Position numbers and translations under genes: made by a program. A DNA stretch of 64,000 bases from an uncultured Gemmatimonadales bacterium (lineage in GTDB: Bacteria; Gemmatimonadota; Gemmatimonadetes; Longimicrobiales; RSA9), in the NCBI GenBank assembly GCA_963798085.1, contig CAWCRS010000007.1, positions 320,001 to 384,000 on the forward strand, written 5' to 3'. How positions within the stretch are numbered: the stretch's first letter is position 1; each line of letters begins with the position of its first letter. Shown piece after piece: positions 1 to 64,000 of this stretch. The notes beneath the pieces are model-generated. The model was not told the DNA's origin. It ran no database searches and saw only the letters and a list, made by a program, of their open reading frames with translations.

Positions 1-1307
1 ACGCGCCGCCACCCAGCGAGTTCCTGGCCCGCCGCCCACCAGCTGAACAGCCGGTTAGTCCCGCGTCGCTGCGTGGCGCCCTCGATGCCATCGTGGCGCG
101 CGCGCTCGAGAAGGATCCGGCCCGCCGTTATGCGTCGGTCGCGGAATTGTCCGGAGATCTGCGCCGCCACCTCGATCCGCAGGTCAGCCCGGAACCGCCC
201 GCGATCCCGCCGCTACCCATCAGCAGCACGCCGGCACACCGCAGAAACACCCTGCTGATGGGCGGCATTGTGCTCGTCCTGGCGGCTGCGGGAATGGCCG
301 CGGCCGTCCTGCGTCTGGCGCAGCAGCGGGATCGCGCACTTGCCCAGGCAAGGGCTTCGGCGGAGGTGTCCGCATACATGACCGGGTTGCTGCGCGGCGC
401 GGCGCCCGGCGCTGACACGAGTGTCAGCGTGCGCCAGCTGCTGGACCGCGCTGCAGCACTGGATTCGATTTCGACGGACGCGCCTGCGGCAAGAGCGGGC
501 AGGCTGGCCGTGATCGTGGATGCACACCGCGCGGCGGGGGACTACCAGCGCGCGGCACAGCTGGCGCAACGGCTCGTGGGATTGGAAGAGCAGGGAGGCA
601 CGGACGCGGATCGCGCGGCCGCGCTCGTGCGACTCGGCACAGCGTTGTTCGAATCGCAAGGCGCCACTGATTCCGCGCGCGCAGTGCTCGGCCGCGCGGT
701 CACGATTGCCGACCGGCTCCGCAGCACCGCGGGCGATACCATCCTGCCCGTCGCCCTGATCGAGCTGGCGCGCACTCTGACGGCAGCAGAGCAGTACGCC
801 GAAGCCGGGACACCCGCACGCCGCGCCCTGGATCTGGACCAGCACGCGCACGGACACGACGATCCGCGCATCGCGTACGATCTCACCACGCTGGCCGCTC
901 TGGAACGCAGGCTGGGACGGCTGGCTGACGCGGAAACGCACTATCAGGAAGCAATGGACATCTACCGCGCAGCTGTGCCCGCGGACAGCGCCGCAGCCGC
1001 TCGCGCCATGCTGGGCCTTGCTAATGTGCTGTTGGAAAACCACCAGCCGGCGCAGGCCGAGCCCCTGGCTCGTGCCGCGCTGCGCCAGTTCCAGATGACG
1101 CTGCCCCCCGCACACCGCCGCATCGCACTGGCGCGCGCCGTGCTGGGTGCAGTCCTCGCCGCACGCGGTCAGTACGATGAAGCCGGGCCGCTCCTGACAG
1201 CGGGTTATGATGCGCTGCGCAAGGCGCCCGGCGCGTCACCCGCCGATCTGCGCGACGCCGCCAGCCGCCTCGCCGGATTCCAGAAACCCGCGGGTCGCCA
1301 GAACTGA
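1..1307 (+). CDS. Ser/Thr protein kinase with TM helix and C-terminal TPR repeats (5' truncated by window)
   Basis: Frame open from base 3: LRGALDAIVARALEKDPARRYASVAELSGDLRRHL (kinase subdomain XI), then a hydrophobic helix and TPR-like repeats (GRLADAETHYQEAMDI, GQYDEAGPLL). Confidence 0.85.
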   Translation, partial: APPPSEFLARRPPAEQPVSPASLRGALDAIVARALEKDPARRYASVAELSGDLRRHLDPQVSPEPPAIPPLPISSTPAHRRNTLLMGGIVLVLAAAGMAAAVLRLAQQRDRALAQARASAEVSAYMTGLLRGAAPGADTSVSVRQLLDRAAALDSISTDAPAARAGRLAVIVDAHRAAGDYQRAAQLAQRLVGLEEQGGTDADRAAALVRLGTALFESQGATDSARAVLGRAVTIADRLRSTAGDTILPVALIELARTLTAAEQYAEAGTPARRALDLDQHAHGHDDPRIAYDLTTLAALERRLGRLADAETHYQEAMDIYRAAVPADSAAAARAMLGLANVLLENHQPAQAEPLARAALRQFQMTLPPAHRRIALARAVLGAVLAARGQYDEAGPLLTAGYDALRKAPGASPADLRDAASRLAGFQKPAGRQN

Positions 1308-1347
1308 TGGACCGTCTCCGAGCCCCCGATATGGCTCCGTGAATCCT

Positions 1348-1776
1348 TCAGTGTTCCTGCGCCACCGACTCCAGCACGCGGTGCAGCCGGGCGCTCACTT
1401 CCCTCGCCAGCGGCCGGATCTCTTCGCGGCCCGCCAGCGAGAGCGCCGCTTCGGGGTCCATGATCGAGACGACCGTCTGCTCCGCGTCTTCTGCCGCATA
1501 CACGATCACGTTGCACGGCAGCAGCAGGCCGATCTCACGCTCCGCCACCAGCGCCTGGTGCGCCAGCGGCGGATTACACGCGCCCAGTATCACGTACGGC
1601 GGAAAATCGACGCCCAGCTTCTTCTTCATGGTGGCCGCGACATCGATCTCCGTCAGCACACCGAAGCCTTCCTTCGCAAGCGCGAAACGCGCCTTCTCCA
1701 GCGCGGCCGCAAAAGGCATCCGCACCGTCGTGCCGAAGCCGTACGCTGTTGCATGCCCGGTCAAAGCAGTCTCCAT
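1348..1776 (-). CDS. DUF302 domain protein
   Basis: EGFGVLTEIDV...YVILGACNPPLA...IGLLLPCNV motifs. Confidence 0.9.
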   Translation of the reverse strand: METALTGHATAYGFGTTVRMPFAAALEKARFALAKEGFGVLTEIDVAATMKKKLGVDFPPYVILGACNPPLAHQALVAEREIGLLLPCNVIVYAAEDAEQTVVSIMDPEAALSLAGREEIRPLAREVSARLHRVLESVAQEH

Positions 1777-1816
1777 TGCTGGTGCAACGCCTCACCCGAT
1801 GAACGCAGACCGGCGC

Positions 1817-2188
1817 TTACTGCGCGCCGGCCGCACCGGTCTCCGCGGGCGAGTCCACACTTGTCAGCGAATCCTCGATCAGCTTCGCCAGATAGGCCTT
1901 CGGCGCCGCGCCGGCCACTCCATTGACGGGCACACCGTCACGGAAGATCGCGATCGTCGGTATGGAACGGATTCCGTACCCGCCCGCCGTCTGCGGCGCC
2001 TCGTCCACATTCAGCTTGCCGAAGCGCACGCGCCCCGCGTACTCCGTCGCCAGAGCCTCCAGCACCGGCGCCACCGCGCGACACGGCCCGCACCACGGCG
2101 CCCAGAAATCCACCACCATCAGACCCGTGCCGTTCTCCACCTCGGTCGCGAAGTTCTGATCCGTCAATTCCATCATGTTCGCATGCAT
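1817..2188 (-). CDS. trxA: Thioredoxin
   Basis: VVDFWAPWCGPC active site, YGIRSIPT cis-Pro loop; start taken at MHANMMELTDQNF. Confidence 0.95.
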   Translation of the reverse strand: MHANMMELTDQNFATEVENGTGLMVVDFWAPWCGPCRAVAPVLEALATEYAGRVRFGKLNVDEAPQTAGGYGIRSIPTIAIFRDGVPVNGVAGAAPKAYLAKLIEDSLTSVDSPAETGAAGAQ

Positions 2189-2579
2189 TGAAGGCCTCTG
2201 CCGTTTCCGTTCGTTTCGCGCGCCAGGCGGTCCCGCCGCCACCGCGCCCGCATACCCACACCGGTGCGCCCGCTCCCGTCCGACGAACGGGTGGCGTGCC
2301 GCGCGTGTAGAACTACACGACCATATGGTAATATAGTCGGCAGCGCTCGTCAAGGCCGGCAAACCCACACGACCTCTGCACGGCACCACTACGCACCCGG
2401 CCCAACCGAGCGCACCGGGACGACGCCCCGGCGCGCGTACCGCTTGCATCGCCCGGGCGGCCGCCCGATTCTCACCCCCGGGTACGCGCCGGGGACGCCT
2501 TGCACGCCGCCAGGCCCGGTTCTTCCCGTCGCAACCACGGCTCGCGGACCGGCAGCACGCGCAACCCGCACGCGAAGGG

Positions 2580-3926
2580 GTGGTAGCACAGATTCCCGAA
2601 GAACCAGACAGGAGATCCCCGGCGCGCGGCAAGGCTCTGCTGCGAGCCCTGCGACACCGCAACTACCGCCTCTTCTTCACCGGGCAGAGTGTTTCGCTCA
2701 TCGGCACGTGGATCACGCGCGTTGCCACCAGCTGGCTGGTCTATCGCCTCACGCACTCGGCGGGCATGCTCGGCATCGTCGGCTTCGCGGGTCAGATTCC
2801 GACCTTCCTGCTCGCGCCCTTCGCCGGCGTCTGGGTAGACCGGCTGGACCGCTATCGCGTACTCCTCACCACGCAGGTGCTGGCCATGCTGCAGTCGTTC
2901 GCGCTCGCGGCGCTTGCGCTTTCCGGCGTCATCCAGATCTGGCACGTGCTGGCGCTGCAGGCGTTCCAGGGCATGATCAACGCATTCGACACGCCCGCGC
3001 GGCAGTCGTTCGTCGTCGAGATGGTGGCGGACCGCGTCGATCTGCCCAATGCCATTGCGCTGAATTCGTCGATCGTGAACGGTGCGCGGCTGATCGGACC
3101 ATCCATCGCGGGACTGCTCATCGCGTGGGTGGGCGAGGGCTGGTGTTTCCTGGTCGACGGCGTGAGCTACATCGCGGTCATTGTCTCGCTGCTGCTCATG
3201 CGCATCGTGCGCCGGCAGCGCGCGGCGCGCACCGCGAACATGCTCGAGGATCTGCGCAGCGGGTTTCGCTACGCGCTGGGCTTTCCGCCCATCCTCGCGC
3301 TGCTGCTGCTGCTCGCGCTGGTCAGCCTCGCGGGCATGCCCTACACCGTGCTCCTGCCCCTCGTCGCGGACCGCGTGCTGCACGGCGGCTCGCACACACT
3401 CGGCTTCCTCATGGGCGCGGCCGGTGTGGGCGCATTGTTCGGTGCGCTGTATCTCGCTTCCCGCAACACCGTGTTGGGGCTCGGTCGCGTGATCGCACTG
3501 GCCACCGCCCTGTTCGGTGCCGCGCTGGTAGCCTTCTCCTTTTCCCGGTGGCTGCTGCTCTCGCTGGCGCTCCTGGCCCTCGTGGGTACGGGGTTCATGG
3601 TGCAGATCGCCGCCTCCAACACCGTGTTGCAGACCATCGTGCGCGAGGAAATGCGCGGCCGCGTCATGGCCTTCTACACGATGGCGTTCATGGGCATGGC
3701 TCCTTTCGGCAGTCTGCTCGCCGGCGCCCTTGCCGCCCGCCTGGGCGCTCCCGCCGCCATCCGCGCGGGCGGCATCGGCTGCCTCGCCGGAGCCGCTGTT
3801 TTCGCTCGCTGGCTGCCGCGCATACGCGAGCACGTCGTACCCATCTACATTGAGCGCGGCATCCTGCCGCAGGTGGCAACCGGCCTCGCCTCGGCCACCG
3901 CACTGCGTCAGGAAATCGAACGCTGA
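2580..3926 (+). CDS. MFS transporter (MFS_3/EntS-like)
   Basis: About 12 hydrophobic segments; RALRHRNYRLFFTGQ, GVWVDRLDRYR, EEMRGRV motifs. Confidence 0.9.
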   Translation: MVAQIPEEPDRRSPARGKALLRALRHRNYRLFFTGQSVSLIGTWITRVATSWLVYRLTHSAGMLGIVGFAGQIPTFLLAPFAGVWVDRLDRYRVLLTTQVLAMLQSFALAALALSGVIQIWHVLALQAFQGMINAFDTPARQSFVVEMVADRVDLPNAIALNSSIVNGARLIGPSIAGLLIAWVGEGWCFLVDGVSYIAVIVSLLLMRIVRRQRAARTANMLEDLRSGFRYALGFPPILALLLLLALVSLAGMPYTVLLPLVADRVLHGGSHTLGFLMGAAGVGALFGALYLASRNTVLGLGRVIALATALFGAALVAFSFSRWLLLSLALLALVGTGFMVQIAASNTVLQTIVREEMRGRVMAFYTMAFMGMAPFGSLLAGALAARLGAPAAIRAGGIGCLAGAAVFARWLPRIREHVVPIYIERGILPQVATGLASATALRQEIER

Positions 3927-3943
3927 CCGGAACGGAGCGTTGC

Positions 3944-4654
3944 ATGGCGAACCGTGAATGGGTGGACCTGAATGTCGCGGATGGCACGACGATGCGCGCG
4001 TGGGTGCAGCGCCCGGAAGAAGACGGTGTCCACCCGGGCGTGCTCGTGCTGCAGGAAGCATTCGGCGTGAACGCGCACATGCGCGATGTTGCGGCCCGCT
4101 TCGCGGCGCAGGGCTACACGGCGATCGCGCCCGAGATGTTCCACCGCACGGCCCCCGGTTTCGATGGCCACTACAATGACATGCCCGGCGTGATGCCGCA
4201 CATCCAGGCTCTCACCACGGAGGGCATGACCGCCAATGTGGTGGCCGCGCATGAATGGATCAGTCACCAGCCTGATGTCGATGCCGCCCGCATCGCAGCG
4301 GTGGGCTTCTGCATGGGTGGCCGCGGCGCCTGGCTGGCCAATGCCGCAGTGCCTCTCGCGGCTTCCGTATCATACTACGGTGGCGGCATCGCACCGGGCC
4401 TGCTCGATCGCGCCGCCACGCTGCACGGACCCCAGCTGCTCTACTGGGCGGGCCGCGACGCGCGCATCCTGCCCGAGCATTACCGCGCTGTGGACGACGC
4501 GCTCCGCCACGCGGACCGGCGCTACGCCAGTGTCGTCTTCTCGCAGGCGCAGCACGGCTTCTTCAACGACCAGCGCAACACGTACGATGGGCCCGCCGCC
4601 ACGCAGTCATGGGCGCTCACATTGGCGTTCCTGCGCAGCTGTGTGCTCGAGTGA
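3944..4654 (+). CDS. Dienelactone hydrolase family protein
   Basis: LQEAFGVN, nucleophile GFCMGG, HGFF triad motifs. Confidence 0.92.
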   Translation: MANREWVDLNVADGTTMRAWVQRPEEDGVHPGVLVLQEAFGVNAHMRDVAARFAAQGYTAIAPEMFHRTAPGFDGHYNDMPGVMPHIQALTTEGMTANVVAAHEWISHQPDVDAARIAAVGFCMGGRGAWLANAAVPLAASVSYYGGGIAPGLLDRAATLHGPQLLYWAGRDARILPEHYRAVDDALRHADRRYASVVFSQAQHGFFNDQRNTYDGPAATQSWALTLAFLRSCVLE

Positions 4655-4684
4655 TAACAGCATGTTCCAGCTTCTCCCAGCCGG

Positions 4685-5881
4685 ATGCCGGCGGCGCCCA
4701 TGAGTAATCTCTCGCCGTCCACGAATGTACCCGACGTCGCCGCGATCGACCGCATTGTCGCGCTGCCCGATCTGGTGCTCCGCAACCTGCAGGTCACGCA
4801 GTGTTACGCGGATCTCGCCACGGCCTTTGCCGCGCGCACCGGCATCACAGGAGCCAACTGGTGTGCCTTTGCCGCGTGGGCCTCGCGCCAGGCGGGTCAG
4901 AGCATCCGCGGCGAAGACCTCGATATGACGCTGCGCCGGGCCCTGGGTTCTCCCGCGGTCGTGCGCGAAATCGAGCGCGTCGCCGGCACGCTCCAGCGCC
5001 TGGGCGCAACCCTGTCCGCCGACCGCGTAACGCAGGTGCTGCAGCAGCTGCTCGACCCCGCGGCCATTCTGCAGCGCACCAGCGCCGCCGTGTCACGCGG
5101 CAACCTCAAGGTGTTCGACGAGATCGCCCGCGCCTTCGCGCGCTTCCTCGACCTGGCTCCGTCCTCTGCTGACACGGCTGTCATCACGGAATTCTGCGGC
5201 CAGTTGCGCGCCGGTGATCCGCCCGACGGCCAGCGTTTCCTGCAGCAGGCATTCACCCGCTACTTCGCCTTGCGGCGTGAAAGCGACGCCCGCACGCGTG
5301 CCCAGCACCTGCTGCTGGCCAACCTCGAGATCGGCTTCCACGAGCAGACCCGCCTGCAGCCCGAGATCGCGGCTGCTCTCGACGCGCCCATCCCGGATGC
5401 CCGCGAATTGTCCGCCAGCCTGCTGCGTCTGCTCTTGCCGTTGGGCGCCGGCCTGCTGTGGCGCGCCCGTCTGCTCTGGCACCGGCTCACGGGACAGCCC
5501 ACGCCGCTCGAGCTGGCGCTGCGCGATCTCGTCACCGTGACTCGCGCCGAACTGCGTCGCGTCATCACCAGTCACCTCATGATGCTGCGCATCGCGCACA
5601 CGGTGCTGAGTCTCGGCGACGACTTGAACGCCGGCTTTCCGCCCCTGCTCCAGCACGCCGATGATGCGGCGCTCATCGCCATGCTGCAGCAGGTCGATCC
5701 AACGCCTGACAGCTTGCAGCAGAGCGGCGCCCGCGACTGGGCCGACTTCGCCGATCGCATGCACTTCATTGCCGATCTGTTCCGTTGCTATCAGGAATCA
5801 CCCGAGCTGTTCGACTCGCCTTTCAGCGCCGAACAGGGGACAGCAATCAGAGAGGGCCGGATACCCTCCGGCCCTCTCTGA
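4685..5881 (+). CDS. Conserved-looking hypothetical helical protein
   Basis: 398-aa ORF co-oriented with upstream genes; motif-like blocks NWCAFAAWASRQAG, GNLKVFDEI, FHEQTRLQP, DWADFADRMHFI. Confidence 0.75.
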   Translation: MPAAPMSNLSPSTNVPDVAAIDRIVALPDLVLRNLQVTQCYADLATAFAARTGITGANWCAFAAWASRQAGQSIRGEDLDMTLRRALGSPAVVREIERVAGTLQRLGATLSADRVTQVLQQLLDPAAILQRTSAAVSRGNLKVFDEIARAFARFLDLAPSSADTAVITEFCGQLRAGDPPDGQRFLQQAFTRYFALRRESDARTRAQHLLLANLEIGFHEQTRLQPEIAAALDAPIPDARELSASLLRLLLPLGAGLLWRARLLWHRLTGQPTPLELALRDLVTVTRAELRRVITSHLMMLRIAHTVLSLGDDLNAGFPPLLQHADDAALIAMLQQVDPTPDSLQQSGARDWADFADRMHFIADLFRCYQESPELFDSPFSAEQGTAIREGRIPSGPL

Positions 5882-6073
5882 TGCGCAGCGCCTCGGCCGA
5901 CCATGTGCGGTCGCACCGGGCGGGTCGCCCGTGCTCACGCGAATATCGCGTTAGCGGCCCGCGGTTTCCCTGGTCGCCAGCGCACTGGCCGTGCTCGCGC
6001 TCCTGCTGCGTCACCCTGACCGGGAGCGCCGCATGCCGTCCGGCAGCATGGACACTCGAGCGTGTGATCGCCC

Positions 6074-7615
6074 TCAGTGGATTTGCGCGTCGAACGCGCC
6101 GGTCAGTACGCGGTCACCCCGCCGCACCTGCGCCCAGATCCGGTAGTGGCCGGGCTTCGGCAGCAGCAGCGGGAAGCGGATGTCGCCGGAGTAGCGCGCC
6201 TGGTCCGCACCCAGCATCATTCCGGCCATGGCTGCATCGCTCGTACCACCCGGGGCGTTGCGCTCCAGCGCCTCCTGCGCCGCCATCGAGAACGTGCCCA
6301 CGGGGTGCAGATGCAGGAACACCTGTCCATCATCCCGCGCCATCATGGTGTGCCCGGCCATGCCCATGTAGGGATCCAGCGTCACGGTCGCGCCATCCGC
6401 GCCGTTCACGCGGAACACCAGCTCCGCCTCCTGTCCCGCTGCCAGCCGGTCACTCCCGTTCACCCACGTCATGATCGAGCCATCCGCCAGTGTGCTGACA
6501 CCTGTGTTATCAACGGAGCCCTGCCACCAGGCATCGTCGGGATCCACCGCCGGCCGCGCAGCGGTTGCCGGGGCGGCACCAGCCGCCTCGCCCGCCCCCG
6601 GTACCTCGACCTCCGCGACCATCGTGTGCGAGAACCCGTCCGCGTGCACCAGATCGGCGTATACGCGGTAGCGCCCCGCCGCCAGCGTCGGCAGTGCCAG
6701 GTCGAAGGAATTCGCATCGACGCGCACCGGGTGCACGTGGCCGAACACCGCCGCATCGCCTTCGCGCACCAGGAACATGTGCATCAGCTTGCCGTGATCC
6801 GGAATCAGATCCGCCCGCCGGTACCGTCCGTTGCGTGTGCGCCAGGTCGAATCGTCGCGCATGACCCAGAGCGAATCCGTGATGGCGAAGTGCAGCACGG
6901 CGCCCGCAGGCGTCTCGCGGAGACTGGCTTGCGCGCTCCACGGCCGGTCCACTCGCGCCCGGTACTCCCGCGCATCCGCCTGGATCCACGTCCAGCCGCC
7001 GAACAGCATCAGTGCCAGCACCGCGCTGCCCGCTGCCATGGCGAAACGGGCACGCCGGCGCTCGCCGGCGCCCGGCTGCACGCCCGGCGCCAGCACGCTC
7101 TCACGCGCGCCCGCGCCCACGATCGTCAGCATACCCACGACCAGGAACAGTCCGCCCGCCAGGATGAAGAAGCCCAGCCCGCGCGGCATGGATAACTGCG
7201 CGTTGGCTCTCGCCACCACCGGTACGGTTGCCGTGCCTCGGCCCGCGCTGCCGGCCACCGTCACGATCACGCTGTATGCGCCGCGCGTCATGAACCAGAG
7301 CTGCGCCGCCCAGACGCCCGGCGCGCCTGGTACCGGCTTCGCTGCATCCGGAGGCGGTGCCTGGCCCACCGCACCAATGCGTCGCAGCGCGGTCACCAGC
7401 ACCGTGTCCGGCGTACCTCCCTCCGTGTGCACCGTGATGTCCGCCAGCCCCGGAATCACGCCCGGCTGCCGCACGCTCACCCGCACACCCCAGGGACCGG
7501 CCCGGCCCACGAAATACACGTCGTCGCTGCCCACGTGTGCTGATAACAGCGTGCTTGCCAGCGCTAGCGCGGCCAGGCGCAGCCTCAGCCGCCCGCGTGA
7601 CCCGGTCGCGCTCAT
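6074..7615 (-). CDS. Exported two-TM His/Met-rich putative copper-binding protein
   Basis: ATGA overlap with upstream stop; signal peptide ending LLSA|H; two central TM helices; PDHGKLMH, HVHP, PYMGMAGH and HLHP motifs. Confidence 0.8.
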   Translation of the reverse strand: MSATGSRGRLRLRLAALALASTLLSAHVGSDDVYFVGRAGPWGVRVSVRQPGVIPGLADITVHTEGGTPDTVLVTALRRIGAVGQAPPPDAAKPVPGAPGVWAAQLWFMTRGAYSVIVTVAGSAGRGTATVPVVARANAQLSMPRGLGFFILAGGLFLVVGMLTIVGAGARESVLAPGVQPGAGERRRARFAMAAGSAVLALMLFGGWTWIQADAREYRARVDRPWSAQASLRETPAGAVLHFAITDSLWVMRDDSTWRTRNGRYRRADLIPDHGKLMHMFLVREGDAAVFGHVHPVRVDANSFDLALPTLAAGRYRVYADLVHADGFSHTMVAEVEVPGAGEAAGAAPATAARPAVDPDDAWWQGSVDNTGVSTLADGSIMTWVNGSDRLAAGQEAELVFRVNGADGATVTLDPYMGMAGHTMMARDDGQVFLHLHPVGTFSMAAQEALERNAPGGTSDAAMAGMMLGADQARYSGDIRFPLLLPKPGHYRIWAQVRRGDRVLTGAFDAQIH

Positions 7616-8817
7616 CGCTGCACCCGGCGCATCCAATCGCCCCACCACAGACCCGCACGCGTCGAAAGCACCGCGCACAGCAGCGCCCAGCCCAGCCCGC
7701 GCAGCAGCAGCAGCGGACTGAACGCACCGTCCCGGCCGCGATCCACGAAGAAGCGCGACAGACCCGGACTCAGCTGCTGCGCGTAGGGAAAGTGTTGCGC
7801 CAGGAAGAAGTCGTTCTGTGCCAGCGGCGAACGCAGCAGGAAGCTGCCGAACGCCCAGTGCGTAATCAGCATCGTCGCCACAAACAGGACGCCGCCCAGA
7901 GCCGCACGCTGCCAGTCGCTCGCCTGCGGCAGGCGCCGGAGCAGCACGTCGAATGCTGCGGCCGGCACGATCAGCAGCAGCGGGAATCCGAATGCCGCCA
8001 TGTGCGTGAGCGGGTTCAGGATCGGCGTCAACCGCGGTGTCGCCGGGAATTGTACCAGCACCCATTGCGGGATGAGGAATACACCCGTGTAGAACAGCGT
8101 TGTCAGCGTGGCCGGCCAGCGCACGCGGCCCGCCTTCGCCACTGCTGCCAGGAACAGCGGAAACACGAGCGCGCTCGCCATGTACATGCCGCGACTGTGC
8201 CACAGATTGGGAATCAGTGTGTACTCGGAGGCGGCCGTGCCCACCATCGCGATCAGAGCGCCGGCGGCGTACGCGAAGGCCACGCCGAAACGCCCCGCGC
8301 GCTCACTCGCCGCGCGGTTCTGCAGCCCCAGCACCAGCAGCATCGCGCCCAGCTGGATCGCGATCATGCCCAGCAGCAGCACCACGTGCGGCGGGCTCAG
8401 GATCTGCACGTCCAGCCCGTACGCATTGTGCCACCAGTTGTCGAACGGCACGGAGAAGATCATCGCGAACGCACCCCAGATCGCCACCCAGCCGCCCAGC
8501 GGTCCGCGGAATCCCCAGAAGCGCACCGTCCGCCCCCGCTCTGCGGCCGATCCCGCGAACGTCGTCCGCAGCACCAGCCAGCCGCACGACAGCCCCGCCA
8601 GGCTCGCGCCCACCTGCTCCAGGATGTGCGGCGGGCTCCACAGCCGGTCGCGCCCGATCGACATGTGCCATGAGATGTCCCACAGCAGTCCCGTGATGAT
8701 GCACGTCGAGCAGAACAGCAGCGCGTACACGATCCAGCTCGCGCCATCCACGCCCCCGCGAGCGTGCGCCGGCGCCGGGACGGCGGCGCGCGCCTCCAGT
8801 ATCGTCGTCGACGCCAT
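7612..8817 (-). CDS. Multi-pass membrane protein with two PmoC/AmoC-like DxxWH...PPH metal motifs
   Basis: WDISWHMSIGRDRLWSPPH and FDNWWHNAYGLDVQILSPPH; many TM helices; GGAGG RBS upstream. Confidence 0.8.
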   Translation of the reverse strand: MASTTILEARAAVPAPAHARGGVDGASWIVYALLFCSTCIITGLLWDISWHMSIGRDRLWSPPHILEQVGASLAGLSCGWLVLRTTFAGSAAERGRTVRFWGFRGPLGGWVAIWGAFAMIFSVPFDNWWHNAYGLDVQILSPPHVVLLLGMIAIQLGAMLLVLGLQNRAASERAGRFGVAFAYAAGALIAMVGTAASEYTLIPNLWHSRGMYMASALVFPLFLAAVAKAGRVRWPATLTTLFYTGVFLIPQWVLVQFPATPRLTPILNPLTHMAAFGFPLLLIVPAAAFDVLLRRLPQASDWQRAALGGVLFVATMLITHWAFGSFLLRSPLAQNDFFLAQHFPYAQQLSPGLSRFFVDRGRDGAFSPLLLLRGLGWALLCAVLSTRAGLWWGDWMRRVQR

Positions 8818-8826
8818 AACCCTCCG

Positions 8827-10983
8827 TTAGAAGCCTGGAAGCCCTGAACCCGTCTGTTGCGTTGCCGTGCGCAGGCCGTGCGGCACCAGCGGCAGATTGC
8901 GCAGCCGGATGCCGCTCGCCCGCCAGATCGCGTTGCTGACCGCCGGCGCCAGCGCCAGCAGGGGCGTCTCACCCGCGCCCGCACTGGGGATGTCCCTGCG
9001 ATCCAGCAGCACACTCTCGATGGGCGGCACGTCGCTCTGCCGCGGCACGCGGTACTGCGAGAGCCGCGGGTTCAGGATCCGCCCGTTCTCGAATTCGATG
9101 GCTTCGAACAGCGCGCCGCCCAGCCCCATGATCACGCCGCCCTCCACCTGGTTGCGCAGCCCGTCCGGATTCACGATGGCGCCGCACTCGAAGGCTACCA
9201 CCAGACGCGTCAACCGGACCTGGCCGCTGGCCCGGTCCACCGCGGCCTCTGCGCACGTCGCCACATAGCCGCCCTTCTCCGTGCCGCACGCCAGGCCGAT
9301 ACCGTGACCCGCGCTCGCCTGCCACGTCTTCCAGCCGAAACGATCGGCCGCCGCCTCGAGCACCGCGCGCAGCCGCGCATCGCGCAGATTGCGCAGGCGG
9401 AAATCCAGCGGGTCCAGCTGGAGCGTCGCCGCCAGCTCGTCCATGTGCGACTCGCGCGCGAAGTTGTTCGCCGTGGCCGCCAGTCCGCGATAGGAGCCCT
9501 GCCGCAATGGTGAGTTAGCCGGATGATAGATCACCCTCTGGTTCGCCACCTCGTAAGGCGTGCCGATGGCGGAAGGTCCGGAATTGTAGTTGTGGAATTC
9601 CCACGCGCTCAGCGTGCCGTCCGCCTGCACACCGCTGCGGATCTCGATGCGCGCCGCGGGCCGGAAATACGCCCACGTGAACTCCTCCTCCCGTGACCAC
9701 ACCAGCCGCACAGGCTTGCCCGCTGCCTTTGCCAGCCGCGCCGCCTCGATCGCCGCTTCGCCGCTGTGCTTGCCGCCGTAGCCCGAGCCCGTGTCCGGCA
9801 CCCGCACACACACCCGCTCCTCCGCCAGCCCGAAGGCCTCCGCCAGCTCGTTGCGCACGCCGAACGGCCGCTGCGTGCCCGTCCATACAGTGAGTTTGCC
9901 ATCCGACCACTGCGCCAGCGCGGCCCGCGGCTCCAGCGGCGTGTGCGCGATGTACGCCGTCGTGTAGGTCGCCTCCAGACGCTGCTGCGCCGCGCCCAGC
10001 CCGTGCTCCACGGAACCGCGCTCCGACGGATTCGCCCGGCCCGTCGACGCCGTCTTCAGGTAGTCGAAGATCTCACGGTGCGAAGGCTGCGCCGGCGCCG
10101 CACTCCACTGCGGGCGCAGGGCTGCGAGCGCGCGCGTGCACGTCGCATCATCGGCCGCCGCCACACCCGCGAATTCACCCTCGTGCACCACCGTCACGCC
10201 CGGCATGGCCGCTGCCTCGCCTGCGTCCAGCGCCAGCAGCCGCGCGCCCATGGCCGGCGGCCGCAGCACCTTGCCCGTCAGCATGCCCGGCACACGCTGG
10301 TCCGACGGATAGCGGTGCCTGCCGGTCACGATGTCGCGGCCCTTGACACTGGGCAGCGCCGTGCCCGCCACGGTCCAGCCGGCGGGAGCGGCTAACTCAA
10401 TGTTGTCGGGCAGCACCTGCGTCAGCTGTGCGCCGCCCGTCAGCTCGCCAATGGCGATCGCACGACCCCGCCCATCGCTCACCCGTCCGCCTGCGAGAGT
10501 CAGACCCGACGCTGGTACTTGCCAGCGCTGTGCCGCCAGCTCCAGCAGTGCATGGCGCGCCGCGGCCGCCACCCGCCGCAGCTGCAGACCCATCTGCGGC
10601 GTGGACCGGCTGCCGAACGTGCCCGCGTCGTAGGGCGTGAGATCCGTGTCGCCCATCACCAGCGTGATGGCAGCAGGCGCCACGTGCAGTTCCTCCGCCA
10701 CCGCCTGGGTCAGCAATGTACGAATGTCCTGCCCCACTTCCACCTTCCCCGTGAACACCGTGACTGCGCCATCGCCGCCCACGTGCAGCCACGTGCCAAT
10801 GCTGTCCGCCGCTGCATACCTTTCGAAGTCACCCGTCGCGGCCCGGGCAGAATCGTCGCCAGCAAGCAGCACGACAACGCCGGCGCCCAGTGTGCCCAGG
10901 AACCCGCGCCGGCTCGGTTGCAGCGTTGCCAGCGCCTGCAACGGCGCATCCAGCAGCCCCCACTCGCGCACGCGCTCAGCCAT
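8827..10983 (-). CDS. Xanthine dehydrogenase family molybdopterin-binding subunit (IorB/aldehyde oxidoreductase-like)
   Basis: GKVEVGQ, GTFGSRS, HTPLEP, GSGYGGK, NQVEGG and GAGE MoCo motifs; Tat-like SRRGFL near the N-terminus. Confidence 0.92.
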   Translation of the reverse strand: MAERVREWGLLDAPLQALATLQPSRRGFLGTLGAGVVVLLAGDDSARAATGDFERYAAADSIGTWLHVGGDGAVTVFTGKVEVGQDIRTLLTQAVAEELHVAPAAITLVMGDTDLTPYDAGTFGSRSTPQMGLQLRRVAAAARHALLELAAQRWQVPASGLTLAGGRVSDGRGRAIAIGELTGGAQLTQVLPDNIELAAPAGWTVAGTALPSVKGRDIVTGRHRYPSDQRVPGMLTGKVLRPPAMGARLLALDAGEAAAMPGVTVVHEGEFAGVAAADDATCTRALAALRPQWSAAPAQPSHREIFDYLKTASTGRANPSERGSVEHGLGAAQQRLEATYTTAYIAHTPLEPRAALAQWSDGKLTVWTGTQRPFGVRNELAEAFGLAEERVCVRVPDTGSGYGGKHSGEAAIEAARLAKAAGKPVRLVWSREEEFTWAYFRPAARIEIRSGVQADGTLSAWEFHNYNSGPSAIGTPYEVANQRVIYHPANSPLRQGSYRGLAATANNFARESHMDELAATLQLDPLDFRLRNLRDARLRAVLEAAADRFGWKTWQASAGHGIGLACGTEKGGYVATCAEAAVDRASGQVRLTRLVVAFECGAIVNPDGLRNQVEGGVIMGLGGALFEAIEFENGRILNPRLSQYRVPRQSDVPPIESVLLDRRDIPSAGAGETPLLALAPAVSNAIWRASGIRLRNLPLVPHGLRTATQQTGSGLPGF

Positions 10984-11458
10984 GGTGCGCCTCCGCGCTG
11001 GCGTGCGCTGCCCTGCGGACGGCGCGCACAATGCGCGGGTACGTGCCGCAGCGACACACGTTGCCATCCATGAACCGGCGAATCTCGTCTTCACCGGGAT
11101 CGGGCTCGCGCTCCAGCAGCCCCACGGCGGACATGATCATTCCGGCCGTACAGTACCCGCACTGCAGCGCCCCCTCGTCCAGAAAAGCCTGCTGCACGGG
11201 GTGCAGGCGACCGTCGCGTTCCAGCCCTTCGATCGTCATCACGGGCCGCTCGCCAACGCTGCCCACCGGGGTGATGCACGAGCGCACCGGCCGTCCATCC
11301 AGCAGCACGGTGCACGCGCCGCACTGACCCTCGCCGCATCCATACTTGCTGCCGGTGAGATCCAGATCCTCCCGCAGTACCAGCAGCAGACTCTTCGCCG
11401 GGTCCGCTTCCACGCGTCGCGTGCCGCCGTTCACCTGCAGATCGAAACTGCTGCTCAT
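10976..11458 (-). CDS. (2Fe-2S)-binding small subunit (IorA/CoxS family)
   Basis: GSKYGCGEGQCGACTV, QCGYC, GNVCRCGTY. Confidence 0.95.
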   Translation of the reverse strand: MSSSFDLQVNGGTRRVEADPAKSLLLVLREDLDLTGSKYGCGEGQCGACTVLLDGRPVRSCITPVGSVGERPVMTIEGLERDGRLHPVQQAFLDEGALQCGYCTAGMIMSAVGLLEREPDPGEDEIRRFMDGNVCRCGTYPRIVRAVRRAAHASAEAHHG

Positions 11459-11641
11459 GCGCTGCCTCCCGCGCTCGAGTCCCGGATCGCGCGACCCGCC
11501 CGCGCCGCGCCAGGATCGCGTACCCCACTCTGGCATTTCCGCTGTCCCGCCGCCAGCCTCGCCGTCGCCTCGGCGACTGGGCGCATGCGCACTGCCTCCC
11601 GTCTCTTCCCGCCCAGACGCGCCCGGCCTGACTTGCGTGAC

Positions 11642-12064
11642 ATGCGACTTCGCTTCCCGAGGCTGACCGGATTCGCTCTGCTCGCCCTGCTCCTGTGCCT
11701 GCCGCAGACGGCACGCGCGCAGCGGCGATTGCAGCGCCCGCGCTTCGGTGGCGTACTGACGATCGTGCCCGCTGCCGGCCTGCGTGGTGGTTACGACTTC
11801 GATGGCGAAGCATGGAGCGCGGGCGGGCAGGCGGTGATTCCGTTGACCGCCGCCTTTGGCTTCGAGCCCAGCGCCGACATCTTCTTCCCCACAGGTCGCA
11901 CCCGCTGGCAGCTCAATGCCGACGCGCTCGTCCACGTGCCCACCGCGCCCGGCATCTACGCGGGTGGCGGCGGCCTGTCATACGGCAACCACGCGCAGCT
12001 GGACAGAACCATCGACACGCATTTCTCCGATCCGGCCAGGCTGGCCGGAAGGTTCGGTGCCTGA
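11642..12064 (+). CDS. Putative secreted/outer-membrane beta-strand protein, possibly truncated
   Basis: Signal peptide MRLRFPRLTGFALLALLLCLPQTARA|Q followed by alternating aromatic/Gly beta-strand pattern; C-terminus looks incomplete. Confidence 0.5.
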   Translation: MRLRFPRLTGFALLALLLCLPQTARAQRRLQRPRFGGVLTIVPAAGLRGGYDFDGEAWSAGGQAVIPLTAAFGFEPSADIFFPTGRTRWQLNADALVHVPTAPGIYAGGGGLSYGNHAQLDRTIDTHFSDPARLAGRFGA

Positions 12065-12302
12065 AGACATGAAGCAGATCGCCACAGTCGCCACCACATA
12101 CGTCTGGCTGACCGCGCAGCGCGCTCGGATGCTGCCGCGCAAACCGGCAAATCGCCGAGGGGCCGGAGCACCGCTGGCGCGGCCGCAGCCGGGCTGCTGC
12201 CGATTATGCAAAGGCCCTGGCGCCAATCGGCGTCAGGGCCTTCGCTCGTAACAGGATGTTAAGGGCTCAGTCGCGGACTGGATGGCGTCAGCCCACCACG
12301 CA

Positions 12303-13999
12303 TCACCGCCGGACGGCACCGCCCGCCGCGACCGGCTGCGCCAGCGCCTGCGCCGCCTGCACCAGCTCCAGGAAGCCCGCGCGGTACCCGCCCGCGTCGC
12401 GCCCCACGCCAGCGCGCGCCAGATCCAGCACCGACGCGTAGCTCGCATTCCCGCGATGCGGCGACTCCCGCAGCAGCATGCCGAACTCCGCGACCGCAGC
12501 CGCGAACGTCAGGTCCCCGCTGCCCGCGGTCACGTGGTCCGCGACCGGCCGCTGCAGCAGCTGGCTCGTATCACCATCGTTTGCCTTGTAGCGCAGCTTC
12601 ACGAACGCCAGCTCAGCGCCGCCCGATGTCAGGCTTGCCACCCGGCTGCTCTGATAACGCAAGGAGTCCGTCCCGCGCATGTCGATCGTCGACTCCGCGC
12701 CCACCGGCACTACCTCGTACAGCGCCGTCACCGAGTGGCCTGCACCCAGCTCACCCGCATCCTTGTGATCGTCGTTGAAGTCCTCGGCCGCCAGCAACCG
12801 GTTCTCGTAGCCGATGAGCCGGTACGCCGCCACCTTCGCCGGATTGAACTCGACCTGGATCTTCACGTCCTTCGCCACCGTGTACAGCGTCCCGCCCAGC
12901 TCCTGCACCAGCACCTTGCGCGCCTCACCAATGTCGTCGATGTACGCGTAGTTGCCGTTCCCCTTGTCCGCCATGAGCTCCATCTTCGAGTCCTTCAGGT
13001 TGCCCGTGCCGAAGCCCAGCACCGTCAGGAACGTGCCCTGCTGCCGCTTCTCCTCCACCAGCCGCATCAGGCCGCGTCGTCCGACTCGCCGACATTGAAG
13101 TCGCCGTCCGTCGCCAGGATAACACGGTTGTTACCACCGCGCAGGTGATTCTGCCGCGCGATCTCGTACGCCAGCCGCAGCCCTTCGCCGCCCGCCGTGG
13201 AACCGCCCGCCTCCAGCCGCTCCAGCGCCGCCAGGATCTCTTCCTTGCGCGTGCCCGGCGTGGATTCCAGCACCTGCCCTGCGTTGCCCGCGTATACCAC
13301 GATCGCCACCCGGTCCTGCGGCCGCAGCTCGTTCACCAGCAGACCGAACGCCTGCTTCAGCAGCGGCAGCTTGTCCGGACTGTCCATCGAGCCCGACACG
13401 TCGATCAGAAACACCAGGTTGCTGGCCGGCACATCCGCCACGCCCAGCGCCCGCGCCTTGAGACCGATGCGCAGCAGCCGGTGCGCCGGCTGCCACGGCG
13501 CAGCGCCCAGCTCCGTGGTCACTGCAAACGGTGCGTTATCATCAGGCGAGGGGTCGTCATAGGTGAAGTAGTTGACCAGCTCCTCGATGCGCACGGCGTC
13601 CTTCGGTGGCAGCTGGCCCTGGTGGATGAAGCGGCGCACGTTCGCGTAGGAAGCGCGGTCCACATCGATGGCAAACGTCGACAGCGGATTGGCCGCCGCG
13701 GCCATGAACGGATTCTCATCGACGGCCGCGTAGGACTCGGTGTTGAAGCGCTGCGGGTCGGAAGCCTGCAGCATGGACTTCGCCAGCGAAGCACGGATCG
13801 GCGGAGACGTCGGGGCGCTGATCGCGCCGACTTCATCCCTTGCCTCCGCATCCTTCGCGTTCTGGCCGTTGACGCGAACGCCAGCGCGTCCGTTGCTCTC
13901 CCTGAGCGCACCCGGCAAACCGCAACGCGCTGCGCTCAGCACGACCACGCTCAGCGCCATGGCCGCCAGCGCGGGAACCGCAGGACCTCGTGACCGCAT
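12303..13999 (-). CDS. vWA domain protein (YfbK/DUF3520 type), split by a frameshift at ~13067
   Basis: [19 protein letters not shown] motif [18 protein letters not shown]; second ORF continues with GNGNYAYID and YRLIGYENR. Confidence 0.9.
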
Positions 14000-14240
14000 C
14001 GTCGTCTCCGCTCTCTCGGGTTCGGGCCTCCTCTGCCGCAGGCCTCACCCGGATATGACGTCGCACGATCGGCCCGTTTGCACACCCTGCTCGCATCTCG
14101 CTGCGCTCTGCACGCTTCATTGCATGCGACGACGCCCGTCCCGTTGACGGCGCCTCCGCCTGCCGCCGCTTGCGCCCGGGCCCGCATCACCGTACCCGGT
14201 TCAGCCGGCAACACACGACTGCGGACGGGAACGCGTGACC

Positions 14241-15246
14241 ATGGGCGAATTGCGCATACAGACCATCGACGCGCACACCGAAGGCGAGCCGTTGCGCGTC
14301 ATTGTCTCGGGACTGCCGGAGATTCCGGGCACCACCATTCTCGAGCGCCGCACCTGGGCAAAGCGCCACATTCGATGATCTGCGTACGGCGCTGATGTGG
14401 GAGCCTCGCGGCCACGCCGACATGTATGGCTGCATCCTGCTGCCGCCGGCCGAAGCCGGCTCGGACTTCGGCGTGCTCTTCCTGCACAACGAGGGCTTCA
14501 GCACGATGTGCGGCCATGGCATCATCGCTGTGACCACGGTCGTACTCGAGGCCGGCCTCGTTCCCGCACAGCAGCCGCACACCGTCCTGCGCATCGACAC
14601 GCCCGCCGGGCTTGTGGTCGCCACAGCCACCGTGCATGAGCGCCGCGTCGAGCATGTCGCCTTCACCAACGTCCCATCGTTCGTGAGTGCGCTGGACGTC
14701 CGCCTGCCTGTCCCCGGCCTGGGTGAGATCGTCTGCGATATCGCGTTCGGCGGGGCCTTCTACGCATACGTCGATGCCGCCGCCGTGGGACTCACCTGTA
14801 CACCGGAGCAGCTGCGGCCCCTGATCGCCGCCGGGAGCGCCATCAAACACGCTGTTATCGATGCCTTCCCCGTCGAACATCCGGAACAGCCCGGCCTGAG
14901 CTTCCTCTACGGCACCATCTTCACCGGACCACCCCACGAGGCCGGCGCGCACAGCCGCCAGGTGTGCGTGTTCGCCGACGGCGAAGTCGATCGCAGCCCC
15001 ACCGGCACAGGTGTTGCCGGCCGGCTCGCCCTGCTGCGCGCCCGCGGCCGCATCGGCATCGATGAGCCCGTCATCATCGAGAGCATCATCGGTTCACGCT
15101 TTTCCGGTCGCGTGCTCGAGGACGTACTCGTGGCGGGCGCGCCCGCCGTGATTCCCGAAGTGGCGGGACGCGCCTTCATTACCGGACGCCACGAGTTCGT
15201 GATTGATCCGCGCGACCCGCTGTGCCACGGCTTCTTCCTGCGTTGA
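14241..15246 (+). CDS. Proline racemase family protein, probable trans-3-hydroxy-L-proline dehydratase (frameshift at ~14371)
   Basis: N-terminal [12 protein letters not shown] in another frame; [13 protein letters not shown] and DRSPTGTG (Cys/Thr pair). Confidence 0.88.
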
Positions 15247-15681
15247 TGCGGTTGGGCGCCGCGCCGGGTCGGCAGCCCCGCTCTCTCGCGGACGCGCCAC
15301 GCCACACTTCTCCCGCGGAAGCGACAACGCCCGCGCCACCTCCGACGCCGAATCCGTCTCCCGCGGTCGCTCCGGGATCCGCCGCCGCAGCGGACGCAGC
15401 GCCAGCGCCGCTCCCTCGACACGCTCGAGCACTCCACCCGGAGGCACAGTCCCACGTATCTCCGCCCGCGACTCAATATCCAGTTTCACCCGATCCGCCA
15501 GCCCGGCCGATATGCCGGATCGCAGGTTGGTCCATCCCGCGGACCCCCCAGGCGCCACCCGTTGGAATCGGTCCCCAATTACCAGCCCAGCCCCCAGCCC
15601 CCGCCCTCGCAACATTTCTGTCCGACGACTGAAACTGGGAAGAATGGATTTGTCGAAACACGGATGCCGCAACGCCCACCT

Positions 15682-15710
15682 TTGACACCCCTGCGCCCGC
15701 CCACCACCTT
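15682..15710 (+). promoter_or_regulatory. Candidate sigma70 promoter for tkt
   Basis: TTGACA-N17-CACCTT about 65 nt upstream of the ATG. Confidence 0.45.
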
Positions 15711-15773
15711 TGCCCCGCGGCGCCGCTCACGCGTCTGCACGGAACTCGTGACCGGAAGGACTCGACCACTCCG

Positions 15774-17823
15774 ATGGAAGCCATTCAAGCCCGCAGCATT
15801 AACGTCATCCGCGGCCTCGCCATTGATGCCGTCGAACGCGCCAGGTCCGGCCACCCGGGACTGCCCATGGGTGACGCCCTCATGGCGTATGTCCTGTGGA
15901 AGCACTTTCTCCGACACAATCCGCTGAATCCCGAATGGCCGGACCGCGACCGCTTCGTGCTCTCCGCCGGCCACGGCTCGATGCTCCTCTACGCGTTGCT
16001 GCATCTCAGCGGCTACGATCTGCCGCTCGATGAGCTGAAGCGTTTCCGACAGTGGGGCAGCCGCACCCCTGGCCATCCCGAACACGGCCTTACACCCGGC
16101 GTCGAGACCACAACCGGGCCGCTCGGTCAGGGCTTCGGCAACGCCGTCGGCATGGCCCTCGCCGAGCGCTGGCTGGCCGCGACGTACAACCGGCCCGGCC
16201 ACGAAATCGTGGGTCACCGCACTTTCGCCATCGCGAGCGATGGCGATCTCATGGAGGGTGTGCAGGCCGAAGCCGCGTCGCTTGCCGGCCATTGGGGGCT
16301 CGGCCGTCTGATCGTCCTCTACGACTCCAACCACATCTCCATCGACGGCTCGACCGACCTCGCCTTTACCGAGGACGTGTCCCTGCGCTACAAGGGGTAT
16401 GCCTGGCAGGTGCTGCATGCCGCGGGCACCGACATGGACTCCATCGAAACCGCGCTGCGCGCCGGCCTCGCCGACGAGACCCGGCCCACGCTCATCGTCG
16501 TGCGTACGCACATCGGGTATGGCGCCCCGCACAAGCAGGACACCGCCGAGGCCCACGGCGAGCCGCTCGGTCCCGAGGAAGCGAAAGCGGCGAAGGAGCG
16601 CCTGGGCCTGCCGCTCGACCAGGAGTTCTGGGTCCCGGAGGACGTGCGCGCGCACATGGACGCGCGTCCTGCGGGAGAATCGCTGGAACAGGAATGGCGA
16701 CGCCGCTTCGACAGTTACGCGCACGAATTCCCCGAGCTGGCAGCGCAATTCCGTCGCGCCCTCGTCCGCGAGCTTCCAGCCGGTTTCGCCGACGCCCTGC
16801 CCACATTCAAGCCCGGGACACAGCTGGCCACGCGCAAGGCATCAGGAGACACGCTCAACGCACTGGTAGCGCATGTGCCCGAGCTGATCGGCGGCTCCGC
16901 CGACCTCACCACGTCCAACAACACCGCCATCAGGTCGACCGGCTCCATCGAACGCGGCGACTGGGGCCAGCGCTACATCCACTTCGGCGTCCGCGAGCAC
17001 GGCATGGGCGCGATCCTGAACGGGCTGTGCCTGCACGGCGGCATTCGACCCTTCGGCGCCACCTTCCTCATCTTCTCCGACTACATGCGCCCTTCCATCC
17101 GCCTGGCCGCGCTGATGGAACAGCCTGTTATCTACCTGTTCACACACGACTCCATCGGTCTGGGCGAGGACGGTCCTACGCACGAGCCCGTCGAGCAGCT
17201 CATGTCACTGCGTCTCATTCCCGCACCTGGATGTGATACGGCCCGCCGACGCGGATGAGACCGCTGTCGCCTGGACCATGGCGCTGGAGCGCACCAACGG
17301 ACCCTCGGCGCTCGTGCTCACGCGCCAGAAGCTGCCCGCGCTGGACCGCGGACCGGGGCGCACGTTCGCTTCCGCGCGCCTGGCTGCACGCGGCGGCTAT
17401 GTCCTCGTCGATGCGGAAGCTGCGGGCCAGCCCCTCACGCCGCACGTGATCCTGATCGGCACGGGCAGCGAGGTACACCTTTGCATTGAAGCGCGCGCCC
17501 GGCTCGCCGCCGAGGGCATTGCCACCCGTGTGGTCAGCATGCCTTCCCTGACGCGCTTCGTGGCGCAGCCCGCGGACTGGCGTGACCTGGTGTTGCCCCC
17601 TTCGATCACGGCCCGCGTCGTCGTCGAGGCAGGGATAACACGCGGTTGGGGAGATATCACGGGCCCGGCGGGAGAGATCGTGGGCGTGCAGCGCTTCGGC
17701 GCGTCGGCGCCCGGTGACGTAGTGCTGCGCGAGCTGGGGTTCACGCCCGAGCATGTGGTCGCGTGCGCCCGGGCGGCACTGGCCAGGGCTGCCAGCTTCG
17801 CACACTCGGGCTCTGTCGATTAG
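15774..17823 (+). CDS. tkt: Transketolase (frameshift at ~17222)
   Basis: [51 protein letters not shown]-terminal domain in the next frame. Confidence 0.95.
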
Positions 17824-17896
17824 GCGACGCAGCCGCCTCAGGATTCGGCCTTTATCCAGCAGGCCACGATGCAGCGTCCGGCTGCCGCCCTGCGCG

Positions 17897-18694
17897 TCAG
17901 AAGAGCCGGATGATCGCGAAGGTGAGCGGGATCACGTAGTACATGCTGCGGATCAGCTGGCCGATATTCCGCTGCGGTACGGCCGGGATCTCGATCACGT
18001 CGCCGGCGCGCAGGCTGAGATCATCGAGCGTGCGCCCCTCCACCATGGCCTGCTGCAGCGGGGGCCCGTCCCAGATCGTCTGCTTGCCCCGCTTGATCTT
18101 CATGTCCTCCAGCTTTGCCGCGCGCGTGGGCTGACCCAGTGCTGCGATTACGTCCGGCAGCCGCGCGTCGGGCGAAACCAGCTGATAGCCCACCTTCCCG
18201 ATTTCGCCCACCGTCTGAATGCGCATTGAGCTGGACACGAAAACCGTCGGGTCCCGAATGTACCTCGTAATGAACGCCGTGACACTGTCCTTCAATTCCG
18301 AGCGTAGCAGGCCGGTGAGCGGCATCGCGCCCAGGTCCGGCAGCACCAGCAGCCTGCCCGGAGATATCGTGAACGGAGCGCTGAGTGACGGCTGTCCCAG
18401 CACGGACAGCGTAACTACATCACCCACTTCGAAGTCGCCATCGCGCAGCCGGTCGCGGATCAGCTGCGCCTCGTCCTTGGCCGGCATCCGCACCGCCGCC
18501 GAATAACCGCTCTCGTTCGATGCGTCTTCGAAGCGCCGGAGTCTCGCCTGCAGGTCCGCTCGGGTCGCGTACAACTGGCCCGCATCCCACTGCCGGTTTG
18601 CCTGCTGTCCCGTGTCTTGTGCCCGTGCCGAGCCGGCAAATCCCAGCATCAGCAAGAGGCCCAGCACGGGCGCGACTGCAAAGCACTTCTTCAT
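17897..18694 (-). CDS. Polysaccharide export protein (Wza/Poly_export with SLBB domain)
   Basis: Signal peptide; GDFEVGDVVTLSV, LVLPDLG, YIRDPTV, LRAGDVIEIP; C-terminal amphipathic helix. Confidence 0.8.
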   Translation of the reverse strand: MKKCFAVAPVLGLLLMLGFAGSARAQDTGQQANRQWDAGQLYATRADLQARLRRFEDASNESGYSAAVRMPAKDEAQLIRDRLRDGDFEVGDVVTLSVLGQPSLSAPFTISPGRLLVLPDLGAMPLTGLLRSELKDSVTAFITRYIRDPTVFVSSSMRIQTVGEIGKVGYQLVSPDARLPDVIAALGQPTRAAKLEDMKIKRGKQTIWDGPPLQQAMVEGRTLDDLSLRAGDVIEIPAVPQRNIGQLIRSMYYVIPLTFAIIRLF

Positions 18695-18730
18695 GGCGTC
18701 CTCCGGTTTGCGGGACCATGCCCGCAACCG

Positions 18731-18952
18731 CTACGGCTTGAGAATCGGCGATCCGCCCGCGGCCAGCCCGAATGCGGCAAGACGCGAGAGGCTGCGCAGG
18801 AACCGCTCTGTAGGGTCCCGCGCCGGCAACAGATCACCACAGCGTTCGCAAAGCAGGCCTCTGACCCGATCGATCCCCGCCCCATCGGGCAGAGGACTTC
18901 CGGGTGTGCGCCACGCGTCCGCGGGGAGGGTCTGACACTGGTCGCACAGCAT
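18731..18952 (-). CDS. Small protein with two CxxC motifs (putative Zn ribbon)
   Basis: MLCDQC...LLCERC, 73 aa, directly upstream of and co-oriented with the wza-like gene. Confidence 0.55.
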   Translation of the reverse strand: MLCDQCQTLPADAWRTPGSPLPDGAGIDRVRGLLCERCGDLLPARDPTERFLRSLSRLAAFGLAAGGSPILKP

Positions 18953-19430
18953 TGTTCCGCACCTTTTTGCGCGCGCTCGCCTCGAGCGCATTCGATCGCA
19001 CCACGCAATCACTCCAGTTGACTCGGAAGTCTCCTCTCAAGTTCGGTGCCGCTTCTGCGAGCGCCTGAAATCCGCTGTACCACGCCGGTTTAGCCCGTCT
19101 GCCCTGCGCAGTCAGGGTTGACCCGGGGGCTTCAACCGCCCGCCCGTTGTCGCGACCACGCAACGGGCCGGTTGCTTTTCCGCACCGTTCGATCACGACG
19201 GGCCGCAGAGCGCAGTTCGCTTTGCTCCATCAAGTCAGTGCTGTAACGCGGTTTACCGCCGGCGCCACGGAAACTGACACGACTCGACGAACCGCATGCG
19301 TAACACTGGAATCCGGAGCACGACTCGTGCGGTCTGCCGCCGGACCATGTAGAACCCCGGGCGCTCGCGCGCCTCAGACCCAGCTTCATCGGTTGAGTCC
19401 GAAACAGAGGTCAGGGAGGCGCAACTCACC

Positions 19431-20333
19431 ATGGAATCCGTACCGAGGATTCCCCGAAAGCCCGTTGTGGCAATCGCCGGCCAGCACGAGTGGCTGGTCC
19501 GTTCGCTTGAGAGCATCTTCAGCTCGAGCGGCTTCAGCGCCGTTGCACGCGCAAGCCACGAAACTCTCGACTGGCTCGAGGCGACTCGACCGGATCTCGT
19601 CGTTCTCGAAGCCGACCCGCCGGACGTCCTCTGGCAAACCATGTTCGAAGCTGTGCGTCGCGCACGTGGCGTAACCCGCGCCACCCCGATCATTGCGGCC
19701 ACCGCGGAGTCTCTTTCGCGGGCCAGGCGCATCGACGCCCTCCGTGCTGGCGCCTGGGACGTATTCGGTCATCCTCTCGATGCCGAATCCCTCATCCTCA
19801 AGGCCAACACGTACGTGGCTGCCAAGCTCGAAGAAGAGGACACGCGCGATCGCAGCCTGATCGATCCGGAGACGGACTTCTACAACGTCCGTGGCGTTTT
19901 GCGGCGCATTTACGAAGAAGCTTCGGAAGCGGCCCGCAACCACACGCCACTGGCCTGCGTCGTGGCATCGCTCGAGTCGCCTGCGGCCGAGCCGCCTACG
20001 CCCGAGCGCACACGCGCACTCGCACAGGCGTTCCGCCGGGCCAGCCGTTCGTCCGATGTCTTCGGACGCCTCGGACCCAACGAGTTTGTGGTGGTCGCGC
20101 CCGGCACGGATTCCCCGGGCGCCCGCAGCTTCGCTCAGCGGCTCTCACAGCTGATCGCCCCGGTCACTGAAGGCACAGAAGAGCCGGGGGCGGGGCTCCG
20201 CGCCGGCTTCGCGGCTGTGGGCGATCTCTCGCGCGGCGATGTCGAGCCGGTCGACCTGTTCGTGCGCGCCGTGGCCGCGTTGCGTGCCGCACAGTCCGCG
20301 GACACCGGCGACCGTATCCGCAGCTTCGACTGA
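19431..20333 (+). CDS. Receiver-like domain plus degenerate GGDEF protein
   Basis: RPDLVVLE...ALRAGAWDVFGHP receiver-like region; LIDPETDFYN, RSSD I-site and GPNEF in place of GGDEF. Confidence 0.85.
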   Translation: MESVPRIPRKPVVAIAGQHEWLVRSLESIFSSSGFSAVARASHETLDWLEATRPDLVVLEADPPDVLWQTMFEAVRRARGVTRATPIIAATAESLSRARRIDALRAGAWDVFGHPLDAESLILKANTYVAAKLEEEDTRDRSLIDPETDFYNVRGVLRRIYEEASEAARNHTPLACVVASLESPAAEPPTPERTRALAQAFRRASRSSDVFGRLGPNEFVVVAPGTDSPGARSFAQRLSQLIAPVTEGTEEPGAGLRAGFAAVGDLSRGDVEPVDLFVRAVAALRAAQSADTGDRIRSFD

Positions 20334-20400
20334 GCCCGGCTCAGCGCCGCCTGGTCGGGCAGGCAGCCTCCAAACAGTTGGTTAGAACCTGGAAAGAGAA

Positions 20401-20439
20401 CTGCCCGGGCGATCCATCGACCGCCCGGGCAGGCTTCTT
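20401..20439. terminator. Probable terminator hairpin between convergent genes
   Basis: CTGCCCGGGCG...CGCCCGGGCAG 11-bp stem with a short U-rich tail on the plus strand. Confidence 0.55.
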
Positions 20440-20460
20440 GGTGCTTGCGGCCATAACGGC

Positions 20461-22944
20461 TCAGCGCTGGCCGAGGTCGTCGCCTCCTCGCGGACCGTCA
20501 CCCGTCAACGGCTCCGCGCTGCCGCTCTCGACGCCTGGCAGCGCGTGCTGGCCATCTTCGTCCAGCACCTCGTAGCCGGACACGTACGAGTAGTAGCGAT
20601 ACTGGCTGCCCTGAGTCACGTCGTTCAGCACGGCACCCACGACCCGTACGGGCAGGCGGTCCAGCGCATCCAGCTTCGACTCGGCAAGCGAGCGATCCGT
20701 CGAGCCCGTTCGCACCACGAGCACGAGATTGCGTGTCAGCGTGGCCAGCACCATCGGGTCGACGCACGCTCCCAGAGGCGGGCTGTCGACCAGAATCACA
20801 TCGTAGTCGGCGCGCAGGTCGCGCATCAACTGACGCATCGTCGGCGAGCCCAGCAGCTTCGGCCCTGATTCCTGCCGCGATCCGCAGCCAATGAAGTGCA
20901 GCAGCGGATAGCGCGTTTCCTGAATGATCGAAGCGCGGTCGGTCCGGCCTCCGAGATAATCGGTCAGCCCCGGCCGATGCTGCGCACCCAGCAGCCGGTG
21001 CATCGAACCGCGGCGAACGTCCCCATCCAGCACCAGCGTGCGGTGGCCCATGTCTGCGAACGCAATGGCGAGATTCGACGTCACAAACGACTTGCCGTCC
21101 AATGCGCCCGGGCTGGTGAACGTCACCATGATCGGTCCGCCATTGCCCACCGCGTGCGTAAGGCTCAGCTGTATCGACCGGAACGCCTCCACCGCCAGTG
21201 CCATGTCCGCAGGCCCCAGACGGCCACCACGCAGCGCCGGAACCGCACCCAGAATGTTGAGGCCCATGCCAGCGGTAACCTGATCCGGATACTGCACGCG
21301 CGAATCCATGCGATCCCGCGCCACTGCCGCCAGCAGCGCGACGAACAGTGCGCCGCCCACGAACATCAGAAGAACCGTGCGACGCGGATCCTCCACCGGT
21401 GTTACCGGCACACTCGGCCGCGAAGTTACCTGGAGATCAGCCGTCGTCGTGAGTTCGGTCAGTTTCGCTGCCTGGTACCGGCTCTCCAGCTGGCGATACA
21501 GGTCTTCCGCGATCGCCCGCTGCCGCGTGAGCTGGTCCTGCTCGATCGCGCGCTCGGGGATCTTGCGCATCTCCGTGCCCAGGCCGTCGATCTGCCGTGT
21601 CAGCTCATTGGTCCGCTGGTCCATCTGCGCGAGCAGCGCATTCGCATACATCGGAATCACCTGCTTCACGAGCGAGTCGCGGTACTCGATCGCGCGCTTC
21701 ATCGCCGCGAACTCCGGCGTGTACGTCACACCCAGCGTGCGCACGTTCGCCTCGGCGTTCTCCGTTTCCTTGAGTGCGCCCATCAACTGCGAGGATGTCT
21801 TCGAGGAGGGGATCGCTTCCAGCGCCGTGATGAGGATCGCTACGTTGCTCGTGTCCGAGAGCGCTCGCTGGACGTTGGCTTTGTCCGTCAGAAGCTGGTC
21901 CTTCTGCATGTTCAGCGAGAAGTAGTTCCCGTAGACCGTGTTATCCGTGTTCGGCAGCCCCGCGGGTACCGTCGCGCCGAAGCCGCGATCCTCACGCGGC
22001 AGCGTCGCCGTATTCACTCGGAATCGCTGCAGCGCCATTTCATTCGTGTGCAGAACCGAGTCCGCGCGGTGCAGCTGCTCGTCCAGGATCTTCGTCTCAG
22101 CCGTCAGCCGCTGCTTCTTCAGCTCCAGCGCTACCTCTTCGAAGCGGTCCATTACCGCTTCCAGCGTCGCCGCAACCCGGTTGGCGTCGGTGCCGCGCAG
22201 CGTGATGCGCAGGAAGTTGTTGTCCTTCTGCCCCTGAATCACGCTCTGCCCGACGGTAATCTGCGTACCCAGGTCGTTGCCTACTTCCGCCGGCGAGCGA
22301 ACGCTGAACTCGATGGGACGGTCGTTGGGAATCGCCGAACGAACGGGCACCCAGCGGAAGCCCACGGACAGTCCGATGGAATCGCCGAACGCCCGCCGCT
22401 CGATCACACTGTTATTGGCATCAGACAGGATCAGACCGCGCTTGGACTGATCCAGGGCCAGCGAGTACCGGCCTGTTTGCAGCTTGCGCCGTGCGTAGCC
22501 GAATCCCTGCAGCGCGATCGAGTCTTCCGCATGGGCCGGCGCCAGGTAGAGGCGTCGCTGCAGAACCACAGAGTCCAGCACAACCGGTGACTTCAACAGG
22601 TTCTGCCAGCCCAGTGCGTCCAGCAGTGCGCCTTGCCGGATCGGGCCGACCGATCCGCTGCCGCCCGCCAGACCGCTTCCCAGCCACACCTGCGCCCGCG
22701 TCTCGTAGATCGGCTTCTGGAACCGCATCGCGACCACACCCGCTCCCGCACCAAGGGCCGTGATCGCCAGGATCATCCATTTGAAGCGCAGCAGCGCCAT
22801 CCATGTGCGCAGCTGGATCGACGTCGTGGGACCTGCCGGGCCCGCACCGTTCCCCAGCGCCGGCGTGCCCGCGAACGGACGGCCCATCGGCTCGGGTGCC
22901 CCGTGTGCTTCGTACGGAACCGGACTCTTGTTCGACATGCCCAT
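20461..22944 (-). CDS. wzc: Polysaccharide co-polymerase / tyrosine autokinase
   Basis: Two TM helices flanking coiled coils; EAFRSI, Walker A SPGALDGKS, LVLDGDVRRG, ILVDSPP; C-terminal Tyr cluster YRYYSY. Start uncertain (22938-22974). Confidence 0.92.
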   Translation of the reverse strand: MGMSNKSPVPYEAHGAPEPMGRPFAGTPALGNGAGPAGPTTSIQLRTWMALLRFKWMILAITALGAGAGVVAMRFQKPIYETRAQVWLGSGLAGGSGSVGPIRQGALLDALGWQNLLKSPVVLDSVVLQRRLYLAPAHAEDSIALQGFGYARRKLQTGRYSLALDQSKRGLILSDANNSVIERRAFGDSIGLSVGFRWVPVRSAIPNDRPIEFSVRSPAEVGNDLGTQITVGQSVIQGQKDNNFLRITLRGTDANRVAATLEAVMDRFEEVALELKKQRLTAETKILDEQLHRADSVLHTNEMALQRFRVNTATLPREDRGFGATVPAGLPNTDNTVYGNYFSLNMQKDQLLTDKANVQRALSDTSNVAILITALEAIPSSKTSSQLMGALKETENAEANVRTLGVTYTPEFAAMKRAIEYRDSLVKQVIPMYANALLAQMDQRTNELTRQIDGLGTEMRKIPERAIEQDQLTRQRAIAEDLYRQLESRYQAAKLTELTTTADLQVTSRPSVPVTPVEDPRRTVLLMFVGGALFVALLAAVARDRMDSRVQYPDQVTAGMGLNILGAVPALRGGRLGPADMALAVEAFRSIQLSLTHAVGNGGPIMVTFTSPGALDGKSFVTSNLAIAFADMGHRTLVLDGDVRRGSMHRLLGAQHRPGLTDYLGGRTDRASIIQETRYPLLHFIGCGSRQESGPKLLGSPTMRQLMRDLRADYDVILVDSPPLGACVDPMVLATLTRNLVLVVRTGSTDRSLAESKLDALDRLPVRVVGAVLNDVTQGSQYRYYSYVSGYEVLDEDGQHALPGVESGSAEPLTGDGPRGGDDLGQR

Positions 22945-23571
22945 GCCCTCGATTGACCTGTAAGGGTCCCTCAACCCGCATCGCCATGCGACGGGGCCAG
23001 ACCCTCAGACCGCGCACCCCCTGCGCCAGCCATCCATCCCCACATTGAGGACGGCCACGCAACCGGCAAATTTCGCGCTCATTATTGTACTTGCGCAGTT
23101 CCAGAAAGTACCCGCACCACATGTCGACGCCGCTCGACCGCCGGCAAGACTGTTGCAGAGCATCGACACGCACTGCCCCAGTTGTGGGCCTGGTGCACCA
23201 GACAGCCGCACCAGGGTTGGTCGATTCAAGCGCCGAGACCAATCAGCCGAGATGCTTGTTGTCGCAATCAATCATATAGTTGCGGGGCTCACGCGACGAA
23301 CTTAGAATATATCGTACCTGTTCGAGCAGGTCGCCATACCGCGGCGGCGCCCGACTGTCCCGTGTCGGGTGGCGACGATCGTTCTGGAATGCTGCGTGGA
23401 ATTGAGCAGAAGCGTGCTCTCCCCGGGCTCGCTGTGAAGGAACACTCCGCAACCGTAGCCAGGGACTGGACCAGGGTAGGTCAAGGTGGCCTTGCCTGAG
23501 GGCAGTTGACGCATGGGGAAACCGGAAGGTCTCCGCGAGGGGACGCGTGTGTTCAGGGAGGATGGCAGAGT

Positions 23572-25112
23572 ATGGCGAGTGATGTTCTGGTGAACGGCCC
23601 GGGCCGCAGCGTGTTCGCGCGCGAAGGTGCGGAGGCAAAGCCGGATGGTGTGCCCGAGGCTGAGCTTGGTGCTGAAGCCAAGGCGACGATTCATGTGCTG
23701 ATCGTCGATGACGAGTACACGCTGCGCGAGAGTTGCGCGAGCCTCCTGCGCCAGGAGGGCTATAAGGTATCCGTCTGTGAGAGCGGCACCGAGGCCGATT
23801 GAGCAGATGCGGCGCAGGCAGGTGGACATCGCGTTGATCGATCTGTTCATGGAAGGCATGACCGGCCTCGAAGTGCTTGCCGGCTGCCTCGAAGCCAAGC
23901 CCGACACGCTCGCCATCATCATGACCGGCAATCCGAGTGTCGAGTCGAGCGTGATGGCCCTGGGCGCCGGGGCATGGGATTACCTGCCCAAGCCGTTCTC
24001 CGCGACCCATCTCCAGATTCTCGTGGGGCGCGCAGCCCATACGGCCCTGCGCAACCGCGAGCAGTCGCAGACGCCCGAAGTGCTGACGCTGCCTCGTGGT
24101 CACAGTGAGAAAGTGCCGCTGCTGGGGCAGAGCCCTGCCATGCTCAAGGTCATTGAGCTGGCGCGCAAAGTCGCCGCGACCGACGCGTCCGTGTTCATCA
24201 CGGGAGAGAGCGGGACCGGCAAGGAAATGATCGCGCAGTTCATGCATCAGCACAGCCGCAGGGCCGCCCGGCCCATGGTGGCGGTCAACTGCGCAGCACT
24301 ACCCGAGACGCTGCTCGAGTCCGAGATGTTCGGACACGTAAAGGGCGCGTTCACCGGCGCCGTCCGCGACAAGCCCGGCCTGCTCGAGGTGGCAAACGGC
24401 AGCACATTCTTCCTCGATGAGTTGACCGAAATGCCGCTGACGCATCCAGGCCAAGCTGCTGCGCGTCGTTCAGGATGGTGTGGTTCGTCGGGTAGGCAGC
24501 GAGACTACGGATTCTGTCGTGAATGTACGCTTCATCGCTGCCACGAACCGCGATGTGCGCGGCGCAGTCGATGATGGCGGTCTGCGAAAGGACCTGTTCT
24601 ATCGCCTCAGCGTCGTCCCCATTCATCTGCCGCCGCTTCGCGAGCGGCCCGAGGATATCGCCCTGCTGGCAGAGAATTTCCTGATGCGCTACTGGCGGCG
24701 TCATCGCGGTTCACGCGCATCACAGCCGCGCCTGAGCAAGGCGGCGATGCGGTCGCTCGAGTCCCGGCCGTGGCGAGGCAACGTGCGTGAGTTGCAGAAC
24801 GCGATCGAGCACGCCGTCGTGCTGCTCGATCCAGGCGCGGAGATCCAGCCGGAGGACATCCCCGTCGTCATCGACAGCACGGCACCACCACCCTCGCCCA
24901 TGGCGGGGTTCGATCCGGCTGGCGAGAAGTATCACGTCGCGCGCGATCGCATCCTGGCCGATTTCGAGCGTAGCTATCTGAGCTGGCTGCTGGATCGCGT
25001 GGGGGCGAACATGTCGCGAGCCGCCAAAGTTGCAGGCGTCGATCGCACCACGTTGTACCGTCTGATGGAAAAACACGGTCTGCAGCGCGACACGGTGATC
25101 AAGGCGGGTTGA
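23572..25112 (+). CDS. Sigma54-dependent response regulator (NtrC family), frameshifts at ~23795 and ~24445
   Basis: VLIVDD receiver, GESGTGKE, ESEMFGHVKGAFTGA, DLFYRL, WRGNVRELQN and Fis-type HTH, spread over three frames. Confidence 0.93.
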
Positions 25113-25162
25113 GCCGCAACTGGGAAAAACGCGAGTTGCATGCGTCAAGAGGTAGGAGGGGC

Positions 25163-26280
25163 GTGGCCGGGAAACGTGGATCCGATGCAGGCATAGCTGG
25201 ACAGCCGACGAGGGCGATGGGCGATTCGGCGCGACCAACGGAGCGGTTATCGCTGCAGAAGGCAGCGGAAGCGGCTGCGGACCGGATCGCAACGCGCGGC
25301 GACTCGGGCGTCAACGCCGCTACGCTTCGCTCCGAGGCGCAGCGATTGTTGCGCGTCGTGGAAGCCGATGAATCGCTGGCCGAAAATGAGACGCGACACG
25401 GATCTGCTTCGTCGACTGCTCCATCATTTCCGCTCCGAACTGCTCAGCGACTGGCGCGCGCGGCCCGAACCGCCTTCTTCCGAAATCATGCTGCGAACGC
25501 TCGCCGGCATCGAGGACATCGCGGCGGATCTGGCGCAGCGTCGCACGCGCAAGATGACCGGCGCGGGCATGCCGGATGGCTACGATTTTGCCGCTGGCGT
25601 CGCCCACGACCTCCGTTCTCCGCTTACGTCGATCCTGTTCCTCGCGGAAACGCTGCACTCGCAGGACAGAGCGGCGACTGAATGACACTCAGCGCCGGCA
25701 GCTGGGCATCATCTACAGTGCGGCACTCGGCCTCGTCTCGGTGGCCAGCGACATCATCGAGCTGGTGCGCGGCGGTGATGGCCTCACAGAGCGCGAGCCA
25801 ATTCTCTTCTCGGTCACCGAGATCCTCGAATCCGTGCATGACATCGTGCGGCCCATGGCGGAGGAGAAGGGTCTGGGCGTGCACCTCTTTCCGCCCGCGC
25901 TCGATCAGCGCTACGGGTATCCTCTCGCCCTGAGCCGCGTGCTGTTGAATCTCACCACGAATGGTCTCAAATACACAGACTCCGGTTTTGTCGAGATCTC
26001 GGTACGCGCTACCGGCCCATCGCGGCTCGAGTTCTCGGTCCGCGACACCGGCAAGGGGTACGGACCTGAGGCGCTGGAGACTCTCTATGAGCCGTTCCGC
26101 CGTACCGGCGGTCGCAACTTCGGCTTCTCGGGCACGGGTCTCGGCCTGGCCATCTCGCGCAAGCTCGTTGCCGCAATGGGCTCGACGCTCGAGGTCGAGA
26201 CGCGGCCCAGGTGGGGCACCCGCTTCTATTTCGAGGTGGAACTGACGCCCGGTCCGCGGGACGGCGCGGTCGGCGGCTGA
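25163..26280 (+). CDS. Cytoplasmic sensor histidine kinase (frameshifts at ~25375 and ~25675)
   Basis: AGGAGG RBS before GTG; H-box AHDLRSPL, N-box LNLTTNGLKYT, G1 DTGKG, G2 GTGLGLAI. Confidence 0.85.
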
Positions 26281-26485
26281 GCGACGAGTTCCGTCCACGC
26301 ATTTGTCGCACCCTTCCCACAGCCGTTGTTCACCCCCCACTCCCGAGGCCGCTACATCCCTTGGAGTAAATCTGACAAATCATTGTATGACAATCAGTTG
26401 AGCGCACCGAAGGTGCCTCGCACAAGCATTGCTGATCAGGACGACAGTCGATGAAGGGGGAATCACTTCACGCGAGTCGTCCAAA

Positions 26486-27268
26486 ATGCTATTGCCAGCC
26501 GAATCGAGCACGACGACAATGGGGTCGAGTCAGGCGAGTGCCTTCCGCGCCTCCCCAGCCACGTCTTCGTACGACCGTGTGGTGGCGTACGAGCGGGACA
26601 TGCGGGCCGCAGAATCCGCGGCCGAGCGGACCACCGCCGAACAGCTGCGGCGAGCGCTGAATGTGGTCGCTGCGCTGGTCGCGTTCGTGCTCACGCTGCC
26701 CTTCACGCTTCTGATCGGGCTGCTGATCAAGCTGTCATCGCCGGGACCGATTCTCTACACGCAGGCGCGCGTTGGCATTGATCGACGCCGCCCCGGAGAT
26801 GGCGTGAGCGATGGTCGCCGCGTGGTTGATTACGGCGGCAAGCTTTTCCGCATCTACAAGTTCCGCACGATGTACGTGAGCCCGGGTGATGCACCGCAGA
26901 TGTGGGCCAGGCGGGATGACCCGCGGGTAACGCCGGTCGGTCGTGTCCTGCGCAAATACAGACTGGATGAGTTGCCCCAGGTGTTCAATGTCCTGCGCGG
27001 TGACATGAATCTCGTGGGTCCGCGACCCGAGCAACCGCGCATCTTCGCGCTGCTTCGCGACCAGATTCCCAACTACGAGTTGCGGCAGCGCGTGCTCCCG
27101 GGCCTGACCGGCCTGGCGCAGGTGAATCAGACATATGACACCTCAACCGAGGATGTACGTCGGAAGGTGCAATACGATCTGGAGTACATCGCGCGCCGAT
27201 CCACCACGCAGGATGTGCGTATCCTGCTGGCTACGCCGCTGGCTGTCTTTAAGAAGCGGGCCTGGTGA
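26486..27268 (+). CDS. Priming sugar-1-phosphate transferase (Bac_transf)
   Basis: [51 protein letters not shown]. Start uncertain. Confidence 0.93.
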
Positions 27269-28140
27269 CCGAATGGGTTGCCTCCCGCGCGGCGGGACGG
27301 GTGGCGGGCGTTGCCGCTCTTCCCTGGATCGCGACCGGAGCCGCCTTCCTGTTGTTGTTCTGGGGCCCGCTCGCCGGGATGTTCAGCCAGTGGCTGAGCG
27401 ATCCGGATTCGGGTCATGGTCTGCTCCTCACGCCGGTGGCGGTGGTGCTGGCAGTGAAAGCGGGCAGACTGGCGGGGAGCCGGGGTCAGCCCGTGGCAGG
27501 CGGTCTGATACTGACGGGTTCCGTGTTGCTTCGATACGTCGCAGGTCTGGCGGCCGAGGTGTTCACGATGCGGCTGTCGGCGCTTGGTGCACTGTTCGGG
27601 ATCGTCGTGTTCTTCTGGGGATTCCGACAGCTGCTGAAGTGGTGGTTGCCCGCGGTGCTGCTGGTGCTGTCGGTGCCATTACCTCAGGTGCTGACCGGGA
27701 CGCTCGCCCTGCCGCTGCAGTTCCGGGCTTCAAGGATGGGAGCGGCGATGCTGGCCTGGCGACACGTGCCCGTCGCAGTTGCGGGGAATGTGATTCAGTT
27801 GCCGAACCAGAGACTGTTCGTAACCGAAGCATGCAGCGGCCTGCGTTCGCTGACGGCCCTGTTGGCGCTCGGGTTCCTGATCGGGGGAGTGTGGCTTCGA
27901 ACGTGGTGGGCGAGAGCCGTGCTGGTACTGGCCGCGATACCGATCGCGATGCTGCTCAACAGCGTACGCATCTTCCTGACTGGATTCGCTGTGTTTTTCA
28001 TTAACCCGAAACTCGGGCAGGGCCTGATGCACTACAGCGAAGGGTGGGCGATGTTCGTCGCCGCATTCCTGACGCTCGGCGTGGGCGCCTGGGTTCTGGG
28101 CCAGGGTGAGAGCGTGCTCCTGCGGCGGAGTGCGCCGTGA
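27265..28140 (+). CDS. epsH: Exosortase (EpsH family)
   Basis: Multi-TM; VTEACSGLRSL (Cys), NSVR (Arg) and LMH (His) triad. Confidence 0.92.
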   Translation: MTEWVASRAAGRVAGVAALPWIATGAAFLLLFWGPLAGMFSQWLSDPDSGHGLLLTPVAVVLAVKAGRLAGSRGQPVAGGLILTGSVLLRYVAGLAAEVFTMRLSALGALFGIVVFFWGFRQLLKWWLPAVLLVLSVPLPQVLTGTLALPLQFRASRMGAAMLAWRHVPVAVAGNVIQLPNQRLFVTEACSGLRSLTALLALGFLIGGVWLRTWWARAVLVLAAIPIAMLLNSVRIFLTGFAVFFINPKLGQGLMHYSEGWAMFVAAFLTLGVGAWVLGQGESVLLRRSAP

Positions 28141-28772
28141 GAACGCACAGCTCGTGGGTGCCGGCAGCGATTCTGGTGGCGGGTGCTGTGCTCGTGCGCG
28201 GTGCGGGCCATCAGCGAGCGATGACGTTGCGCGAGCCGCTCAATGTCGCAGTTCCGAGGCAGATTGCCGGCATGACCGGTGAGGATCGAGCGATCTCCCG
28301 CGACGAGCAGGAAGTGGCCGGCATGTCGTCCTATGTGATGCGCGCGTTCACGAACGGTGCCGTTCCCGCGTTTTCGCTGTACGTCGGCTACTACGAGAGC
28401 CAGACGCAGGGACGCACGATTCACTCGCCGCGCAACTGCCTGCCAGGCGCCGGCTGGGAAGCGCTGTCTTCCAGTGTCATACCCATCGCCACGCCGGCGG
28501 GAACCGTGATGGTGAATCGCACGCTGGTGCAGAACCACAATGAGCGCGCTCTCGTGCTTTACTGGTACCAGGGTCGCGGCCGCATTGAATCAAACGAGTA
28601 CAAGGTGAAGTGGCAGTTGCTGCGCGACGCGGCGCTCAAGGGCCGCACGGAGGAAGCCCTGGTGCGCATCATCGTGCCCATTCAGACGACCGAAGCGGAG
28701 TCGGTCGATCTGGCAACACGCGCGGCGGCGGAAGTGGTGCCGGCCGTCTATCACGCACTTCCGAACGCGTAG
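28137..28772 (+). CDS. epsI: EpsI family exosortase-associated protein
   Basis: LYVGYYESQ, IHSPRNCLPGAGW, VLYWYQ, ALVRI; overlaps the exosortase stop. Confidence 0.9.
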   Translation: MRTHSSWVPAAILVAGAVLVRGAGHQRAMTLREPLNVAVPRQIAGMTGEDRAISRDEQEVAGMSSYVMRAFTNGAVPAFSLYVGYYESQTQGRTIHSPRNCLPGAGWEALSSSVIPIATPAGTVMVNRTLVQNHNERALVLYWYQGRGRIESNEYKVKWQLLRDAALKGRTEEALVRIIVPIQTTEAESVDLATRAAAEVVPAVYHALPNA

Positions 28773-28783
28773 GAGCTCTCTGC

Positions 28784-29314
28784 ATGGCAACAGCGGAACG
28801 CGAGCGGCCCAATGTCGTGGTGGGCAGCAGCAAGGACGTGGCACGATACCGCTTCCTTTCGTCCACGTTCTCGGCCCACGCGGCGCGCGCACTGTTCGCA
28901 GCCGGCCTCCTCTTCCTGCTGGGAAGCATGGCGGACCTGGCCATCCTGTGGTTCTATCAATTCCAGCCCGGCAATGCCTACACAGAGATGGTGGCGCTGA
29001 GCAGCACGCTCGAAGGCCTGCCCCGCATTGCCCTCGCCGCAGCGCTTATCTGGGCCGGTATGCAGATTCGCGGCACCACGTCACTGCTCGCGCACCGGCT
29101 GCTGGGCACACTTCTCCTGCTCACGGGACTGGCCGGCGGATTGGCCGGTGCCCTCCTGATCAGTGACTACTTCGTGCTGCGGGGTCAGCCTTTGACGCCC
29201 CAGGCACATGCGATTTTTGTGAGCTCAATGCTCAAGGGAACGACGCTGGCCGGACTGCATGTGTTGCTGCTGATTCCGGTCGGCATCATGAGTGTGCGGC
29301 GTCCAAGGGTCTGA
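28784..29314 (+). CDS. Hypothetical four-TM membrane protein
   Basis: AGGAG RBS; four hydrophobic segments; lies between epsI and the PEP-CTERM gene. Confidence 0.7.
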   Translation: MATAERERPNVVVGSSKDVARYRFLSSTFSAHAARALFAAGLLFLLGSMADLAILWFYQFQPGNAYTEMVALSSTLEGLPRIALAAALIWAGMQIRGTTSLLAHRLLGTLLLLTGLAGGLAGALLISDYFVLRGQPLTPQAHAIFVSSMLKGTTLAGLHVLLLIPVGIMSVRRPRV

Positions 29315-29350
29315 GCCATCCCCGGCGGACCCAGGGGCTCGCGCAAACGG

Positions 29351-29366
29351 CGGCACATCGAGAGCA
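29351..29366 (+). promoter_or_regulatory. Candidate sigma54 promoter of the PEP-CTERM gene
   Basis: CGGCAC-ATCGA-GAGCA (GG-N10-GC) about 40 nt before the ATG. Confidence 0.45.
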
Positions 29367-29408
29367 TTCTCGAGTCGCTGCCGGACAATTAGCCGGAAGG
29401 AGGTGTGC

Positions 29409-29984
29409 ATGAGTCGGATCCCGTACTTACGCAGGTCGGCGATCGCTGCGATTGCGATAGCCGCTTTCGGGGTACCCGGCACCGCGCAGGCGCAGATCGT
29501 CAATGTCTCGTCGAGTGCAACGGCGATGTGCGTGGGAACCTGCGCAACCGTGAGGTTCTCAGTTAACCTCAGCGGGACGTACTATTCGTCACGCGTGCGG
29601 TTGTTCAGCACCAACGGCAGCGAATGGCTGTTTGGTGGCCTGATCGGAGTGAAGGATGGTAACGGGAACACACTGGCCTGGACGGGCACCCTGAAGAATG
29701 GTGACCTGTTGCTGCAGGCGGCCGGTGGGCAGACCGGATGGGCGCCCGTGCCGATTTACGTGACAGCTGCAATGTCCACGTTTTCGGGGCAGAACCAGTT
29801 GTGGGATGGGTCCCTCCACTATGAAATGCTGATCGCAGGCACGTCCAATGGGGGGCAGCCCCTCGGGGAGGTCACCGGTGTGGTAACGCCTGAGCCAGCA
29901 AGCCTGTTACTGCTGGGTACCGGCCTTTTGGGAATGGTCGGAGCTGCCCGTCGCCGCAAGCGCGAGCAGACCGACAACGTCTGA
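29409..29984 (+). CDS. PEP-CTERM sorting domain protein
   Basis: Signal peptide ending AQA|Q; C-terminal VTPEPASLLLLGTGLLGMVGAARRRKR; GGAGG RBS. Confidence 0.95.
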   Translation: MSRIPYLRRSAIAAIAIAAFGVPGTAQAQIVNVSSSATAMCVGTCATVRFSVNLSGTYYSSRVRLFSTNGSEWLFGGLIGVKDGNGNTLAWTGTLKNGDLLLQAAGGQTGWAPVPIYVTAAMSTFSGQNQLWDGSLHYEMLIAGTSNGGQPLGEVTGVVTPEPASLLLLGTGLLGMVGAARRRKREQTDNV

Positions 29985-30865
29985 TTCAGTCGAAATCGGT
30001 TGCCCGGTGCCGGGCGCGCCGGGGCGGTGCGGGCAACCCCGATCCTGGGACGGATCGGTTCGGCAGATGTGGGCAAGGAGAGCCGGCGGTGCTTGATGGT
30101 CCGCAAGGACCTCATGCACCGCCGGTCTTGACGGCTCGGTGGGGTGACTCGCCGGGCCGTTGGCTTTCCATACACTGACACCGCCTCACCTCCACAACGG
30201 CAGCCTTCCAACAGCGTCAGATCCCTCGCAGGGAAACCGCGTCATTGCGCGGCCGCATCACCTGTGGTACAAGATGTGCGTAGTGAAAATTTCGCGCATT
30301 TGTGGCCGTTTTTTTTCCGCTGCGAGTCGGCCGCGGAATCGGCTCAATGCTCCACGCTGCCACTTGAGCGAGCCGTAAACACCACATCGGCGCACACACG
30401 ACTCGCCTTCGAGCGAGATCAGAATTTCTGACAATCCGGACGCGAACGCGACGTCGCAGTTGGACGCACGCGTGCTCACGACGACGGGTCTGACCGGCAC
30501 CTGAGGTCGGTGCCTCGCCGGAGAGGGCAATAACCGGGTCGCACCCGAGCCTCGTTCCCAGGAAACTGGAATCGGGCTCGACCGCCGGTTTCACACCCGT
30601 GCCGATGCGGGTGCCAGGGACGGGTGCGTCCACCACCCTCGGGTCGGCGAACCTCTGGACGAAAGGGGCGATGGAGCGCCGGAATCGGTGCCGGCGAGGA
30701 TCCGCGGAAGGGCACAGCAACGCGAGCACATTTTTGCGTGGGCGACGCATTGTTTTCCTCGACCAGCTCGGGCTGGCGACTTTTCCACAATCGTATAAGT
30801 GACTGCCGATGAAATACTTATGGTGCTTACCCTGAGACCGGAACGGAGCCTGAATCAGGTTACGA

Positions 30866-30966
30866 CCGCGCTGCTCAGAGCAAAACCGTCGAAAGGCGGT
30901 GACGCAGAGCTACGGAGCTTCGGTAGGGTCACTCCCACCCACCATGCCAGCCGGGCCGCCAGCGAC
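30866..30966 (+). ncRNA. GEMM-I (cyclic di-GMP-I class) riboswitch, A20 variant
   Basis: CAGAGCAAAACCGTC-GAAA-GGCGGTGACGCAGAGC...CATGCCAGCCGGGCCGCC: P2 stem with GAAA tetraloop, GACGCA junction, P3; in the 5' leader of the Ig-repeat lipoprotein gene. Confidence 0.88.
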
Positions 30967-30993
30967 TCGAAAAGAGTTGAATGGCGGCTTTTT
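30955..30993 (+). terminator. Intrinsic terminator (riboswitch expression platform)
   Basis: GCCGCCA..GACTC-GAAAA-GAGTT..TGGCGGC-TTTTT; the 5' arm is the 3' end of the aptamer. Confidence 0.8.
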
Positions 30994-31033
30994 GCTTGGT
31001 TGAAAACGCAGAGAATCCCTCCTACCCCACGGG

Positions 31034-34000
31034 ATGCAGATGACGCAGGTTTCTTTCCGCCCGTTGATGAAGACGCAGGCTCTGCTCCTCGCACTCATCA
31101 CGCTCCTCCCCGTAACGGCATGTCAGGATAAGGGCACGCCCCTTTCGACTGATCATATTCCGGCCAAGGGCCAGTTCATCGAGCTGGTTCCGAGCCTGGC
31201 AGAAATTCCTTCATCCGGTGATCGCGTTCAGATCATCGCCAATGTTCGCGACGCACTCGGCAAAGCGGTATCGAACCCGAGCATTCACTGGGAATCCACA
31301 GATACCAGCATTGCTTCGGTCGACGGTTCCGGAATGGTGACCGGTCTGGGCGAAGGCGTCGTCGAAATCAACGGCACGTATGGCAACATGACGGCCACTT
31401 CTGTCGTCGCGGTGGCGAAGAAGCGTCTGCAGAGAGGCACCGCCTCGGTAGCGATTTCGCCCACATCGGCCACGATCAATCTGGTGGGTGGCACCGTGAA
31501 GTTCCTGGCGGTGGCGCGCACCGGGTCGGGCACACTGGTTTCAGGCTCGCGGCTGAGCTGGCAGACCACGAACCCGAGTATCGCAACGGTGGATGGCAGC
31601 GGCGTGGTCGCGGGCGTCGCGTCAGGCGACACTCGCGTGATCGTTCACTACGAGTCTGTGGCGGATACGGCTGATGTCTCGGTGGCGCCGCCGACGGTGG
31701 CAGTCGCTCTGCACATCGACCCGAAGACGGACACGCTGCCAACGGTTGGTTCCACGCTGCAGATGCGCGCCAGCACGGTGAACGCCAGTGGCGATGCCGT
31801 GGCTGGAGCGAAGGTCACGTGGAGCACACTGGACCCGACGGTCGCGTCCGTGGGCACGGATGGTGGCGTGACGGCGCTGGCCAAGGGCGTAGCGCGGATC
31901 CGCGCGGCTTCCGGCACGCTCGCGGATACGGCACACCTCTGGATCGCACCGGCTCCCACGCCCGTGAACCTGTATGTGTCGCCGGCTTCCGATTCGATTA
32001 CGCAGGTGGGCGGCACGACGAAGCTGGTTGCCACCATGCTGGACGCCAATGGCCAGCCGGTTACCGGGCTGCTCGTCACATGGAAGAGCCTGACCGCTTC
32101 CGTCGCTTCTGTAGATGGAACCGGTCTGGTCAAGGGCCTGGCGAAGGGTACGGCGCGTATCACGGCGAGCTACAGCACTCTGCTGGATACGGCCGAGATC
32201 GCAGTTGCGATGGCGCCCACACCCACGGCACCCTTCCGTATCGTGCTTTCTCAGAAGGTGGATACAATCGCCGCTATTGGTGAGACGGTCGACCTGTCTG
32301 CGCACGTGTTTGATGCCAACAATCGCGAGTGGGCCACCGTGATGCCCACGTGGTCGAGCCTCGACGTGTCGATCGGTGCGGTTTCGCCGAGCGGCACGGC
32401 ATCGCAGACCGTGACGGTAAGGGCCGTGAACAAGGGCACGGCGCGTGTCATGGCGAAGTACGGAACCGCAGTTGACACCGCGCGCATTCTGGTTGCGCCG
32501 GTGGCGACGCCCACGACCAAACGCGTCACGATCCAGCCCAATCCGGACACACTGCTGGTCGGTGAAAAGCTGCAGCTGGTGGGCTACGACGCCGAGAACC
32601 AGCCGATCCCTAACAGCGGGTTGGTATGGAGCTCGCTCAATCCGGGCACGCTCTCGGTGACGGCCGACGGCCTCACTCAGGGCGTCGCTGCCGGCACCGC
32701 TCGCATTGTGGCCACTCGTTCCAACGGGGCGGACACAGCGACCTACTTCGTGCTGCCGTCCACAACGGTGCTCAGGCGGGTGGCGATCCGGCCCAACGCG
32801 GATACGCTGTACCACCGCGGCGACACCATGCAGCTGGAGGCGTACGACCTGGAGAACCAGGAGATTCCGAACGCCAATCTGGTCTGGAGTTCGCTGAATT
32901 CGAGCGTCCTCACGGTCGACGCGGACGGCATGATCACAGCCGGTAATGCAGGTACGGCCAGGGTCGTGGCGACATCCTTCAACGGCGCCGACACGGCCAC
33001 CTATGTCGTGCTGAATCAGTCCACAGGAACGGGTGGCGGCAGCACTTCGGGAAAGGCGTCGGTCGTCGTGAGCCCGCCCACCGCCAGCATCGTGGTAGGA
33101 GCCACGGCGGTGCTGAGTGCTACAGCCTGGGACGCACAGGGCAACGTCATGTCGGGCGCATCACTGACCTGGTCGAGCCTTGATCCCGCATACGCAAGCG
33201 TTGCCGCCTCGGGCGTGGTGACCGCAGTCGCCAAGGGCAGCGCCCGTATCAAGGTTGCCTACGGCGCAGTAGCGGATACGGCCATGATCACGGTCAACGC
33301 CGCTCCGAATACAGGCGGCACGCAACCGCCGGCGGGCGTCAATCTGACGCCGGTAGCCCTGCGGCCGCTGCTGGGTGCGCTGGTTTCGCGCAACACGACC
33401 GTTGCCGGCTGGCCCGCGCACTTCGATCAGAATCTGGATGCGGCGATCGCTCGCATGGTGGCGGAAGTCGCCAGCGGTTCGTACTGCAGCATTCCGGACT
33501 GCGCGGACCAGGACAATCCGCACTACGGCCCGCTGCGCATGGTGACCATGCGCAATATCCGGGCAGGCCTGCCGCTGGATCCGTCGGAGCCCGGCTTTGC
33601 CGCGGCGCTGAAGATCACGAAGGAAGCGATCCAGGGTTACTTCAAGCCGACCGGCACGTACCGCGTGTCGCAGGCCCAGCGTTATTCGATGGAGGCGGAT
33701 GCCGAGATCGTGTGGCAGCTGACGCAGAGTGGACAGCTCCACGACGCGCAGCTGGCCGCGGACGCGAAGGACTTCATTCAGTCGGCCGCAACCTGGTTGA
33801 GCACGTTCCTCACCACGTCAACCGAGAATCTCGACCACCAGTGGATGGATGAGCGCATTATCGCGATCGATCTGGATGTGTCGATGTCGGCGGAACGGAT
33901 GGGGCTTCCGTACGGCGTCAAGACGTTCGGCCTGATGCCATTCCAGCCGGCGGGCGTAAACTCGTGGAAAGATTGGATCGACTACGTAGCCGGTTATGTG

Positions 34001-34519
34001 AAGCGCATGCAGGACGCCACGTGCGCCCGCTGGTGCGGCACGAATGACCCACTTGGCAAGCCGATTCTTTACGGCAACATTCGGTACGGCATCAACGGCG
34101 GCTGGACGTCCGTCACGCAATACGTCAAGCCGTATCCGATCCTCTTCTTCGAGGATGCCATGCTGACGGACGCACTGCTGCGCGCGTGGCGGCTGTATGG
34201 CTGCGCCGCCTGCCGTGACCGTGCTATCGAAATGACGGCCGGCGTGCAGGAGCACTATGATGCGTCGCAGCACGCGCTGCCTTACCGCAGCCACGGCTCC
34301 AACATGTGGAACAGCGTGCACGACCTGGACAACTTCTGGGTACGGCCACTGCTCGAGATGTACGAGCTGACGGGCGCCTCGTGGATGCGTCAGACGGCGC
34401 TGCAGCTCCTCGACGCCAGCAAGAATGGCTCATGGACCTGGCGCTTCAAGCAGGCACAGGAGCTGGGTTCAGCAACGGATCCGCAGTCGGCTCAGGCCTG
34501 GCTGGCTGGGGTTCACTGA
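31034..34519 (+). CDS. Lipoprotein with ~7 Big_2 Ig-like repeats and an uncharacterised C-terminal helical domain
   Basis: Lipobox LPVTA|C; repeated WxSxDxxVASVDxxGxVTAxxxGxAxI units; Gly/Thr linker; ~400-aa C-terminal domain shared with the next two genes. Confidence 0.9.
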   Translation: MQMTQVSFRPLMKTQALLLALITLLPVTACQDKGTPLSTDHIPAKGQFIELVPSLAEIPSSGDRVQIIANVRDALGKAVSNPSIHWESTDTSIASVDGSGMVTGLGEGVVEINGTYGNMTATSVVAVAKKRLQRGTASVAISPTSATINLVGGTVKFLAVARTGSGTLVSGSRLSWQTTNPSIATVDGSGVVAGVASGDTRVIVHYESVADTADVSVAPPTVAVALHIDPKTDTLPTVGSTLQMRASTVNASGDAVAGAKVTWSTLDPTVASVGTDGGVTALAKGVARIRAASGTLADTAHLWIAPAPTPVNLYVSPASDSITQVGGTTKLVATMLDANGQPVTGLLVTWKSLTASVASVDGTGLVKGLAKGTARITASYSTLLDTAEIAVAMAPTPTAPFRIVLSQKVDTIAAIGETVDLSAHVFDANNREWATVMPTWSSLDVSIGAVSPSGTASQTVTVRAVNKGTARVMAKYGTAVDTARILVAPVATPTTKRVTIQPNPDTLLVGEKLQLVGYDAENQPIPNSGLVWSSLNPGTLSVTADGLTQGVAAGTARIVATRSNGADTATYFVLPSTTVLRRVAIRPNADTLYHRGDTMQLEAYDLENQEIPNANLVWSSLNSSVLTVDADGMITAGNAGTARVVATSFNGADTATYVVLNQSTGTGGGSTSGKASVVVSPPTASIVVGATAVLSATAWDAQGNVMSGASLTWSSLDPAYASVAASGVVTAVAKGSARIKVAYGAVADTAMITVNAAPNTGGTQPPAGVNLTPVALRPLLGALVSRNTTVAGWPAHFDQNLDAAIARMVAEVASGSYCSIPDCADQDNPHYGPLRMVTMRNIRAGLPLDPSEPGFAAALKITKEAIQGYFKPTGTYRVSQAQRYSMEADAEIVWQLTQSGQLHDAQLAADAKDFIQSAATWLSTFLTTSTENLDHQWMDERIIAIDLDVSMSAERMGLPYGVKTFGLMPFQPAGVNSWKDWIDYVAGYVKRMQDATCARWCGTNDPLGKPILYGNIRYGINGGWTSVTQYVKPYPILFFEDAMLTDALLRAWRLYGCAACRDRAIEMTAGVQEHYDASQHALPYRSHGSNMWNSVHDLDNFWVRPLLEMYELTGASWMRQTALQLLDASKNGSWTWRFKQAQELGSATDPQSAQAWLAGVH

Positions 34520-34774
34520 CCCTCACGCTGAAGTGATACAGACGGAGGCCTGCCGCGGCGATCGCTGCGGCAGGCCTCACTGCACGTGCACACGGCGCCC
34601 GGGCGATCAGGCTGCTGGCAGCGGCTCGCCGGAGGCCGTGACGCACCAGGGGCGGGCTGAAGGCAGAGAGCGAATGCGCGGCTTTGCCTGGTCCGCAATT
34701 CGCAGTACATTCGCCATTCCACACCCGTCCGCGGGCACGGATCCGCGCTGAACTGCAGACCGAATCAGACTGCG

Positions 34775-36105
34775 ATGCCGCAAACGAAGCTGTCGGAAGC
34801 TCAGCGCCATGCGGGACTGCTGCTGCTCATCCCTGTTCTGAGCGCCTACCTGACTGCCTGTTCGAGAGTGCCGGGCATCGTCGAGCCTGACCCGGTGCTT
34901 CCCACGCACGTTCAGGTGGATGGCGATCTCACGCCGCCCGCGCTCTATGGCGTTACGGGTTTTCTGATTGCGCGCAGCACGCCGGTAGCAGGATGGCCGT
35001 CGCATTTCGATCAGAATCTGGATGCCGCCATCGATCGCATGGTGGCGGAAGTTGGGGCGGGCTCGTATTGCAGCATCCCGGACTGCGCAGACGGTGACAA
35101 TCCGCACTACGGGCCGCTGCGCATGGTGACCATGCGCAATATTCGCGCGGGTCTGCCCCTCGATCCGTCAGAGCCGGGCTTTGCAGCCGCCCTGAGAATC
35201 ACGCGGGAAGCGATCGAAACCTACTTCAAACCGACGGGCACCTACCGCGTTTCCCAGGCGCAGCGTTACTCGATGGAGGCGGATGCCGAGATCGTGTGGT
35301 GGCTGACACAAAGAGGCGAGCTGGGCGACACGCAGCTGGCATCTCGATGCCAGAGACTTCATTCACTCGGCGGCGAACTGGCTGTCGACCTTTCTCACAA
35401 CCAAGACCGAGAACCTCGATCATCAGTGGATGGATGAGCGCATCATCGCGATCACGCTGGATGTGGCGATGTCTGCGGATCGCATGGGCATCCCGTATGG
35501 AGAGAAGTACGCGAACCTGGCGCCATTTCAGCCGGCGGGTGTGCACTCGTGGAAGGACTGGGTCGAGTACATTGCGGGATACGTGAAGCGCATGCAGGAT
35601 GCGACCTGCGCGCGCTGGTGCGGCCAGAACGATCCTCTCGGAAAGCCGATCGTGTACGGCAACATCCGCTATGGCATCAATGGTGGCTGGACGTCCGTGA
35701 GTCAGTATGTCCAGCCATACCCGATCCTCTTCTTCGAGGATGCGATGCTGGCGGATGCTCTCTTGCGTGCGTGGCGTCAATACGGTTGCACAGCGTGTCG
35801 GGATCGCGCCATTGAAATGACCGCGGGCGTGAAAGAGCACTTCGACCCGGCGCAGCACGCGCTGCCATATCGGAGCCACGGCTCCAACATGTGGAACAGT
35901 GTTCACGACCTTGACAACTTCTGGGTACGGCCGCTGCTCGGAGATGTACCAGCTGACCGGCGAAGCGTGGATGCGTGAGACCGCGGTGGATCTTCTCGAC
36001 GCGAGCCGCAACGGGGCCTGGACCTGGCGCTTCAAGCAGGCACAGGAGCTGGGCTCCGCGACAGACCCGCAGTCTGCGCAGGCGTGGCTGACCAGCATAC
36101 ACTGA
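34775..36105 (+). CDS. Lipoprotein paralog 2 (stand-alone helical domain), frameshifts at ~35345 and ~35940
   Basis: Lipobox YLTA|C; long stretches nearly identical to the C-terminal domain of 31034-34519 across three frames. Confidence 0.85.
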
Positions 36106-36175
36106 AGACGCCGGCCGCTTCCGCGACAGTGCCGACGAGGCTACAATCTCACTGCAGAGCAGCGGCGCCCGCCAC

Positions 36176-37527
36176 GTGCATGGGCAGGCCGGGCGACGGC
36201 TGACACATCATTTCCGCCAACAGGAACCTGCATCTGACCGCACTTCTTTTCGCATGCATTCTGCGGGCGAGCGCGACTGGCACTCCTGCCGACACTGGCC
36301 GGGTCCCGCCGGCTGCAGAGGTGCAGGCGATGGATCTGACGCCGCCCGATCTGCGGCTGCTTCTCGGGCCGCTGGTTCCGCGCGGCATGTCGGTGCCTGG
36401 CTGGCCCATTGATTTCGACCAGCATCTCGGATGCAGCCATCAATCGGATGGTGGGCGAGGTAGCGAGCAACTCGTACAGCTACATCACGGACAGCGCGGA
36501 CGGGGACAACCCCCACTACGGCCCGCTGCGCATGGTCACAATGCGCAACATCCGCGCAGGTTTGCCGCTCAACGAGAGCGAGCCGGGGTTCCGGGCGGCA
36601 TTGCAGATCACGCGCGAGTACGTTCGCCGTTACGCCGGACCCAATCGTTATACGGTGCTCGCCCACCGCAACTCGAACTGGTCGGACTGCGAGATCGTCT
36701 ACTGGGTCTACCGCAATGCGCCGGAAGGCGATGATAACAGGAAGCTGGCGGGCGAGTGTCGCGACTATCTCTGGATCGCGTCGCTGTGGCTGACGCGCCA
36801 TTTGACCAAGGACAAGGAAAACCTTTCGCACCAGTGGATGGATGAGCGCATCATTGCTCTTGCCATTGAGACTGCGCTGACCGCGGACCGCATCGGTATT
36901 CCTTATGGCGAGAAGAATCCGATCCGCCCGGATCTCGCTCCATTCGTGCCGGAGGGTGTGACGACCTGGAAGGGCTGGATCGGCTACATCAACGGGTTCG
37001 TCGATCGCATGCAGGCGGCCACAATGGAGCAGTTCGGCTCGAGGCCCGACCCCAATGGTCAACCGATCCTCGCGGGCAATCTCCGCTACGGCGCGAATGG
37101 CGGCTGGAAGTCGGTGGCCGCGTACGTGAAGCCTTACCCGATCCTTTTCTTCGAAGAAGCGATGCTGGCGAACGCCCTGTTGCGCGCAGGCCGCCAGTAC
37201 GACGATCCCGCGTCACGCGCCAACGCGATCGAGATGACGGCAGGCGTGCACGAGTTCTACAATGCAGCCCGCCATTGTCTGCCCTATCGCAGTCACGGCC
37301 CGGGTTCCGCCCCCCAGAAGCAGGACTACGACCTCAACAACTTCTGGGTGCGGCCGCTGCTGGAGATGTACCAGCTCACAGGCGAGGCCTGGATGCGGCA
37401 GACCGCGCTCGAGCTGTTGGGTGCCAGCCGCAACGGCGCCTGGCTGTGGCGCATGAAGCAGGCACAGGAACTGGGCTCGGCGACAGAGCCGCAGGCGGCA
37501 CAGGCATTGCTTGCAGGGCTGCGATAA
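36176..37527 (+). CDS. Lipoprotein paralog 3 (more divergent), frameshifts at ~36205 and ~36428
   Basis: LTALLFA|C lipobox-like segment upstream in frame; shared DNPHYGPLRMVTMRNIRAGLPL, HQWMDERIIA, YPILFFE, NFWVRPLLEMY. Start uncertain. Confidence 0.8.
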
Positions 37528-37839
37528 AACGCGGCCCGGGAGCCGGCCAATTTCAAGGCCGGTGCGTGGCGAGGGCAGGCGCAGCCTCGCCTTATGGCGG
37601 GTGTCCCGAGCAGCAAACGGAGTGCGGCGACTGGGCCGCCCTGTGTCGCGCAGACCCAACACAACCGATTCGCTCCGGCGAAACGGCCGCTGCCATGACC
37701 GCAGCGGGGGTCCGCGCCCATGACCGGCAGAACGGGTTCAGGTGGCATGAAGACAGTATTTGCACCAGGCAGAGCAAACACCATTGAGCGCCAGCCGGCA
37801 GGCAAAGGACGCGGAGCGGATCACGTGGATCGGGAGAAC

Positions 37840-38808
37840 ATGACCACAGCGACAGGCAAGATCCCGGCGGAGCTTGTGCAGCGGTTGTGTTGCCCGCGGT
37901 GCAAGGCGCCGGCCCGATTGGAAGGCCAGGAGCTGCGCTGTTCTGCCGCAGATTGTGCGGAGACCTACCCGATCGTCGCCGGCATACCAGTCATGCTGAA
38001 TGATGAGGCCAGCCTGTTCACCCGGGCCGGCATCGTCGCCATGATGGGCGAACCACCGCGCCGGGTCAGTCCGGTAAAGCAGTGGATCCGCTCGATCATT
38101 CCACCCATCAGCCGGAATTATCGCGCCGCAGAGAATTATGCGAAGCTGAGTCAGCTGCTGGCGCCGGCCGGTTGCGCCCACGTACTCGTGCTGGGCGCGG
38201 GCATTTCACCGGCCGGGCTCGATGCTCTCGAAAGGAGTACGCCGCACGTGTACATCGAGAGCGACGTGGTGCCCGGCCCGCGCACGGCGGTCATCTGCGA
38301 CGCGCACGACATTCCCTTCGAGGACCGCACCTTCGACGCGGTCATCATACAGGGTGTTATCTGTTGGCTGCAGGATCCGGTGAAGGCCGTCGGCGAGATC
38401 CATCGCGTGCTGAAGACGGATGGGCTGGTGTATGCAGAAACACCGTTCGTGCAGCAGAACACGGGCGGTCCCTACGACTTCGTGCGTTTCACGCACGTCG
38501 GGCATCGCCGGCTGTTCCGGCACTTCGCCGAGGTAGTCAGCGGTCCGGTGGGTGGGCCCGGCATGGTGCTGGCCTGGTCGTGGTCCCAGTTCCTGATGAC
38601 GCTCGCCGGCGGGGCGCGAACCACGCGTTCCGTGATGCGTGCCATTGCATCATTCACGTCGTTCTGGCTTCCCCTGCTGGATCGCTGGCTGGGCCGGCGA
38701 ACCGGCTCGGTGGATGGTGCATCGGGCGTGTTCTTCCTGGGCCGGCGTTCGGATGAAGTGATCGCTGATCGCGACGTCATCAAGACGTATCGCGGCCTCG
38801 TGCGCTGA
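37840..38808 (+). CDS. Class I SAM methyltransferase with N-terminal Trm112-like Zn knuckle
   Basis: LCCPRCK...C....C..YPIVAGIPVM; VLVLGAG, DAHDIPFEDRTFDAV, EIHRVLK. Confidence 0.85.
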   Translation: MTTATGKIPAELVQRLCCPRCKAPARLEGQELRCSAADCAETYPIVAGIPVMLNDEASLFTRAGIVAMMGEPPRRVSPVKQWIRSIIPPISRNYRAAENYAKLSQLLAPAGCAHVLVLGAGISPAGLDALERSTPHVYIESDVVPGPRTAVICDAHDIPFEDRTFDAVIIQGVICWLQDPVKAVGEIHRVLKTDGLVYAETPFVQQNTGGPYDFVRFTHVGHRRLFRHFAEVVSGPVGGPGMVLAWSWSQFLMTLAGGARTTRSVMRAIASFTSFWLPLLDRWLGRRTGSVDGASGVFFLGRRSDEVIADRDVIKTYRGLVR

Positions 38809-38816
38809 GCCTCGCC

Positions 38817-39926
38817 TCAGGACGACGAGCCTCCCGCATAGACCTCGAGGTAGGCGCGGGCCACAGCGGCTTCATCGTGATGTTCCAGCACGCGCCGCCG
38901 CGCGTCACGGCCCAGCTGTTCGCGCAACTGCGTGTTTACCACAACACCGCGCAACGCCTCAGCCAGTGCGCTGGCGTCACTGCCGGGGACCAGCACACCC
39001 CAGCGTCCGTCCCCCAGCAATCCCGGATTGCCGCCCACTGCGGTGGCCACGACGCAGCAGCCGCAGGACATCGCCTCCAGCGCGCTGATGGAGGTGCCTT
39101 CCAGCACCGAGGACAGAGCGAAGACATCGAATTCGCGATAGTAGTCGATCACGTTGGAGGTGGCGCCGCAGAGGAAGGCCGCCCGCTCGAGTCCCCGGTC
39201 ACGGATCTGCTGCTCCAGCTGCGCACGCAGCGGCCCATCTCCGACAATTACTAACGCCGTGTCAGGGCAGGAGCGGTGCACCTGCGCGAATGCGTCCACC
39301 AGCAGTGCGTGGTTCTTGACCGGATGCAGGCGGGCCACAGTACCGATCATGGCCACGTCGCGATCGAGGCCCAGCTCGGTGCGCAGCCAGCCGGTACGCG
39401 GCGCCGGCGAGAAATGCTGCGTGTCAATGCCGTTCTGGATCACGGAGATCTTGCGCCCGGGTACGTGAAAGGCGCGTATCAGGTGCTCGCGCAGAGACTG
39501 GGATACCGCCACGATGTGGCCGGTGACCCGGGCAGCGAGGTTGGAGTAGAGCGGAATGAACCAGGCGGGTTGCGGCCAGATCCCGTGCAGCGTGTAGACG
39601 GAACGGGGCACGCGCGCGATACGTGCAGCCTGTACTGCCTTGAGCCACGCGCCGCTGTGCACGTGGACGACGTCCGGACGGGATTCGCGGAACCAGGACG
39701 CGAGTGCAGTGGGCATGAGGTTGGTCCACACACCTGGCGTGGGTACCACCGTCACGCGGTGGCCTGCGGCCTTCAGCTGCTCGCCCAGCGGCCCCGGCCG
39801 CTCGATGCAGGTCACGCCCACATCATGTCCCATGGAGGACATGGTGCGCACCAGGCTGACAACAACCATTTCGAGTCCCGCCACATCGAGGAACGGGACC
39901 ACCATCTCTACGCGCAGGCGATTCAC
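38817..39926 (-). CDS. Glycosyltransferase family 4
   Basis: IQNGID, VARLHPVKN, GDGPLR, EGTSISALEAM; GTG start inferred. Confidence 0.92.
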   Translation of the reverse strand: MNRLRVEMVVPFLDVAGLEMVVVSLVRTMSSMGHDVGVTCIERPGPLGEQLKAAGHRVTVVPTPGVWTNLMPTALASWFRESRPDVVHVHSGAWLKAVQAARIARVPRSVYTLHGIWPQPAWFIPLYSNLAARVTGHIVAVSQSLREHLIRAFHVPGRKISVIQNGIDTQHFSPAPRTGWLRTELGLDRDVAMIGTVARLHPVKNHALLVDAFAQVHRSCPDTALVIVGDGPLRAQLEQQIRDRGLERAAFLCGATSNVIDYYREFDVFALSSVLEGTSISALEAMSCGCCVVATAVGGNPGLLGDGRWGVLVPGSDASALAEALRGVVVNTQLREQLGRDARRRVLEHHDEAAVARAYLEVYAGGSSS

Positions 39927-40012
39927 GCGCGCTGCCTCCGCGCGTCTCGATGCGCGACACCACCAGGATCTGGCCTGGTGCACCGGGTGCGGCCGGCCCG
40001 TGCATACATTGG

Positions 40013-41332
40013 TTACCGGTCCCCGGTTGCGATTCTCTCCACCAGGCCGACGAACCGGTGCATCTGCTGTCCGGCAGACCATTCCTCCAGCACCGCGTCA
40101 TCGGGCAGCCGGGACGGCGCCTCGCCGTTGATCGCGGCACGCACGGTCTCAGCGATTGCCGCCGGATCATCGGAAGCCACGATGTAATGGCCGCCCAGCT
40201 CACGAAGCATGCCGGCAGTGTCGCCCTCGTCATCGGCAAAAGCCAGGATGGGACGGCGCACGCTCAGGTAGTCATACAGCTTGTTAGGAATCTGCATGGG
40301 CTGACGCTGTGCCAGCAGCAGCAGCAGATCGGAAGCCGCGAGCACGGCACGGCACTGCTCGCGCTCGATGGGATCGAAGAAGCGTACATGATCAGTCAGG
40401 CCCAGCTGCGTGACGTAGTCCTCGACCGAGATGCTGTTGTACCAGCGGCAGGCGCCGTAGAAGTCGACGTGACATTCCGCCAGGTCGATCCGGCCACTCC
40501 GCCAGAGAGCGGCAATGGCGTCGAGGAAAGGGCGTGGATCGCGGTTCAGGTAGAGGTAACCGAGATAGGTGATGCGACGCACCGGCCGGATCCACGACGC
40601 GGGTCGAGCCGCCAGGTCCTCGATGCCGTTGCGGATCACGACCACGGGCGGGGCACCGTTCCGCGCAGCATTGTGGCGGGCACCCTCGAGCTGCCGCGCT
40701 ATGCCCGTGGAATTGGTCAACACGGCAGCCGCATGCGTGAGACAACGTCTCTGCGCCCACGATTCGACGGCGTCGCTGAAGCGCGTGCGTACGTGCGGCG
40801 GCTTCTGATAGCCGGCCATCCAGGGATCGCGGAAGTCCACGATCCAGCGGACGCGCGTGAACATGCTCAGGAACACGCCGACCATGTGCACGGAGAAGGG
40901 CGGCGCGGATGTGATCACGACGGGTCGCTCTCCCTTGCGCGCGAAACGGCGGGCGCGGAGAAAGGCGGGAGGGATGAAGCCGTGCAGATCATCAGGCAGC
41001 CACATGAGCGAGAGGAGGAAACGCTTCCAGACAGGGAAGCGCTCGGGCAGCGCATAGCGTCCGGTTCCGAAGTATGCCTCGACGCCGCGCTCTACGTTGT
41101 TGCCCCGCGAGAAGCGCGCGCGCAGGCTGCGATACAGATCGCGGAATCCGGGCCATGGCCGGACGCGGATTGCGCCGGCCTCATCAGGATCGGCGTTCAC
41201 GCCATGTACCTGCGCCGTCAGGACAGTCACGTCATGTCCGGCTCCTCGCAACGCCTCCACCATGCGTGCCGGTCGGACCGACCCGACAGCGGGATCGGGC
41301 GGATAGTGGTAGGAAATTACGAGAACTTTCAT
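40013..41332 (-). CDS. Glycosyltransferase family 4-like
   Basis: ISYHYPP, TSAPPFS, DFRDPW, IPNKLYDYL. Confidence 0.88.
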   Translation of the reverse strand: MKVLVISYHYPPDPAVGSVRPARMVEALRGAGHDVTVLTAQVHGVNADPDEAGAIRVRPWPGFRDLYRSLRARFSRGNNVERGVEAYFGTGRYALPERFPVWKRFLLSLMWLPDDLHGFIPPAFLRARRFARKGERPVVITSAPPFSVHMVGVFLSMFTRVRWIVDFRDPWMAGYQKPPHVRTRFSDAVESWAQRRCLTHAAAVLTNSTGIARQLEGARHNAARNGAPPVVVIRNGIEDLAARPASWIRPVRRITYLGYLYLNRDPRPFLDAIAALWRSGRIDLAECHVDFYGACRWYNSISVEDYVTQLGLTDHVRFFDPIEREQCRAVLAASDLLLLLAQRQPMQIPNKLYDYLSVRRPILAFADDEGDTAGMLRELGGHYIVASDDPAAIAETVRAAINGEAPSRLPDDAVLEEWSAGQQMHRFVGLVERIATGDR

Positions 41333-42420
41333 GCCTGCGGCGCGGGCACCGCGGCGGGCTCATTGCCCGCGTCCGCGGCAGTGCGCGAGTCGTAGGGCCG
41401 CTGGGCCCGGTGGGGCAGCAGCGCCGAGAAACCACAGAGCCAGCCCTGAAATTCGATCGCAGTGAGACCGGAGTGATCGAGCAGCCGCGGCAGAAGCAGC
41501 GGATGCTGTGCCCGTGTGGCCAGAGCGTGCTCACACGTGACTGCGGAGCGCACACCCTCGGCACTGAGCCACGGCAGGAATGCGGGCGCGGTCTCGCCAC
41601 TCGGATAACAGAAGTGCTGCGGACTGCGCCCGGTCAGTTCCTCGATGCGCTCCCGATTGCGACTCACCTGCTCGCGATACGGGCCCTCAATGCGGGGGGA
41701 CCTGTGACAATGCGTGTGCATCTGGAAATCGACGCCTCGACCGGCGAGCTGACGCACCTCATCCGGATTCAGGAGATGCAGCACGCGCCGTGCACAGATG
41801 TCGTCGAAATCAATGGCGAGCCGGGTCGCCACGCGGCCGGCAAGAGCGTGTTTCTCCATGGCGGAGAGCTGCTGCTCGCGCGCGTACGACACCAGCAAAG
41901 CCAGCGCACGCGCGCGATCCGACGACTCGCCCAGCACGACACTCGGACCACCCGTGAGCGGGGCGAGATCGATCACCCGCTCCCGCGCCTGCCAGAGCAT
42001 GTAGGAGCAGATGAGCCCGAAGATCGGCACGTTGCAGTCCGAGTGATACGTCGTCAGATACACCGTGGCCGGATACCCGTAGTCCTGGAGAATGGGGTGG
42101 GCGGCGGGGAGAAAGTCGTAGTGGCCGTCATCGAACGTGAGTACCACGGCGCGGGGCGGCAGCGTGCCCCTGTAAAGGCGAGTTATCGCCTCGCCCAGAG
42201 GCAGCACGGCATAGCCGCCGCCGTGCAGCAGCTCGAGCCGCTCCCGGAAAAACTGCGGGCTCACATACAACCGCGGGTTCCACAGATGCTCATCGGTCAG
42301 TGAGACACCATGATAACACAGGATCAGCAGGCGTTGCCGCCGCCAGCCGGACTGCGCCAGCAGGGCGAAGCTGCCCAGACTCCGGGCTGTACGCAGAACC
42401 ACGAGCTTGATCGGTTTCAA
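41329..42420 (-). CDS. Polysaccharide deacetylase (CE4/NodB family)
   Basis: ILCYHGV, LTFDDG, HTHCH, FCYPSG. Confidence 0.9.
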   Translation of the reverse strand: MKPIKLVVLRTARSLGSFALLAQSGWRRQRLLILCYHGVSLTDEHLWNPRLYVSPQFFRERLELLHGGGYAVLPLGEAITRLYRGTLPPRAVVLTFDDGHYDFLPAAHPILQDYGYPATVYLTTYHSDCNVPIFGLICSYMLWQARERVIDLAPLTGGPSVVLGESSDRARALALLVSYAREQQLSAMEKHALAGRVATRLAIDFDDICARRVLHLLNPDEVRQLAGRGVDFQMHTHCHRSPRIEGPYREQVSRNRERIEELTGRSPQHFCYPSGETAPAFLPWLSAEGVRSAVTCEHALATRAQHPLLLPRLLDHSGLTAIEFQGWLCGFSALLPHRAQRPYDSRTAADAGNEPAAVPAPQA

Positions 42421-42423
42421 CGG

Positions 42424-43089
42424 TCAATGCGGTGTCGGGTCGAGACGGACGGCAGCGGATTCATCTCCCGCGGGCGACGCCAGGCCGGACTCCGTCGTGG
42501 CGCCCCGCCGGGGATCGCCACGTTCACCCAGCACGCGTGCCGGATTACCACCCACGATGGCGCGGGCGGCGACCGGCTTGACGACAACCGCGGCCGCGGC
42601 GATCACCGCCTGGTCGTTCACATCTGCGGCCACGACCGCGCTGTTGCCGATCCACACGTCACGGCCAATGCGCACCCGATCGAATGATCCGCCCTGTTTG
42701 CGGATCGGCACATCGAGTCGATCGATGTAGTGCTGATGCGTGCCACTCATGATGTCGACATTCGAGCCGAGCAGCACGTCATCGCCGAGCGTGACCTTGC
42801 CGAGTGTGCAGTAGGCGCCAATGTAGACGCCGTCGCCGATCTCGGCTTCGGGCAATGCGAGGATCGTCCCGAAGCCAATCGTGACGGTACGCGGGCAACG
42901 CGGTAGCACGAGCTGGTAGTGCGCGCGACGGAGGGCCACACCGGGCATGCCCGGCAACAGGGAGTAAGCCTGACTGTAGAACTGGAACCACGCCTGCTTC
43001 CTGCCCGGCACGAGCAGGATCATCAGACGATAGAACAGCCAACCGGGGGAGACGGCTGCCAACGCCAGCGTGTGAATGAGCTTTTTCAT
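42424..43089 (-). CDS. Hexapeptide-repeat O-acyltransferase
   Basis: IGDGVYIG, IGRDVWIG, VGGNPARV. Confidence 0.9.
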   Translation of the reverse strand: MKKLIHTLALAAVSPGWLFYRLMILLVPGRKQAWFQFYSQAYSLLPGMPGVALRRAHYQLVLPRCPRTVTIGFGTILALPEAEIGDGVYIGAYCTLGKVTLGDDVLLGSNVDIMSGTHQHYIDRLDVPIRKQGGSFDRVRIGRDVWIGNSAVVAADVNDQAVIAAAAVVVKPVAARAIVGGNPARVLGERGDPRRGATTESGLASPAGDESAAVRLDPTPH

Positions 43090-43170
43090 ATGATGGGCCG
43101 CGGGTGCTTACGCGACGTCACGCGGCACCGTCCACGCTGAGCGCGACATCGGAACCGGCCAGCCCGGCGA

Positions 43171-44559
43171 TTAATAATCCGGCAGCGGCCGCATACCGGC
43201 GAAACCGCCACGCTCGCCTGCAGGACGGACCATGGCAGGGGTCGCATCCGCGGCGTTGGTAGCGATCCGCGGCCGGTTCTCGTAGTTCACCATGCGGTCC
43301 GCCAGCGCGATCAGCCCGAGCAGCGCGAAGTACGGGCTGAAATACGCATGGGACAGGAAGAATGCGGACACCATGTACGAGAACAGGCTGGCTGCATACT
43401 CCGGTCTTCGATGGACTTCCCTGCCTATGCGCACGCCCCAGGCGTAGCGTCCGCCGAGGTAGAGACCGATCAACATTGAGAAAACGAGAATGGCGCCGCC
43501 GGGGATACCCAGCTCGGCGAAGGCCTGCACGTACGAGTTGTGCGCTGCACTCCACTTGCCGTGGCGGCCTTCGCTGGTAAGGGTTTCGCCTTCCGCGATG
43601 GGAAAGTTGCCGATGCCCACACCGGTCAGCGGATTTTCCTTGATGTAACCCAGCCCGCGTGTCCAGACCGCCTTGCGACCGACCTCTGATGTCATGTTGT
43701 AGTCGTCGTCGAGGTTGGTCATGGTCATCATGCGGTTCTTGAATTTCTGACCGGAGAAGAGCCACGTAGAGGCGCCGCCGACGATGACCAGGCCGACGAT
43801 CACGAGTTTCTTGGTCCCGCGCGATGCCAGGATGTACGCAAGCCCGGCGGCGGCCAGCCCGACCAGGCCGCCGCGAGAGCGTGTGCCGACCACGACTGTC
43901 ACGGTGAGGATGACCGCGAAAACGGAAATCAGCCGCCACTTCAGATTCGATGCACGCTCGGCGAGCCCCGCCGCGAGTGGCAGGCCCATGGCAAACAGCG
44001 ATGCAATGTCATTGGAATCGTAGGTCACGCCGAAGGTCAGGCGCCCGGTCGCGGAGCCGGCCTCGCCCAGCATGCCAAAGGCGATCAACAGCATCACCCA
44101 CCAGAACTGCAGTCGGTCCACGGTCGACTTCGTCGGTGGGCAGATGGCGAATGCAGTGAAAAGCAGGATGCCGGGAAACAGACCCTGCACCGCGTCGAAA
44201 GCACCTCCCTTGTACAGGGCCAGTGGCACGGTGAGGATGCACCAGACGAAATAGGCGAGCACGAGGGAAGCGAGCGGATGCCGCATCGCCGCCCTTATGG
44301 ACGGCTTCGTCGTGTGACGGACGAGCAGGAAAGTGCCTATGACCGAAACCAGGAGTGCCGGCCGGAACGCACCGGTCGGGGGATAGAGCTCCTGGATTTT
44401 GAGCCCCACGGTGCCCAGCATGGCGGCCGCGATCCACACGGCTTTGGGCCACGGAGCGTCCGACACGCTGCCGGCGCTGACGCCGACAGCCGGACCCGAC
44501 GGCACACTCAAACGCGCCCCAGGCGAAGCCGCCAGCAGTCCGCCGCGCGCCCGACTCAT
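43171..44559 (-). CDS. O-antigen ligase/polymerase family (Wzy_C) protein
   Basis: Multi-TM; TRSRGG, NPLTGVGIGNF, AHNSYVQAFAELGIPG. Confidence 0.88.
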   Translation of the reverse strand: MSRARGGLLAASPGARLSVPSGPAVGVSAGSVSDAPWPKAVWIAAAMLGTVGLKIQELYPPTGAFRPALLVSVIGTFLLVRHTTKPSIRAAMRHPLASLVLAYFVWCILTVPLALYKGGAFDAVQGLFPGILLFTAFAICPPTKSTVDRLQFWWVMLLIAFGMLGEAGSATGRLTFGVTYDSNDIASLFAMGLPLAAGLAERASNLKWRLISVFAVILTVTVVVGTRSRGGLVGLAAAGLAYILASRGTKKLVIVGLVIVGGASTWLFSGQKFKNRMMTMTNLDDDYNMTSEVGRKAVWTRGLGYIKENPLTGVGIGNFPIAEGETLTSEGRHGKWSAAHNSYVQAFAELGIPGGAILVFSMLIGLYLGGRYAWGVRIGREVHRRPEYAASLFSYMVSAFFLSHAYFSPYFALLGLIALADRMVNYENRPRIATNAADATPAMVRPAGERGGFAGMRPLPDY

Positions 44560-44676
44560 TCCCGCCTCATCCGCAATGCGTGTGGACCACGTTCACAAGC
44601 CGGATTCCCTTCGCAGAGCACTCTCTTCCTCACGACGATATCACATAGCGGTGAAGATCCATTCCCCGCGCCGGTT

Positions 44677-44692
44677 TGCAAGCTTCATTCCC
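44677..44692 (-). promoter_or_regulatory. Candidate sigma54 promoter for the wzy operon
   Basis: Minus strand GGGAAT-GAAGC-TTGCA. Confidence 0.45.
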
Positions 44693-44961
44693 CGTGAGTC
44701 GCTTCGAACTGACCCGGGCCTGGCTCTGGCATGCGACCGTGCCTGTTACCCCCGAACCCGCGGGCCTTGCCCGGCGGGACCTGGGCTGTTGCCCTGGCAG
44801 GCGAAGCTGTGGTGGCGAGCCCGCCGCAGAGGCTGCGGCGCCCCGGCCGGTGATTTGACAGCCATTGGCAACGAGTTCCCGTCCGCGTAATCGAGGGCGA
44901 GAACGACGGTTCTGCCGAACGTGGTAAGGCCTTGGAATCGTGACATCTGCGACCCCTTGAA

Positions 44962-44977
44962 TGGCACCGTTCTTGCC
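44962..44977 (+). promoter_or_regulatory. Sigma54 promoter upstream of the FkbH cassette
   Basis: Consensus match TGGCAC-CGTTC-TTGC. Confidence 0.7.
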
Positions 44978-45145
44978 CCCGGCCGGCAGGCAAAATGTCG
45001 TAAACGCGGTAACGAATCGCGGCGCACACGGGCCTTGGCGCAACCGCCGGCGCCTGATCTCAATGCGCAATGGCGGGTACGGGAATGCCGCGATTCGCCG
45101 CTTGTGTTGCAGAGCGAGAGCACAAAACATGGGTCGTCCGAAACA

Positions 45146-46876
45146 ATGAAGCTGGCCGAAGCGTTGCGCATTACCCATTCAGCCCGCGCTGACGCTCCGG
45201 TTTTCCGGCTGCGCCTGGCCTGCGGTTTCACACCCCTCCATCTCCAGACCTTCACTGGCGCGTTCCTGCAGTTGTCGCTGCCGGATCGTCGGGTGGTGAT
45301 CGAAACCGGGCTGTTCGGTGATCTGCCGGGCACGCTGAGCCGGGCGCCGGACAACGGGCCGGACGCCACCGCGCTCGTGGTGGAGTGGTCAGACCTCGAT
45401 CCGCGGCTTGGTTACCGCAGCCTTGGCGGCTGGAGCCATACCAATGAAGCCGACATCGTGCGGCAGGTACGCGCTACTCTGAAGCGCATCGGACAGCAGC
45501 TCAACCGCCTGGGCGGAAGCGGGCCGGTTGCGGTCACCATGCCGACGTTGCCCCTTCCGCCCGCATTCCACACGGCTGCGGCCCATGCGGGAGCGAGCGA
45601 GAGCAACCTGCTGGCCACAGTGCACGAGGCGGCAGCCGAATGGGCAGGATCGGCACGGATCCGGCTGGTCAGCCAGCAGCATCTGGCAATGCAATCGCCA
45701 CCGGCTGGGCGGCTCGATCTGAAGTCCGACCTGTTTTCCGGGTTTCCATACAGTGTACCGCATGCATCCGCGGTAGGTCACGCGCTGGCGCAGCTGGTGG
45801 CGCCGGCCGCTCCGAAGAAGGGCCTTATTACCGACCTGGACGACACGTTGTGGCTGGGTATCGTGGGCGAGGTAGGTTCCGAGGCTGTGGCATGGGACCT
45901 CAACGGGCACGGCCAGATCCATGGGCTGTACCAGCAGACTCTGCGCGCGCTCGGCGACCAGGGCGTGCTCCTCGCGGTGGCCAGCAAGAATGACCCGGCG
46001 ATTGCCGGCCGCGCGCTGGAGCGCAAGGATCTGCTGCTGACGCAGGACCGTCTTTTCCCGATCGAAATCCACTGGCAGGCCAAGTCGACATCGGTCGCAC
46101 GCATCCTGAGCAGCTGGAACATCGGCGCGGGCAATGTGGTGTTCGTGGACGACAGCCCGATGGAGATTGGCGAAGTGCGCGCCGCCTTTCCGGAAATGGA
46201 GTGCATCGAATTTCCGAAGCAGGATCACGCGGCGGCCGATCAGGTACTGCGGCGCCTGCGCGACCTGTTCGGCAAGGCGCAACTCTCATCCGAAGATGCG
46301 CTGCGCATGGAGAGTCTGCGTCAGGGTGCGCGCTTCAGCGTCGAGTTGGCGGAGTCTGATGTCTCCGAGCATTTTCTGGAGGGGCTGGGTGCTACGATCA
46401 CTGTCGATGCGGCTGCAGCGGAGCACCCGCGCTCGCTCGAGCTGATCAACAAGACGAACCAGTTCAATCTGAATGGCAAGCGCATCACGACGGCAGACTG
46501 GAGCACATTTACGCAGGCGTCGGGCAGCCTGGTGTGGGCCGTTGCCTACAGCGACAAGTTCGGCCCTCTCGGTCGCATCGCGGTGGTGCAGGGCAATCGC
46601 AACAGCAACACGCTGCGTGTGAACAGCTGGGTGATGAGCTGTCGCGCGTTCGCGCGCCGCATCGAGCACCAGACGCTGCGGCTGCTCTTCGACAACACGG
46701 GCGTGGAAGTGATCGTGTTCGATTTTCAGGCGACGGAGCGGAATGGGCCGCTCGTCGAGTTTCTGACTTCCGTGCTGGGAGAGGCACCGAAACCGGGTGT
46801 GTGTCTCACGCGCCAGGTCTTCGAGCGCAGCTGTCCGCCACTGGCCCATACGATTGAATGGGAAGCGACGAAATGA
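45146..46876 (+). CDS. FkbH-like HAD-IIIC protein (glyceryl-ACP loading type)
   Basis: TDLDDTLWLG, ASKND, FVDDSPME, LINKTNQFNL, DKFGPLG, MSCR. Confidence 0.92.
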   Translation: MKLAEALRITHSARADAPVFRLRLACGFTPLHLQTFTGAFLQLSLPDRRVVIETGLFGDLPGTLSRAPDNGPDATALVVEWSDLDPRLGYRSLGGWSHTNEADIVRQVRATLKRIGQQLNRLGGSGPVAVTMPTLPLPPAFHTAAAHAGASESNLLATVHEAAAEWAGSARIRLVSQQHLAMQSPPAGRLDLKSDLFSGFPYSVPHASAVGHALAQLVAPAAPKKGLITDLDDTLWLGIVGEVGSEAVAWDLNGHGQIHGLYQQTLRALGDQGVLLAVASKNDPAIAGRALERKDLLLTQDRLFPIEIHWQAKSTSVARILSSWNIGAGNVVFVDDSPMEIGEVRAAFPEMECIEFPKQDHAAADQVLRRLRDLFGKAQLSSEDALRMESLRQGARFSVELAESDVSEHFLEGLGATITVDAAAAEHPRSLELINKTNQFNLNGKRITTADWSTFTQASGSLVWAVAYSDKFGPLGRIAVVQGNRNSNTLRVNSWVMSCRAFARRIEHQTLRLLFDNTGVEVIVFDFQATERNGPLVEFLTSVLGEAPKPGVCLTRQVFERSCPPLAHTIEWEATK

Positions 46877-47115
46877 ACGACATTCAGACGCGACTCGCGA
46901 AGTGCTTCGCCACAGTCTTTCCCACGATTACAGAGGGCGACATTCAGGCAGCTTCGCCCACCACACTGCCCGAATGGGACTCCATTACTGCGATTCAGCT
47001 GCTGGTGGTGATCGAGGAGGAATTCGAAACGCAGATCGATTTCGAGCATCTCGCGGAGCTGGATTCGTTCGGCGCGATCGAACGGTTCCTGGCGGACCGG
47101 GCGCCAACCCCATAG
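46873..47115 (+). CDS. Acyl carrier protein
   Basis: 80 aa, acidic, WDS phosphopantetheine site, IEEEF; ATGA overlap with the FkbH gene. Confidence 0.9.
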   Translation: MNDIQTRLAKCFATVFPTITEGDIQAASPTTLPEWDSITAIQLLVVIEEEFETQIDFEHLAELDSFGAIERFLADRAPTP

Positions 47116-47129
47116 ACACGGCTGTTCCA

Positions 47130-47564
47130 TTGACAAGCGAATTCACACTGGGCAGGCTGCACCATGCGGGGATTGTAGTGCGGTCGATTGCCGAGGTGCT
47201 GCCGGGCTGGCTGCGCTCTCTGAACGCTCGCGCATTGACGGACATCATCGTGGACCCGCTGCAGCGGGCGCGCGTGCTTTTCCTGCAGACCTCGCCGGCC
47301 GAGACTGCACAGATCGAACTCGTGGAGCCGGACGGAGAGGATTCGCCTGTGCAGCGATTCCTGGCCAGGGGCGGTGGACTGAACCATCTCTGCTACGAGG
47401 TTGACGACCTGAACGGTGCGCTCGATGAAATGCGACGGCGCCGCTGTGTCGTGGTTTCGAAGCCGAAGCCGGCCGTCGCTTTCAATGGCAGGCCCGTAGC
47501 CTGGGTGATGACGCCGGAATGGCTGCTGATCGAGCTGCTCCTGGCCGAAGCCGCGCAAGCCTGA
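47130..47564 (+). CDS. VOC family protein (methylmalonyl-CoA epimerase-like)
   Basis: HHAGIVV, IELVEP, GGLNHLCYEVDD, LIEL; TTG start inferred. Confidence 0.85.
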   Translation: MTSEFTLGRLHHAGIVVRSIAEVLPGWLRSLNARALTDIIVDPLQRARVLFLQTSPAETAQIELVEPDGEDSPVQRFLARGGGLNHLCYEVDDLNGALDEMRRRRCVVVSKPKPAVAFNGRPVAWVMTPEWLLIELLLAEAAQA

Positions 47565-47577
47565 GCGACCACAAACC

Positions 47578-48342
47578 ATGCAATCATTCCTGCTGAAGCT
47601 CCGGCGTGGCCAGGGACCCTTCTTCGGGCCTCTGAAGCGTGCTGTGCTCTGGACGCAACGCTTCAGCATCACGCCGCCAGCCGTCCTCAAGCCGCTGGCG
47701 CGATTCATGTATTACATGCATTTCGGCATCTGGTTCGCGGGACACACGGTGATAACCGTCTTTTACCGCGGGCCACTTTTCAAGGCACGGTGCGAGAAGG
47801 TGGGCCGGCGACTCAGCATCTGGTCGCTGCCCGACATCAGCGGTCCGGTCGAGCTGTACATTGGAGACGACGTCGAGATCTTCGGACACCTGGGCGTCAC
47901 GAGCGGCCGCATTTTCGACCGGCCTCGCCTGGTTATCGGCGATCGCGTCAATGTGGGCCACGACATTCAGATCGTGGTCAACAAGGAAGTGATCATCGGC
48001 GATGAGGTCAACATCGCAGGGGGCGTGCGCATTCTGGACACCGATTCGCACCCGCGCGACACGGAAGCGCGGGCCGGCGGTCAGCCGCCGCCGGTGGAGG
48101 AGATACGTCCGGTTCACATCGGCAATCGCGCGTGGCTGGGTCGCAGCTGTTTCATCATGAAGGGTGTGACCGTCGGTGAAGGCGCGGTGATCGGTGCTAA
48201 CAGTGTGGTAGTGACCGATATTCCGCCCTATGCCGTCGCCATGGGCAACCCGGCACGCGTGGTGATCAAGGATGTGCGGATCAGTGCGGGGGCGAAACCG
48301 GCGGCGACAATCGAGACGCCGGCGGTCGCAGCAGAGAGTTAG
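47578..48342 (+). CDS. Hexapeptide-repeat acyltransferase
   Basis: ILDTDSHP, PVHIGNRAWLG, GVTVGEGAVIGANSVV, GNPARV. Confidence 0.9.
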   Translation: MQSFLLKLRRGQGPFFGPLKRAVLWTQRFSITPPAVLKPLARFMYYMHFGIWFAGHTVITVFYRGPLFKARCEKVGRRLSIWSLPDISGPVELYIGDDVEIFGHLGVTSGRIFDRPRLVIGDRVNVGHDIQIVVNKEVIIGDEVNIAGGVRILDTDSHPRDTEARAGGQPPPVEEIRPVHIGNRAWLGRSCFIMKGVTVGEGAVIGANSVVVTDIPPYAVAMGNPARVVIKDVRISAGAKPAATIETPAVAAES

Positions 48343-48372
48343 GAAGACCGGCGAGCGCCGGCACGCGACCGC

Positions 48373-49594
48373 TCAGCGTGCTGCCGCAACCTGCCCGACC
48401 ACTTCAGCCGCGATTTCCAGGAAGCGCTCCGCACGTACGTCCCAGGTGTGCTCGCGCGCAGTGCGCCGCCGCAGCAGGCGCTGCCGCTCGTCATCCCGTT
48501 CGCGCTGCACGCGGACCGCCTCGATGAACGCCTGCTGATCCTCCGCAATGGCCACCATGGAGGCGAAGCTGCGTGCTTCCGGCAGCGCCGTGGTCACGAC
48601 GGGAATGCCGGCCGCGAGGTACTCCAGCAGCTTGAGCGGATTGATGGCCAGGGCGGCGCGATTCAGGACATACGGCACGAGGCCCACATCGAAGGACTGC
48701 ATGTAGGCGGGTAACTCGCTGTAAGGGCGCTTGCCCAGCAGATGAATGTTGGGGAGATCGAGCCGGTCGCGGGGAACGAAGAGTGGACCCACGATGATCA
48801 CGGAGCCCGCAGGATTCGCTTCGGCCACAGCGCGTATCAGGTCGACATCACAGCGTTCATCAATGCTGCCGGCAACGCCAATGCGCGGGTGCGGCAGATC
48901 GCGCACATCCGCAGGCGCTGGCGCGTCGACCGCGAAAGGTTCGTAATTCACGCCCTGCGGCAGGTAGTACACACGACCTGATGCGGGCCGGCGCGTCTCG
49001 GCGAGGATGCGGGCGGTTGCCACGACGGCGTCGACCTTCGACAGCAGTTCGTCCTCGAGCGGCTGGATCATCGCGCCGCTGACGCCGGGCGATGCGCCGT
49101 AATCATCCAGGCAGTAGTAGATGGAGGCCGCTTCGCCGAGGTTTCCCACTGCAGCGACGGGCGCCGGGCTGCCGGTCACGAATACGGGCGCACGACCGGG
49201 CGCGACGGAGCGTATGGCCTTGCGCACCTCACGAATGACAGAGAAGCGGTTGAGCAAGCGCACGGCCGGCGAGCTGTGCCAGGGCAGCGCGAACGGCTGC
49301 GCCAGGTACGAGGGCCGCTCCCTGTCATCCCCTGCCAGCTCGGGAGGACGCAGCATTGCCTTCGCCTTGGCCACCACGCGCATGAGATCGTAAGGGGTGA
49401 GGCGAGGTACACGATGGCCGATGCCGTTGAGCCAGAATGACGGGGTAGCGGCGGAGCACGCGCTGAAACACGTGCTGCACCGTGGAAACGTGTCGTCCCC
49501 AGTCGTCACCAAAAACCACGAACGGCGTTCCAGGCGCCAGGCTCAGATCCGGAGCGCCAGCGGGCAGCGCGGTCACAGCCGCTGAATCACGCAT
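48373..49594 (-). CDS. GT-B glycosyltransferase (frameshift at ~49437)
   Basis: FGDDWGRHVS N-terminus in one frame; YYCLDDY, LPAYMQSFDVGLVP, PLKLLEYLAAG in the next. Confidence 0.88.
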
Positions 49595-50714
49595 CCCACA
49601 CCCGCCAGTGACCGCGAATGCCATTGAAGCCGGCAACCACGGCGGCGATCTGCAGCAGCATGCCCTCGATCAGGACGCGGCGCACGCGCGTGCCGAGACG
49701 GCCGCGGGCCCGTGCGATCCAGATTCCGACAATGGCGGCAACCAGCAGCCCGGCGATGAGTGCGGGCGCTTCCCAGGCGTGCAACAGCAGGACCAGGGCC
49801 CACGCGAGCGGCACTAACACGAAGTAAGGGGTGAGCAGGCGGAGCAGTTTGTGAAATACGAACTGGGGCCAGACAGGATTGCGCAGGGGAACCAGCACTG
49901 CCGGCAGCCAGGCGCAGAGCTGGAGCACCCCTGTGAGCGTGCGCACCTTGCGACCGTATTCCTGCGAAGGCGTGGGCTTGCGCGTCTCCAGCGCCGTGGC
50001 GTCTGGTGCGACAGCCACGCGATAGCCTGAGAGCACGACGCGCATGGGCGTGTAGACGTCGTCCAGGATGAGCCCGCTGCGCAACGGTGCCCAGAGCGCG
50101 CGGCGCAAAGCCCACACGGCGCCGGTGGCGCCCACTGAGGAATGCACCTTCGCTTCGCACCGGCGCAGCCACTGCTCGAAGGTCCAATAGAGCGAGACCA
50201 CGCGGCCGGCGCCTGGCGCCAGCCGGTAATTCCCGGTGACGGCGCCAACCTCGGACCGGCTGAACGGTCGCACGAGCGCGGCAATCGTTCCAGGATCGAA
50301 GCGCTGGTGTGTGTCGGCGAAAACGACGATCTCACCCTCGGCCACGCGGAGGGCTGCGTTGAGGCCCGCAGCTTTGCCGCCGGGCTCGTCCGCCAGCACC
50401 AGGCGCACGTTGCCGGAGAGGTTGCGCAGGGAGTCGGTGAGCTGAGGCAATGGCAGGCTGCGATCGCAGGCAATGACGATCTCGAAGTGATCCCGCGAGA
50501 ACGTCGTCCGCAGCAGGTCACGGACACGCTCGACAACGGCCATCGGAGCGTCCCGTGTGGCCACGACAATCGACACAAACGGGTCGGAGCCGTCGCACGG
50601 GGCGGCGGAGCCGCGCCGGAGTCTCGCCAGGATCCCGATCACGGCCGGGTAGAAGCCCCAGACCGCGAACAGTCCGAGCAGACAGACAAAGGCCAGAAAG
50701 CCAAGGATCGACAA
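49587..50714 (-). CDS. Glycosyltransferase family 2 (membrane-anchored)
   Basis: GKAAGLN, VFADTH, ILDDV, RKVR; N- and C-terminal TM helices. Confidence 0.9.
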   Translation of the reverse strand: MSILGFLAFVCLLGLFAVWGFYPAVIGILARLRRGSAAPCDGSDPFVSIVVATRDAPMAVVERVRDLLRTTFSRDHFEIVIACDRSLPLPQLTDSLRNLSGNVRLVLADEPGGKAAGLNAALRVAEGEIVVFADTHQRFDPGTIAALVRPFSRSEVGAVTGNYRLAPGAGRVVSLYWTFEQWLRRCEAKVHSSVGATGAVWALRRALWAPLRSGLILDDVYTPMRVVLSGYRVAVAPDATALETRKPTPSQEYGRKVRTLTGVLQLCAWLPAVLVPLRNPVWPQFVFHKLLRLLTPYFVLVPLAWALVLLLHAWEAPALIAGLLVAAIVGIWIARARGRLGTRVRRVLIEGMLLQIAAVVAGFNGIRGHWRVWDA

Positions 50715-50802
50715 ACGGTACCGCTCCGATCTTCAGCTCAGATGAAGGCAGCGACAGTGCCGAACGATGTGCCGGGCAAGCATCGGAATCGGGCGTCGGG
50801 AA

Positions 50803-50818
50803 TGCAATCCCGGGGCCG
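50803..50818 (-). promoter_or_regulatory. Candidate sigma54 promoter
   Basis: Minus strand CGGCCC-CGGGA-TTGCA upstream of the GT2 gene. Confidence 0.45.
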
Positions 50819-50890
50819 GCCAGGCATGACGTGAGACATTGCGGCCGGACGTTGCGGTCGCGCAACAGGTGCAGGCCGGGGTAGCGCCGG

Positions 50891-52058
50891 TCACGCGGAA
50901 TAACGGTCGCCGACGGGCACGGGGGAGGGGGTCGACGGCTGTTGCTGCGTCAGGCGGAACGGAACGAGTTCGCCGTACAGCTCGAGATGGCGCTGCACTC
51001 GTCGGTCCAGAGAGAAGGCGACCGCAGTGGCAGCCCGGGCCTCTCGAGAGGCCGGCGCGTGGCGCAGCTCGACCGCGGCCGGAATGGCCTTCGCCATCGC
51101 CGCCGGGTCCTGTGGTGGAACGATGACGCCAGTCAGCGGATCAGTCAGCACATCCGCCACGGCGCCTACGGCCGTTGTCAGGACGGGCCGGTCCGCGCCG
51201 ATCGCCTCGAGCAGCACGTTGGGCAGACCTTCCGTGTGCGATGGAATGACGAGCAGATCGATTTCGCGGTAAAGCGCTGACACGTTGTTAATGGCACCCA
51301 GAAAACGCACGCGGGCACCGAGATCGAGCCGCTCGGCGCGGGCGAGCAGAGCTTCACGCTCCGGCCCGTCGCCGGCGACAAGGGCGGAGAATGAGAAACC
51401 ATCCGCCTGGAGCAAGGCGCAGGCGTCCAGAAAAACGTCTACCCCCTTCTCGGGACTCAGCCGGCCGACGACCCCGAGGACGGGTCTGTGCAGCCCGGCG
51501 GCCGCCGCTGCGGTCGCGGCCGCATCATCGGTCCCGGCGGGACCCGTGTCCGGAAGCACGGCGTTATGAAGGACGCGCACACGGCTGCCGAGAATGGGAG
51601 AGGCACGCCTTCTGGCGGGCGGACATCACCACGACCCGGTCCGCTGACGCGAGCATCCGATGGTCCAGCCAGTGGTAGAAACGGGCCTTCACGTCCTCGT
51701 GCGTTTCGCCGTGAAAGAAGCCGATCCACGGAAGCCGCGAGCCGAAACGACGGAGCAGCCACGCCGCGGCGGTCGCCTTGTAATTGTGGGTCTGGATCAG
51801 GTCAGGCTGAAGCCGTTCGAAGAGCCTGGCCAGGCGCCCTGGCAGGCCTGGGTCGAGCGGACCGCGATCCTCTACGATATGGTGAGGAACGCCGCTGCCG
51901 TCGAGATGCGCGGCGAGTGCAGGCGAAGGGTTCCGCGGCCGGTGCAGAATGACGACATCGAAATCGACACCGGCGCGTATGAGCGCGGCCCCCAGCGCAC
52001 ACAGCTGGCGCCCCGGGCCGGATACATTTTCGCTCGCGATGATCGCGGTAATGCGCAC
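50891..52058 (-). CDS. Glycosyltransferase family 4 (frameshift at ~51594)
   Basis: SGPGRQ, IQTHNYK; VGRLSPEKG, EGLPNVLLEA. Confidence 0.9.
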
Positions 52059-52105
52059 GCTTCTGGTGGTGTGAGGCACGGTGATGGGTCTACAAGCGTC
52101 GCGAG

Positions 52106-52121
52106 TGCAAGAGACACGCCG
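52106..52121 (-). promoter_or_regulatory. Candidate sigma54 promoter
   Basis: Minus strand CGGCGT-GTCTC-TTGCA about 50 nt before the GTG. Confidence 0.5.
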
Positions 52122-52285
52122 CGCTGTGTCGGAGCATGGAGAGTTGCGAAGGCACAGGTCGTGCGCAGAGCCGGGTTGGGCTGCCTTGGCCGCAGGCCAT
52201 CCGAAAAAACTGGGTTCCATTCATTCGCGCAGCGGTTCACGGCGGTGCGCCGGCTCGAACAGCGCAGAAGAGGACAGGCAGGCCG

Positions 52286-53128
52286 ATGGCCATCGCCGCA
52301 CGACTCCGGGATCTCAACTGGCGTGCCTACTGGGCCTGCCAGCGCGCCATTACGCCGGGTCTGCGCTACTCCCAGAACTACTACGAGGATGCGCTGAGGC
52401 GGGCCGTACAGGAAGGCGTAGCCTGGCTGGATGTGGGCTGCGGCAAGCGCATTCTCCCGGAATGGCGACAGGACTCGGAACTGGAGCTGGTGGGCCGCGC
52501 AAAGACACTCGCCGGGCTGGATCCGGACCTGCCGTCGCTCCAGGCAAACAATACCATTCGAATGCGCATCACCGGTTTCGCCGACCGCCTGCCTTTCAGG
52601 CCCGAGACGTTCGACCTCGTCACCGCCAACATGGTCCTTGAGCATGTGCGCGATCCGGCGGACCAGTTCCGCGAGATTCTGCGCGTGCTGCGTCCGGGCG
52701 GGCGGTTCCTCTTTCACACCCCGAACCGGCGCGGCTACACGACGCAGATGGCGATGGTGGCACCAGAGTGGCTGAAGCAGAGCGCCGTCCGCGTACTCGA
52801 GGGACGGCGCAGTGATGACGTATTTCCCACGTTCTATCGCGCCAATACGGACGACCGTATTCGCGACATTGCCGCCTCCGTCGGCTTCGAGACGGAGTCG
52901 ATCGACCATATCCCGACCGCCGCGCAGTTCGCCGTCATTCCGCCGCTTGCGGTCATGGAGCTGCTCTGGATCCGTCAGCTGATGAAGGATCGGTTTGCCC
53001 GGCTCCGGCAGACGCTGGTTGCCTGTCTGCGGAAGCCGGGGCAGGAGGCCAGCCCTTCGTCGGCCACAGAGCAGAGCACTTCCGCGCTTGCTGCGGGCAC
53101 GAACGGGCGCCCATCCGCGGTCCGGTGA
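52286..53128 (+). CDS. Class I SAM-dependent methyltransferase
   Basis: WLDVGCG, LPFRPETFDLV, VLEHV, RVLRPGG. Confidence 0.9.
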   Translation: MAIAARLRDLNWRAYWACQRAITPGLRYSQNYYEDALRRAVQEGVAWLDVGCGKRILPEWRQDSELELVGRAKTLAGLDPDLPSLQANNTIRMRITGFADRLPFRPETFDLVTANMVLEHVRDPADQFREILRVLRPGGRFLFHTPNRRGYTTQMAMVAPEWLKQSAVRVLEGRRSDDVFPTFYRANTDDRIRDIAASVGFETESIDHIPTAAQFAVIPPLAVMELLWIRQLMKDRFARLRQTLVACLRKPGQEASPSSATEQSTSALAAGTNGRPSAVR

Positions 53129-53622
53129 ACCGCGGAAGAGCAGCAGACTGATCCGCGACCCGATTGCCCTCGCCGCCCGGCGCATACCCTTGCTACATCC
53201 TCTGGTTGGGTCCCCCTCCGTGTGCGAAAGCACAGCGGTGGCGATCGAGCATCCCCCGGACAGGCAGAGCGGAGGCAGAGTCGTCGCATAAAGCAGCCAA
53301 AGTGAAGCAGCTGCGCAACGAGCAGCGGCTCGGTGCGGCTATGCCGGCTCAGGGACACGCAGGGGTCGACGCATATTGAAGCTCCGAGCCCGGTTGCAGG
53401 CGGCACGGGCGGCGCGACTTGCATCACGTGTCGACCGGCCGCGACAGGCAGCGGCGCGAGGGGGGCGGCAGGGCGCATTCCGACGGGCCGGTCGGCCCAG
53501 CCTGCGAGGGGATTGCGGGCACGGCTACCGGATCGGCGGGACGGCACAGCCCGTGCTTCGACGACACGCCGGAACCACCGTGGTGGTGGACAACTCAAGC
53601 GGGTCGGTGGCAGGTGGAGAGC

Positions 53623-54999
53623 ATGGAAGACACGCGGCAATGGTGGACGCAGCGGATCGAGAACCGGTCGGCAACGCTGGGTGTGATCGGACTGGGCTAC
53701 GTCGGTCTGCCCCTGGCGGTGGAATTCGCACGCAGCGGATACCGCACGATCGGGTTCGATGTGCGCGCCGACGTGGTGGCGAGTCTCATGGGTGGCGAGA
53801 GCCACATTCTGGACGTGCCGTCGGAGCGTGTGCGCGCCTACATCGGGGAAGGCCTGCTGGCGGCCACGACGGACATGTCCCTGCTGGCAGAATGCGATGC
53901 GGTGGCGATCTGCGTGCCGACGCCACTCAGCAAGACGAAGGATCCGGACCTCTCGTTCGTGCTTGCCGCGACGCATTCGGTGAAGCAGTCGCTGCGCGCC
54001 GGACAGCTGATCGTGCTGGAGAGCACGACCTATCCGGGCACTACGCGCGACGTGCTCCTCCCCGTGCTGGAGGAAACCGGTCTCATCGTGGGCAGCGATT
54101 TCTTCGTGTGCTTCAGTCCGGAGCGCGTGGACCCGGGCAATGCCGTGTGGCAGACGAAGAACACGCCCAAGGTGATCGGCGGTGTGACACTCGAGTGCAC
54201 GGCGGCGGGCGAAGCGCTGTATGCGCGCGTGTTCGACACGGTGGTGCCGGTGGAGAGCGTGGAAGCGGCGGAGCTGGTGAAGGTCTACGAGAACACCTTC
54301 CGCATGATCAACATCGCGCTGGTGAACGAGCTGGCGCAGATGTGCGACCGTCTGGGTGTGGACGTGTGGAACGTGCTCGACGCCGCGGCGACGAAGCCGT
54401 TCGGCTTCATGAAGTTCACGCCGGGTCCCGGCCTGGGCGGGCACTGCATCCCACTGGATCCGCACTATCTGTCCTGGAAGATGCGCACGCTGCAGTTCCG
54501 GGCGCGCATGATTGCCGCCGCGGATGAGATCAACGGCGAGATGCCGGCGTATGTGGTGCGCAAGGTGACGGACGCGTTGAACGATGACAGTCGCTCGCCG
54601 CGCGGCAGCCGCGTGCTGGTGCTGGGCGTGGCGTACAAACGCGATGTTTCGGACCTGCGCGAGAGTCCGGCGCTGGAGATCATGCGGCTGCTGCAGGAGA
54701 AGGGCGTGCAGGTCAGCTTCCACGATCCGTTCTGTCCGGTGATCGAAGACGATGGACACACGACGCTGCGCGGACTGCCCATGCACAGTGTGGAGCTGAC
54801 GGACGAGGCGCTGCGCGACGCGGATGCAGTGGTCGTCGTCGCCGATCACAGTGTCGTCGACTACGACCGTGTGGCGGACCTGGCGCGGCTGGTCGTGGAC
54901 ACCCGCGGCATCATGCGCCGTCACACGGGTCGCGCGCGGCTGGTGGGTCTGTCGACGAGCGCGGTCGACCGCATGGCACCGCCGGTGGGTGCGGACTGA
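53623..54999 (+). CDS. Nucleotide sugar dehydrogenase (UDP-HexNAc 6-dehydrogenase type)
   Basis: GLGYVG, ICVPTP, LESTTYPG, FSPERVDPGN, GGHCIPLDP, DLRESP. Confidence 0.95.
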   Translation: MEDTRQWWTQRIENRSATLGVIGLGYVGLPLAVEFARSGYRTIGFDVRADVVASLMGGESHILDVPSERVRAYIGEGLLAATTDMSLLAECDAVAICVPTPLSKTKDPDLSFVLAATHSVKQSLRAGQLIVLESTTYPGTTRDVLLPVLEETGLIVGSDFFVCFSPERVDPGNAVWQTKNTPKVIGGVTLECTAAGEALYARVFDTVVPVESVEAAELVKVYENTFRMINIALVNELAQMCDRLGVDVWNVLDAAATKPFGFMKFTPGPGLGGHCIPLDPHYLSWKMRTLQFRARMIAAADEINGEMPAYVVRKVTDALNDDSRSPRGSRVLVLGVAYKRDVSDLRESPALEIMRLLQEKGVQVSFHDPFCPVIEDDGHTTLRGLPMHSVELTDEALRDADAVVVVADHSVVDYDRVADLARLVVDTRGIMRRHTGRARLVGLSTSAVDRMAPPVGAD

Positions 55000-56141
55000 T
55001 GCGGGTGCTGGTCGTTGCCGGAGCCCGACCCAATTTCATGAAGGTGGCCCCCGTGCTGCGCGCGTTGCGCGATGCAGGTGATGAGGCGCTGCTCGTGCAC
55101 ACGGGCCAGCACTACGACTACGAGATGTCGGGTGCGTTCTTCCGCGATCTGGAGCTGCCCCAGCCGGCGTACTACCTGAATGTGGGCTCCGCCAGTCACG
55201 CGGTGCAGACGGCGCGCGTAATGGAAGCGTTCGAGCCCGTGCTTCTGGAAACGCGACCCGAGTGGGTGGTGGTGGTGGGCGATGTGAATTCGACGCTGGC
55301 CTGCGCGCTGGTGGCGGCCAAGCTGAAAGAGACGACAGGCAGTCGGATCGCACACGTGGAGGCGGGCCTGCGCAGCCGCGACTGGCGCATGCCGGAGGAA
55401 GTGAACCGTGTGCTGACGGATCAACTGGCGGATCTGCTGCTGCTGCCGAGTCGCGATGCGTCGGAGAATCTGGAAGCGGAGGGCGTCTCACCAGAGCGCA
55501 TCGTCTTCGCCGGCAATGTCATGATCGACACGCTCTTGGCGCAGCTGCCCGCGGCGCGCGCCCTGGGGATGGCGGAGCGCTTCGGGTCGCCGCGGGCATC
55601 GTACGCAGTGGTGACGCTGCACCGGCCGTCGAACGTGGACAATGCCGCGTCACTGGAAGTGATTGTCGAAGCGCTTGGTCAGGTGGCGGCGGAACGTCCG
55701 GTGGTATTTCCGATCCATCCGCGCACGCGCAAGAACGCAGAAGCGTTCGGACTCGGCGAAGCGCTGAGCCGGCTGCGCGCGATCGAGCCACTGGGCTACC
55801 GCGAGATGCTGGGTCTGGTCGATGGCGCGGCGGTGGTGCTCACGGATTCCGGCGGGTTGCAGGAAGAGACGACTGTGCTGGGCGTTCCCTGCGTGACGCT
55901 GCGGGAGCAGACGGAGCGTCCGATCACGATTACCGAAGGGAGCAATCGACTCGCTCCATGGCCGCTCACGGTGGACGGCATCATGCAGACGGTGCACGAA
56001 GCTCTGGCGGACGGCGCGCTGCGGCGACCGGCACCGGAGGGCTGGGACGGCAAGGCGGCGCGGCGAATCGTCGAGGCGCTGCACGCCCATGGCGTCGTGG
56101 ACCGCGCACCCCCGGGCCGGCTCGAGCCGGCGAGGACGTAA
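54999..56141 (+). CDS. wecB: UDP-N-acetylglucosamine 2-epimerase (non-hydrolysing)
   Basis: GARPNFMK, HTGQHYD, HVEAGLRS, TDSGGLQEE, TERP. Confidence 0.95.
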   Translation: MRVLVVAGARPNFMKVAPVLRALRDAGDEALLVHTGQHYDYEMSGAFFRDLELPQPAYYLNVGSASHAVQTARVMEAFEPVLLETRPEWVVVVGDVNSTLACALVAAKLKETTGSRIAHVEAGLRSRDWRMPEEVNRVLTDQLADLLLLPSRDASENLEAEGVSPERIVFAGNVMIDTLLAQLPAARALGMAERFGSPRASYAVVTLHRPSNVDNAASLEVIVEALGQVAAERPVVFPIHPRTRKNAEAFGLGEALSRLRAIEPLGYREMLGLVDGAAVVLTDSGGLQEETTVLGVPCVTLREQTERPITITEGSNRLAPWPLTVDGIMQTVHEALADGALRRPAPEGWDGKAARRIVEALHAHGVVDRAPPGRLEPART

Positions 56142-56176
56142 CGGAGGGGACACTGCAGGAAAGTCGCACGGCTCCA

Positions 56177-57788
56177 ATGAGGGAGCGCGCGCCGGCCGGC
56201 GTCGAGCGCTGGGCCAACGCTGTGCTTGCCGGCCTGGTTGGCCTGCACGTGCTGCTGTGCTGGCTGGCGCGCCGCCCCAGTTTCCTGACAGGCCAGGACA
56301 ATGTCGAGTACACGGTGCTCGGGCAGTCACTGCGCCACGGCGGCTATAACATGCTGTTTCGCGTGGACCACCCGATTCACTCGCAGTATCCGCCGGGCTA
56401 CCCGGCCTTGCTGGCTGTGTGGGGTGGCCTGTTCGGCGATCATTTCCACGCGCTGGTGCTGCTGAGCGTGTTGCTTGCGGGCGCGGGCCTCGTCGTGCTG
56501 TACCTGGCGCTGCGGCCCTCATTCGGCAGTGGTTTCGCGCTGGTTTCCATCGCAATACTGGCGGTGAATCCGGCGCTGATCGAGGCGGGCGGAAAGGTGG
56601 CTTCCGAGCCTGCATACATCCTGCTCTCGCTGCTGGCGCTGCTGCTTTTGATGAAGGAGGACCTGCTCGCGCGCAGAGCAGGGCTTGTGGTGGCCGTGAC
56701 CGTGCTGGCCGCGCTGACACGCAGCATAGGCATCGTGCTGATCACCTCGGTCGCACTGTATCTGGTAATGGAGCGAAGGTGGAAGGTTGTGGCATGGCTG
56801 CTCGTGGCGAGCGCGCTGACGACCGGCGTCTGGCTGACCTGGTCGGCGTTAGCGCCGGAGCAGTACACGGGCATGTCCTACATCGCCGACATGCGCGCCA
56901 TGCGAGGCCCGGGCGGGTTCATCGGAATGCGGCTTTTGCAGCGGGTGAGCCGGCGCATCGTGTGGTACGGCAGCACGGGAGTGCCCTATCAGAATGGCAG
57001 TGCCCACGATTCATGGTACGATCTTCGACAACATCGCCTGGATCGTGGTGCTGGTACCGGGCCTGATCGCGGGGGTTGTCATGCTGTTCCGGCGCTGGCG
57101 GGTCGCCGCGCTGTACGTGGCTCTCTACATGCTCTTTCTGACCATATGGTCGTGGCGCCAGGAGCGGTTCGTGCTGCCGCTGGTGCCGCTGCTCGTGCCG
57201 GCGCTGCTGGTGGGCTGGAGCATGCTCATTTCGCGATACAACAAGTCCGCCGCGCGGCTCGCGGTCGGTGCGCTGGCGGCCTTGCTGGTGCTGGGCGGTC
57301 TGTTGCGCACGGCGCCGGCCGTGGCGGCCGTACGAGGTTGCCACGTCAGGAGCGGCATGCCGCCGGACCGGTGTCTGACGCCGGACCAGGTCAGCTATTT
57401 CCAGGCGCTGCGCTATGTGGATGAGAACCTGCCCAGGGACGCGGTGCTGCTCACCGCGAAGTCGGGCGCGCTGTGGGAGTTCACGGGCCGTCGCTCGATC
57501 TCGTACGGCGGTGCGATGGCTCAAGGTGCGAAGGGGTTCGTGCCGTACCTCCGTCAGCAGGGGGCGGGCTGGATTCTGCTGGCAAGTCTGGAAATGGCGG
57601 AGTACACCCGTCTGTCTCGCGAAATGGAAGCGAACTGCGGTGCGCTCCAGCTGGAGGCTCGCTTTCCCGAGCGGACGTATCTCTTCCGCGTGATGGACGG
57701 AACGGGCGACACGCCCGACTCACCGGCCTGCGCGGCAGTGAAGGCGTATCGGGAAGCGAACGCCAAACACGATTTCTCAGGGGAGTAA
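56177..57788 (+). CDS. GT-C membrane glycosyltransferase (ArnT/PMT-like), frameshift at ~56994
   Basis: DNVEY loop after TM1, YPPGYP, SEPAY, RFVLP; many TM helices and a C-terminal soluble domain. Confidence 0.8.
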
Positions 57789-59800
57789 TGCCGGAACTCG
57801 AGGGAATGCAGGGAAGGGTGGGCGAAGCGCGGGAGGTTCCGCGGGGCGCAGCCACGGCGCGACGCCGCGTGAGGCTGGATGGCAGGCCGACGATCTCGGT
57901 GGTCGTGGCTTCACGCGCTCCGCTCGACGATCTCGACCAGAAGGTTGCGGCGCTGATTCCGGACTGTGGTGATCTGGATGCCGAAATCGTCGTGGCGAGG
58001 GCATGCGATGGCGACGAGCTGCGGTGGTTGAAGTCGCATCACCCGAAGGTGCGCTGGGTGGACTGTCCGGCAGGAAGCTCGCGCTTCGAGCTTCGGGCGG
58101 CAGGCATGGCCGACGCCGAAGGCGATATCGTGACGCTTCTGGATGATGATGCGGCGCTTGCGCCCGGTCGTCTGGATCATCTCAGGACACTGCGCGTGGA
58201 TGAGCCGGCGGAAGTGGCAGGATCGCAGACGCGCGCGGAGATGATCGCGCAGGCCGCCTGGGAAGATGAATGGAACCGCAACTACGAAGGGGCGGAGGAA
58301 GCCCCGCGTCCGCCCGACGTGCGCGCGGTGGATCGTCTCGAGCCGGGTGATCATGTCGTCATCATCGGCGGCGGACCCGGCGGCCTGACACCTGCTTATC
58401 AGCTCGCCAGGCGCGGCGTGCGCGTAACCGTGCTGGAAGCCGACGACATGGTGGGCGGCATCTCGCGCACCGCGCGATACAATGGCTACCGCTTTGATAT
58501 CGGCGGACACCGTTTCTTCACGAAGATCAAGCGCGTCGAGGATTTCTGGAAGGAGATCCTGGGCGACGATTTCATCTCCGTGCCTCGCCTTTCGCGCATT
58601 CATTACGACGGCAAGTTCTTCGACTATCCGCTCAAGGCCAGGAACGCGCTGACCGGGCTGGGCGTGTGGAAGGCGGTCCAGATCGTGGCCAGCTACCTGT
58701 ACGCGCACGTGCGGCCCAGCGCGGAAGAAGACAATCTGGAGCAGTGGGTCACCAACCGCTTCGGGCGCCTGCTTTACGAGATCTTCTTCAAGACGTACAC
58801 GGAGAAGGTGTGGGGTATTCCGTGCACGGAGATCCGCGCCGAGTGGGCAGCGCAGCGCATCCAGAATCTCTCGCTGGCGAAGGCGATTCTCTCCGCGGCG
58901 GCGGTGAATCGCCGGTCGACCAAGATCAAGACGCTGATTCACGAGTTCCAGTATCCCCGCCTGGGCCCCGGGCAAATGTGGGAAGCGTGTCGCGACAAGA
59001 TCGAAGCGTTGGGTGGCCGGGTACTGATGCGGCACAAGGTGACCGGCATCGAAGTGCGCGCGGGGCGTGTGACGGCGGTGACGTGCGCGACGCCCGACGG
59101 GCCCGTGCGCGTTGCCGGTGATCATTTCATTTCGACAATGGCGGTACGCAGCCTGGTACAGGCTCTGGACTGTGACACAGGGGTGCCGCGTGCAGCGCGT
59201 GCGGCTGCGGAGGGTCTCAAGTATCGTGACTTCCTGACGGTCGCGCTGATCCTGGATCGCGAGGACCTGTTCCCGGACAACTGGATCTACATTCACTCGC
59301 CGGGAGTGAAGGTGGGCCGCATCCAGAACTTCAATAACTGGAGCCGTGCGATGGTGCCGGAGCCCGGGCGCACCTGCCTGGGCATGGAATATTTCTGCTT
59401 CGAAGGCGATGGCCTCTGGACCAGCGCGGATCAGGATCTGATCGCACTGGGAGCGGAGGAACTGAAGCAACTCGGTCTGGCGAACGGCGCGAACGTGGTA
59501 GACGGCACGGTGGTCCGCATGCCCAAGGCGTATCCCGTGTACGACTCGGAGTATCGCACGCACCTCGACACGGTGCGCGGCTTCATCGATCTGATTCCGA
59601 ATCTGCATCTCGTGGGCCGCAACGGGATGCACAAGTACAACAACCAGGACCACTCCATGCTGACCGCGATGCTGACGCTGGAGAACATGGACGGCGCGCA
59701 GCACGATGTCTGGGCGGTCAACACGGATTTCGAGTACCACGAGGAGCAGCGCGTGGAGCGCGAACCCGCGGAGCGCGCGACGAGCGGCGTGGCCCGGTAA
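57788..59800 (+). CDS. Fusion of a GT2-like N-terminal domain with an FAD-dependent oxidoreductase
   Basis: ISVVVAS...GDIVTLLDDD N-terminal domain; IIGGGPGGL, FDIGGHRFFTK, GRNGMHKYNNQDHSM. Confidence 0.85.
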   Translation: MPELEGMQGRVGEAREVPRGAATARRRVRLDGRPTISVVVASRAPLDDLDQKVAALIPDCGDLDAEIVVARACDGDELRWLKSHHPKVRWVDCPAGSSRFELRAAGMADAEGDIVTLLDDDAALAPGRLDHLRTLRVDEPAEVAGSQTRAEMIAQAAWEDEWNRNYEGAEEAPRPPDVRAVDRLEPGDHVVIIGGGPGGLTPAYQLARRGVRVTVLEADDMVGGISRTARYNGYRFDIGGHRFFTKIKRVEDFWKEILGDDFISVPRLSRIHYDGKFFDYPLKARNALTGLGVWKAVQIVASYLYAHVRPSAEEDNLEQWVTNRFGRLLYEIFFKTYTEKVWGIPCTEIRAEWAAQRIQNLSLAKAILSAAAVNRRSTKIKTLIHEFQYPRLGPGQMWEACRDKIEALGGRVLMRHKVTGIEVRAGRVTAVTCATPDGPVRVAGDHFISTMAVRSLVQALDCDTGVPRAARAAAEGLKYRDFLTVALILDREDLFPDNWIYIHSPGVKVGRIQNFNNWSRAMVPEPGRTCLGMEYFCFEGDGLWTSADQDLIALGAEELKQLGLANGANVVDGTVVRMPKAYPVYDSEYRTHLDTVRGFIDLIPNLHLVGRNGMHKYNNQDHSMLTAMLTLENMDGAQHDVWAVNTDFEYHEEQRVEREPAERATSGVAR

Positions 59801-59804
59801 CAGC

Positions 59805-60996
59805 TTGCGCATTGGCGTGGATGCGAGCTGCCTGGCGAACGGGCGCGGCTACGGGCGCTTCACGCGGGAGCTGCTGCGCACGATGGTGGCGCGCGCACCG
59901 GAAGAGGAATGGATCTGCTTTGCGGATGCGCGCGCCGCGGCGGCATTCGATATCCAGGCCGGGAATGTCCGGCTGGTCGAAGTAGCGCAGACCGAGTCCC
60001 CCACACAGGCCGCGGCCGCGGACGGTCATCGTTCGCCGGCGGACATGCTGCGCTTCACGCGCGCAGTCTGGCGGGCGCGACCGGATGTGTTCTTCAGCCC
60101 GTCCGTCTACACCTTTTTCCCGTTGCCGCCGCGACTGCCGGCCCTCATGGCCATACACGACGCGATTCCGGAGCGTTTCCCGGAGCTGACGCTGCCCTCG
60201 CGGCGGGCGCGACTGTTCTGGCGTGGCAAAGTGAGTCTGGCGCTGGCGCAGTCGAAGCTTGTGCTGACGGTTTCGGCGTATGCCGCGAGCGAGCTTAACA
60301 CGGTGTTAGGGATCGCCGCGCGCCGCATCCGGGTGGCGCTGCCCGCGCCGTCCGCGGCGTATCATCCCGAGTCTGCCGCCGCGGCGCAGGCGGCGGCGGC
60401 GCGTCAGGGTGTGACCGCGGGTGCGCCGTGGTTCACGTACGTGGGCGGCTTCAACCCGCACAAGCGCGTGGAAGCGATCGTCCGGGCGCACGCCGAGGTG
60501 GTGCGCGAGGGCCGGCACCGCCCGCACCTGCTGCTGGTGGGCAGTCTGACGGAAGATGTGTTCCACAGCGACCTGGCCAGCATCCGCGCGGCCATCGAAG
60601 CGGGCGGCACATTCCGGACTGGTGCACTGGACGGGTTTCCTGCCCGATGAAGAGCTGCGCGCACTGCACGCTGGCGCGACGGCGCTGCTGCTGCTGTCGG
60701 AATCGGAGGGCTTCGGTTTGCCGGCGATGGAGGCGGCCGCGTGCGGAGCGCCTGTCATCGCCACCACGGCCAGTCCGCTGCCACAGCTCCTGCCGGGTGG
60801 CGGGGTGTTCGTGCCACCGGGCGATGCGGCGGCAGCCGCGGCGGCCATGCGCACGCTGCTGGAGGATGCGGGGACGCGGGCACGCATGGGCGAAGCCGCG
60901 CGCCAAGGCGCGAGCGCGCTCCGCTGGGAGGCAGCCGCGGACGTTACTCTGGAAGCGCTGCGGGAAGTGGGTGCAGGCGTGCTGGCGGCGCGATGA
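59805..60996 (+). CDS. Glycosyltransferase family 4 (frameshift at ~60612)
   Basis: RGYGRF, IHDAIP, VGGFNPHK; EGFGLPAMEAAACG in the next frame. Confidence 0.9.
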
Positions 60997-62279
60997 ACGG
61001 CACGGCGGCGCTGCGCATCGGCATGTTCACCACGTTCTACCCGCCGCACAATTTCGGCGGCGACGGCATTGCGATCCAGCGGCTGGCGCGCGCACTGGGC
61101 CGGCGCGGACACGAAGTCACCGTGGTGCACGATGTGGATGCGTACAATGCACTGCACCGCGGAGCGGAGCCGGCGGATGTACCGGAACGTGATAACGTGC
61201 GTGTCATCAGGCTGCGCAGCGGCGTCGGGATTCTCTCACCGCTGGCCACGCAGCAGCTGGGACGACCGCTGGTCAACCGGCGCCGCATCCACCGGCTGAT
61301 GGCAGAGGGGAACTACGACGTCACCTTCTTCCACAACATCTCGCTGGTGGGCGGCCCCGGCCTGCTCGCGGAAGCGCGCGGCGTCTCGCTCTACGAAGCC
61401 CATGAACACTGGCTGGTGTGTCCCATGCACGTGCTCTGGCGGCACGACCGGGAACCGTGCACGGGGAGACAATGCCTGCGTTGCGCGCTGCACTTCCGCA
61501 GGCCGCCCCAGCTCTGGCGATACACCAACCTGCTGCAGCGCAACCTTCGGCACGTGCACGCGTTCATCGCCAAGAGCGAATTCAGCCGAGAGAAGCACCG
61601 CGAGTTCGGGTTTGCCCGCGACATGGAAGTGATTCCGTACTTCCTGCCGGCCGAAGCCGAATCTGCCGCGGTCACCGCGGCGCCGGGCGTCGCGATTCCG
61701 GAGCGTCCGCGCCCGTATTTCCTGTTCGTGGGAAGGCTGGAGCGGATCAAGGGTCTGGACGACGTCATTCCCGCGTTCCGTCGCTATCCCGATGCGGATC
61801 TCGTCATCGCAGGCGATGGCGAACACGGGGAAGCGCTGCGGCGGCTCGCGGACGGCGCGGACAACATCCATTTTCTGGGGCGTGTGCCGATGGCACAACT
61901 CAAGGGGCTCTACGAGCGGGCGATCGCGCTGATCGTGCCGTCCACGGGATTCGAGACGTTCGGTATCATTCTGATCGAAGCGTTCCGCCAGAGAACGCCT
62001 GTGATCGCACGTCGCATCGGGCCATTTCCGGAGATCGTCGAGGCGGCTGGGGGCGGCATGCTGTTCGGCGGACCCGACGAGCTGCTCGCCGCGATGGCGA
62101 AGCTGCAGGGAGATCCAGTACTACGTTCGACCCTGGGTCAGAGCGGGCGGGAAGGCTATGAGCAGCGCTGGACGGAGGAAGCCGTGGTGCCGCAGTACCT
62201 GGAACTCATCCGGCGGGTTGCGGAGCGCACCGGGCGCAAGCGAGTAGCGGAGGCGTTGAGCATGGAAGGTGCGGCATGA
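60993..62279 (+). CDS. Glycosyltransferase family 4 with a Cys-rich insert
   Basis: FYPPHNFGGD, HEHWLVCP...C....C..C, VGRLERIKG, ETFGIILIEA. Confidence 0.9.
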   Translation: MNGTAALRIGMFTTFYPPHNFGGDGIAIQRLARALGRRGHEVTVVHDVDAYNALHRGAEPADVPERDNVRVIRLRSGVGILSPLATQQLGRPLVNRRRIHRLMAEGNYDVTFFHNISLVGGPGLLAEARGVSLYEAHEHWLVCPMHVLWRHDREPCTGRQCLRCALHFRRPPQLWRYTNLLQRNLRHVHAFIAKSEFSREKHREFGFARDMEVIPYFLPAEAESAAVTAAPGVAIPERPRPYFLFVGRLERIKGLDDVIPAFRRYPDADLVIAGDGEHGEALRRLADGADNIHFLGRVPMAQLKGLYERAIALIVPSTGFETFGIILIEAFRQRTPVIARRIGPFPEIVEAAGGGMLFGGPDELLAAMAKLQGDPVLRSTLGQSGREGYEQRWTEEAVVPQYLELIRRVAERTGRKRVAEALSMEGAA

Positions 62280-63253
62280 AAGTGCTGATCACGGGTGGGG
62301 CGGGCTTCATCGGTTCGCACCTTGCCGAGAGGCTGCTCGCGGGTGGCATGCAGGTGCTGGCGCTGGATGATCTTTCGACCGGCGCCATGGCGAACATCGA
62401 GCATCTCATCGGGCGATCCGGCTTCGAGTACCGGGTGGGTTCCGTCCGGGATCTGCCGCTGGTGACGGAGCTCGTCGACCGCTGTGAGGTGACCGTGCAC
62501 ATGGCTGCGGCCGTGGGCGTGCGGCTGATTGTGGAACAGCCTGTGCACACGATCGAGACGAACGTGCACGGCACCGAGGTGGTCCTCAACGCGGTGGCAC
62601 GCAAGCGGAAGACGGTGTTCATCGCGTCCACATCGGAAGTGTATGGCAAGAGTACGGACACGCCGTTCCGCGAAGATGCCGACCTGGTGCTGGGGCCCAC
62701 GCTGCACTCACGCTGGGCGTACGCCTGCTCGAAGGCGCTCGACGAATGGCTGGCGCTGGCCTACGCGCGTGAGAAGCACGTGCCGGTCATTATCGCGCGT
62801 TTCTTCAATACCGTGGGTCCCAGGCAGACGGGGCGCTACGGCATGGTGCTGCCGCGCTTCGCGGCACAGGCAGTGGCCAACGAGCCGATCGAGGTGTTCG
62901 GCTCGGGAGAGCAGACACGCTGCTTCGGACACGTGCGCGACGCCGTGGAAGCAGTAGCGAGGCTCATCGTCGAGCCGCGTGCCGCCGGTCAGGTGTTCAA
63001 CATCGGTGCTGACGAGGAAGTCAGCATCAACGAGCTGGCGCGGCGGGTGCGCAATGCGGCAGGGAGCACGTCGGAGATCGTGCACATTCCTTATGATGAG
63101 GCATACGCGGAAGGCTTCGAAGACATGCCTCGGCGCAAGCCGGACGTGAGCAAGCTGGAGCGCATCATCGGATTCCGGCCGCGCATATCGCTGCAGCAGA
63201 TCATCGAAGACGTGCTGGCCGACGTGCGCTCGCGCTCGGGCGTAGCGGTCTGA
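62276..63253 (+). CDS. NAD-dependent epimerase/dehydratase (extended SDR)
   Basis: TGGAGFIGS, STSEVYG, YACSK, FFNTVGPRQ. Confidence 0.93.
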   Translation: MKVLITGGAGFIGSHLAERLLAGGMQVLALDDLSTGAMANIEHLIGRSGFEYRVGSVRDLPLVTELVDRCEVTVHMAAAVGVRLIVEQPVHTIETNVHGTEVVLNAVARKRKTVFIASTSEVYGKSTDTPFREDADLVLGPTLHSRWAYACSKALDEWLALAYAREKHVPVIIARFFNTVGPRQTGRYGMVLPRFAAQAVANEPIEVFGSGEQTRCFGHVRDAVEAVARLIVEPRAAGQVFNIGADEEVSINELARRVRNAAGSTSEIVHIPYDEAYAEGFEDMPRRKPDVSKLERIIGFRPRISLQQIIEDVLADVRSRSGVAV

Positions 63254-63332
63254 TGTCGTATTGCTGGCGAGAGACGGGCGGGAGGCCGGTGGTGGCGGCT
63301 ACGGCAACAGAGGCGGGGAAAGGCAGGAACGC

Positions 63333-63731
63333 ATGATCCAGGGAACGGAACCAATGGGCGCGACCGGCGAGGACGCGCTCGACCTGGAGCTGACACGCGA
63401 ACTGCAGCTGGCCTTCGCGCCTCTGCACAAACGCGCATTCGGCGTCGCGGTTGGCACGGCGCTGGCGCTGCTGGTGGCCGCGATCACGCTGTTCCACGTC
63501 GTGATCGACCCGGAGGACAAGCGCTACATCTCACTGCTCGCGCAATACTTCTACGGCTATCGCGTGACGTGGACGGGTGCTTTCGTGGGCTCCTTCTGGG
63601 GCTTCATCGTAGGCTTCGTGCTGGGCTGGTTTTCCGCGTTCTGCCGCAACCTGGCGATCGCGATATCGGTTTTCGTGACGCGAACGCGCGCGGAGCTGGG
63701 TGAGACGCGCGATTTTCTGGACCACATCTGA
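63333..63731 (+). CDS. Small membrane protein
   Basis: Hydrophobic helices flanking LLAQYFYGYRVT. Confidence 0.7.
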   Translation: MIQGTEPMGATGEDALDLELTRELQLAFAPLHKRAFGVAVGTALALLVAAITLFHVVIDPEDKRYISLLAQYFYGYRVTWTGAFVGSFWGFIVGFVLGWFSAFCRNLAIAISVFVTRTRAELGETRDFLDHI

Positions 63732-63753
63732 GCATCGGACGGAGAAACCCGGC

Positions 63754-64000
63754 ATGACGACGCGGAGTGAGGACAGCGTTCAACTGGCGATTCGCCGGCT
63801 GAATGCCCGGGCCTGGGGCATGTCGCTCGGGCTGGTGCTGGGACTGGGGCTGCTGGTGGCCACCAATTTCCTGGTACTCAAGGGTGGTGAGAATGTCGGC
63901 GCGCATCTGCGTCTGCTCTCCAATTACTTCCCCGGCTATCGCGTCACCTTCCTCGGCAGTCTGGTCGGATTCGTGTACGCGTTCGTGCTCGGCTATGGCC
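63754..64000 (+). CDS. Small membrane protein, paralog of 63333-63731 (3' truncated by window)
   Basis: Translated by hand: MTTRSEDSVQLAIRRLNARAWGMSLGLVLG...LLSNYFPGYRVTFLGSLVGF. Confidence 0.7.
   Translation, partial: MTTRSEDSVQLAIRRLNARAWGMSLGLVLGLGLLVATNFLVLKGGENVGAHLRLLSNYFPGYRVTFLGSLVGFVYAFVLGYG

Follow-up and report, generated by a model that had tools for sequence, protein, structure and literature searches.

The 64-kb stretch of DNA analysed here (hereafter the window) carries a riboswitch of the GEMM-I fold in the leader of a gene for a predicted lipoprotein. Its pocket has an A at position 20 and a G48-C90 pair, it overlaps an intrinsic terminator, and the subtype that it represents is conserved among relatives of the host and co-occurs with Hypr-type GGDEF enzymes in other lineages. 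Judged from these sequence comparisons, it would be a ligand-ON switch whose preferred ligand is probably 3',3'-cGAMP.

What is established about riboswitch signalling by cGAMP comes from Geobacter and a small number of other deltaproteobacteria. Should cGAMP be the ligand of the A20/G48 subtype, the pathway would reach the Gemmatimonadota, Nitrospirota and Acidobacteriota as well; in these phyla its targets would be Ig-repeat surface lipoproteins and its writers MASE1- and GAF-fused Hypr enzymes. A20 alone does not predict the ligand, and G48-C90 is a second base pair that may add to the prediction; this rule and the cross-phylum link of the variant to Hypr enzymes are what our analysis tests. 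A lineage that keeps the switch without a Hypr enzyme implies either that c-di-GMP serves as the fallback ligand of A20 switches or that a further cGAMP synthase exists.

The aptamer and its binding pocket

The Rfam c-di-GMP-I model (RF01051) matches over its whole length (model positions 1-87) at 30869-30963 with 53.6 bits (E 1.1e-7; gathering cut-off 35 bits), in agreement with the sequence-only reading of this region as a GEMM-I aptamer. This is the sole Rfam match in the window, and no second GEMM-I copy was found in the 6.2-Mb host genome (90% complete) by a pattern scan together with covariance-model scoring of 150 of 229 candidates. The features are as follows, all on the + strand:

27265..29984, +, exosortase, EpsI-like protein and PEP-CTERM protein within an exopolysaccharide locus (upstream context)
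30869..30964, +, GEMM-I (c-di-GMP-I fold) aptamer, A20/G48 variant (RF01051, 53.6 bits)
30869..30873, +, 5' strand of P1, five Watson-Crick pairs with 30960-30964, closed by G14-C93 (sequence, pair list)
30874..30879, +, J1/2, C-U-C-A-G-A, with A20 at 30879 (bases read directly)
30880..30905, +, P2 with GAAA tetraloop, first pair G21-C46 (Rfam alignment, pair list)
30906..30908, +, A47 (intercalating), G48 (variant, pairs with C90 at 30957) and A49 (bases read directly)
30907..30957, +, P3 with the tetraloop-receptor region (Rfam alignment; alignment with relatives, from which the wrong-stranded row of G052 was left out)
30959, +, C92, pairs with the ligand's beta guanine and is also part of the terminator hairpin (base read directly)
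30955..30993, +, intrinsic terminator, hairpin 30955-30988 and U5 at 30989-30993 (folding, -26.2 kcal/mol)
31034..34519, +, controlled gene, 1161-aa predicted lipoprotein (Cys30) with seven Big_2 repeats (domain search)

Vc2-style numbering was transferred to the aptamer from the published helix limits of Gs1761 (PMC6274999) and Vc2 (PMC3764141). In the numbering of Gs1761 itself, P1 is closed by G8-C76, J1/2 runs from A9 to A14 and P2 starts with C15-G40, followed by A41, by P3 opened by A42-U73, and by G74 and C75 (PMC6274999); in Vc2, G14-C93 closes P1 and A49 is the A-minor base (PMC3764141). Read directly in this frame, the pocket of the window RNA comprises G14 (30873), C15-U16-C17-A18-G19 (30874-30878), A20 (30879) and G21 (30880) on the 5' side, then A47 (30906), G48 (30907) and A49 (30908), and C90 (30957), G91 (30958), C92 (30959) and C93 (30960) on the 3' side. 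The pairing of 49 with 90 given by Rfam itself was rejected, as A49 is nearly invariant and 48 covaries with 90.

Recognition of the ligand's alpha nucleotide falls to position 20 (PMC6140456). The sequence-only reading had placed an A there, at 30879, and had the equivalents of A47 and C92 retained; its coordinates and bases are correct, and a public contig spanning 30678-31112 shows 0 differences to the window (at a depth of 4.8, and possibly from the window's own sample, so that it is not an independent witness). A20 is genuine, since 43 of 44 aptamers with the same J1/2 type in relatives have it; a sequencing error at 30879 was rejected on this ground and on that of the exact contig. That reading overlooked a second change in the pocket, from A48 to G, paired with C90, and on the sequence comparisons below it is the G48-C90 pair that appears to define the variant.

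The aptamer has in common with the c-di-GMP-I aptamer Vc2 of Vibrio cholerae G14-C93, G21-C46, C44, A47, A49, C92 and the GAAA loop, but differs from it at two of the four ligand-recognising bases, G20 being replaced by A20 and A48, which is named among the four, by G48 (PMC3764141). It has A at 30879 and G at 30907 where c-di-GMP-selective aptamers of the Vc2 type combine G20 with A48, and it has all three bases (A20, A47 and C92) of the GEMM-Ib or c-AMP-GMP class. These bases, the three-helix fold and surface-protein targets are common to the Geobacter GEMM-Ib switches Gs1761, Gm0970 and pilM. Gs1761 has C21-G46 and A48-U90 (C15-G40 and A42-U73 in its own numbering), whereas the window has G21-C46 and G48-C90 together with the C-U-C-A-G loop. 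The Gs1761 pairs are a feature of that aptamer and not of the whole class, because many aptamers of the Desulfuromonadales (the order of G369) combine A20 and G21 with either base at 48.

Outside Geobacter, A20 in a GEMM-I fold is also found in the bispecific aptamers Cbe 1-2 of Clostridium beijerinckii and cluster 3 of Desulfobacca acetoxidans. For Cbe 1-2, PMC6140456 gives 30 nM for c-di-GMP against 463 nM for cGAMP, for the G20A form of Vc2 53 against 120 nM, and it describes protonation of A20 as supporting c-di-GMP binding in three aptamers, even preferentially. The earlier assignment of A20 as a mark of the c-AMP-GMP class is partly sustained: A20, A47 and C92 are all present, but A20 alone is not diagnostic, Cbe 1-2 preferring c-di-GMP (PMC6140456).

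Terminator overlap and proposed switching

The expression platform lies in the leader of the gene, with the terminator at 30955-30993 and the gene start at 31034/31040. The hairpin (30955-30988) has a folding energy of -26.2 kcal/mol (z -4.6, with 0 of 200 shuffles equally good), and is absent from the output of a simple terminator scan (it has an internal loop). Its 5' arm contains C89, C90, G91, C92, C93 and the 3' strand of P1, so that aptamer and terminator are mutually exclusive, as had been noticed from the sequence. Constrained to the aptamer the RNA folds at -39.0 kcal/mol, against -55.0 kcal/mol with the terminator. The pair probability of P1 is 0.48-0.61 in transcripts ending at 30966-30976 and that of the terminator at least 0.99 once the transcript reaches 30986, in a nearest-neighbour energy model from which ligand and tertiary terms are absent and in which the base of P3 stays below 0.1.

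Because the terminator pairs with C92, we infer that ligand binding would switch the downstream gene ON, and the transcriptional ON switch of the sequence-only reading holds in that sense. The same terminator-exclusive ON logic has been measured for the pilM cGAMP switch of Geobacter (PMC9262584), in which the terminator likewise takes the ligand-pairing C. As we picture it, P2 and P3 would fold first, and P1 would have its chance to close when the 3' end of the transcript is at about 30966-30976. The ligand, seated between A20, A47 and C92, would thereby hold C92 and P1, and transcription would continue into the gene of the Ig-repeat lipoprotein; in ligand-free RNA the hairpin 30955-30988 would form and RNA polymerase would stop at U5.

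The second pocket change could contribute to ligand choice. In simulations of Gs1761, N3 and the 2'-OH of the A48 equivalent bond to the ligand (PMC6274999). With a G48-C90 pair, the minor groove would present a 2-amino group to the Watson-Crick edge of the alpha base; this group would suit N1 of adenine and clash with N1-H/N2-H of guanine, providing a second filter against c-di-GMP. This contact, which G48 may make, is a model drawn from published text and not from coordinates; as an alternative, G48-C90 would only stabilise P3 in a manner suiting A20.

A promoter scan of the region found none. A weak terminator-like hairpin at 30735-30749, 120 bases 5' of the aptamer, is at chance level. Three loci of relatives (L041, L042 and L045) have in common an element beginning GGCACG about 20-60 bases 5' of the aptamer, which resembles a sigma-54 -24 box and has no clear counterpart in the window.

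The A20/G48 subtype among relatives and in other phyla

All 127 RF01051 matches from 61 genomes (the host and 60 relatives, 38 of the 61 having a match) were compared. Positions 20 and 48 are coupled: the combinations are A/G in 55 aptamers, A/A in 3, G/A in 63, G/G in 2 and C/A in 4, so that G48 is found in 55/58 A20 aptamers and in 2/65 G20 aptamers. The coupling is seen in both structural backgrounds, with 43 A/G aptamers of the GAAA-loop type and 12 of a second type, and the 48/90 pairs are G-C in 55 aptamers, A-U in 43, A.C in 27 and other in 2. The four C/A aptamers, at L228, L223, L218 and L213, combine C20 with an A48-U90 pair.

The window's own type (C15 with G48) is represented by 44 aptamers in 28 genomes, 43 of them with A20 and only one with G20. 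C92 lies within a downstream hairpin in 42 of the 43 A20 aptamers of this type, and a U-rich tail is present in 27/43, compared with 2/63 of the G20/A48 aptamers. The exact J1/2 hexamer is common to 35 of the 127 aptamers, the loop being far more conserved than in G20 aptamers. Big_1/Big_2 domains head 16/32 scanned ORFs downstream of window-type aptamers and 1/43 of those downstream of G20 aptamers (the Pfam scans covered hand-picked sets of 90/125 and 48/71 downstream ORFs).

In GTDB, a scan for the exact motif yielded at least 123 loci. Of 127 pattern matches, 110 passed a structure filter and the other 17 were left out of the counts; those that passed come from Gemmatimonadota, Nitrospirota, Acidobacteriota, deltaproteobacteria and a small number of further groups. 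In the Desulfuromonadales, A20 aptamers have G48 in 21 cases and A48 in 29 (a hand count among 150 listed of 296), and G48 accompanies G20 in 6 of 129 rows, only one of which has a P2 hairpin. By these counts, two unrelated lineages both tolerate G48 beside A20 and avoid it beside G20, and the base is not unique to the window's subtype.

Many A20/G48 carriers also have ordinary G20 switches. In G009 (C64:9614-9992) the two stand in tandem on one gene, the A20/G48 aptamer with its terminator coming first and the G20/A48 aptamer sitting behind it on the ribosome site, at 11 bases from the start codon, an arrangement that suggests two different inputs; no Hypr motif was found in this genome. Tandems of A20/G48 aptamers alone, at a spacing of about 157-159 bases, were seen as a triple (G064:C36:1987-2337) and as a double (G064:C3:4808-5003).

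In the literature, a full-text search that did not extend to the founding papers and their supplements found, among the best 20 matches, no paper joining a Gemmatimonad with these riboswitches, and no riboswitch paper was found among those containing the motif (best 20 of 32 matches). The founding papers and their supplements may contain tested A20/G48 aptamers.

Co-occurrence with Hypr-type GGDEF enzymes

Hypr GGDEF enzymes have Ser where diguanylate cyclases have Asp, and this Asp drives GTP specificity (PMC6456294). The Hypr serine motif was found in 35 of 42 variant carriers outside the Gemmatimonadota, and all 30 translated loci are of the GGDEF family with Ser. Among 201 genomes of the Nitrospirota (the phylum of G350), 55/56 carriers have the motif, compared with 51/145 others, after G421 and G571 were dropped as chance matches; without nine genomes that had been reached through the motif, the figure is 46/47 carriers. 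Among 301 genomes of the Gemmatimonadota the motif is present in 40 (29 of 30 translated loci being real), namely in 22/43 carriers compared with 18/258 others, and within family f4 alone in 20/29 compared with 14/96. Carriers with several copies of the switch have it more often (15/18) than those with a single copy (7/25). Because the genomes are kin and not independent of one another, the counts overstate the association; the DNA patterns demand Gly-His and therefore miss GSU1937-type GGDDF enzymes with Ser (one was seen in G354), so that pattern negatives are upper limits on absence and the domain-by-domain checks alone are firm.

The enzymes of the relatives, MASE1-GGDEF proteins in family f4 and GAF-GGDEF proteins in the window's order, carry the serine of the known Hypr systems (GacA, GacB, GSU1937 and Bd0367), and the best solved match of one of them is GacA (PDB 6D9M). 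It is because the motif tracks Hypr-serine GGDEF enzymes in both Nitrospirota and Gemmatimonadota that cGAMP is favoured as the ligand of the A20/G48 variant.

The Nitrospirota enzymes are not uniform. By hand count, 41 of the 55 positives (5 translated) come from a single Ser/GGEEF clade, which co-occurs tightly with the riboswitch variant; its members at L322-L326, L457 and L464 are GAF-GGDEF proteins in which Ser occupies the Hypr site and is accompanied by a Hypr-like cross-dimer Tyr, a two-residue insertion and GGEEF. According to PMC6456294, Ser/GGEEF is inactive in GacA and natural Ser enzymes have exclusively GGDE(F/Y). The remaining 14 Nitrospirota positives and the Gemmatimonadota enzymes are ordinary Ser/GGDEF proteins. 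A full-text search of the literature found no link between Hypr enzymes and Nitrospirota.

The conserved MASE1-GGDEF proteins of family f4 (L364, L369 and L366) have a layout outside that of the Hypr enzymes in the literature consulted. Another Hypr-serine GGDEF domain (L385:127-1851) is fused to 4Fe-4S and hydrogenase-like domains and could, from this architecture, be a redox-sensing synthase; its orthologues in G064 and G101 apparently have Asn at the Hypr site.

The source of the signal and competing explanations

The search of the genome for Hypr-type GGDEF enzymes that the sequence-only reading had proposed as a check was negative: none of the 14 GGDEF domains of the host (genome 90% complete) has Ser/Thr at the site of GacA 347/348, nine of them having intact diguanylate-cyclase motifs with Asp, and tblastn with twelve Hypr proteins found no orthologue, the lack of a GacA-type enzyme being one point at which the host departs from the Geobacter systems. 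One host protein shares the GGDDF motif type of GSU1937, the second cGAMP synthase of Geobacter (PMC8835794), but has Asp at the site, as have its orthologues in seven other genomes, and it was rejected as a hidden Hypr enzyme. Hypr domains were likewise absent from the 15 examined of 17 GGDEF domains in the congener G001, the 15 examined of 21 in G010, and all 50 in four members of the same family (G013, G032, G033 and G036; 95-97% complete, 1-8 contigs), which retain 2-3 intact switch copies each. In the order set as a whole, a GAF-Hypr gene is scattered over 6 of 61 genomes, 4 of them among the 27 variant carriers, and in the phylum sample the motif is absent from 21/43 carriers.

Other marks of cGAMP signalling were sought as well. 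The CD-NTase profile PF18144 (SMODS/DncV-like) had no match in the host genome, in a search that did detect its positive controls, or in any of 36 family genomes; PF21654 and NF041078 gave no match in the host genome either, with no positive control responding to these two profiles. No Rxx(Q/N) HD-GYP (signature from bioRxiv 10.1101/600031) was found in the host, where 8 of 9 motif hits are RxY(K/R), the c-di-GMP type, and one is unreadable behind a frame break. The genome has one CdaA-like cyclase, but c-di-AMP was rejected as the ligand, as C92 specifies guanine. Of the cGAMP signalling suggested from the sequence, the ligand part is upheld as likely, the variant tracking Hypr enzymes in two phyla, whereas none of the Hypr, CD-NTase or Rxx(Q/N) HD-GYP partners was found in the host. 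The signal there would be either c-di-GMP, read through a protonated A20, or the product of an unrecognised synthase.

It is possible, though on balance somewhat unlikely, that the aptamer binds both dinucleotides and works in this lineage as a c-di-GMP ON switch through protonated A20, the motif having been inherited from a Hypr-bearing ancestor and A20, G48-C90 and the CUCAG loop having been kept since they only fold well together. In its favour, protonation of A20 supports c-di-GMP binding in three aptamers (PMC6140456), this is the one GEMM-I found in a host where nine diguanylate-cyclase motifs are intact and a cGAMP synthase of a known kind was not found, 23 of the 27 carriers among relatives are without a Hypr enzyme, and surface adhesin-like genes in an exopolysaccharide locus suit c-di-GMP biology. 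Such a switch would however be hard to reconcile with the near absence of G48 beside G20 in two unrelated lineages, which is expected if G48 disfavours guanine, with G20 in only 1 of 44 window-type aptamers though a single transition would suffice, and with the presence of ordinary G20 switches in many carriers, in one case (G009) as the second member of a tandem on one gene. A retuning of the pocket by A20, G48 and the CUCAG loop to some other purine dinucleotide with one guanine is far less probable still: it would account for a loop so much more conserved than that of G20 aptamers (exact hexamer in 35/127) and for the failure of the enzyme link in the window's order, but the variant's association with serine-bearing GGDEF enzymes in two phyla points to what these enzymes make, and C92 rules out c-di-AMP by known base pairing (PMC6140456).

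Overall, 3',3'-cGAMP is the ligand that we consider probable, and what counts against it in the aptamer itself is the Vc2-like G21-C46 pair and the ability of A20 aptamers to prefer c-di-GMP; against cGAMP signalling in the host stand the failure to find a known synthase and the low share of carriers in the order with a Hypr enzyme (4/27). A cGAMP-selective switch could also persist with no internal signal, the Hypr gene lying in the unassembled tenth of the genome or the switch being a relic that keeps its gene off, an explanation that overlaps with the preferred one as to ligand and differs only as to source. The completeness of 90%, the frameshifts in the assembly and the scattering of the GAF-Hypr orthologue through the order (6/61) would fit it, but we consider it improbable, as the four genomes of 95-97% completeness in 1-8 contigs also come without Hypr and yet have 2-3 intact copies each, and the retention of pocket and terminator by the copies argues against decay. 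A bolder and doubtful proposal is that G48-C90 is a second general determinant of strictly cGAMP-reading GEMM-I aptamers in at least four phyla and that the window's order makes cGAMP by a third enzyme class, neither Hypr GGDEF nor CD-NTase, which would keep the switches under selection. If such a class exists, the window RNA would be a ready reporter for finding the enzyme.

The controlled gene and its exopolysaccharide locus

The gene downstream of the switch codes for the 1161-aa Ig-repeat lipoprotein and stands in a PEP-CTERM/exopolysaccharide locus, in line with the surface lipoproteins of an EPS locus in the sequence-only reading; a PEP-CTERM gene precedes the riboswitch in G001 too. The C-terminal domain of the lipoprotein (about 390 aa; window 33341-34516) has no Pfam match, and just 7 database homologues are comparable to it in length. 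Its Atlas look-alikes, at 0.90-0.91, include alpha/alpha-toroid sugar enzymes, and a kinship with these is a lead only. The next gene carries a paralogue of the domain (window 34775-35437), with 81% over 36% of the domain.

Frame breaks, probably assembly indels, split three genes: a sigma-54 activator, a second lipoprotein and the GGDDF protein (window 23708-25112 and 34775-35978, and G000:C7:1596582-1597640). The same exopolysaccharide locus also encodes, at 19431-20333, a receiver domain joined to a degenerate GGDEF domain with no catalytic motif; such a gene lies near the switch in G001 too, and its product is a candidate nucleotide receptor.
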